DNA of 57,887 bases, the filler included, from Platydemus manokwari (Eukaryota): assembly GCA_037951405.1 (NCBI GenBank). It is 5 parts of 5 records of this genome, joined end to end, with 100 filler letters (N's around TTAATTAATTAA, not from the genome) between each part and the next. Parts side by side here need not be neighbours in the genome. Positions count along the whole stretch, not along the records: positions 47,715 to 57,887 come from JBBMOY011161214.1; 4 more parts are not named here. One strand, given 5' to 3'. This document shows, piece by piece, positions 1 to 57,887 of this stretch. The notes under the pieces are model-generated. The model saw nothing but the letters and a program-made list of their open reading frames with translations, ran no database searches and had not been told where the DNA came from. Every line of letters begins with the position of its first letter. Position 1 is the stretch's first letter. Position numbers and translations under genes: made by a program.

Positions 1-642
1 ATCATTTTAAATTATTATTTTCTTTTTTCTTATTGGATATTGGAATTATTTTTCAAATCCGCCTAGATTAATAATTTCGATTTTATTATTCACTCGTATT
101 ATTCATAATTATTTTTCTTTTTCTTCTACAATTAAAATTACAATTCTCGCCCACAACGCCCACATTTTAATTAATTTATTTTTTTATTCATGTTTATAAT
201 TATATTATTATTATTATCCCACATGATAATTATTATTATTATTAATATAACATAATTTGATTTTTTTTATAATTTTTTATTCTTTTATATACAATTTATT
301 CTTTTTTTCACAATAAATTCATAAAGTCATAAAATACATGCAAGATCAGAATAAATAAAGTCATAATAACGTCATAAAATACATTTTTCATGCAAAATCA
401 GGATAGTCATAATCATTTGTCATTTTACTCATCGATGTCTACCTTCCATTGTAGACTCTGATAGGAGGAGGTTGATTGAGGTGCTTTGATCTTCTGATAT
501 AGGGAAGATATGGAAGATGATCCAGTTGATTCCTTGTTCACTCTGCAACACATGATTATTTATCAGTATAATATTTTTACACACGTTGATAACATTATGT
601 TATCAATCTTAAATATTTAATCTTTGTTTTCTAAAGAGAAAA

Positions 643-1740
643 ATGAAAAGCTATAAAGTGATTAGTCCATCATTCGGGAATATTCAACAAGTCAGCCCTG
701 AATTTCAAAGCTACGTCACAGACACGGTTATAATTAGCAACTTCCATGCGTACATGGAACGGAACGAAACCCTCTCTCAGCAATTTAAGGACCAGACCCA
801 CCTGCCGAACAATATAAAGTTCCCAGGCAGAAGTCACCGCGCGATCAGGGTGGTATTCGTTGACCACCAGGAAGACAACCCTGTTACCCTAATTATTTAA
901 TCATATCAATTATACCACGAGTGCAGAAAATGTGTACCTCCACATCACACTAGCACCTGTATCGATTGTTATCATTAGGTCTGAGAAAGTAATCTTCCTC
1001 CCAAGACACCACGCTCTAGTAATCATAAACTGTGGTAAGCAAATTATGAAAGAGAGAATCACATTCTCCTCAGTACCAGTCACCTTGATCCCGGAATCCG
1101 GTCGCGAAAGCATTCCAGCAGACAAGAAATATAATCACCTTCATCCAAATCTTACCTATCTTGACACCAGAGAAAATATTCTCAACGGCATTCTTTCATC
1201 TGAAAGAATCTGCCTCAATTAGAAATCAGATAATATATTCGCATATTGGCCAACAGAATAGTAGAAACAATTACCAAGTATTTGAAACAATCCTAAAAGA
1301 GAATGAGTCAGATGAGGTGTACATATCAAAACCAGAAGAAAAGCCAGAAAAAAACAACTCCACAAATTACCCTGTCCTACCTATGAAAATACCGCCTGTG
1401 CTATTACTTGGACAAGAATAATGGCTTATCACCCCCATTCAGTTCACCAAACCCGACACATGGGAACAATTTTTACAGAGCTACGTAAACCTTGTGATGA
1501 GACAGGCGAAGACACAAGTAAGCTACGTGTAACCACTTTCAATCAAATGCAAAAAACAATATCTATGTGTATAACAGTATTATCGATGTGATTAAATATC
1601 TTTAACATTCATCATATGCTCTAAGCCTGAAAAATGGTATTGTAATCAGCTGCAAATAACGAAGATTAATCTAGCTAAATAAAATAGACTTGAAATAAAA
1701 AAATTAGTCGTTTCTCGGGACGAGAATCTTAAGAGGGGAC
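643..1740 (+). mobile_element. Degenerate, internally deleted Ty3/Gypsy pol/integrase relic ending in a polypurine tract
   Basis: Fragmented + strand ORFs. MAYHP at 1421-1435 resembles integrase TTAYHPQ and is followed by PDTWEQFL. The Gypsy-like 3' end TCGGGACGAGAATCTTAAGAGGGGA (PPT 1731-1739) precedes AT-rich LTR-like DNA. Confidence 0.5.
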
Positions 1741-4700
1741 ATATTTTGGGAACAGAAATAGCCTAAAATAATAAAATAATCACAAAAATATTTAAAATTT
1801 TCTAAATGATCCAGGCCTTCTAAAAAGTAGCAACAAAATAAATATAAATATAATTAACAAATCCTAAAAATAGAAAAATTATTAAATATATAAATAGAAC
1901 ATTAAAATATGAGTTTCTAAAAATAAGATATGAAAAACATCAAACTAGATATAGAACATGATGGGTTGAAAAAGATGAAGATATTAGTATAACAGAAAAT
2001 ACATGCATGATAAAAAACGCTCATTATAAGTTGATTCGAAAATCTACCCTTAATTTATTGATAAGCACAATTTTAGTTGATAGAAAAAAACCGTACAATA
2101 GCGGGTTCAGGAAATATTGATTTGATACTAATTGAAACAAAATTGGCATTTCTAAACCATATTCTATGAGAGTATAATTAAGAAATCCACACAGCCGTTA
2201 TTTTCTTAACTACGTAGAATTATTGATCGGGCATGCATTTAAATATAATCGTCCCAACTGAACAAGAAAAAACAAAAAAACGAAACATGACAGAAACCAA
2301 GTTTTCCACAGCGCGACTAAAAGTAAAATTCTCTTAATTTTATCTTAGAAATTTACAATGAATTGTAAAATGAATACTGTTATTATCACTAGTGTCTTGG
2401 GCCCGGCCCAACCACTATTTAATTAAACTCTAAATTTAGCTAAATAATTTTGTGCTCTCTTTATAGTTGCCGAACTACTAGGTTCCAAATATCACCAATA
2501 AATGTTAGGACCTTGCAGCCCTCCGCACAAGGATCTTAGAATATAACAACAAGAACAATAACAGATAATTAATTGGTTAATAATTAATACTCCTGGTTAT
2601 TTGAGAACCAATAATTGCTAATTAATTATTATATTTTATTCATTATTATAATCATAAATTATTTCATTTTAGAGCAATTATACATTGTTGCATATATTGT
2701 CTTATTTATATCATTTTAATTCACTACCTTCTGGAGTCAGGCTCATAATTAAAATTAAAACTTCTGAAGTTTGGAACGAGTCAAAACCATTTATCACACA
2801 AATTCTAAAAGTAAATACCGGAAGGGAACAAATGTGGAAAAAATTATGATGGCATACATGAAAGCAACAGAGAAATAGTAAACATGGATAATATAAATAA
2901 TCTAATAACGACAAACTCCCATAAAAGTATTCACAGAAAGATTTCTAAACCAAATAGAAATTAAATTTAATGAACTTTAGAATACATGTTAACAAACATC
3001 AATACATGATAAATTTATCAGAAGGAGCAATGACTCAAAATATTTGGTATTACATTAAAAATAATACCAAAATGATAAAACATCGAGAACAAATAATCAT
3101 AAAACCGAATATTTTGGCAAAAAATACGATACGATTTATAATTTTAACTCAAAGAAAACGGTAAAATAAACAAAGAAACCAAGAAAATTAATAGGCTAAC
3201 TCAAATATCATCAGTCGATAAGGAAAAAAAATAACAATAGTCGTTTTCAATGAGTGCATTATAAAATAACATGACGATTAAAATATATTTTGAAATTATT
3301 AAATTATTTAAAAAATTTAATTAAATTATTATTGAATTTGTTCCTTTAAATTTTCCTCACAGTCATTATGGTAATAATTATCTTAAGCTATAAGATATAT
3401 AACCAATTTTGTAAAAAAAAGATCACCATGGGTGGGTCATAGAGGCATGACAATAACTGAATAGGAAATTGAATATAGACATAATCAGTATGAATGTATA
3501 TGATAGGATAAATAACTTTTGTACATAAAAAAATTGTAACACTTCATCCAATAAAAATCAGAAAAATTAAATAAAAAATCATTGGCAAAAATAAAAACAA
3601 CAACCAATCAAAATAACTCTATAAAGTCTCAATCTACAAAAAAAGAGAACGAAAGCTATACATATAAACACCAAAATACTTTTTTACATTATCTGCAAAC
3701 TGAATAGTGAATCCAAAGAAGTTGTTTTATTGCTGTAAAATTGTATTCATTCAAGCCTTTTAGCATAATGATGAATGACGAAATATAGTTAGTGATTATT
3801 CAAAACCATCCAAGGCTATTTTCTAATGCTATTCAATTGTTAATCCGAAAATCTAGAGAAGGCCTTCAAAAGCAGTGTTTGATGAGGCAGTTGACATTCC
3901 TAAAAACTTCAAAATAGTCTCTCAAGAGCAGATATCAGCATTCTTTACCACTACAAAAGGCTGATTTATGTTGAAAGAAGCAATCCTTGAAATTTACTTT
4001 TCGAATGAAAAAGCAATCTTACCAATATGTAAATTGAGATAATGATATTTTAATTAATGGTGTCAAATATATTATTATGTGGTATTTTCATGTGAAAATG
4101 ATTATATTGGTTAACAATAATAATCCGTGTAAAATTATATTTTGTCGTAAAAATGGAAAAAGGAAAAGAAATTTCGATAAATATATAATGATTAATAAAA
4201 TAAATACAATAATTAATAAAAAAAAATAAAGTACAATACGTAAATAAAATGAAATATATTACAAAAATTGCACGAAATATCATTTTGATAAACATAGGGT
4301 ATATGAAATTATTAAGTGGCCATTCCAGAAAAAATACATGGAATTATCATATGACCATGAAAAGACGGATATAAATAACCAATCGATCCACAACACTACC
4401 ACCATAAAACTTATTACACAACAGGATATTACTGTTATCTGTAATCTTGGATTTAAATTTGATTAAGGATATCTATCAAGAATATTTTCTCTGACGATTA
4501 CGAGGATTATTTACAGTATTACGAAGACTTTTATCACTTGAGGAAAAGTATATTTTTGTGGATCAAGGCTAATTGTATTATAATTATAGCGTCATAATAA
4601 ATATGTCTGTCGAAACTAATTTTTTTAATAAACATCCCTCTGCTTCTTCCGCTTTCGATTTTTTAGCTACTCGCTTTCGCGATGCGCAGAGCATAGTGTC

Positions 4701-7700
4701 AAATTTTCGTTTTTATATTCCTACGGCTATTGTGTCACCGTTTTGTCTCGTAAATAAAGTTTTATAATATTATAAAGTTCTATAAATAAAGTTTTTATAT
4801 TAACAATAATAAATATAGGATAGAGATAATCTTTAATATTTATATTTTAAATTTAGAAACGTACCAATTCTATGTCAGTTCATTATTAATTTAAACTGAT
4901 TATTAAAAAATCAAAGAAGCAAGACTTTAGTCTTAGCAACCTTAAATTCAGCGACAGTTATATTACCAATAACGTAATCTTCATACCTGTTGTTGAAGTC
5001 CCCTAAGGCTAAAATTAATCTAAATTAATATAAACAATAAATTGACATTCAAAACTAAAAATAACTGTTGAAAATAAAACAACAGTATTAAAAAATCTTA
5101 GTGATCATCCTATCTTACGGAGTCACATATATTTAGAACATGATCATTTGTTGCGCTATATACATAGTACACTCAATAAATATTTTTAAAAAATTACGCT
5201 GAGTAAATCGATTTAAATATAAAAAGCTAAAATCAGATTAAAGTAAATTTAAAAAGAGAAGACGAATTATGAAAAAGATAAAAATAGTAATAGGAAAAAT
5301 GAGATAAATATAGAATAAATAAATATGAAAATAAAATAGAAATTAACAAAAATACGAACAAGGACAATTTGAATAGTGTAAATATACAAGACAAATTTAA
5401 CAGAAACTCACAAAAAATGAAGACACAATTACTAATTTGCCAAGTGTTCATTTTCTAATAGATATTTCGCGAGTTAAGTAAATCAATAATCCAAGTGTGA
5501 ATATAAATTGTGACGCGAAAATAGAAAGACTGAAAAATTTATTTTCAGGAAAATTACTTATATTGAAATTTAATTACCATCGATTTCTTACAACAACATA
5601 TTAATTTAAAAATTGTTCAATGTCTGATCAAAGCAATTTATTTTTTTGTTTTTAATTTTAAATATTAGTGGACCCCGACCCAACTCGAGTAACACTCGAA
5701 TAACCTACAAATTATCAAATTAATCATTCATTTATTATTCTACCGCAAATCATCGAATCCATCATCAGTTTTCTCTTGCAAATCACCCCGTTTTCTGTTG
5801 AAAAATCATCACTTCGAACTACAAATCAAAATCTATCATATTCTGCCCATGGAACAATCTTTATTATACTATGCATATCAATTCATTTAATCAAAACAAT
5901 CAATGATTTGTGATTAAAAGAGACGAGTAGAATAAATTAAATCACTAAACCACAAATTATTTAATAATATTATGACGTCGAATAATTGTTTAAAAATTAT
6001 AAATCTATTTGTCTTGGGCTCAGTCCAAACAAATAGCAATTTATTCTTAAAATCCAATCTTGAAATAATTCATCTTGTTTTTAGTAATTACCGGTCAATG
6101 AGGCCCATCTATCTGTTAACGGCAAATAGAACTTTTACGGTTCTCTGGCATAAGAGCATCTTAAATTTTACACAAAAACAATACCAGTATCAATAATTAA
6201 TTTCATTAATTCGAATTTATCCCTGATTATTTATTTATCATTTTGTATTATTTCATATTGTAATTCAATTTATCTTACAATTATATTTTATCGAAATATT
6301 TCTATTTAGTTTATTTATAAAAATAAAAATCTGTTAAATTTTGTTTAAAGACCACACCTACTGGAATAAGATTATATTAATAATTTTAATATCAACCAAT
6401 TATTTAAAATTTCTGGATTGTAACAACTTATCAATTTTTAAAATTTTGAGATCCTTCAGATACCTTAACTAAAGTAATATTATAAAACGCACTAGAACAT
6501 AACTGAAACAAACAGGGATAATGGAATTTGGACTATTAAATAAGGGTCGACATAAATCAGATGTCATTAATTGTTTCAAACCTCGAAGATATGTAATTGA
6601 AAAATTCTTTAAGTTTTAAATCAATTTTGAAGAATAGTAAGCAACTATAAGTTTTGTGGAAATTTTAATATTTTAAACTTTAAATTCTTTAATATCATAG
6701 CTAAATTAATTCCAGTTAAATTTATTATGAACGTTTTTATTTCATGCATTAAATAATCAATACTCTTCTCCATGTGTTTTAAAAAATTCTAAAACAACGT
6801 ACTTAAGTAACGCGTTGCACTTCTTAACAAAGATTTTTCGCTGCTTCATTATCTTTAATATTCATAAATGAAGCATCTAAGAATCAATACCATTGCCTTT
6901 TGATTTTGCTCGCAGCTTTACAAGTAGATAAGTAGATATCATTGTATTTTTAAAAATTTTAGCAAATATTGTTGTAATAATTAGTAATTTTATCGACCAA
7001 AATCTTTAAATATTCTGTCTAATTATTTCCAATAGTAGTTTGTCATCGGAGGTTTATACATATCTGGTACATTCAATTCAGTTATCTATGTCCTGTAGGT
7101 GTTTTATTCAACAAACTCCACATTCAATACTCAACAGACGACAATCAATACATGACGTCCCCCCAATACAAATTCGATCAAAGATCCTGATAACAGTGTC
7201 CACAAATTGTCAATAACAACGAATTTCTCCAAAACTTCTCACCTACATCCGAAAAAAGCCAAAAAATCACTGGGAATCTCAAAGATTTGCTGCCCCCGTC
7301 ACTCGACACTCGTTATAGCTACCGATTTATACCAGGAAGATATAATTATAAAAAGCCCATTACACATTTCAAAGCTGACGTGAGACAAAACACTATTACA
7401 ACCCAGTGTTTAAAAAATAATGGTATAGTAATTATGAAAAGAATTCCAGCCAATATGATTAGAATAAGTGGTATTTACATCCATAACTTTCAAGTAAAAA
7501 ATGCAATTACCAACATCCAGCACTTGATTTGTTCATTAAATTCAAGATTTCAAATTCAGAATACAGAATTCTCATGGATTTCATTATTTAACTTATCACC
7601 AATAATAAATAATTTATTCAAGAAATTAAACAAAGCAGTATAGAACAGAAATATTTACACTGAATCAATAGTAAAGCTTTTCACGCGAAAAATACATACA

Positions 7701-10700
7701 ATCTGAAAATTATAATTGATCATTAATGTACATATTCAGTACACAGTTCCAACCGATTACATTATTCGTAATTAAACTTCAACCTATTTTATTTATTATT
7801 TTTTATAAATTGCTATTTTTTCGAATATATTTTAATTATTTTGTCGTATTTCTATTTGTATATTTGTATATATTTTTATATTTATCTATAACTTTAATGA
7901 GCAATTAATTAGTAATTCGTTGGGAAAACTCAGAAATCTATCTACTTGAATCTACATTCACAGCAAGATTAATTTACATATTGTCGGTAATTAATTATTG
8001 ATAAAAACCCTAATTTCTAAATAAGCCGAATATCGAAAAAAGACGAAGTTTATCGAAGAAATTATTAAAATACTTGGTAACTGGTTTAGTCTTAGCACCA
8101 TAATCTAATAATCCATCTAAATTCAATGTATGTAAAAATTCATGAATTATGAAAACAATGATTAAATTCATTCCGAGAAATTGTGGCAAATACAAAAAAA
8201 TTATGGAATCCATCCGATTGAGAAATTTATATTTTATATCAATTTTAAAATGATATATTACCAAAATAAATTATAAGTAATTAAAATCAATAACTATTAC
8301 TATTTATTTAGATTCCATAGTTTAAACAGTCTTCAAAATGGTAGACAAAGAAAAATTATTGAACTTATTTTTTGGAACATATTTACTATAAAGCCAATAG
8401 ACAAAAGTGATAATAATCACCAAATTGGTATCAAACGGTAAATTTAACCCAAAGGAAAGGACAAACAAACTACCACACTATAAGCCAATCTTGTACATTA
8501 GAAATAACTAAAATTTATTTAACAAAAATATAAATGTCTTGGCGAAGAGGTGGTACAAAGCCTTACATCTTTTTTACAATATATACAAAGTTTTTTTAAT
8601 CGATAAATTCTGCAAGAGGTTCATCATTCAAATATGAATTCCCTTATTTTTTTAGTATAGCTAGGCTATATGATGATATTTTGCCGAAGTTTGTTGGTTT
8701 ACAATTATATTCTGAGACAATGTGGAGGTTTCACCTTTTTCAGATCCGTGTTAACCTTGTATGTGGAGGTGTCTCTGAGTAAAGCAAGTACAAAAAACCC
8801 ATATTAATAAACAGGCTAAAGTTAGATCATTCAATATGGCCATATTACGCTATCTGAACATTAATCTTTGGAATTGCCGTTGTAATAGCCGTAATGATGA
8901 AGAAACAATTTAGACAGAAAATTAGTCTTTTAGAACAACACTGTGGTAATGTCAAGCAGTTTGGTACACAGATGGTATTACAATTAGTAGATTATAACCT
9001 ACGACCTCTCAACCATTGTCTAACTAAGCCAATCCTGAATAAAGTATCATGAGCATTAAGATGATGATAAAATGTGGAATGAATGCAAAATTAATTGTTA
9101 GTATGTATGATGTATATTAGTATTTATATGTCTATATAAAGACCCACAAGTGAAATATATATTTAATAACTTGTGTACAGCAAATACAATGAATACCGTT
9201 AGGATAATGCAGTTAATCTCAATTCAACAATGGAAGCCAGTTAGGTGAGAAAACCATGTAATGAGAGACATGTAATTACCAAAATAGTCTAAAAGTATTA
9301 TTGTATTAATTCTCTAAAGCACCTCTCTTCAGACCTTAAGGTACTGCATATAATTAAAATTTATCTTATTATAAAATCAATTATTTCAGCACCGGATCTT
9401 ACGAACTTTGAAAATCAGCCTTCCTCATTTCATTAAACTGATATTGTCAAATTAATTTCCATTCGTGAACATTTATCGTAAAGTTTAATGGCTAATAATT
9501 AAAATGAATATTTTATTCTATATTTGTATTGGTTTTCACTTGTCACGTTTGGCACCTACTCAAACTTAACGAGTTCCTGTTTTCTTATCTGACTCCTTAC
9601 TGCATAAAAAATTCTCATTGATAATAAAGCACAGTCCTTGTATTTCTATAACAATTTTTATATTATGTAAAGGTTCTCGAATATACAACCACAAATTATG
9701 AATTTAATGTTATTAGACGAAGACCGTGACTCTTTACTTCTGTGGACCTACTAACACAAAATTACTGGCTTCATAACAAATTTCTTAGTAGCTGAAACGG
9801 TTACTGCTATTACCAAATACCAACATTTCCACAAGCAATACGTTAAATAATACAATAATATATACTTGTGATGAGGAACAAAAGGTCGGATAACATTTTA
9901 CTCAGATAGTGATGAGAGTAAAACATCACATTCGCGTCACCATCAGTTCATATAGTGCAAGGAAGAATGAGATCGCTGAGGTGGAACCCTTGCAGACAAC
10001 GTCACAACCCCAAACAACATACCCTAAACAGAGGAGATAGAATTCAAGAAGCCGATGAAACCGATAGAAACCCATATAACCAACCGAAAATGGAAAACAT
10101 GGGGAAAGAAGAGCTGGGGTGTAGATTTAGGCATTTAGGGGTCAGTGGAAAATTCGTGATATTGCATCAATCTAACTGCTCAATAAACTGCTCTCAAAAA
10201 TCAACATTCATTCATTCGATCAAAATATACAAATCCAAATATTCTAACAGTTGTGAATATTTGATAGTGATTTTTACATTTTTGTGAATATTTAATTATT
10301 TATGAACTCTTGATATTCCTGATATTCATTATTGACTAATTATGATTATTTTATGAAGTTTTTTTGCTATTATGATTATTTGTGAAAAAATTGATTGATT
10401 CTGCAAATTATACACAATATATAATACAAATATTATTGTAAAAAATTTGACAATTTAATCAGATAAAATGAGTAAGTATTAAAGAATATTTAATAAATAA
10501 TTTCAAAGGTTGGTAAATTATATAATAAAATTTTTAATATCAATAAAATTTAATGAATTTTTAAGGTTAAGGAACTTTAAAACATGAATTAGATTCAGAG
10601 TAATAAAAATGATAACAATTTGTAAGTGATGGAAAAATCCGAGCTACTAAGTACCGAACTTCAGCAATTATATGAGATGATGGATTTTCATCACAATTCA

Positions 10701-11999
10701 TTTTCACAAATCTAAAGCGGAAAAAACTTAGTGTTTGAATAAGCGAAAAACCGAACTTTAGATAAGCAATAAACTTCGATCGACGACGAATTTGTAACAA
10801 ATAAAGAAATCATGAAAGGATAATTGAAGAGAAAAAAATGATTGTAACAGATGACATTGTTAACTAATTCAAATTTGGTAAATTTTAAATATTTAAATCT
10901 TAATAAAACACCCAAAAGGTTCAGACCTTTTGGTTACACATAATGTTAAACTTTATAATCAAACTATTAAGGATTTATAGTTAAGTTATCACGATCCCGG
11001 CGAGATAACCCTACCAATTTGTTTCATCTAAAAGTTTTTTGAATTAAACTGCGCAAATTGCGTTGAATTTTTGTGAATAATAAAATTAAATATTATAACT
11101 GTGTTATTATTGTGAATTTTAATAAACTTAAATATAATAAAAACATAACAGAACTCACGCTTGTTGAGTTGTAAGAATAACAAAGCAAAAACCATCACAA
11201 TCCAACAATTTTATTGTGGCAACTACAATAATTACAAGAGAACACTTAAGGTTACTAAACATAATCTTACTTTTTATTTTAGTTCTGTATGAATGGCAAA
11301 TTTCTCAATTTGACCACTATTATATATCGATTTCAGCAAGGCCTCATTGTGGAAATTCATAAACCGATGTACAGAAACTCCAGTTACACTTAAATTAATT
11401 TCATGAAAATAACTTCAATTGTGAACATATTTCGAGAGAATATTAATTTTTTTAATTTAAGAACTACTATGTTTGTAATATACGTTTATATGATTTCCTG
11501 CGTCTCCATCCATGTTAGTCGATGAGTATTAAAATTTATGTTCAAAATATATTTATCTTTATTTTTTCATGTCTTCGATTCGGATAAGTCAAATCCTAGA
11601 CTCCTAAAATCATGTTTAAAAAAATGTTTATTATTTTTTGAATTAGAAAAGCGACATGAGTCTAAGAATCATAAACTTAGTTTGGAAGTTGAAAGATAAA
11701 CTAGTAACAGTACCAAAACATTTATTGTTGTACATTATCTAAAATATGTAATATATTTTTATTTTAAATCTTGGTTTCGATTACTTATTTAGTTAGTTAA
11801 TTGTCTGTATTATAGTATTCTGTAATAAAATTGTCATTTTATTCTGGTAATAGTATTATTACTAATATTAGGTCATTCTTATTCTCATAATAATCCTTGT
11901 GTATCGTAGTAAAGTACGTTTTATTATAAACATTATTTTATTAATTAGCAATCGCTAAACTTGGATTATACCTGCCAGCACGAATGCTCATTTTAAAAA

Positions 12000-13080
12000 A
12001 GTCAAATTACAAAGTCTATAGAGGCAGTAATTGATATGAGACATTAGATATAATCGCAGTTGATGCCATTCACACAGTCTTCATAATGTAGCTTAAGCGC
12101 AAGGAGAGGAATAAATATGATAATATACATTGTTACAACAGAAGTCTTTGACGCAGGATTTACGAAACTAATAAATCGTCAGAGAATATTCACAAATCAT
12201 AAAAGCCCGAACATGAGGTAGAAGTTAAATGTTTAAAAATTGCCATTTCTTAAAGTTATGATCCAAAAAAAAGAAAGATTTGTTGGGACCGTATAAGATA
12301 ACCTAACAGAATTTATGGAAAAGCAAGACAAACCAACCTCAAAACATCAATCTAATTTTCCAACATTTATTTACAAATTTTAACTTTAATTGGTTATGAT
12401 CTTAACTTTTATACATTTTCATTCTTTAAAAACTCTTTATATTATGTATTTCTCAAAAACTTTCATATCGTGATGAATATAATCAATTGAATAAATGAAG
12501 AACATTTAAAATAATCTTATTAAAAAACCAAAACAAAGACAACCAAGAATTCAAATAAAATAAGGTCTAATGACAGGACAAGAAATAATAAATATTAAAA
12601 TCAAAATTAATTCCCATTGGATAACGAAAAAGGAAATGATTTTTATTTTCCAACATTTATTTTCATTCAGTTAAAAGATTCGCTTTGAATTTACAGAATC
12701 AAAATTACAAATATCTAATGAAAAATTAAAACAAGTTTCAAGTAAAGAACAAAGTTCGAATCAAAGTTGGAGTAGCGGAGTCGATCCAGATCGGGCTTAT
12801 GAAGCATGGATGTGATATAGAACAAGAATTCCAACCATGAGCGGTAATTAAGGTGATGAAGGAGTTGAAGCCTCTCCACTGAATGCGAATAAAAGAAATC
12901 GTCAATTACTGTAATCTGGATGCTTTACTTCAAAACGTCCTAAATTATGCAGACTAATGTAGCAGTAGCAATAAAATGGAATAAATCCAGGAATTTTAGC
13001 AATTAACTCAAAAATACGCGACAATATACAAAAACTATGAATAGTTTGAGCACGAAATCCGGGGTGACGAGAAAGTTAAA
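12000..13080 (+). mobile_element. Gypsy fragments (integrase GPY/F tail; gag-like piece)
   Basis: LGPYKI at 12283-12300. A stop-interrupted frame at 12763-13060 contains IQEF*QLTQKYATI, similar to the retrotransposon gag LxQ motif. Confidence 0.3.
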
Positions 13081-13721
13081 ACAAAATAATCAGCATCAGC
13101 AAGTCTAAAGCTTGCATCCAATAGAAATGGAAAGTAGTCATGGACTAATCCGACTCCGTCAAAGAACAATTTAATTAAAATCAACAGAACAATACATATC
13201 TTGTAACAGTCATTTATTTTTATCTTTTATTTGACCTAACGTTGATAATCAAAATTATTTCTGGACTATTCTTTAATCAGTGTGTAAAATTAGTGTTTAT
13301 TTTATCAGTCTTTCATTAGTGATTATTATTATATCTTGTTTTATCAATATATTTATTATAATAATTATTTTTGTGATTTTATTTTTATTTTATGAGAAGA
13401 ATGTTAGAACAAAAACTCAAAGATGTACATTATGTGATAAAATGTCAATTCATGTATAGAGGAAATGTAGATGATGACATAGAAATTTATAAAAAGTTGG
13501 AAGACAAATGGTGAGATCATGAACAAGATAATGAATAGATAGTAATTTTATATCAGCAGTGAGTGCTACATAAACAGAACCAAGCAGTAATGATTGCTCA
13601 TTAATAATGTACTGAAAACACTAAAGTGTTGTCTGTATGAATCAACAAACATTGATTTATATAAAAGACTCAAAATTTATATGTCCTTGTGCTACGGAAA
13701 GAACCGGGAGGAACAAATTAC

Positions 13722-13742
13722 ATATATATATATATATATATA
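13722..13742. repeat. (AT)n microsatellite
   Basis: Direct reading. Confidence 0.9.
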
Positions 13743-16700
13743 TTACATATATATCAATCCTTGTGATGCCATACCAATTACATTGTGAACATACGAAGAC
13801 AAACTAAGGTTCAACATGGAAGGTGAAATGAGAATTAACCATAAAAGAAGATATCGATAAATGTTAAGATTCGTAGGAAATTGTCCAGTGTCTTATTAGA
13901 AAAATTAAATAAAGTTAAGATTAACAAAGAAAGAAATAAAATAAGATATTCCCGAAATTATATTATACAGTGGATTTTGAAGATTGGCAAATTTCTGGAA
14001 AAATTGTGTATGATGATAGTATGATATGAATGTGTTAGTCCTCTATAATAATTGGTTATGCACATCCACAATGTTATGTATGAAGGAATTCGTATTGCGC
14101 GAACATTTTTGAAAAATTTTTAAAATCTAATAAGTAAGATGTACTTCCAAAATCGATAACTCTAGATGATAATAACAATAAAATTAAGACATACACGTAA
14201 AATTTTTAACTAATATTTTAACCAAAATTTTCAATCACTTTTCCATAACGATAAATAAAAATAGATATTTTAAACCCTAAAAATGGCATTAATAAAATAT
14301 TTAAATTTAGAAATTTAAAAAATAATAGATAGGTTATTCATAAATATTATACACAATCAAACAAGAAAAAAATTAAACATACAATTACAATATGAACGGC
14401 TGCACTAATACTGTAAATAAAATTTATCACACAAATTAATTAAATCACGGAGTCGAACGTCTGATTGAAACTAAGATTATTAAATCATATACATCAATCA
14501 AAAATAATCTACAAATCGAACAAATAACTGGTTTATAATTTGTAAATAAATGTTGTTTAGTGGGATATAACAAATATTTCATAAAATTGATCAAGCAAAA
14601 TGAATAATAGTTAATTGTATTATAAAATAAATTTTGAAAAACTACACATTCTTGTAATCACAATAGTTATTATTTTATAAAAATGATTATTGATAAATTC
14701 GAATTAGACACTCTTAAATAAAATATTTATAGCATTCAATAATTCCAGTGTGAAGCGACAGCAGCCATGAAATCAATAATATTGTAGTAAGTAAATATAT
14801 TTATAAATAAAAAAAAACCTTTTTAATAATTTATAAATTACAATTATTATTAAGTGTAATAAAATGAGATTTCAAAAGCATCATTGCAGATTTGTAAGCA
14901 TTTAGCAAATATTTGCAAAGGCATTATATAAGCTAAAATATCTGATACTAATTTTAAGCATTTATATTCAAAAAATTATTTATCACATTATCATAATTCA
15001 AACAAGATATACAAAAAATATACAAGATCAATAAACTTAGGCAATCAAAGTTTTATGAGAACTAAGAATTACATTTAATTTCATTAAATATGTTAGAAAT
15101 TTAAAATTTTCTTATCTCACCCACCATTGTTGTCTTTCTCATGTTGAAAGTTAATGATTCCTTATATAAATCGATAAAGTTTATTCTATTGTCGAAATTG
15201 TTTTTATAATACATGTATACTACAGTAAATCAATCTGGAGTTTGGTAGATAATACATATTTAAATACTTTTGCACCAATTACAGGAAATCTTGCATATTT
15301 GTCTTCAATTCAATTAATTTATTCACTCATACTTCGATTTGTACTATTTTTATTTATAATATATAACAGAAGTGATCAAACTGAATATTTTAGTCTTTAT
15401 AAGCAATTATTGAATAAGTCAACACAAAACAAACAAAATAAATTTAGCTTATCATTTAAAGTGTATATCTCTTGTAAATTGTATAAAATAATATAATATA
15501 TAATCCACTTTTCATTAAGAATATATAAAAAATATAGTTCAGAAATTACTTAAGCATTTATAGGGTTTTGTTAATCGTTAAAAATGCAATACTCACAGTT
15601 TACCAATTTACTTAACATGATTCTCGATTGATAATCACAACCATATAAATAAATAAAAAGCATAACTCACCCGATAATGTTAATCATTACAAACCTAAAT
15701 ATATGCGCAAATTTGAAATCAAATAGTACAAGTATTTGTTTAAACAAAATTAATATAAATATAATTTTTGGAGAGTGGCAATTTCAAACTAACTCAAATT
15801 TTTAGAATAAATTTAATTTTCTATTCGAAAATTTTAAAATTTAATTTTTTCATACATTTTTTAAATTTTTCAAAAAATGAAAAATGATTTCTGATGCATT
15901 TATGAACAAATATATTCAAAAATAGGCTAACGTTAGGGAAAGGGATTCTAAAATAAATTTTTTGACTTCAATTAAGAAAAGGGTCCTTTGACTCAATTTC
16001 AATGTAATAAATGTTCGTGGGTTATTTGGTATTAAAATTTATTTGTAATCATATTTTAATGAAAATTTTTCATAATATTCAATTCTAGATTAAAAAAGAA
16101 AAAACAACTAACAATCCCTATATATTATGGATCATGGTTACACAAACTTACAATTAAGTAAAAGTATTTATATTTAACTTATATTTATTTATTATAGAGT
16201 CGATGCGCTTCGGTTGCAGACTAAAAATAATAGGCAATTTTATCTTACTATCTCTCTAGTCTTTAAACAACTCAAATAAAATGTCTTCAATGTTTGTTAT
16301 TTTATTTGGACCTTTCATAATAGGCCCCATCAATTTTTTACGACAATATTTCGGCTTGCAATTACTTTTCTATGTCAAACTATTTATTCATAGGCGTGGG
16401 ATAGATTAATTTTGTGCCTTAATAAATAATTTGAAATTATTAGTTTTATTTTAATAAAATATGTCACTATTTGCTGATCATTGGTTTGCTTAACGAGGCC
16501 ATTTTGCTAATAAACTTTTATGTGAGGCCAGTGCACCACAAATATCTTGTCCAGAATATCGAAGAAATAAGGTCGAATTGTTGAACCAGTCTTGAACCAA
16601 CTTATTTTGAGATAGAGCACAACTACCTAGTTCTAGGCATCTCTCACGGATTTCAAAGTCACTTTTTTTATAAAAATAACTCCAAAAATCTTATATATTG

Positions 16701-16859
16701 TTTTATTTATTTCTAATGTTAAAAAAGGGTTCTTGCTAATTTTCAATTAATTGCATTTTGACCTACTTTGACCCGTTTTTCAAATAATTAATTTTCTAAG
16801 AATATTCTTAAATATAATAAGATTACTTGAAATAAAAGTGGGGAAATTCACATTAAGTA

Positions 16860-16934
16860 TTAGGTGTATAACCTTAAAATTTCGGTTTTTTTTGAAAAAT
16901 ATTTATTTATTTAAAGTACATTTTGCATAGTAAC
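16860..16934 (+). mobile_element. Tc1/mariner-like transposon end running into an assembly gap
   Basis: TA|TTAGGTGTATAACC terminus. 16858-16931 is the exact reverse complement of 47715-47788. Confidence 0.7.
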
Positions 16935-17034
16935 NNNNNNNNNNNNNNNNNNNNNNNNNNNNNNNNNNNNNNNNNNNNTTAATTAATTAANNNNNNNNNN
17001 NNNNNNNNNNNNNNNNNNNNNNNNNNNNNNNNNN
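16935..17034. other. Assembly gap (44 N + TTAATTAATTAA + 44 N)
   Basis: The same 100-nt structure occurs at all four gaps. The spacer places stop codons in all six frames. Confidence 0.97.
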
Positions 17035-18496
17035 ATGTCCAATAATTGGATCAAGCAAGAGTACTGAACATATTGACAATACATTGATTTTTCAAGTTTG
17101 TACTATATGGTTTCTGGAAATATTATAATTGCTTCATTTCTGTTTACTAGATGTGCTTACAGTGATTATCAATCCATTTTAACAAAAAAACTGACATATC
17201 ATAATCAAGTTACCACTTAAATTAATACAGATGATGGAAAATGAAATAAAATGTTTTTATCTATACTTTACTGATCAATTTTTGAGTATTTCTAAAAGTA
17301 ACATTTGTAATATTATCTATTAGAAAAGGTAAAATGACAATAATGGGTTTAAGCATTTAATTGTGAATCAAAAAATTATATATTTTTAACATTAGGTTAA
17401 TCTAGAAATGAAGACTAAATAGAGCAGTTTTTGAAATATAAACTCTATAGTTCAAAGTTGAATTTTTTGTTGGTTATACTGGATGAATCTTTAAAAACCC
17501 GGTGGAAGGCTACGAATATCTCCTTGACGGATAAATAAATACAGAATGAAGGACGATTAATGTAATTTGTTTATAAAGCAATGTTTAGATTCAACAATAT
17601 TTATTTATCTTTTATAACTATAAATCTAGACGTTTTACTCAACTAACTACAAAACATGATTAGTTAAAATCTGAATTTCTTTTATTAAGCATTTTTACTC
17701 ATGAGGTTTGTGTAGAAAAATCTCTTTTAAAAATAGATACAAGGAATAAATAGATAATTTGGAAATAATAAAATCAAAGATTTTTAAGAAAAGTGGTGCA
17801 AGATCGTAAAATTTTAATAGCGAATGTCAATAACAAAAATACAAATCGATATTAGAAACTATAGATGATTAATTGTTAAAATATCTGAGATTAATTATAT
17901 AATGAAATATTATCTTAGTTATTTAAGTGCATATTGATCGATTCCAGGATTTTTTTCATGGAGATGCCTGAACAGAAAAATAAAAAAATAAAAATATTCA
18001 ATAATGAATAATATTTACGTTTTTATATATTTGGCTATGTTATTAAGTCATTCATGCATACAATTTGTGATTTATCATACTCATATGCCTGAGCACCTTT
18101 GTTATCATTTGATTTTTTACAACGATCAACAATATTTGTGTCTAATGTTAGTTTGTCTCTTAAAGTGTTTAAATCATTTATATATAAACTATAGATATAA
18201 GGTAAGTACACTTTGATCTTGTCAATGATTTCTGTAAAGATCATTAGTATCACTATTATATATTATATTGATATTCGTATTATATGTTGCAGTTGTATAA
18301 ACTTTAATAGTATTATGAAAGAAAATAAAACTCGTCGATTCGAAGTTCAATACTTCAAAGTGCAATCTAATTTATTTTTTAATATTTTGATATCATGCAA
18401 ACATCAAGCTTAAACAAAATTGATGGACAATCATTAAATGTGTGTCTTTGCTAGTAATGACACAATCACACTTGTTAAAAATTACAGCATAGCTAT

Positions 18497-18530
18497 TATA
18501 AATTCTGCGTTATTATTATTATTATTCATT
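18497..18530 (+). promoter_or_regulatory. Putative GST core promoter (TATA box + initiator)
   Basis: TATAAA at 18497-18502 and TCATT at 18526-18530, upstream of ATG 18551. The AT-rich background lowers specificity. Confidence 0.45.
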
Positions 18531-18550
18531 AAAGTATAATAAATTAAGTA

Positions 18551-19314
18551 ATGCCTAACAAAATAAAAGTAATTTATATAATTATAAATGATTATATTTC
18601 TCATATTATTAGCTTACATATTTCAATCTCAAAGCCAAAGCAGAATTGATTCGTTTTATTCTCATTGCAAGTGATGTGGATTTTGAAGATATTCGAATAG
18701 AATTTGGTGATTGGCCAAAAGTCAAACCTACTATTCCATCTGGTCAAGTACCAATACTTGAGCTCTCTGATGGATCTGTATTGAATGAGAGTCTGGCTAT
18801 TGCTCGATATCTTGCAAAGAAATACAATTTAGCTGGATCAAACGAAATGGAGATTTACAAATCTGATAGAGTCGTTTGTACAGTAAGTGTATTTGATTCT
18901 TATTATGGGAGTTTATCAATGAAATCGTTTAGTTAAACGATTTATTAGATCTACTTATTGATATATTTCATGAAAATGACAATGTGAAGAAAGAAAAATT
19001 GAAAAAAGATTTAAATGAAGTTCATTTACCAATTTTTCTTAAGGTATATCATTGATTTGATTTAATATTTCTCATCACAGGATTCTTAATTTTTAATAAT
19101 GTAGAGATTGACAAATTATTTCGATAACAATCAAGGTGACTTTTTTCTTGGTCAACGTGTTTCATATGCAGATCTACATTTGGTGAATATACTCGATCAT
19201 TTCGAATCTGGCTACGAAGCCTACCCGAAAATCGTGAAATGTCGTGAAAAAGTACTGGCGAAATTTCCTAAACTAGCTCGACATAGATCCACTCGCCCGA
19301 TTTCTGTCGTTTGA
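18551..19314 (+). CDS. gst: Sigma-class glutathione S-transferase, 4 exons (18551-18568, 18613-18882, 18933-19043, 19105-19314), 202 aa
   Basis: Three phase-0 GT-AG introns (44, 50, 61 nt) give MPNKIK-LTYFNLKAKAELIRFIL...FEDIRI...WPKVKPTIPSGQVPILE...ESLAIARYLAKKYNLAG...DFFLGQRVSYADL...RPISVV*. Catalytic Tyr, GQVP and ESxAI motifs are present. AATAAA at 19417. Confidence 0.95.
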
Positions 19315-21017
19315 AAAAAGAACAGATCTTTATATTAAGAATTGTTTAAACCTGCTTGCGCATTATAATTAATTTTAAATATAAAATATAAATCTGTGTT
19401 TGACATTATAAATGATAATAAATCTTTATTATTAATTAATAATAATTATTTTGTCAATATAATACACATTTTAACAAAAAAATAAAAAAATCTTACAATA
19501 ATTTAAAGAAAAATTCTTCATTTGGATTTTCTAAAATATTGAATCACCAATAAATGTTTATTTTTCCCTTAAATCGGAAGATATTGTTTTCTGTTCTCCA
19601 CTCAGTCACAAATTAAGTACTGGCACGAGGTATATTTTATGGTTTTTCCAATTTTTGTGTTGAGTTTTATTGAAAAATGTTGGTCATGGTTTGTAGATCT
19701 GGGAAAACAATTTTCATGTTAATGATGATATTGTCAGACATCTAGTAAGGGTGAATATTCTACATTTTAATTATCAAATGAACACCCTTCGCATTTCGAA
19801 TTACGCCAAATGTTTAAAATCGATTAACATTTCTCAGTGGAGTCAGCACCCAAAGGATAAAACAGTGATAGAAATAACGACAATAACAGATTACTCATTA
19901 GAATGATCACACGAAGAATTAGTACAGACACAAAGTTACGACCATAAAGGCTCACAATATTCTACTTGTATTTATAGGCTTTTCCTTCATGTTTACCAAC
20001 TGCCTTGTACCTTTGGCTTTTTATTTCTCTGGAACCGTCAACATATCCGATTATTATTAGATTTTCTTCTAACTTTCATGCCATTGGCATATCTTGATGA
20101 TTGAATCCTATTTATGAATTGATACTTTTGGCTTTTAACATGTGGGCTCATCGAGTCAAACCTTTTGATGGTTTTTCCGAGATCCTGTGAGATTTTGTTG
20201 CACATCCAACAATATTGTAGCTAGATGAGAGTCAGTCTCGGAGGAAACTTGTTGAATCGTATTGTCGACTGGTTTTCTTCAATTATGTTTTCAGGCTCGT
20301 CATTAATTTCGAGATTTTTGTTGTTATTATTTTTAGAGCATAATATAATCGAAGATAAATGTTTTTGTAATCGATTGATAATGATGGATTTTTACAAAGA
20401 TCACCTGGGTTATTTTTGATTGAATTTCGCTTTGCACTTTTTCTAGGGCGACTAAACTGGTATGAATTAGCGAAATTGCTTTAGAAACATATATTGTTTT
20501 TCGATCAACCCAGCCAATTGAATTTCACGATAGTTATTAAAGGGATATTCAAGATTTAAAGATACGAAATTCGTTTTTAAATTAAAAGAGCTGACACTAA
20601 GTGATATAAATTCTTTGTAATCTCATATGAAACATGAAAACCAAATTTAAATTTTAGATTTTCATCTCAAATAAGTGTATTTAAATATACTATTTTAAGA
20701 GTCATTTGAGATTGTATTGGATAATATTATTTAATCTTTAAAGCTATCAACAAATCTGAGACATGTTTCGGGTTGAAATTATACAACACCACTATTAACA
20801 TCAATGAGCTAATATAAATTATTATGGTTGCGATATCTACAAATTCGAACAACAGTGATTGATGATCAGCGACATCTTTAGATTAAATAATCCATATCAT
20901 CAATGATCGACACACTGGTGATTCAATCAAATGATAAATATAAACAATAACGCATTCTAGTTTTTGAGTTAATAGATCAACAAATATTTTAAAAATATTT
21001 TAATTTGATATATCTGA

Positions 21018-21156
21018 TGATAATTTGATATTTTATTAATGAGGACAAAGTGATAATTTGATATTTTATAAATGAGGATAAAGTGATAATTTGATATTTT
21101 ATAAATGAGGACAAAGTGATAATTTGATATTTTATAAATGAGGACAAAGTGATAAT
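21018..21156. repeat. 33-bp minisatellite, ~4.2 copies (TGATAATTTGATATTTTATAAATGAGGACAAAG)
   Basis: Units start at 21018, 21051, 21084, 21117 and 21150 (partial). They are near identical and have no spacers. Confidence 0.95.
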
Positions 21157-24100
21157 GTGTTGAAAGTCTTTATTGATAGTGAAATTCATCGAATTTCATA
21201 TAGATAGAAATCACTCATTGTTGTAAAGCATCTTTAAAAATAAAATTATTTCTTTATATTCTTTGTTATTTTTGTCTCTATTTTTGACACTTTGTGATAT
21301 ATTTGCTTTATTGGTTTCTTGACAATCGCCGAAGTTCTAAAGACCTACATGCAGATATGGTTTTGATATTTATTCACCTCGATCGCTCTATTGGTAGCAC
21401 GAAAACGTGATGAATGACGTTGGACAATGTGATAATTTATTCCAACTAATCTGTGATTTGTTAAATATTTCCAAACTTCTATTAAGGTGATGATATTTAA
21501 TGTCTTTATTGCTTTGACGATAAATTTATCGGTCTTTTTTAACACCGAATACTGATAAAACTACAATTATTTTTGAAACTGTGAGGATTTAAAATTTTTA
21601 ATTTAATACATTAATATAAAAAAATATTAATTTTTTTTAATAATTATTCGTAAATAGATAATGGGGGTTGCATAGATGGAATACTTTTAATTTAAAAATG
21701 TTTAATAGATTAATATCGAAAGATATTAGTTTGTTTAAATAATTAAATAGATAATATGATGTCGTGACTTTTCAATTCCTTTTTAATGCGTGCTTTATAA
21801 AATATTAATGACTAAAAAAATTACTAAAATAATGTAGGATATTGGTTCAATTCCTGGAAGTCGTTGGTTGATAAACTCAGCAAGGGTTTGAAACCATTAA
21901 TCAATGAGAAGATAAACTCAGTTAATAGTGAAAATATACATGATAGATATTGATATGAATTTACAGTATTTGTATGCACATTACTATCAACTATAAAAGC
22001 TAATTGCAAGCCTTCAGTAAGATACTGGGCATACGTGTTGAAATGGCTGCTGTACGACATTTTCTTCTTAATAAGAATAAACAAGGGTTACATAAGTTGT
22101 ATTTCTATTGTAAATGATTAGGCGAGTTAAATGGGCTTAATGTTTAATATTTTCGAATTGTTTGACATTTCATTTATTTCTTTTTGTTTTAAATGGCATG
22201 ATTTTAATATTAAAGGTTCTTCTTTATTCCATTTATATTTATTTTAAGGAGTTGTATTATTATATTTTGCATTCATAGTCATCATGCAGGATTTAAGGCA
22301 ATCAATTTATTATATTTTTTAACGAATCGTAATATTTAAATCGTGCTGATTACATGCTTCGTACAAATTTTATCAACCTTACATATATAATAACCGATAT
22401 ACAATAAAAAGTACAAGTTTATAATTAAAATTAGATCAATATCAAAAAATATAATGAAACACTTGCATCACAGAAAAATTGTCATTAACAATGTTAAACG
22501 CATGAACCTCCAACATTACATAAAAAAATATTTTATTAATGCTGCTTTTAACAGCTCAGAAATACTTTAGAATTAGCATTGAAATTGTAGCCTATTTGAT
22601 TACGAAATCTTTAACCCGAAGTCTTGCAGAATCTATCTACTTAATCAAAAACTACACAATTAATTTACTGAACTTCAGTTATTGGATAATTTAAATAAAA
22701 AAAACAAAGAAGAAAAATTTTTTAATCTTTTTATAAAAACGATTATTAATGTCATTTTACTTTATCATTTCTAAAATATCTGGTCTTTTTCGAATCAATA
22801 AATTGTTTACAAGTCATATGAAAATGGCAGCACATAACTGAACTTGAGAATCGAAATTATTTTTCTAGTCGCATTCGGCATTGATTAAATAAATCGCTAC
22901 TGGAATTATTTAATTTATGATATTCACACAGCATCGCGTTAACTCTAATGGCTAATTTAAGAATTGCATATACAATATGAAAAGCAAAAATAAGTTTAGC
23001 TTGTAAAAGTACAATAGATTGTCATTGTATATTTGTTTAAAGCACTCAGCAAGTATGAACAGATAAAATAATTAATTAGTGACTTAAATGACATCATTGA
23101 AAATAGTAAACAAATAAAATAACAATGAGGTGACGATAAAATTTGTTAAGAAAATTTTGATTGTCATTGGTGACTTCGAATAACATAAATGTGCTATATA
23201 TGATCAAAAACTTTCCAGTTTGAAATATTATCGCTATATTTTGTATAAGACATCATTTGAAATTTATTACAGCTCAATGGCCAAGCTTTTAACCGATTGG
23301 TGTGATAATCAACATACTGACAAATTTATCGACGAATTCATTTTTTCCACATTTTCACCCACTTCATGACAACGAAATATCTGTTGGGAACCACAAATAT
23401 TTCAAAATCATAATTAAATAATAAAATATTATAAATTTTAATTATAATTAATATCAGATTGAAATAAAATTTCTGGTATCAATAAATCAAATAAAATCTG
23501 CAATTAAAAATGTGAGAATTGTGGCATTAATTGCGGTTTTTTCTTAATGAATTATCCATTTTCAGAACATGTTAATGAATATTCTCGATGGTGTTGAAAA
23601 TAAACTTTTAAAAACATAATTAAAAAATTTTAAATAGATATTTTTCAGATAAATTATCAAAGCAAATCAATAATATTTTACTTAAATCATTTTACTTTAA
23701 TTTTACTTAGAACATTCTAAAGATTTTGTTTAAATAAATCAATTCGTGGGTGATAATTACAATAGTTCATTCTTTGTAATATGATAACAGATTGCATGAC
23801 AGATAATTCTTAAGATTAACTTTGTATTCATCTTCTACCTGTTAATTGATTGTTGTTGTTGGCAATGTTTTGCTATTATTTTTGTTAAATTATATAAGGT
23901 TCATTGTTCTAGTTTTGAGTATTTATAACTCTAACAACATAACGAACGAATTTAAAATGAAAAATGTCGAATTTACAGACATTCTTCACTGATAAAGTGA
24001 GATTACTATATCTATATATACCAATTCCTTTTCAAATTAATCAACAATAAATTAACCAGGTAAATTGGATAGAAAAATAATCGATTCAGCTTGGCACTTT

Positions 24101-25249
24101 TTATTCACATATCGTTATTATTGATGGAATATGACGGTTGTGGTAATTTATTAGATGATATATGGTTAGCTAATTTCACTAATATCTGACTTCACATAGT
24201 GCTGAAGCGTAGGTTGCGTGAATTTATTCGATTTAGAGATAATTTTGTTTGAATAGATATGACGAAGAATCAGAATTATTAAATATACGAGAAGGCTATT
24301 AACTTTTTATGATTGCAATCGATTTTATAGTGAAACGTTGTCATGCCCTGAAAATGATGAAAAACCAATGTTGAAAACTATTGCACCAAACTCTGGTAAA
24401 AATAAGCCAGCGGAGAGGTAATGTCGAAAGAGGTCGAATGTTATTCGAAAACTTTGACATATTTAATTACACATTTTCTTTCGGGCACTGTTAATATATC
24501 AATATAATTAAATAAGAAATTACTCCTGTCTGGAATTTTTGGATGTGTTTCTTCTAAATTTGTTTGGCAAAAATGTGTGTGATACTCCTTATTTCATGCA
24601 GCCTTTTGTACTAATTTTTTTGTTTATGTTTGTTAAGATTTGGGGTCCTATGGTTTATTTTGATTTATTGTTATCATTTTTATATTGATCGCTATCAATA
24701 GAGTCCGTTTAACCATCGGGTAGTATTAGACCTTAGTTATATGTTCTTCTTTCGCCTCGACGTTCTCAACTTATATGGAGATAAGTACTGCAGCGTAGAT
24801 AACGATTTTATTAGTTAAAACCATATTCCTGCTTCTTTTATTGTCTCAATGATGTTATTTATTTTACTATCAGTCTCTATTGATTTAATAATGCACCAGA
24901 ACAACATTAATTGTAAATTTAATGATTGCGGTCACTGCCTTATATAGGTAGCGGTGAGTGATTTGCAGATATTCTCTGCAATTAAACTCATGGCATTTTA
25001 TTTTATTTTATGCATGGATATTATTTTATGTTAGCTGGATATTTTATTCGTTGTGCGGGATAGCTTATTCCGCTTGATTATTTCATCGATAAATTCACTA
25101 TGTATTGTTTTACTGAGTGAATTTATTATATGGTAATTTTAAAGAGTTTAATTTGTCTATATTAATACCGGGTTTTTGATAAATATGGGGATTATTTTTT
25201 GGGTTCTAATTTACATTATATTTTATTATATTATACTTTATTTCTATTG

Positions 25250-26665
25250 GTTACGAAGCTCTGGGTCATACGGGTAGTGCAGAAGGCATAGAAACTAATA
25301 ACGACAAAGTAAAGAAGATTAAGAAAGAAATTAAACCCGGTTGCATCACTCAGTTGAGGTTGCTCTATTATTATGTAATTATTACAGACGATCAAAGATT
25401 AAGCATTAGTTACGGTCCGTTATATGTGACAATGACCGGAAGTGACAAGAAATTAACGTGGACTACAGAGTGTGAAGAAAGTTGTGTGACGAAATAAGGA
25501 AGATTCAACAAGAAGATACTGTCGCTGGTTGGATTCATAAATGGTTAGAGAAAATGGAAACAGGAGTTCATTCAGCGGTCAAAAAAGCAAATATTTTAAT
25601 ATTTTAGAGAAGTATGAATTTTTCGAAGATATGGTAGTGTACAATGGGAATGAAAAGAAATAGATTATTGTGCCAGAGGTTCAATCGCAGAAACTGACGA
25701 ATACCTCCATGAGAAATTGTGTCATATCGGCACTAAGAAATTGGTCGATTATATTCAAAAGATTTATTTCTGATCAAATATATCACGAAGCATTGCACAG
25801 GAAGTACGGAATTGTGATATTTTTGCTAAACAAAGAATATATACTGGACGGACTAAAGAAGTTTTGATTACAAGGAAAAAGTTTGGTCCCCTGGAACAGA
25901 TAGTTGTTGACGTTGCGCACTTTAGGGAATTTATGAGTAAAAATAAATATCTCCTTTTTATTGTAGATAGATTCAGTAAGTTAGTAAGCTTAGTGCCTCT
26001 TATTCGATGATACGAGATAAGCATTTTCAAGCCCATCATCAATAATTATGTATATAGGTATGGTGCTCCAAAATCAATGCTCACTGATTGCGTAAGAGTC
26101 TTTCAGGGAAGGGAAATGAAAGAATTAGCGATAAATTTTGCTATAAAGCTAGAATTAACTTACCCATACCAACATCAGGCAAATAACTTAGCCGCAAGGA
26201 TGATTAGGACGATCCGAGACATGGTGGTAACATCGTTAGCATCAGATAAACTGGCTTGGGATAAATTAATACCTTGAATAGAATTTATCATAAATGTAAC
26301 ATATCAGGGCTCAATTCAACATTCTACATTTGAAATATTGTTTAGACGAGGAATTAATATGCATGGGTTAGAATTAATCAAACCAAGTCACCACGACTAG
26401 ATCATCAAAGAAACGGAAAACTAGCTGAAATCAGTAATCATTAGCTTAAGAAAATTCAATGCTAAAAAGAAGTTGTAGAATTTTTGAGGTTGGAGAAGAA
26501 GTTTTAGTGAAGATTAAGAAGAACGGAGATCGTTATGAAGGTTCTCACAGAATTTTGAAATTTTTAAGGCCACATCAAGTGCTTCTTAATTTCCAGGTAC
26601 AGACACAAACTCGAAGAATTACATGGTTAAAACGAATCTCAAAAACAAAGGGAGAGGGAAGTTAG
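25250..26665 (+). mobile_element. Degenerate Ty3/Gypsy pol (RT end and integrase) with PPT
   Basis: LGHTGSAEGIETNNDKV; integrase HEKLCHIGTKK (25708), FGPLEQIVVDVAH, LLFIVDRFSKLV, YGAPKSMLTD, PYQHQANNLAARMIRT; PPT AAAGGGAGAGGGAAG at ~26647-26661. Many stops and frameshifts. Confidence 0.9.
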
Positions 26666-27474
26666 ATAAATCTTAGATTTGTTTAAATATTCAAGAAAAG
26701 TGTGGTTTTTAAATATAAATTTTGATGGAAACAAGCGATGTTTTTACAGTAGTAATGAAATAAAGGCAAATAACTTTGGAAGAGCAGAAGTATATAACAA
26801 TAAGGAAGAGGAAGAAATATTTAACAATGAAGAACATATACAACAGGAACCCATATTCTCCCAGAATATCAGCCACAGTATAGTTATGGATACATACCAC
26901 AGGTACCTTATGATAACTACGGAAATACGATAAGAGAAGAAACATGTTATCAACATCAATAGCACTTCAAGCGAAAAATGAACCCATAAATCAACGGACC
27001 ACATATAATTATGGCAGTAATGGAGAAATAATAGAACAAGAAGAACAAATACAAAACATAGAGGAACAAGAAGAAAAAAGATGATACGTCCAGGAAAAAA
27101 ATGAGACAGAAAAAGAAATAGAAGGGAAAAACTAGAAGAAACAACTACTAGAAAAACTAGAGGAAGGCCACCAGGATTTAAAAATCAAATTAAAGATTAA
27201 ATCATAAGAGATGATCCCATAATACTTGAAAGACGTACCACCAAAAAATTCTGATATGGAAGAAAAATCAAAATGGAGAATCAAATATTAAACAGAAGTA
27301 CTTTCTGACGAAATCTGCGCCGTAGAGAAAAATCAAATTCATATGCAGGCAATAAAAATATTGGGTCTATAACTTAAAAACCGGAATTTTTTTAGATCAA
27401 TTGGGTGTTTATTAAAGAAAATCTTGTACAATTCTGTTATCCAAAGTAATGTCCATCGGAAGTTACAACATTTC

Positions 27475-27574
27475 NNNNNNNNNNNNNNNNNNNNNNNNNN
27501 NNNNNNNNNNNNNNNNNNTTAATTAATTAANNNNNNNNNNNNNNNNNNNNNNNNNNNNNNNNNNNNNNNNNNNN
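27475..27574. other. Assembly gap with TTAATTAATTAA spacer
   Basis: Direct reading. Confidence 0.97.
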
Positions 27575-28475
27575 AATTTCATTGTTATTTGCTGTTTATT
27601 ACGGTCTTGTTATTGAACTGTTTGTATCTTCTTTATCCCTTATCGTATATAATCTATATTCTCATTGTTGATTAAATTATGAGTAATCTATTTCAACATA
27701 TTTTGCTGTTTGTAATTATTCTCTTTTTGATTAATTCTTTTTCTAGTAATCTCTTCATTTCTCTTTGTTATTTTCTTTTATGTTCCTGAGATTATTCTTT
27801 TGATTTCTTTAACATGTCTTCTCAAATTTTTTCTTGCCACTTTTTCTTTATGTTTTGACTTATACACCATTGTTCTTCATTTCATCTTTTTAATTTCGCT
27901 CAATAACTTGTAACAACTGTGTTTTGTCTTTCATATCGTACTTTTTTTCAGTTTACACGAAGTGTCCAGTTCTTTGCATTGAATGATTTACTCTGCACGT
28001 TGTTACTATTCTTCTTGCTTCCTGTATTAATTTTTATTTTCTGTTAACACTATCAAATCTTTCATTACAGGTTCTACCCTCTTTTAAACTGATCCAAAAC
28101 TAATTGATCTCTTCCTTCAAGTGACAAATTTAAGATCAAAGGCCTTTATAGCCAATTGCCTTAATACCATAGCATATTCTTCTACATTTCACCCTGACAT
28201 TTATATATCGATCTTAAACTGCTTTACATAATACTCCATGGACATTTCTTTTACTAACAACCCATAGCCCTTTATATCATTGGATTTTAGATCTGTACAA
28301 TTTGCAGGGTATAATCTTTAAGGTAGAGTAACAGACGTTTATTTTCTCTTCCTCGGTCCAGCAATGTATGTTCCGTTATCCCATCGAACTCATTAAAGAA
28401 ATCATCGAAACGGGTTTATGTGAACATATATATTCTTATTATATTCGAAGTTCATACTTAATGTTGGTACCATCT
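27575..28475 (-). mobile_element. Degenerate Gypsy gag region with PBS-like start
   Basis: Minus strand: TGGTACCA PBS-like motif near 28473, then fragments VEEYAMVLRQLAIKAF and EGRDQLVLDQFKRG, typical of Gypsy gag. Confidence 0.6.
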
Positions 28476-30837
28476 CAGCTGTATAAATAGGTATGGCAAT
28501 AGTGATAAATCTTAACTATCAGTCTCATTTTCTGCACCTTATTTAAATTCTTAAAATCATTGACACAAATGATAATGATCTAAGATCCATATTTAATCAA
28601 TAACTAAGGCTGGTTACTACTAATGTTTGTTACTAAATAATACTGATACAACTAAATAAAATGACAACTAAATAAAATAAAAATTACAAGTTAATTTTTA
28701 AGTTACACTACACATCAAACCTTGTAACTGACCTTAACAACTTCTTGGAACAAGTGATGGGTCAATTGACTCCACTCTTCTGAAGAAAAACCAATTACCT
28801 CAGGAATTTGAGACACAGCTCGATAATAAGAAATAGGCGATGTAATATTGATAAGTATTTTATACAAATGTATCTTACTGTATGATCTTCCAGTAAAATA
28901 CTGGACATATATAGGAAGTCCGTCCCCATGCATAACAGTTGTGGTAACGCGTATGTGTGTCTTCAAAATATGTCAAAGTGGTGGAGGGTTGTTGATTTTA
29001 CCGTGGTCCTAGAAGACTTCAGTAGCTCGCATGAAGACGAAGCTACTGGAAAACATACTGAAGTTAGCTAAAGGTTAATATTGTTCAATTGATTTTTACA
29101 ACAAGGATTTTGGATTGTCTCGTTGTAGAAACTGCGAGTTGTACTAAACGTACACAGTAAAACTTCAACAATGATCTGATGAATTAATTAAATTATCATA
29201 GTTACGATAGTGCTTAGTAATAAAATAGAATGTTAATCAAGATTAAAAATGTAATTGCTCGGAACTATTGAACTCCTGATCCAGGCTGCAAAATTGACAC
29301 TGGTTAATTCTTCGATTCGAATTCACCGCTGCTATTGCTTCTTCGGTATTTTATAGTGTGCTTGATGACAAAACAATATGTGTTTATATACAATTTCTTT
29401 GTTGAAACTTTTCTTGTAACGGGACTATTTTTATTATGCGTATAAAAAAGTTTTTATCTGCACTTTTCCGGCACAATGTTCGCCACCACAGTCACCCTGA
29501 CTAGAACTGCGCGATCAGCTTTTCTGACCTACTGCTTTTTAGTTTTGCAGCACACTCAATTCAATCACCACTTAAACACGACTGGCTAATCAGCAACAGA
29601 ATGGGAAATTTCTCCACCTCTATGCCAGTAAATTTCCAACCGAGCAAGTCAGTCATTCAGTTTGTATGACACTAATCCAATCATTGATCAACCACAAAAT
29701 CAAAAGAGCTAAAATTATCAATATTATCTTATTAAACTATCAATAAAGTTCTTGACTGTAATAATAATTACTCGACTTTCATTGCGGTGAATATTTTAAA
29801 AGGGTTTAATTAATTTTTATTATGGTTGAATATTATTGTTTTTAACATAATTTTTGTGTGATAAGTACTAAGGAGCGGTGCGATGTGCAATAGGTATTAT
29901 AAACTTAATAAAAAAAGGTTTGATTTTCATCAATTTTTGAAATAATTCGAAGTTAATAAAAGTCTTATTTTACATTTAAATTGAAAATCAAAGGTGGAAT
30001 GAGGAGTGATACAATTACACTGATATATGTCACAATTCCAAGAAAAAAAGAAAATTTTAATTTATAGAATAAATAATGATAAAAATATAATCACTCCTAA
30101 ATAATTTAGTAAATAATAAAACATAATAAATAAAATTGGCATCTTGCCAACACAACATAATATTTGACATTGAAAATATTTTATTGATAATTTCAGGTAT
30201 TTTCTGAAAAGCACCAAGAAAGGAAAACATTTATTTGTACATCTACAGAATTTGAGATTATTTCCATTTAAAATGGCTAGTATAATTGGCAAAATCACCA
30301 ACAGGAAATACTCAATCATCAGTACAATCAATTTTTTCTATTATCTGATGATTCCAGTCATAAATATAAGAGAAACTGCTAGAAAACCACATCGTAATTT
30401 TTAGAGCTAGTAATCCAAACTTTCCCTAGAAAATTGGAAAAGTAAGGGACAATTAAATATTACTATCAAATAAAAGATTTAATTTAATTCGACTTCTCTT
30501 TGAATTTTTATATCAAAACAAAAGCAATCTAAATGGATATTAATAAAGTATGGATATCAATTTACTGTAACCCATTATTTTTAGTACTTTAGAGGGCTTT
30601 AGCCACACGTATGATCACGTAATACTGGAATTGTATTAAACAGAAAGGTTAATCTCGTAAAAATCATGAATGCACCAATTCCTCGAAATTTATATTTATC
30701 ACTTTCATACAAGTATTAAATTGAACTTTTATTGTTTTCGTTAAATACCAAACAATAACATGAAATATTTATACAAAAATGGATTGTTTTCAACTTAGGT
30801 AACTGGAACAAAATATGTTAAATATTATTGATAGAAG

Positions 30838-31769
30838 TGTTGGGTTTTGGGGTTTATGAGTTAGTATTCCCAACACAACTGAGTTCTTTAAAGTTGATCT
30901 GATTTAAATTCAAATCTACCCTCTCGAGTATCAGTCTATTATTTAATAACTATTTACCACGTAATAACCATTGGTTAAGATAACAACTATTTAATACAAT
31001 TATTCAATAATAAATGAAAAACAAAGACGGTTTGATGAAAATAATCCGCTATTGAAAACTATTACAAATACAAAGATTTTCTATAAATTACAATTAACAA
31101 TTATAGACAATTTATTTATTAATAAACCTGATCAAACAAACAATTTATTTATTTCTCAGACAAACAAGATTTTGACTCTTACAAGTTATGGTTTGGAAGT
31201 GGCCGATTCGAATTTAACGAAACGACCTTATAGATACTGATTTTAAGGGCTATAGATTTTAAAATATATTTAATGTAATTTCTTCAAATGTCTCACCTTC
31301 AAATTTGTTCCGTTTAAACACAATATCCAATATTGCCAATTGTTTTGGAGTTGAAGTTTATCAGCCTTCCAGAGCTTGTGAATTCGTCGTCTTGATACAA
31401 ATATAGTCGTCGGCAGTTTATCTATCTCAAAATTAACCTTTTTACCTCTCAAATTTTGTGTTTCATAGTTCAGATTTTTATAAGCGAAGATTTATAATTT
31501 TTGGTGCCTATTTATACTATTTTAGAAGTGGTAAATTCGCTTTAGAAATTTTAAATATTTTTATTTTTCCACTTCGAAATTAAAATTATTTTATTTTTCC
31601 AAAAATTTAATTCCAACTATTTTAATAATTTTATTTAATAAATTCCATTATTTTTACACTTTTAGACATTTATAGATATTCCATCGAATTGATTTTGGAA
31701 TTTCCATATATATTTTTACAGTTATTTCTATTAAAATGTTCCATTATTTTAAACTTGTAATTGTTAACA
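30838..31769 (-). mobile_element. Probable solo LTR or LTR fragment
   Basis: On the minus strand it ends ...AAACCCAACA and contains TATAAATAGG (~31507-31516) with an AT-rich U3-like upstream part. No target-site duplication found; the upper boundary is uncertain. Confidence 0.35.
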
Positions 31770-32779
31770 AAATCAAATACGATTTACATTTATATTCAAG
31801 CAAGGATTTGAGAATTGCAGTAATACAAGGCAAAGATTATAGACAAATCAAATCACAAAATATTACAGACAATGACTTAAAATGTACGTTTTTGCGAATA
31901 CCCGAGGTCATATTCCTCGTCCATGTAAAAAAAAAGAAAAAAAACTAAAGATTTATTTAGCATAAAATTGGTCTTCACGAGGTGGTGGGAAATCTACCCA
32001 CCTCGACTATAATAAACTTTTATATGTCTTCTAAAGTGGTATCTTCCTTAATTGAGCTTGCAGTGGTGCCAGCTCTGACTTCCGGGAGCATCAAATCTTT
32101 GAGCTTCCCCAATAGTTTTCTTTTTATTTTTGCGTTTTGAATTGAGATTGCTGAGATAGATTCCAAGAGCAATGAGTTCAGTCAGAGTAGTTTAGTGCTA
32201 AGAAATATGGAATGTGAAGATGGACGATTAATTTTCCTGTTTTATAGCTTGGTAGTGTTAGCAGTAGGCATGGTTGTAACGAAGAGTTAGTTGGTTGATT
32301 GGAGTATTGCTTGTTAGCTTGAAACAGGTCATCAGATATGTATAGGATAATTGGATGGTTGAAATTTTTGGGAGGCGCATTCACTGGGCTAGGAGTAAGT
32401 TGTCGTAGCATTCGAGGAGCTGGGTATGAGATCCTATTTAGGCAGACAAAGTGAGTATACATAGATTATTAATAAGTCTCTTCAAAAGGTGATGAATGGT
32501 AACTAGATGAAAATATTATATTTGGATGATAATTTTAACATTTTAGATTTAATGAAACTGATAAGCAGTGTGATAAGCAGTGTGAACATTTTAAAACTAT
32601 GAACATTAAAAGGTCTGTTAATTATTATGAAAAGTTCTAAGATGTGAATTAATTTAATAGGAATTTGATATCAAAGATGATGAAAATTGATAAGCATTTA
32701 AATTGGGTAGAATAAGAAGTGATCAGTATTAATCTATTAATGTGTAAGGGTTTGTGATAGTTTTGGTCTGTCTTTACTT

Positions 32780-33300
32780 GTGTGGGCAGTATATGTGGCG
32801 TAAGCATCTCTTAATAGTCCTGTGATTATTGGTGAAGACAGAAAATTAGTTCTTGTGTGTCGAGTCCTATTAACTTTAAAATTTTATCATTATGCGGGTC
32901 CCACAATCATAACACTCCTATGTTAAGGACATCTAATGTAGTTTGGTTCCTATTAGTGGTAGTTATTTGTTTTGTTATATATTTGTATTTGTCTTAGTTC
33001 AGTGATCTATGTAGGTCAAAGTTAGTGTCCATATCATATAGTATTCTGAGATCTATAATATACGTGTGTGTTTTTGCATTATTACATATAATCAGGTCAG
33101 GTCTAAGCTTTGTGTTGATCTCAGCTGGTGTTGAATCTATACCAGTGTCTATCCCAAGGGACTAAAAGTATTTTCCTATGATTTTAAGTATCATGGCGTG
33201 TCGTTTACTGCTTTTCCGGGTATGGCAGGTAATGTATGAAACCATGTGCAGCGGTTTCAAGTTCAGTGTTACATCTTCTACAGAGCAAGGACTTATGAAA
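32780..33300 (-). pseudogene. CCHC knuckle + restriction-like (PD-(D/E)xK) endonuclease (disrupted)
   Basis: CRRC..ETAAH (~33285-33240), KRH, LRPDLII (~33110-33090), IGVL*LWDPHNDKILKLIG (~32925-32865). Confidence 0.88.
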
Positions 33301-33592
33301 CTTAATGAAGTATGGGGAGTAATTAAGGAGGAGGAGGTTGTTCCGGGCCCAGTGGGTGAAAATCCAGACTTCAGAAGAAAGATCATAATTATTGAGGGGT
33401 TTTGGGAAACATGGTGAAGCAGAAAACAGTAAACTAGACGACCTTGTTTTTTGAAGGTCTTCCACTAATTATAATGGAACATTTGGAGAGCGTCATGGAG
33501 TATATCTGAAAGTTTGTTCCTGTTTTCGACTGAAAATAAATATCTGAGGTCGTTTCCAGTGGTCATTCGGATGCGGGTTTTGGATTCATGAT

Positions 33593-35100
33593 TCAAGAAT
33601 TCAATGTTGATGTTGTATTTTTGTAATTTTCTGACCACCAAGTTGAAAAGGAATGTTTAGATGAGGGGATATTGTCGCTTAGCCATGAGAGTGCAGTGTG
33701 TATGATGTTTGGGTGAGAGGGGTCGAGTCTTTTACCAACAATGTATAGCAAGTGTGATACAATAAATTCACGGAATGTGGGATCAAAGCTGATCAGATAT
33801 CGAAAAGAACAAACTATGGATTGTATGCAATATTCAAGTAGGGATGGTGTGAGTCCTAAGCCACCGAGTTTGCGTGATGAATAAAAGAAGGGAATGTTTG
33901 ATGATTTAGAGCCATTCATTTTACGTGTATCTCGGGCAATGTATCTAATTCGTTTGTCGAAGGCTTGAGATTTCGAATTGTCTCCGTCTTGTATTAGGGT
34001 ACAGGAGTCAAGTCGCGTTGTTTCAACTTGTTGAATTCTGAAATGGAATGGGAGTCTTGAGTGCAGAAAGGTATTACAGGCTTGGAATTTTTGAGATGGA
34101 TGTAATCGAGATTTGGCAATGTTTTCAAAGTCAGAGAGTTTACCACCAGGGATAATTGAAATGGGGACACATTTGGGTAGGACAAAGGGGACTACTAAGT
34201 ATTTGTACAAGTTTTCATCGTCAGTAATAGGGATTGGATCATTCTCAAGAGTAAGGTCTATCCGATTTTTTGCGTTGTTTATGACGTAGCCGCATTTTTG
34301 AGTATTCAGTTTGAAGAAAATGGAGGATGCTTGGTGGTAAATGTGGTTGAGTCTATGTTAGAGATTTTCACAGGAGTTGGCAATAATAACTATGTCCTAA
34401 GCGTAGGCAAAGGTTGAAAATGGATTGGAATGAACAGTAAGTGGGTCTTCTATTGTAGCTGAACTGGTGAGTAAGAAATCAATGGAAAGGCAAAAAAGGG
34501 TTATGGAGAGTGCGCAGCCTTGTTTGACTCCGCGGTGAATTTGGATAGAGGGGGTAATTAAGCGGTGACATATGTAAACTGTGGTCGATTCCCTATAAAG
34601 TGATTGAATCATTTGTATGTAATGGGAATTGCAACCCATTTTCTTGAGAGTGAACCAAATAAGTTCATGGAACAGATTTGGGGAAGGCTTCACTAAAGTC
34701 GATCCAGCATATGTGGATATCTGAACTGTTGTGCAATGTGAATTCTGACAGTGAAAATAGGTGCGCGTTGTGCTCTGCGCAACCATCAGAGGCCAGGATT
34801 GCTTTTTGGTTATCGGAGAGAAATTTACAGGCAATAAACCATTTCAAAAGCTTATTGTTTAGAATGGTGGCAAAAAGTCTATATGCTGTGTCTGTGAGAG
34901 CTATGGGGCGCAAGGAGGATACTATGCGAGACGTTTTGTTTTTCATGACTAAAGATGTTTTGCACGAGGACCATTGATCGGGAATCTTCTTTGATGATAA
35001 AACCTTCTTGAATAGGGTTAGTAAGTAGATGTATTGGGGGTCTATCATGGCCCAGTCTTTATAAGTGATACTGTCACTGCCAGGGGCGGAGTTGAGAGAC
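33593..35100 (-). pseudogene. Reverse transcriptase domain of the RLE element (disrupted)
   Basis: ORF-track pieces 34665-35048, 34397-34834 and 33593-34210 carry successive RT motifs. YADD is read as YA*D at ~34400. Confidence 0.92.
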
Positions 35101-37174
35101 CTTTGAAGGCAATGCGTAGTTCTTCCACTGTAATAGGTTGGAGATTTGAATTATCGTAAAGGCGCGGGAGAATTGGGTTGAAATCTTCCGAGATTGACGG
35201 TGGTGATGGAATTTTGAAATGGGAAATTATATTTTCAATGGAAAGGAGTTATGTGGGACACAGGATGGGAGAATCTGTCGGAGAGTTTTCTTGGGTTGAA
35301 TAGAGTAGTTTCGGCGGAGTTTAAAGTCAGGTGCCTCTGGGCTAGTGAGGTACAAAACGGATGGTTTGATCGGCTTTTTTATTGTGGGTCTAATGTAGTG
35401 AGTGCCGTGCGTGCCATTGTGAGTATGTCAGTGAGGTTTGGATTATCAAGTTCAAAGAGTTTTAGGGCATCGTGGAGTATGGAGTGTATCATTTGAGAAG
35501 ACACGATATTAACATTTTTGGATTTCCTAATTTTAAGAATATTGGATATTGTGTTATTTATCTCAATGGGTACGCCCGGTTGGGATGGAGAATGGAATAT
35601 TGTGAATTGAGAGGCATAATCCAATATATGCTGGATGACGAACAGACCACAATCTGTGTTTTTCAGTTGCTTTGGGAGGTTAGGGATAAGTTGCTGGGTT
35701 ATGGTGATAGTCGATCTTATAGCGTTCAGATTTTCGAACAGCTCATCTAATATGTTCCAGAAGGTTTTCTGAGCGTAGCTAATCTAGAAGGGTGAACAAG
35801 ATTATAGTTAAAATTATTATTTTGATAAGAATTTATAGGCTTATGTTGCCGTTGAGGTCGATTTTGAGTTTGATTTGGATTGTTGTGATATTGAGTGAGT
35901 GATGCAGAGTCAGAGTAGTTATGGAGTGATTCGAATCTGTTGAGTGAGTGAAATCTGTTGACCTGGTTAAGAGCATAGGCTACCTGAATGTTTTGTGATG
36001 GGTTCGGATGTTGTGGGCGTGAATAACCGTTTGCTGTTATTGGGGCAGTCGGAGTGGGGAGTAGCGTGCGTCTGATTGTAGTTTTCGGGATTGTTTGGTA
36101 ACCAGCAATGTGGGGGGCATTGCGATTTGTGACTTGAGAGTTCGGAGGAGCGGTATCCCTGGTTTTAGCAGAATAAGACTTGAAAATATTTTCATTTACG
36201 GATCTAAATGATGAAGGATTAGTGTGAAAATCATTAATGAGAAAGTTGTTAACATGGAGATATGGGGTGGTTCGACCGGTAAAGAAGCCAGTGAGAGGTG
36301 ATATGATAGGCCTTGAAAGAGAATTCGTGTTATGAACATGATTTAATTTACGGTCACGGGATTGGCTTCTCGGCCTAGATTTCATTCCCGGGAGTCTAGA
36401 GAAATATTGATTATCATAATTATTTTCAATGAAGATGGTATATGGCCGTGTAGAGTAAAATCCGCGTGGTTGAGGACGAGTGTTCTCCATTGTTTGACGA
36501 AACGGGTTCTCGTATTGATTTCCATTTGGATTCGGCCGAGGAAGGCAAATATATCTGCATTTTAACCAGAAAATGAAAAATTTCTGTCATCAACACGCTG
36601 ATGTAATCTATTGATTACATCATCTTCTACATGATGAAGACCAACATAAGTATTAGCTCTATCAGATATATCACGGAGTGTATTTCACATGGCTTTTAAT
36701 AAAAGTGCGCAGCTCCCACCATCGTGACGTTTCTATTATCGAGTCTTCTGAAATCATCGGCTCTATTTTGATTATTTCTTTTGGCTCGCTCCGGCCGATT
36801 TCTCGGGCTTATCTCCACGATTAACCACTCCTTCCCAGTTTCATTCTGCGTCGATCTCTATTTTCTCGTTGTTTGAGGTATTTGAGGCATTTGTGGTTAT
36901 GTCATTTTAAGTATTTTGGGCATTTCCCAACACTTGTTATAATCAGTATTATCATTATTTCAGTCACTATTATAATTATAAATAAAGCTGTAAAAACCAA
37001 ACTATTTAACTAAAATCTGTAAAGAAAAAATATTCGATATCTTTATAATTTTAAAATATGAAAGGGCTTTTAGACATTTAAAACGCAAAACATATTTAAT
37101 ATGCCTGGATTGTCTTAAAAAGATTGATACCACCAATAATAATCAATACGATTAATAAAATCTCTTATTGAACT

Positions 37175-37176
<2 letters not shown>

Positions 37177-37227
<51 letters not shown>

Positions 37228-37265
37228 GTTATTATTATTATTTTTATTATTATTATCATTATTAT
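37177..37265. repeat. (ATT)n microsatellite running into a gap
   Basis: Direct reading. Confidence 0.95.
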
Positions 37266-37365
37266 NNNNNNNNNNNNNNNNNNNNNNNNNNNNNNNNNNN
37301 NNNNNNNNNTTAATTAATTAANNNNNNNNNNNNNNNNNNNNNNNNNNNNNNNNNNNNNNNNNNNN
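37266..37365. other. Assembly gap with TTAATTAATTAA spacer
   Basis: Direct reading. Confidence 0.97.
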
Positions 37366-39197
37366 AGATGAGAGATATTGAAATTTCTTTTCCAAAAAGG
37401 CTAATTAATATATTTTACTTAATTTTTTTCTTAATTTTTTCCAAATGAACTCAAAAATTAAATCAAATTTCATTGATTTATTGTTTTGTAATTCATAATT
37501 ATATTAATTATTGATTGATTGATATGGATTATAATATTTTAGTATACCAAAAATAAAAATATACTTATTCATATGATGTTATCATGACAATAGAATTAAT
37601 CAGAGACAAATCGATAAACTGATCACATTGTTCTGCTATTAATCCATCAGTAATTCAATTCATAACAAGTCATTTTTATTTTAATACAAAGATAATTATT
37701 TGATGTTTGATTGATTCCATGAATATTCTCAAACAATGAGATTGACAAATGATTGTGCTTCTGGTGACAGCACAAATTGTCATTGATTTTTATCCTGTAA
37801 AATAATAGAATATTTATTCTAGCAATGAATGCGCAATCAATGATTGATTATATCTATTCTGTAATTCACCATTTATCATCACTAATCACCATCATCACCA
37901 CCACTGCCACCGTAATCATCAGTAGTTGAACATAGATGCGCGTGCTTCTGCATGTGTGTGTGTGCTTTATTTCTTTGGTTCATAATTAATACATTTATAC
38001 ATACCAATCGATATTATTAATGTGCCATTGACAAATGCGTCTTTCTCAATGATCTGCATGCCATGATTTTCTATTTTCTTTGTTTATTTCATACATCAGA
38101 TGGTTAGATCTCATCGATTTACATCCAATGAGATGACATTTGATGATGAGATGTGATCTTGACAAACTCGATCTGACATCATAATATATTTTACCAAAGC
38201 ATGTTTATCTATGTCACGTGATATTTGGTGTTCCGTAATAAAGATGATTGTGACTATCAGGTCTCTTTTACTCCAAATTTCTCACAACAATAAATATAGC
38301 ACCATCACATCATTCATTCAAGTCATTTCACAGTTACCATAGGAACAATGTATAATCTGATCCATTTCAATAATATTTACGAGTATTGATGAACATTTAT
38401 CACAGGGATGATATCAAGCTTGTCGCAATATCATCGGTTTATCATTCTTGTTTATATATAAAGCCAAATATAGGCATATGATAACTCGTCTCTGTTGTAT
38501 TAAATTCATATTTATGAGATTTGAGAAGGAATAATTCAGAAGATTTGTTAATTAATTGGCTTCGTTTAATAATCGGAAAGCCAGGAATAAATTTTCTCCT
38601 CTTTGTGAAATCATTTTGAACGATTACTACAGGGTCGAAATATAAATATCGAAATATAACAGATCCGTTTCACAATTTACAGAGACTAATCGAGATAATT
38701 AGAGAGAATCAACCTGTTAAGACTATCTCTATAGTTAAGATCTCACGTAAGCCATTAGGTTGTTTGCGGCGTACTTTAGCACCGCGAATAAATCAATAAA
38801 CGAATCTATATTTATAAATATAATCTCGAATATTTAGAAAAATAAACCATGAAATATTATAACTGATTTTGAAAAATAAATATTTCCAAATTGGATCAAT
38901 ATCTGTGTAAATATTTGATAAAAATATTTATGTTATTTTTCCATATAAGTATTCTTGAAGGGATGCCTGGGATTTTGTGAATATTTTGATCATATCACAT
39001 TAGATGAAGTCTTTCTCATAGACATTCTTATTAGATCCATAAATATAAATCAATAATTTTTTTAGTATTTAATCATGGAGAAACATTTCATTAATCGATA
39101 ACAGATCCAGAATTGTTGAAATGTTGAAACAAATATTTTTGTTACTTTTTATTGATTGTTATTGGATTTGATTGATTTCAATTTTTATTGCTTACAG

Positions 39198-39408
39198 TAC
39201 ACACTGATGGGCTCTGTTGTCGCCTTTCCGAACCTTTCCCCAGACAACATAAACCTCCTTTCCAATTTAGAGAAATAGAGGTCAACAGGAATTGCATTAG
39301 TTTATTGAAAAAATTAGGCAGTGGCAGTTTCGGTGAAGTATGGCTGGGAAAATGGAATGACATCATCGAGGTTGCCGTCAAAATGATGCGACCAAATTGT
39401 ATGGACAG
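39198..39408 (+). CDS. Internal exon of a Src/Fyn-family non-receptor tyrosine kinase (SH2 end, linker, kinase subdomains I-II)
   Basis: Splice sites cttacag| and |gtaatt. Translation HTDGLCCRLSEPFPRQHKPPFQFREIEVNRNCISLLKKLGSGSFGEVWLGKWNDIIEVAVKMMRPNCMDR has the SH2 DGLCxxL motif, GxGxFGEVW and VAVK. Confidence 0.93.
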
Positions 39409-40976
39409 GTAATTATTGATTTTGGAAATATTGTAGAAATATTTAATTTGAATTTGATTCGTCAATTGTCGATTATCGATTGAAAAATGTATCTGACGAT
39501 ATGAATAATCTATCGATAATCAATATGTACATGCATATAGATATACACCACCATTGAAAATCCATAAAACCAACGGTTTAAATTTAATTGAGGATGAAAT
39601 TACATATAAACGAATACGATTGTCGGTCTGATAATGTGGTGTCGAAATGAGTTTGATATAAATAATCCAATATGGTTAACAGTCAATGTACACAACATTG
39701 AAATGTGCGCGCCTGTATAATCCAGATTTTCATGAGTTTCGCATTCAAAACAAAATATATGCTTAAAATCTGAATTTATTAAATTTTTATCATGTTATGA
39801 ATAAACTGTGGATCAATACAGCTACACCTACATCAATCGACATCTGTGTAATCCGATATGGGAAAAATTCATCATTCTGTAAGAGGGCGGCTGGTGAGAT
39901 AATATAATGAAAGTGTTTTGAAAGTTATTTAACAATGATCACGGTTTGTCAGTGATTTATGGGGTTTGTTGTTGAAAATTCAGGGGAATTTATTGATTAT
40001 AGCTCGAAATGGTGACAACAATTGTCATGGTGATAGCATCGGGAAATATTGTTTATTTTGATGTGATTTTTCAACGAAACAAATGATTGGTCCAACTCAA
40101 ATATAACAATCAACAATTGAACACACATTTGATTATATATCGGCAAAGCGTTTAAACTCCCAATGTAACCATAGAAACTTTTTTACAAATATCCAAACCT
40201 TTCTCAAATCATTTTGATAATATTCCCCCTTTGTGCACCTTGGATAAATATCTATATAATTTTGCCTGTTAAAAAATCGTTACAAAATATATTTCGTTAC
40301 ATTTAGTCGTTGGAGAAATTTGTGAATAAATTAGATTGTTAACATAAGCTCGGAATTTGTTTTCCTATTTTGAAATGGCTTATATAAATACTCTAATTCC
40401 TCTTTTAATTTTTATTCTCTCTATCGCTAACAATTCGTGATAACTTCATGAATTGAGATAAGTATTTATAAATCTTTGAAATGTTTTGTTTAAATCAGCT
40501 CCAAAAGCGGTAGTTGAAATTTTCACTACATACTGTCTCATTCCGATATCATTACATATATATATGATTGGATATATTTTATCATTTATTTCTACTCATC
40601 ATTGGTGCAGCAAAACGAGCCAAACTTAAACTTATTTAAGGTATTCGTATCATAGATAAGAAGTTTCATCTGAGAAGTGAATCTTGGTTATAATATTCAT
40701 AAAACTATCACTAGATAGATTTAATTGCGACAGGTAAAACAATTATTTTAATAATATATTTATAAAAAAGGTTCGAATTCGTTTAAAATCACCTTAATCA
40801 ATAACTATAGGTTATTAATAACTGATCGCTTTAAATATCACTTGAGCGAATGAGGTTAAATAGACCAGTGACACCATTATAATTATAGATCAATCTCAGA
40901 TGTCTCATTTGTTCTATCAAGATTTTTATTTGTTTTTATCATTTTTTTATTAATTTTCATTGATCTTTCAGGAATG

Positions 40977-42662
40977 CAGTCAATACTTGTCAATATGAAC
41001 ACCCATCGATATGATAATGTTTTCTTGGGTTCATATTTTTAAAGAAATAATAAGAATATCTATTAAAATAATAAAAAAACATTTCATTTATTACGGCAAT
41101 TTTTAATTTTTTAAAACCTATAAAGGGTGTGTGTAACTTTAATCTGGTTTGATCCTGTTTCTCCTTTGGATATCATTGGCCAATTCGCATATTTTATTGG
41201 TTTTATCTGGAAGATTAATTTGAAAATATCTTTCGGGTTTCAAGTTCATTGATAGTCTTCGTCTCCTATCTAACACAGTCATCATTCCAATTCTTCGGAA
41301 CCTTCTTTTTAATGCTTCCATGTTAGATAAAAAAATAAAACTTGTTCATAAATTTTTCGATAAATGTCAAAAAGAAAAAAATCATCAGATTATGTATTTT
41401 AATTCTTCCACATATAAGTTTTCAAAAGAGTTGGTAAAACAATTTGAGGTCATCGTTTATTTTGCTTCATCACATGCTGTGAAATCCAAGCCACACTTTG
41501 ATACAAATCTACTTTTTTACACCGCTCTTCCTGCTTCGTAGTATTTCTAAAATCTAAATTGATTGTTGTACTTAAGCACTTCCCTTCATAATCCTTAAAG
41601 ACCTTTACAGCACCTTTGTCAATATGTTGAATAAAAAATGATGTACTTTATAGGAAAATCGAGTTCAGTTTTTCACGTTCCAAAGTCCTTCGGGTGGATA
41701 GACGCGTTATCTAATAAAAACAAGGTTTTACACCCTTAGCTTTTGTTCTCCTGTTTAACTTTTTAAAATAATATTAAAACATTTAGCGCCACCCAAGACT
41801 ACATTACTATGGTAACAAATACATCACTTTTCCATGTCGAAATGTTTAAAACAAAGGGGTTTCTATAATTCTGATTTTTTCCGATCTTTAGAAAATTTAC
41901 CAATTGTCTTATGTTCTTTAGAGATCGTATATGTTCTATTTAACGATCATTTTCATAGCCATTATAAACATCTCTATTTTAGTTTTCCTTCAATATTGAT
42001 TTATATAATTTTTTGAAATGAAGGACAAACCTCGCATTAACAGTTTTTGATTATTCGATAACTTCTTGAATGATCTCATGTATCTTGACAGAAAAGAATC
42101 AAGCCAGACACAAGAAGCTGCTAAACCATGCTTGTCAAATCATTTTGTCAATTTTTACGCTTTTGGTCGCAATATGTGTCAATCGATAGAATTATTTATT
42201 GTTCTCTGGATCTGGAATCACTCATACAATACAACATCAACTTCATAATCGCAGCATAAATGCGATTTTCTTTTTGCCTGATATTCGAATTTGATTCAAA
42301 AATGGAATACTTATATTTTATAAGGTGCTTTATCCAATCTAATGACACATCGTATTTTGATAAAAGAAAGCGTTCAGAATAGCCCCTATGATCGTCAAAT
42401 AATTTTAACATTTTCTCTTCTTTTTCAATAATAAAATCCTTTCTCTTTCGTTTTGGATTTATATTTCTCCATGTTCATAATAGCAGGTTATTAATGATTT
42501 TAAACTCATAAAAATGAAGGAAATATGTTTTCTTCTACTCTAATTGATGACCATTATTCAAAATAAACCATGGTTACACTAATAAAACTAATTTTTTAAG
42601 AGGATTCTCATAGTTTTTAATAGGTTTTGACTTAGATATTCATATCAAGCTATGTTCATTAT
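40977..42662 (-). mobile_element. Degenerate pogo/Tigger (CENP-B HTH + DDE) DNA transposon
   Basis: Minus-strand HTH region MLKLFDDHRGYSERFLLSKYDVS and DDE-region LFLLDNASIHP (~41723-41691). TIR-like CAGTCAATACTTGTCAATATGAACAC at 40977 is related to the end at 55181-55206. Confidence 0.85.
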
Positions 42663-43583
42663 GGATGGATATGTTTGGCGGTATCAATATTTTTCTCGGA
42701 ACCCGTGATATGATACCATAATAACTTTATTAATAAATTATTATAAATAATAATAAAAATAGTAGTTACTTATAAATATTCAGCAATATTAGTAATAATA
42801 TATAATTAATCGATATCCATTACAAAATTATCGATGCCAATTACAAAAACTGATCAATAAAGCCATTATAATGATAGTAATAATTATAATGATATTTATA
42901 ATTACACAATTCATCTGATATTAATAATAATGAACCAGAGATAATCACGTAGAGATAAACATATTATTTTTTTATACAGAACATATTTTCAGCTGTAATT
43001 TATTAGCACAGTGTTCTAAAAAAACTCATAAATTCTATAAATAATGATGCACATTTGTTTATTCTGTTTATGTTTGGCTCTCATTACATATTTTCTCACA
43101 TCCATCAACGTATTTTAAATTGATTTGAATGTGATTAAAATGGTTTATATCGATACTGTTACATCATCATTTGGTGAATTACAATCGATAATAGTTGCGC
43201 ACTTATTTCATGAAGCAACATATCTCTATTGAGGCATCTAACATGATAAGGTTGGCCAGAATATCTCTTCAATGTCTCACACGAGCCCATTAATCAACAT
43301 TTTACTTTGATAACTGTAATAAAATGAGATCATTTTATATCTCTCATTTATCGATTGATCTCTTTGTCGGCTCTTTTCACGCACACATTAATGAAATCAT
43401 TACATTTCACGGCCTGTTTATCAATTCAATTGGTTCATATCCACAGGATTTTTCTCATAGAAGTTATTTTAATTGTAGACTCACTATTATGGCTCGCTAA
43501 TAGATTTTCGCGATAAAACATGGGTGTAATCTACTCGGGATCTTATAAAATATTTTCTTAATTGTGAGAATATCAAATTAAAT

Positions 43584-43722
43584 TCAATTTGAATTAGTAT
43601 AGAATTTGAATTTGAATTTACATTGAATTTGAATTTATATTGAATTTGAATTTATATTGAATTTGTATTGAATTTGAATTTGTATTGAATTTGAATTTGT
43701 ATTGAATTTAAATTTATATTAA
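43584..43722. repeat. 18-bp/6-bp nested minisatellite (TTGAATTTGAATTTRTA-type)
   Basis: Repeated GAATTT hexamers with 18-bp higher-order periodicity. Confidence 0.9.
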
Positions 43723-46258
43723 TTTTTTTTATTTGTTTAAATAATTGTCTTTAAAATAGAATTGAATGTCGAGTCTTTTCAGTTCGTTTTCGATGCGTTT
43801 TTTATAAAATGGTAGCGGCTTACAGTATCATTGTTCATTAGTAGTGATAACTTGTTGCTATGGCTCAATCCATTTAAATTAATTAGTTCTTTCTTTCATT
43901 CTTTTTCATTTATAGATTAAAATATCTTGAAATTCAAAACCAAATTAATTAGAAAAAAACGAAATAAATAATTCGAAATAATATCTATCCAAACTTATAT
44001 GGAATGCAATGTTTTGTCAAAATTTCAAATCTTTCCATGAAAAATTTTCGGAGTCTTTCGATTTTGAACAAACGAACATTTACATTTTTATTTATTTAGA
44101 TTTCATCTTCACGTGTTTTATAGGTGTACTTTTCATATATATAAGCAAGGATTCTGTAAATAATACTGACTTTTCTCTATTTTATGGATATTATTCAGTT
44201 GAGTGCACAAACCCTTTTAATTATTTTTTTCTTTTGATTTTATAAAATCAATAAAATTTTATTAATTAGTGCAGTCATATCATTTGTTATTTGTTTGGAA
44301 AAGCAAACTAAGTGGGAAGACAAAACAAAATCATATATGTTTTAACATAAAACAACATAAAATATCAACATCCTATCTTTACATAATACATAAATGTTGT
44401 GGTGGAATATTTTAGATTAAGTCTCTCTGGTCCTAGAGGATTTTAATAACTCGTATGTGGATAAAATAACTAGAATAATAACCTGGACAAAGGTAGTTAA
44501 AACTGTCAAAAATGGTTGTTTTTTGTTGCAGCTAAGTCAAGCATAGTTTCGCTAAACCAAAAAAAATTATAAATTACAGCGTCTGAATATAGCTTTCTAT
44601 ATGGCGGCAAAATGATGGAGAACGCCACAATGTGTCAACAATATTTTCTTAAGAAAACGAACAGTTGCAAAAAACAGCAAAAAGATCATGTTAAAATATG
44701 TGACCCACAGCGCAAGCAGATATGTATGAGGTATGCAAATTGAAATAAGCGTCGATTTGTGTTTAAATGAGTTTAAAAATTACTTTAAATGGCCGTTAAT
44801 TTATATTAGTGAATTTTTAGTGCAATGATTAAACACAAGTTGTGTTAACTTATTAATGAAAAAAATGTTATTCATGCCTCTAAACGATTTTGAAATATCC
44901 GACTCTAAATAAATTCGCTTTAAAGAGTTGAGTTTATTAAATAGCTCAAATAGATTCCTATTGAGAATGAATAATTCGTAACAAAAGATTTGCATTTACA
45001 GTGCTTCTTAATTCACGAATAATTATTTTTCTTCTGTTGGCAATTTCTCAACAATGTTCAATTATGATTGTTAGTAAGGTTGAGGAATATATTTATGATC
45101 ATCTTTATTTTTTCATGATTTTTTAAATATTGGAAAATGACCTTAAGCAGAATCTATAAATCACTTTAAATATTTATGATTATGATTTGAACAAATGTAT
45201 CGCACCCATTATAGCTGATTCCATCCAGTGGGCTTCATTCGTTTTTTTCATCATTGAGACACTCAATAAGTTAAATTTTAAATAAATATAATCTTCAACA
45301 TTCAAATACTAATTAAAATTATAAACTCAGTATGGTTTTTTAAAAATCATCAGTGTGTGTTCGCGTTAATTACTTTAACGACCCATGATTTGTGGAGACT
45401 ATTTTCTTAAATATCATATTTTCGAAAAACTAAACTAAACGAATCAAACCAATAATAAATTTCGAGAAAAATAAAATTAAACTTTAGCTTTTTAGAATAT
45501 CTATACCTTTTTATATACATAATATACCTTAATATACATATACCTACTTCAGATCATTTTCATCATTTATTGCCAGTATTATAATTTTATGTTTATCGCT
45601 AAATTCAATACACACACATTTAAATTTACGAAATCCTATCCAATTTCAATTTAAACTTGTCACCAAATACATTCTCCAATCTTGTGCATTTACTATTTCA
45701 AATAAACAAAACATTTTATTAACAGCTAATTTTCACATTCGTTAGAAAAACAAATTCTATCGAAACAAAAATCGATCGAATTTTCGATTGACAACCATTT
45801 ACAAACAGTTCATTAAAAAAAAACGAACAAGAAATACGCAAGAATATTCTATATTTTTTCCTATAACAAATCACAATTTCAAATCAATGATTCTACAAGA
45901 TACGTTTCGCTGTCAAACCACATCATCACCATCATCATCATCATCATCATAAAATAACAAAATTGATACAACTTTCATAACTTGCATTTCATAAAAATGA
46001 TGAAAAATATTTACATAATAAACTAATTTCAAAAATAAATAAAAACATTTCATTTTTTTAATGAAAGCAAATTTATTTATCAACATATGTTTTGCAAATA
46101 TTACGACAGTTTGGAAAAAAGAAACCAAATAAAATAGAAAATAGTGCCTAATTAAAAGCAAGATTAATATCTTAGACGAATTTTCATTTGTAAAATTACG
46201 CAGACCGAACTTCATTATCGATAATAATTGGGAGAGCACGATTGTATTTATTTTTTTA

Positions 46259-46460
46259 TTATGAATGATTCAATAATTCATCTACATCATATTCGTGTGG
46301 AGAAATTTGGTCATCGACGACAAAGAAATGAGGATCATAAATATCTTCTGGCCGATCGTCTGTCATTGGTTCTTGTTTTATCAAGGAACTTTCAACTTCT
46401 GACAAAGGCAGTTCAATTTTCTGAATTTTCACTCGTGAGTTTCTCATCTCATTATCAATT
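46259..46460 (-). CDS. Candidate terminal coding exon, acidic peptide; phase-compatible with ferlin exon 5
   Basis: Acceptor atttccag|, phase 2; IDNEMRNSRVKIQKIELPLSEVESSLIKQEPMTDDRPEDIYDPHFFVVDDQISPHEYDVDELLNHS*. No recognisable domain. Confidence 0.4.
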
Positions 46461-47614
46461 CTGGAAATAATTTTTCAACCATCAATCAAATATATGTTCA
46501 CAATTGATGGATGATAGGGAAAATTAATGTTTCGGTATTACACAATATAATCTTTGATGGTTTAAGGACATTTACAGGACATCGATGATGTAATGGCAAT
46601 TGTGTATTTGATATCCAATTTAGAACAGATGGTAAAAAATATTATTCATTAATTCAAGATCATTATTGCTGTTGATGTTTGGATAATTCGATTCTATGTA
46701 GACTATCAGGTATTTATGTTTCATATTCGTGAATATCATTTCCAAATATATTATTATTATTTATTACAAACATTATACGAAAAATGAGTTCAGATACATG
46801 AGAAATAAAATTTGATAAGATCAATGTACATGAAAATTTTATAATATGAATCAATTTTATTTCTCGAAAATTAAATTTAACATGAAACTCATTTTGAAGC
46901 AGTAGCATGAAATTCTAGACATTCCAATAATGTTGACATACATTGATAATGAATATATAATAATAAATAATCATTATCCGATAAGGGAATTAATATTATA
47001 GAGAAAACTTACGCTTATTAATACCAAAGACGATAAACTAATATTATATATATAAATCCCATTTCCAAAAAGTTTGACAAAGACAATGTAAACTCAATTC
47101 ACTATTTTTGCCATTCTGTTTTATAAAGACGTACATGTTAACTCAACAATCAAGTAAAAATACATGAGATCAGATTGAGAAGGACCAATGTCGATGAAAG
47201 TATTTTTGGATTTATCAATCTTTCCGAAGAGAGAAAAATGATAATAATGGCTATACTGACATATATTCTGGTTTCTTATTAGCTTTTGGTTTTTTAAATA
47301 AAAAATATAATATTTCCGAAAGTATTACATCATAGTTGTGATTATGTAATTAAGTCGTTATTGTTTAAGAAATTCTATAATAGTTTAATTTATACATCGT
47401 GAAGCTGGGAATTGCGTTTGGCACGTGCATCAGATAAATAATATTTAAGCGAACCGTGATATATATATGGGTCTCTTCGACCGATTGAAGTCATTTCAAA
47501 ATAAAGCATTCATAGTATGAGGCATACTGAGTTTGATAAATCTAGTTTAAATACGGTGGAAAATTTGATAAATTATCTTGAAATAAAGAATATCGTTATA
47601 TTTTGGGAGAGTTA

Positions 47615-47714
47615 NNNNNNNNNNNNNNNNNNNNNNNNNNNNNNNNNNNNNNNNNNNNTTAATTAATTAANNNNNNNNNNNNNNNNNNNNNNNNNNNNNN
47701 NNNNNNNNNNNNNN
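47615..47714. other. Assembly gap with TTAATTAATTAA spacer
   Basis: Direct reading. Confidence 0.97.
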
Positions 47715-47786
47715 ACTATGCAAAATGTACTTTAAATAAATAAATATTTTTCAAAAAAAACCGAAATTTTAAGGTTATACACCTAA
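47715..47786 (-). mobile_element. Tc1/mariner-like transposon end emerging from a gap
   Basis: Ends GGTTATACACCTAA|TA. Exact reverse complement of 16860-16931. Confidence 0.7.
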
Positions 47787-48083
47787 TAATATTGTAAAAT
47801 TTTGTTAAACAAAGATATCACTGAATTTGTTAACTATTTGTAAGGACCTATTTGTAGAAAATCGAACTAAGCAACAATATGCAAAAGAAGAAAGAAATAA
47901 AAATGTGAAATCTACTGGGGAAAAACATGAAGAAATCTTCAAACACTTTAAAAAGACTAAAGTAATACTTGGAAATATCGGAACATCGAGTCTTTATTAC
48001 AAAACAGTTTTCCTTCTTTATCAGAAATTTCTCATGATGGCGTAGCTTTACAATTTTTAACTTTGAAAATATTTTTATCTCAC

Positions 48084-48176
48084 CTTTCTGGAAGAAGTGA
48101 AAGATCTGATATATCGTCCCGAATGATTTCCGAACCATGGCCGCCGTCATCGCTATCAAAGTTGTCATCATCATCA
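48084..48176 (-). CDS. Otoferlin-like ferlin exon 5 (acidic linker)
   Basis: atttcag| ... |gtgaga; 93 nt, phase 2-2; DDDDNFDSDDGGHGSEIIRDDISDLSLLPE. A 45-nt intron separates it from exon 4. Confidence 0.75.
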
Positions 48177-48221
48177 CTGAAATATATTTATTAAACCAAT
48201 GGAAAGATATTAACAAATCAC

Positions 48222-48367
48222 CTGGAATTTTCCGATGGCAGAATAACTCTTTTTTCGTTTCTTTTTAACGTTTTCAAATTAAAAACCGGATAATTGAATG
48301 CATTACTACCGTAATCCAGGTGGCCGGTAGTGGGTGATAAATATTCCATATCAAATGCAAGTACATT
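48222..48367 (-). CDS. Otoferlin-like ferlin exon 4 (last C2A strand + linker)
   Basis: atatctag| ... |gtgatt; 146 nt, phase 0-2; NVLAFDMEYLSPTTGHLDYGSNAFNYPVFNLKTLKRNEKRVILPSENS. Confidence 0.8.
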
Positions 48368-48399
48368 CTAGATATTAACGTATAAAATAAACAAAGTCG

Positions 48400-51221
48400 T
48401 TATATTTATTTAAATAAGCGATTGGTAGATTATTTCAGTGTTTTGCGAATTATACTGACATAATTGGCGACCGCGCATTACAAATAAATGCAATAACAAG
48501 ACATCAATAAAAGAATCACCTCATGATTGTGAATTTTATGCGATGTGTCAAACACGGTGTTGAAGGTCGAATTTTAAGTGTTCAACAAGAGGTCAAGGAG
48601 CAATATGGTTCAATTAAAGATCCAGAAATGCATCAAGTAGAAAATCAAATATCCTCAACAAGTCCATCGCATAGATTTCGTCAATTTAATTGAATCAATA
48701 GATAACAAGAAACTTTTAAATAGAACTAGGTGTGAAGAGATGTTTAATAAGGACGACGCCAGGGTGTGAAGTAGAGAAGTTGTGGGATTCGGGTACGTTT
48801 ATCACATTGATGATTGAGAACTATTGGAAGAAAGCGGGTGCTCAAAATTACAGGATAGCTTGATTACCCTTAGCGGGGTGCTTTCAATTGGTGTAGAAAA
48901 AGAAACTCGAGATTATAATTGCAAAAGGAATTTCGCCCGACTGTCACGATTAGTGCATTTTGATTTAGCTGAAAGAGGTGACCATAATCGGTTCATTACT
49001 ATGTATGGATATCCAGATTCAGTTTTCCTATGCCTGATATCCATCAACTTCTAGACTGTTTGGCAGATCATAAATATTTCTCTAGGATAGATTTGGGCAG
49101 GCTTATTATCAAGTTTAACTCAGTTTAAGGCACTAAGAATACACCGATTTTTGCACCAAAACCGCCAACACTGTATTAATAGTCTCTTGTTTGGACTACA
49201 GGATCAGAAACTTTTCAAAAGCTAATAAAAAAGGCTGTTGAATGGATTGGTCTTTAAAGGCGTTGTGGTATATTTGTATGATGTTTGTTGAAATTAGGTT
49301 TTAAGGCCTCATGGTCAGTGCCAAGGGTACACAAACTAATTGCGTCAAAATCCAACAGATACGAGATGCCCTAGTACCACAGTGCGATCATTTTAAAGCC
49401 TGACAAACTATTATAGGCGATTCATCAAGGATTATGTTGTAATATCAGCTCTTCTATGCGCCACAACCACTGGCAGAGATAAGGAATTAAAATCGTCAGA
49501 GTCTTACAAAACAAGTTCTTTGAAGCTAAAGTCAGCATTCTGTGAAGCACAAATTCTAGATTACTCAAGAGAAAACAGGATATTTTTACTCGATATGGAC
49601 GCGGATTTTACTGCAATTGCAGCCTTTCTAAGCCAGGTTACTGAAGGAGGAACAGAGGTAGTGATAGCCTACGAGGGTTGATTACTCACTAGTCACGAGA
49701 AATGATATTGTGTTATTTACTTTAGGCAATAGCTGTACAAGCAGAAATTCATCGTGAGGACCGATCTCAAAGCCCTTGTCTTTTTGAAATCGACGCGGAA
49801 ACCAGCCACCCCATAATTTCAAACATTGGTGGTGATCCTGTCAGAATACAATTTAGATCTAAAATACTGAATAGCAAAGAATTATAACAAGTTTGATTGT
49901 CTGGGATCAACGAAAAACTACGTTTCCAGTGTAACACGACATACAATGGACCAAAAACGGAAAATTCTCAAATCATATATTAACACAAATAAAGTTCGAG
50001 ATAATGAAGAAAACACAGGAAACACAGAGTGAGGATGCAGAAATAGCGACGAGGCTCAGATTTCTAAATGGTTAAACAGCTCTAACTAGCATGGATGCAC
50101 ATTGAATTTCTAAAATTAAAGATAAGCTGAAGGTGGTGGACAATAACCTGATGCTTGAGAAAGAGGAGAGTTTTGCTGCTATTATACAGAAGATTTTTGC
50201 CATTCAATTTGTCAGGTCAATTCACGAGGAACTCTGCCACTTAGACTTAAAGAAAACTTTCGCATTTTTCTAAAGCGGTTTTAATAGGCCAACAAATTCA
50301 ACATCATTAAAGAGGTACTGAGAGATTGTATTATACGTACAAAGCAAAAAGTTGATCAATTCAGAATTAAGGGGTTTCTGCTTTCTCTATTAGGTTCTGA
50401 GTTTCAAGAGCAAATCATGGTGGACATTTCTTAAATGGACAATGTGCATAGTAACAAAAAGGTATCTAGTAGCCATTATTAACAAATTCAGGAACCTGGT
50501 GAGCCTCACTTTTTCAAATCAAAAAAACAATTTTCCAGGTCATTCTGAGCTCTTGAATCTATCGATTTAGAGGAATATTTATGATGGAAGAGCGATAAAA
50601 ATTGCGAATAAAACCGGAATTCAACTCATATCCCCCACAAATTGAATGGGCTTGCTAAGAGAATTATGAGGATAATACGATATATGATAACAGCTTCCTT
50701 AAAGATCAAAATCCTCGAGATAAGTTGGCTTAATTTTTGTCAAGGATAAAGTTCTGCAACATATCAATCAACAATGAAGTTTCCGCCTTTCGAAATAGTC
50801 TACTGGTGGAAGATCAATGTCCATACGGATGAGTTACAAGAACCAGACTGGAGATGATATTGCAGCTAGAGAAAATTCTTAAGTATCATCCAACATAATA
50901 TCTAATCGAGCCAGAAGAAGAACACATCAAATTTTAAGTTGTGAAATAAGGTGCTGGTTCGCGTAGATTTCCATAAGAGGAAGAATATATAGCAGTATGA
51001 ATATATTTGCCAGATTACAGAATTCAAGTCACATAGAAGTGGCCATCCAATTCAATCATGTGATAAAATCCAGAATATTAGTGTGGCTGAAAAGATAGTG
51101 AGCCTTAAAATGTCACAAGTAACGTGGTAATGTGACAAACACGTTAAATTTGTTTAAATAAGTGATTCGCGGATTATTTCAGTGTTTTAAATGAATATTA
51201 TGATTGCGAATTCCAATGACA
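48400..51221 (+). mobile_element. Degenerate Ty3/Gypsy element (PBS, RT, RNase H, integrase; gag not seen) inside ferlin intron 3
   Basis: PBS TGGCGACC at 48465. RT LADHKYFSRIDLG/AYYQV and VVVYLYD; RNase H FLLDMDADFTAIAAFLSQ and KFIVRTDLKAL; integrase HEELCHL and NGLAKRIMR. Related terminal segments at 48405-48460 and 51146-51221. Confidence 0.9.
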
Positions 51222-51309
51222 TAATGCATATTTGTCAAAAATATAATTACATCACGAATAATAATCTTTTCCAATAATAATGATAATTATTAATTATATT
51301 GATTCTTAC

Positions 51310-51409
51310 ATCAGTGATTCGCAGTTTTTCATCGACAAGATTTTCACGAACAGATATCGATGGTTCTACAAGTAATCTAGAAACTCCAACATTGAGCTGA
51401 CCAAGACAT
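51310..51409 (-). CDS. Otoferlin-like ferlin exon 3 (C2A)
   Basis: ctttatag| ... |gtaaga; 100 nt, phase 2-0; CLGQLNVGVSRLLVEPSISVRENLVDEKLRITD. Confidence 0.88.
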
Positions 51410-51789
51410 CTATAAAGTTGTGATAACAATTGTGATTATATATAAAATTAAAATAATAAATTTTTAAATTTAAAATATTAGATTTAACATTTAATTTAAA
51501 AGGAGAAATCAATAATTAAGTAAATGTTTATTTGAAAACTATTATCGATTAAAAACTAAAATTATTATAATATCTTTACTCGGAAAATTATATATAAAAT
51601 GTTTAGCGAAATCTCTGATTTTTGATATTATAGGAATGAAATAGCAGGAGTGAAATTAGAGGTTATTGATTCTGATATTAATAATGACTATGATAATAAT
51701 ATTTATATAATAATAACTATTTTAACAGTTAGAAGATACACTCAATACAATTCTACAGATTATTGATAACCGATAAACCCATCAATTAC

Positions 51790-51934
51790 TTGTCCGATCC
51801 ATATCGAGAAGATGCAAAACATCGAATCATTAATATATCAGATCTATCCAACTTTCTTCCAATCGGCCAGTTGAATCGCTGACCAAAATAAACATTAGCG
51901 CTTCCTTTGACTTTTGTGGTTTTCAAAACGATAG
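51790..51934 (-). CDS. Otoferlin-like ferlin exon 2 (C2A)
   Basis: actttag| ... |gtaatt; 145 nt, phase 1-2; IVLKTTKVKGSANVYFGQRFNWPIGRKLDRSDILMIRCFASSRYGSDK. Matches the otoferlin C2A pattern FxWP....D....L.I..F..S....K..G. Confidence 0.9.
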
Positions 51935-53219
51935 CTAAAGTTCATTAATATTACCATAATAATAATTATTATAATGATTATAATACCGAATAATAATAGT
52001 TATATCTTATATAACTAATCCATTACATGAACATTTGCTATATTGCATGAATGTTTTATCTTTTATGAATGTGAGGATTAACAAAATTAAATTTAAAAGA
52101 TTTTATAATTTGATATCAAAATATATTAATTTGTTTTAATCATTGTACTCAAATAAGTTATTTTGTGTCGTGACCTATTGATTTTGTTTACCATCTGTAC
52201 TTTAAAAAATATTAGCAACATATAATGAATATTTGCTATAATTCGCTGTATTAATTGCACATTTGTGCGAGGCTTATTTGTATCAAATTTTGACGAATCA
52301 ATATTCTTATTATTTCGTATTTTTTTATCATGTAACCTTTTGAAGGTACATTTAAAATGGTACAGTTTTTAAAAATCTCACGAATAATAAATGATAGAAT
52401 TTCTTAAATTCAAATATTGATAAATTTATAAACCAATAGAATTCTTGATAAATATTTAAATAAATTTAATAAAAACGATTGAAGTAGAAGTAAAGTCTGG
52501 GAAAAATGTGAGCTTTTAATTATACGCCATTGTATCTCTTATTATTGAGCTTTGCCTCCAAAATGGTAAAGATAATCGGTTTTTTTCCCAAAATTGTGAA
52601 GTCAGTTAACGGTAAACAAATATCTAGGAATTATTGGGGTTCATCATAAGTTCCGAGTAATATATATATTGGTGGTAAACTCTTTGATATTTTATTCACT
52701 TGTATTGATAATGTTTTGATTAATGTTGAGTATGTAAAAAATTAAATTTCTAAAATATAATTAAAAATTCTAAATCAATATTTTTTGAAAATTTCTAAAA
52801 GAAAATAATTCAGTTAAATCAAAAATATAAAAATTAATAGAATGTTCTAAAACAATTTGTTTGAAAAGAGTTCATTCTTGACAACAACAGCCATTTAGAA
52901 GCCCAAGTCCTGTCTCGTTATTTTATATCGATTATGTCAGTTGAAAGTCTAGTTTTATATTGCATTGTAATGATTACAACAGTCGTACTAATTGCAACCT
53001 TCGATTATTTTGGAACATTAATAATTAATTTTGTATCCAAAGCGTTGGTTGAGAAATAAATAATAGTTAATAGTTGTACTAATTATAGAATATATGATCG
53101 CTGCTGCCATACATATTAAATCCATAAATAGATAAAATCTATATTTGATATTAAATATATTAAATAAGGCTTTTAATATTATTAAGGTATAGGTAACGTC
53201 GAATTCTAAGATTGAATTA

Positions 53220-55206
53220 CGGGTCAACATTGTTCAATATGAGCTCTGCTTAATATGAACATAGTTTAATGTGAACATTTATGCCAAAAATTATTGGAAA
53301 TCATATAGTTTTTATAGGAAATTATGTTTTATAATACGAAGACTGTTTGTTTTGAACAGTGAACAAAAAATGATGGAAAAATAAATCAATAAATTATACA
53401 ATCATTGTTTAAAAGTTTAATTTTAAGCTGCCTTTTATGAAAATGAAAAACAAAAATTGAAAACGTAAGAGAAAGGATTTAAGTATAGAAGAGAATCAGA
53501 AATTGTTAAAATTATTCGATGAAAGTAAAGATTGTTCTCAAAGCTTTCTTTCATCAAATTATAATCTTTCATTGGGATGTATAAATAATCCAATGAAATT
53601 TAAAGACTCCATTTTGAATTCAAATTTGAATAACAAACAAAAACGAAAAACACATTTACGTGATGGATATCAAGTTGATGCCTTCTTAGATGAATGGTTT
53701 AAGATCCACAGAATAAGAAATATCAGTGTTAATGGTGATATACTACAGCAAAAAGAGTCAGAATTAGCAAATCATTTAAGAAATCATGATTTTAAAGCAT
53801 TAAGAAACCATTAAAAGAAATTTTTGAGACTGTCTATGGAAAATAATGCAAAATGAATCAATAAATTATGCAATCATTGTTTAAATATTTAATTTTAAGC
53901 TGCTTTTTATCAACATGAAAAACAAAAATTGAAAACGTTAGAGAAAGGATTTAAGTATAGAAGAAAATCAGAAATTGTTAAAATTATTCGATGAAGATAA
54001 AGGTTGTTTTGTGTGAGGAAAATTCAAATTAACTAATAATAATTTTAAATAATAATAATAATAATAATTAAAACTTAAGATAATATAAGAAACTTCAAAA
54101 TATAAAAAAATAGTATTTTGAAATTTATATTGGAATATTTACAATAAAGTAATTAAATGATTAAATATTTTTTTATCTATACCTGATTAATATTGATTAA
54201 GAAATCTCTCTAGAAAAGGCATTTTAATTTATTGGTATAAAATAAATATTAAGAAAATCGTAATAATGGCTTCTTTTATTGAAACATCAATTTCAAGTTA
54301 AGTAGCCGCTAATAATATTCTCAGCACTTTCTTTCATCAAATTATAATCTTTCATTGGGATGTATAAATAATCCAATGAAATCTAAAGACGCCACTTTCA
54401 ATTCAAATTTGAATACCAAACAAAAACGAAAAAAAACAAATTTACGTGATGGATATCAAGTTGATGGCATCTTAGATGAATGGTTTCAGATCCACAGAAT
54501 TAGAAATATCAGTGTCTGTGGTGATATACTACAGCAAAAAACATTAGAATTAGCAAATCATTTAGGAGTTCATGGTTTTAAAGCATTGAATAGTTATAAG
54601 AAACCATTGAAAGAAACTTTTGAGACTGTCTATGGATTTTAATTTAGAAAATAATGTTACACAAGAGATATGGTGTAAAAATGTTTATTTATATCAAGCA
54701 GCTGTTTAGATTTCTAAAGCATGGAATAGTGTAAAACCTGCGATTATTTCTAATTGTTTTACCAGGTCTTTCGAATACTGAATGTGATGATTTTCCACTC
54801 TTTAAAATTGATCAAAAATTTGATCAAATCTCTTGTTTAGTTTAGTCGAAAAGTATGAAAATGAAAAAAACAAATGATAATTCTGTTTAAAAGAAGGAAG
54901 AAGATACAGCAATAACAGGATTTGAAGCCAATGGGTATGCAAAAAAAACTTGAAAAATATTCCAGATAAGATGAACAAAATATGGGATTTGATTGAAGAA
55001 ATTCCAAGAGAAAAAGCATCTAGACAGTTGGAAATCACAGACTTTATTACGTGTCAAAGAAATGAAAATTGTGATAAATAGGGGTAATCAATACTTTTTT
55101 GTGAAATCTTTGATATTGCTATGTTAATAACTGTTCATATTATTTTGTTAATATGAACATTTGAAAAAATTTAAACGCTAGTGTTCATATTGAACAAGGT
55201 TGACTG
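53220..55206 (+). mobile_element. Non-autonomous pogo/Tigger element with TIRs and an internal duplication, inside ferlin intron 1
   Basis: Left end TA|CGGGTCAACATTGTTCAATATGA, right end GTGTTCATATTGAACAAGGTTGACTG. CENP-B-type HTH ORFs 53503-53814 and 54355-54642 (LDEWF..HRIRNISVxGDILQQK). Most of the DDE domain is absent. Confidence 0.88.
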
Positions 55207-55419
55207 CACGTATGAATACGAAAAACGAAGCAATCATGATTTATTAATATTTTGGTTTGATGGCTTAGTTAAGTTGATTTTTAAATTATATCGTGTCTTA
55301 TATTGAATTACGTAATTCAAAATACCTGTGTAAGGCAAATAAAGGTATTAATATTAAGTTCTTTAACACATAATTAAAGTGCAATTAAAGTACACAACAA
55401 AAACAATAATAAATCTTAC

Positions 55420-55498
55420 ATCTGAAAGTAAGCTTGACATATTTATCTCCACTTTGAACAGATCCATCCAAATATTTTACATTTACACTCAAAGACAT
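55420..55498 (-). CDS. Otoferlin-like ferlin exon 1 (start of C2A)
   Basis: ATG at 55498; 79 nt; MSLSVNVKYLDGSVQSGDKYVKLTFR|gtaaga. Comparable to the otoferlin N-terminus [26 protein letters not shown] (recalled). Phase 1 joins exon 2 in frame. Confidence 0.9.
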
Positions 55499-55720
55499 TA
55501 CTTATGCTGCTGCACCATAAACAATAAATTATGAAAAAAAATAAATATAAATAAATAAAATTGATCGTTATTGAATAAATGACAAAATAATACAACTCAT
55601 CATGACAATGGACCATGATGACTCATTCTAAATCAAATCGACCAACAGGTTTGCAGTTGATTACGATTCATCCAACCGTAAAAATGAAATAGATTTTATA
55701 GTTGTGATATCAGATATAAC

Positions 55721-55798
55721 TAGTGGTAAAAGGGCTATTTTAAAGTACACTCCTTCACTTAGTTCAGAAATGTGTTTTAAAAAGCCCCTTTACCATTA
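55721..55798. repeat. Imperfect inverted repeat (~27-bp stem, ~21-nt loop)
   Basis: TAGTGGTAAAAGGGCTATTTTAAAGTACAC versus GTGTTTTAAAAAGCCCCTTTACCATTA. Confidence 0.8.
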
Positions 55799-55967
55799 TC
55801 AATTATAAAATTCTCTGCTTGAACATGTATTTTCTTATAGCATTCTTACCACTATTAATTCTTGATTCCATTCCATCCCATTTTTTGTTCATAATAATGT
55901 ATTTTATGTATGTGTGGTGTTAAACCTATATTGATATATTTTACCATCACATTATTCTTGTGAATCT

Positions 55968-56339
55968 TTAAAGATAAAATGATTGGAAAACCATTGGAGA
56001 TAATGAACATCTTTCCGAATCTTATATTCGAGAATTCCAAGATAAAGTAGATTGGGTTTATATCTTTAGGAAGTAAACCTTATCAGAATCTTTTGTAAGA
56101 GAATTTAAAGATAAAGTAAATTGGAAAATTATTTCATGTCGTAAAGAAGTATCAAAATATTTTATCTGAGAATTCCACGATAAAGCGGATTGGAAATGTA
56201 TTTCAAAATATCAATTATTATCTGAAGATTTTATTAGAGAATTTCAAGATAAAGTTGATTCGAAATAGATTTCACGAGGTGAAATTGAATCAAATATTAT
56301 TTTATTAATAGCGTTTTCCACATTTTTTAAAATCTAAAA
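55968..56339 (+). pseudogene. Tryptophan-repeat family gene (23-aa LSExFIREFxDKVDW repeats), disrupted
   Basis: Frame from 55981: DWKTIGDNEHLSESYIREFQDKV DWVYIFRK*TLSESFVREFKDKV NWKIISCRKEVSKYFI*EFHDKA DWKCISKYQLLSEDFIREFQDKV DSK*. Trp codons are exactly 69 nt apart (55984, 56053, 56122, 56191). Confidence 0.88.
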
Positions 56340-57004
56340 ATGACCATTGTTTGGAAAAAAATTAAAATCAAATTTAATAATCATCCAAATATCCCTTCAT
56401 CATTTAGAATGTTAATTGTTGGAAGTACAGAATGTGGTAAAAATTAATTACTTTTTAAAATATCATTAACACCCGGATTTTTAGATTATGATAATTTAAT
56501 AATATTTTCAAAAATTGCAAATGGCTTATCAAAAGAAAGTATTATAAAAATATTTCAAGACCAGTATAGATTTGATAAATATTTAACTATTCGATAAATT
56601 TGTGAACTTTACGCAGAAATTTTGTCACCTCTAGAAAAAAGTGAGATATCAATAAACACGATTTCTAAATTTAATGAAATTATGAACCCTTCAAATTTAA
56701 ATATAACTAAAATGAATTTAATGATTTTTGATGAGTGTGTAACAGAGAAAAACAAAGAAATAATGTCTGTTTATTACACAGTATGATGACGTAATATGTG
56801 TAATAGTATTCACCTTTTTCAGCGTTGGTTTGATGTACCTAAAAAGATGATAAGAAATAATTAAAATTTTATTATTTAATTTAAAATAAATAAAAGAAGT
56901 AAAGATTTAATACAGTGTGATTTATTTTCTAACACTATAGAAAAAGAAGAATTTAATATTTTGTAAATAAACAATTGAACGAGAAATATAAATATAAATG
57001 TATA
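56340..57004 (+). pseudogene. A32/FtsK-HerA-like DNA packaging ATPase of Polinton/adintovirus type, with in-frame stops
   Basis: Single frame: MTIVW...IPSSFRMLIVGSTECGKN* (Walker A), LDYDNLIIFSK, MNLMIFDE (Walker B), YYTV**RNMCNSIHLFQ (RGRHxN...xQ motif position), PKKMIRNN*N. No introns. Confidence 0.85.
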
Positions 57005-57043
57005 AAAATAAAGTTATAATAATTGAAGTTGTGTTTATAATTT

Positions 57044-57789
57044 ATGAGAATACCTGCTAAAACAGATGTGTTTACAATTTATGAAGAAGAAAAATAAAGA
57101 CTTAAATTTATAAATTGAAAAATGGGAAGCTTTGATATAAAAACGAATGAAAGAATTAGAAAATATAATTTCCTTTAAAAATCTAATAAATACTAAAGCT
57201 GAAGTAAAATTAATATTTTAAAATTTTGATGAATCGAGGTATCAGTGAATTTGGCTAACATTTACTAGTATCTGTTGTGCAAAATCCAGTTAAAAATCTC
57301 TTAGCAATTGGAGACTTGAAAACATCTGCTAATGAAACAAATAAAACTTTAAATGAAGCTATTCAGAATTTTAAACTTCTGATAAATGCAGTACGTGGTG
57401 AAATAAGCAGTGGAAATTTTGCAATAAATTAAGAAAAAATTTTTAGAAAAAGATGGTAGAAGTAAAGGTGAAAATATTTTATCAAGCTTGGGAGAAAGAG
57501 TATATAATGGAGTAAATTTCCGAATTTAATTATTAATAAACTAGAATTTCTAATTATTAAACATAAAGGTGAAAATCATTTAAATTTAGATGATAGTTTT
57601 CTTGACAAATTAAATGAAAATTCGTGTTATTTAATATTTGGAAGTGTAGATATAGAAAAACTAATAAAGAAAGGACAGTTCTCTGTTAAAGATTCTTATC
57701 TAGAGATTTCTAGGAAAGCAAGAATTTCTGCTCAACAATTTGCATCAATTAAATATCCAACAGATCTTAAGAATGTAAAAAAAGAATGA
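57044..57789 (+). pseudogene. Disrupted ORF of unknown function downstream of the ATPase
   Basis: ATG 57044 begins MRIPAKTDVFTIYEEENKDLNL*IEKWEAL*. An 82-codon open stretch at 57541-57789 reads LEFLIIKHKGENHLNLDDSFLDKLNEN...KNVKKE*. E/K-rich and intronless. Confidence 0.55.
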
Positions 57790-57887
57790 ATCGAAATAAT
57801 TATACAATTGAAAATACCAGGTTGAGTCAAAAGTTATTCATGTTTTTATGCAGGTATTTTATTAACACAAATTGTTATAACGCTGAA

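Follow-up and report, generated by a model that had tools for sequence, protein, structure and literature searches.

Introduction

Animal genomes commonly contain dead Maverick fragments. In intact Mavericks a protein-primed polymerase copies the genome and an rve integrase inserts it, and the packaging ATPase is the presumed motor that loads this linear DNA into a jelly-roll capsid. A general definition of Polintons and Mavericks is given in the accessible text of PMC6431247, and the combination of an rve integrase, an FtsK-type ATPase and a hexon/penton set defines the adintoviruses in that of PMC8502044. Polintons have been described as carriers of cargo genes (available parts of PMC11131425 and bioRxiv 10.1101/2025.02.07.637071). 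In planarians, the available text of two papers reports Polintons as piRNA targets in Schmidtea mediterranea (PMC8532177) and an expansion of Mavericks in Dugesia (bioRxiv 10.64898/2025.12.11.693146). No paper describing the gene content of flatworm Mavericks was met in the main texts of the literature surveyed, and the available part of the supplementary file of PMC8502044 contains no flatworm names.

The tryptophan-repeat gene family belongs to a different setting, that of entomopoxviruses and jumbo phages (phrog_3532; gp538 and gp558-563 of phage G). Endogenous elements with tryptophan repeats have also been reported in ants (available part of PMC6540820). We met no report of this family in a Polinton in the Polinton/Maverick literature surveyed, and the word 'tryptophan' is absent from the main texts of PMC8502044, PMC11296320, PMC11131425 and bioRxiv 10.1101/2025.02.07.637071.

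The locus described here, which we call the cassette, touches both settings. It shares with animal Mavericks and Polintons, as presented in the accessible text of PMC8502044, the A32/FtsK-type packaging ATPase, whose nearest relatives adjoin genes for an rve integrase (with a PLA2-like domain), a double-jelly-roll capsid and protein-X-like products; like them, it is multi-copy and integrated. It differs from them in being a 1.9-kb broken internal piece, on a contig without pPolB, integrase, capsid, protease or element ends. Whereas in many relatives the ATPase is adjoined by or fused to a further protein, here it is flanked by a tryptophan-repeat gene and an orphan gene. Planarian Polintons and Mavericks, compared by their description in the available text of PMC8532177 and bioRxiv 10.64898/2025.12.11.693146, belong to the same element class and occur in the host group that the initial annotation had proposed. 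With the entomopoxvirus and jumbo-phage family, the cassette has in common the 23-residue repeat with its periodic tryptophan and, judged from the model of a relative, the same helical solenoid. In contrast to that family, the gene is here a pseudogene adjoining a Maverick-type ATPase, a neighbour absent from 38 viral loci of the family.

Results

Composition of the window and of the cassette contig

The window, that is the whole stretch of 57,887 nucleotides analysed, consists of separate contigs of about 10 kb joined by four identical 100-base artificial linkers, so that gene order across the linkers is meaningless. Only positions 47715-57887 are contiguous with the cassette. The cassette is a broken 1.9-kb remnant containing three coding remnants, all dead and all on the + strand, the initial annotation having already described them as co-oriented (Table 1). 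The G+C content of its contig ranges from 16 to 40% in 300-base steps. The contig is a fragment and contains no long ORF. No polymerase, integrase, capsid or protease was found on it by an ORF survey, by clustering against the loci of the ATPase relatives or by Pfam searches of selected pieces, and no large-virus core gene was seen. Neither terminal inverted repeats nor a 6-bp target duplication around the cassette occur among the repeats listed, the piece being internal and the contig ending about 70 bases later.

Table 1. Coordinates of the features discussed, numbered along the whole window.
Feature	Position	Strand	Description
Artificial linkers	16935-17034, 27475-27574, 37266-37365, 47615-47714		44 N + 12-base six-frame stop spacer + 44 N
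LTR-retrotransposon-type remnant, RT_RNaseH_2	49397-49678		Pfam E 5e-7
Tc5-type DNA-binding remnants	53461 and 54316		E 0.002 and 0.005, below cut-off
Left flank of cassette	55470..55966		Low-copy, non-coding, physically joined to first tryptophan repeat
Tryptophan-repeat pseudogene fragment	55967..56337	+	Four complete 23-codon units and partial units; 5' end missing
A32-type genome-packaging ATPase pseudogene	56340..56996	+	6 in-frame stops, 13-codon gap, frame break, 3' end cut
Decayed coding region without assigned family	56997..57815	+	Several frames; start and end undefined
Different very high-copy repeat, cutting off the remnant	57812..57887	.	Outside cassette

Several other features were observed in the window. 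Tc5/pogo-type transposase remnants at 53378-55080 are tandemly duplicated in blocks 89-92% identical, with an inverted relative (71%) at 42266-42490 on another contig. An identical 74-nt sequence lies in opposite orientation at two contig ends (16858-16931 and 47715-47788); its bin depth of 122,370 in the sequencing run X1, described below, marks it as a very high-copy repeat. Another contig carries a broken LTR-retrotransposon-like integrase with rve and zinc-binding domains (25699-26400), to which a weak integrase match at about 25945-26334 corresponds. A GC-richer stretch on the - strand (33593-36586) has ORFs of 134-279 codons, which may be those of a decayed non-LTR retrotransposon; four pieces of it gave no Pfam match. 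An exon of a sigma-type glutathione S-transferase (Pfam GST_N, 18613-18936, on another contig) scored 93.6 bits with vertebrate prostaglandin D synthase and 85.3 bits with 28-kDa GSTs, presumably of schistosome origin. Tandem repeats of 33 nt (21018-21156; 4.2 copies, 97%) and 17 nt (43582-43725; 8.5 copies) are also present.

The packaging ATPase

The central remnant was read from the ATG at 56340 with X at each stop. This reading contains a degenerate Walker A motif (GSTECGKN), a Walker B motif (LMIFDEC) and the IRNN-x-N motif. The six stops in the first 208 codons are at 56445, 56595, 56784, 56787, 56862 and 56877. Two of them fall inside the arginine-finger motif, which the initial annotation had listed with the other three but had filled in by inference. 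Thirteen codons present in all 15 aligned relatives are missing near 56515, in-frame homology stops at about 56963, where the frame breaks, and the 3' end is cut at a junction at about 56996. The decay had first been put down to point stops; these are there, but frame switches and deletion have damaged the locus as well.

The broken ATPase itself had no Pfam match. Relatives amounted to 16 of 104 candidates, 13 of the 16 with Pox_A32, and the best of them, an intact metagenome protein, is 62% identical over 98% of the query. In P0003, an intact relative, Pox_A32 is above cut-off (E 1e-9). A profile of 12 relatives matches the window ATPase with an E value of 5.5e-69; the latter retains 56 of the 80 columns on which at least 11 of these 12 sequences agree. 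Solved cellular proteins (small GTPases and ABC domains) match via the P-loop only, with best E values of 6e-5 for the profile and 0.085 for the window protein, and none of 109 pattern matches in prokaryotic genomes was confirmed as a relative. Cellular P-loop NTPases do not appear, from these comparisons, to be its closest relatives. Searches of viral contigs confirmed none of 3 matches with the single sequence P0003 as query and 2 of 62 with the ATPase alignment; both are distant (23%) and, by gene content, presumably virophage-like.

A quick maximum-likelihood tree was then built from 162 rows; another 19 of the 181 collected were too short and had been left out. In it, the window ATPase clusters with P0003, P0004 and P0153 (SH-aLRT 96). 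It also lies in a group of 15 rows that includes L003-L008 (SH-aLRT 90, which is not strong support) and in one of 67 rows that includes all seven loci with Maverick context described below (SH-aLRT 99). The end branch of the window row measures 0.42, about three times the 0.13 of P0003, as expected of a pseudogene. Since the tree was built without named Polinton references, large-virus ATPases or a cellular outgroup, it places the ATPase among Maverick-context ATPases and not in a named group.

Genomic context of the ATPase relatives

A metagenome scan yielded 243 pattern matches, of which 21 were ATPase relatives. An rve integrase or a double-jelly-roll capsid gene is present in seven of these 21 loci; contigs of 1.2-2.1 kb make up the remaining 14. 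The integrase was recognised in three loci (L003 and L008 by Pfam, L004 by clustering). The capsid family was found by clustering in five (L006, L008, L010, L014 and L015), and its domain was detected by Pfam in L008 (E 4.5e-28) and L014 (E 6.1e-22). Protein-X-like ORFs score below cut-off (E 0.0009-0.0034), and clustering extends this family to eight loci. The presumed minor capsid (single-jelly-roll) proteins of the relatives had no Pfam match. Two related ORFs in L014 and L015, which also had no Pfam match, are from their motifs presumably adenain-type cysteine proteases. No polymerase was found in L003-L023, all of which are fragments with no ORF above 546 aa. Judged by sequence, the ATPase of the cassette belongs to a packaging-ATPase clade with members beside integrase, capsid and protein-X genes. 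The cassette carries, on a broken copy, the A32/FtsK-type packaging ATPase of Mavericks and Polintons. The predicted gene set of the relative loci is that described for adintoviruses in the accessible text of PMC8502044.

Two kinds of gene fusion were observed in these loci. In L010 (1560-3143), L014 (106-1713) and L015 (124-1761), a fusion joins the packaging ATPase to a conserved protein of 270-290 residues; the partner is a separate gene in L003, L004, L008 and L012, and similar fusions occur in several library proteins (e.g. P0181, P0196, P0206 and P0255). In L003 (241-1557) and L008 (148-1470) the rve integrase bears a fused PLA2-like domain, unlike the PLA2X genes in the accessible text of PMC8502044, in which PLA2 is fused to protein X.

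The tryptophan-repeat gene

Upstream of the ATPase, tryptophan codons at 55984, 56053, 56122 and 56191 are spaced by exactly 69 nt. Protein homology spans 55978-56277, with three stops in 100 codons (56074, 56167 and 56266). The repeats end at about 56277, and the frame remains open until a TAA at 56335-56337, and not at 56337-56339 as initially annotated. The remnants had been described as having almost no spacing; they are indeed compact and on the same strand, but the last repeat ends 63 nt upstream of the ATPase ATG.

Relatives were abundant (763 of 810 candidates at E<=1e-3), the best being 47-59% identical. The protein is matched by phrog_3532 (E 1.2e-28) and by seven phage records, Bacillus phage G included, one of them annotated 'tryptophan repeat gene family protein'. 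The tandem 23-residue units with periodic tryptophan place the predicted product in the viral tryptophan-repeat gene family. A structure model was made from 82 sequences for the relative P0022, which stands in for the window protein; it consists of a run of short helix pairs (pLDDT 80.4). Of its 257 structure matches, 56 had E<=1e-3. The model matches the entomopoxvirus 'tryptophan repeat gene family', Bacillus phage G and other large-virus proteins, with E values of about 1e-12 (5.8e-13) and many below 1e-9 against annotated tryptophan-repeat members. The fold of the family, as modelled on this relative, is the same as that of the annotated members. The best match among 48,161 solved chains was to DARPin/ankyrin solenoids (Z 6.2); kinship with these proteins was rejected, since this score falls within the background for helical repeats and reflects a generic likeness. 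From the modelled shape and the viral distribution, the product would be a helical solenoid, most likely a scaffold that binds proteins and acts on those of the host.

We searched for the association of the two genes elsewhere. No tryptophan-repeat gene was present in 23 ATPase-bearing loci, most of them short, and the ATPase profile had no match among the 3151 ORFs of 38 viral loci with tryptophan repeats. The link is thus absent from both sets, as it is from the Polinton/Maverick literature surveyed.

The third coding region

The region beyond the ATPase was analysed with a codon model whose training set was 38 ORFs of Maverick-type loci, ATPases included. The score of 57000-57810 was 42.0, compared with 12.0 +/- 3.3 in shuffled sequences, none of 300 being as high. 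In control stretches, 161 of 300 shuffles scored as high at 55000-55900, where the left flank shows no codon signal, and 20 of 300 at 51700-52500. The ATPase scored 28.8 (0 of 300 shuffles), a partly circular result as ATPases are in the training set. The third region is coding by codon statistics. Its signal moves among the three + frames, with open stretches at 57259-57432 (57 codons) and 57508-57789 (93 codons), the longer of which is borderline when taken alone (18 of 300 shuffles). Within the region, a 43-nt stretch (57211-57253) is 81% identical to 47787-47829, close to the left end of the contig (E 1.5e-5); the codon signal falls in all frames there, and this stretch is possibly a small inserted repeat.

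No relative was found among 895 longer candidates (proteins of 309-2000 residues, the query being partly out of frame), in viral contigs (0 of 37) or in phages, and Pfam, PHROGs and NCBIfam gave no convincing match. A single-sequence model was unusable (pLDDT 44.5) and had no structure match at E<=1e-3. A hint of similarity to the protein adjacent to the ATPase in Mavericks (E 0.017) vanished when a profile of 8 such proteins was used, and this candidate was rejected.

Among the best-supported departures listed, run X1 has 21 contigs that diverge from the window at 56996, and their loose letters resemble, by eye, the ATPase C-terminus of the relatives. This indicates that the contact between the ATPase and the third region is probably a deletion junction of this copy, the third region's place beside the ATPase being probably secondary. 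The ATGs at 56998 and 57044 lie directly past the junction, which leaves the start of the third gene undefined; the distance of about 40 bp to the next ATG in the initial annotation was not an intergenic gap.

Other copies and the right edge

Further copies were sought in run X1, one public sequencing run (40% of sampled words) that is possibly the source sample. From this run, 8629 of 4,305,408 contigs aligned to 47715-57887 at 80% or more; no RNA run matched the window among the runs listed. A 590-nt contig of depth 10 covers 55470-56059 without a difference. As it runs from the low-copy flank into the first repeat, the piece is integrated. Summed depth was 52-63 in two bins of the flank, and four bins of the cassette had 356, 1749, 596 and 2664; these values are not copy numbers. 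The bin 56215-56554 stands far above the other cassette bins, with a summed depth of 32,565. Joints and loose ends are described from the best-supported ones, with 439 joints and 2092 loose ends beyond them. Among these best-supported joints, several step back or forward by approximate multiples of 69 nt, which points to other tryptophan-repeat copies with different numbers of units, some with more. One contig joins 56121 to 56455, that is the tryptophan repeat to the ATPase; with 41 letters on its short side, it is weak evidence for what may be another copy joining the two genes. In this one run, the cassette represents an integrated, dispersed multi-copy family.

The depth of 157,425 in the last bin, together with joints from unrelated places at 57812 and 57819, indicates that another repeat begins there. 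Its start, at about 57812-57819, may resemble a mariner-type terminal repeat.

Discussion

We conclude with good confidence that the stretch comes from the interior of a Maverick/Polinton (adintovirus-type) element, which integrated into the AT-rich genome of an animal, probably a planarian, and has decayed. A planarian-like host is suggested by base composition, the repeat landscape and the GST; the last points to an animal but not to flatworms in particular, and it was rejected as a means of naming the host, being on another contig and not decisive. The assignment of this copy derives from its ATPase, its integration and its copy number. The Polinton/adintovirus-type origin initially proposed for the ATPase is supported by its relatives, by the tree and by the locus context, and the proposed phylogeny check had a consistent outcome, the ATPase grouping with Maverick-context loci and, by its matches, not with cellular P-loop NTPases. 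Core-gene neighbours, which the same annotation had envisaged, exist in seven of the 21 relative loci as integrase or capsid, but no polymerase was found there and no core gene on the cassette contig. The suggestion of a possibly undescribed virus lineage and a novel system is not supported, since the ATPase nests among ordinary Maverick-type ATPases and Polintons have already been reported in planarians. Nor can the three genes be taken as one inherited cassette: the third follows a junction, and the link to the tryptophan repeat comes from this copy and one weak joint. The locus is an ordinary fossil of a known element type, whose unusual trait is only the adjoining tryptophan-repeat gene.

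How the parts came together is less clear than the origin of the ATPase. It is quite possible, if somewhat short of an even chance, that only the ATPase is Maverick-derived and that the tryptophan repeat, the third region or both came from other elements, joined by later deletions or nested insertions; such a mosaic concerns the linkage of the parts and not the origin of the ATPase. The 21 contigs that leave at 56996 among the best-supported rows, with loose letters like the ATPase C-terminus of the relatives as judged by eye, are in its favour, as are the lack of linkage between tryptophan repeat and ATPase in the 23 and 38 outside loci and the abundance of other transposon remnants on the contig. 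However, the three regions are compactly spaced on the same strand, all three are scored on the + strand by the Maverick-trained codon model and all three are multi-copy, and the contig joining 56121 to 56455, with its 41 letters on the short side, may be another copy. The lack of a core replication or capsid gene on the contig would also be expected of a non-autonomous mini-Maverick, one moved by a helper and never equipped with polymerase or capsid genes, which kept only the ATPase and a few accessory genes. We consider this unlikely, as no terminal inverted repeats are among the repeats listed for the contig, the tryptophan-repeat gene lacks its 5' end, as deletion from a larger element would leave it, and the nearest ATPase relatives sit in full virion modules.

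Two further origins would take the ATPase itself out of the Mavericks. Nucleocytoviricota, whether poxvirus-like or other, also encode A32 ATPases and tryptophan-repeat families, and the repeat family, a typical one for entomopoxviruses, also has matches in other large DNA viruses and, according to the available part of PMC6540820, endogenous representatives in ants. An endogenised piece of such a virus is nevertheless very improbable: compact Maverick-type modules hold the nearest ATPase relatives, none of the 3151 ORFs of the 38 viral loci with tryptophan repeats matched the ATPase profile, and the many related copies fit an integrase-bearing element. That the ATPase is a host P-loop NTPase gene, or the contig a contaminant, is scarcely credible. 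The matches to small GTPases and ABC domains that might suggest it are weak and due to the P-loop only (E 6e-5 with the profile, 0.085 with the window protein), whereas the relatives carry Pox_A32, none of the 109 prokaryotic matches was confirmed and the reading frame has multiple stops; moreover, one contig of run X1 runs from the flank into the first repeat, and LTR-type and Tc5-type remnants share the 10-kb contig with the cassette.

Returning to a decayed Maverick fragment, we infer that, after integrating, this copy was stripped by deletion of its replication, capsid and end sequences and gathered stops and frame breaks, its right end being cut by another repeat. The tryptophan-repeat gene would most likely have been carried by the element as accessory cargo, and the third gene would be a lineage-specific accessory or structural gene brought beside the ATPase by deletion. 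No part of the cassette would be expected to have a present function. That the tryptophan-repeat gene is fixed cargo of this Maverick family is somewhat less likely than not, and we give the same weight to the bolder reading of a flatworm Maverick family with a fixed tryptophan-repeat solenoid gene, taken from large DNA viruses, beside its packaging ATPase, plus an orphan gene. That co-infection of a Maverick with a large DNA virus of flatworms lay behind the transfer of the repeat gene seems improbable.

As it stands, the finding matters little, because dead Maverick fragments are common in animals and planarian Polintons have already been reported. It also illustrates that deletion can create a misleading gene order when a single decayed copy is read on a short contig. 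Should the tryptophan-repeat gene be regular cargo, the observation would be of moderate importance, linking Mavericks to a gene family of entomopoxviruses, other large DNA viruses and jumbo phages. A fixed cargo of this kind would be the trace of gene exchange between a Maverick and a large DNA virus, and it would give the tryptophan-repeat family a small-genome setting in which to seek its host target.
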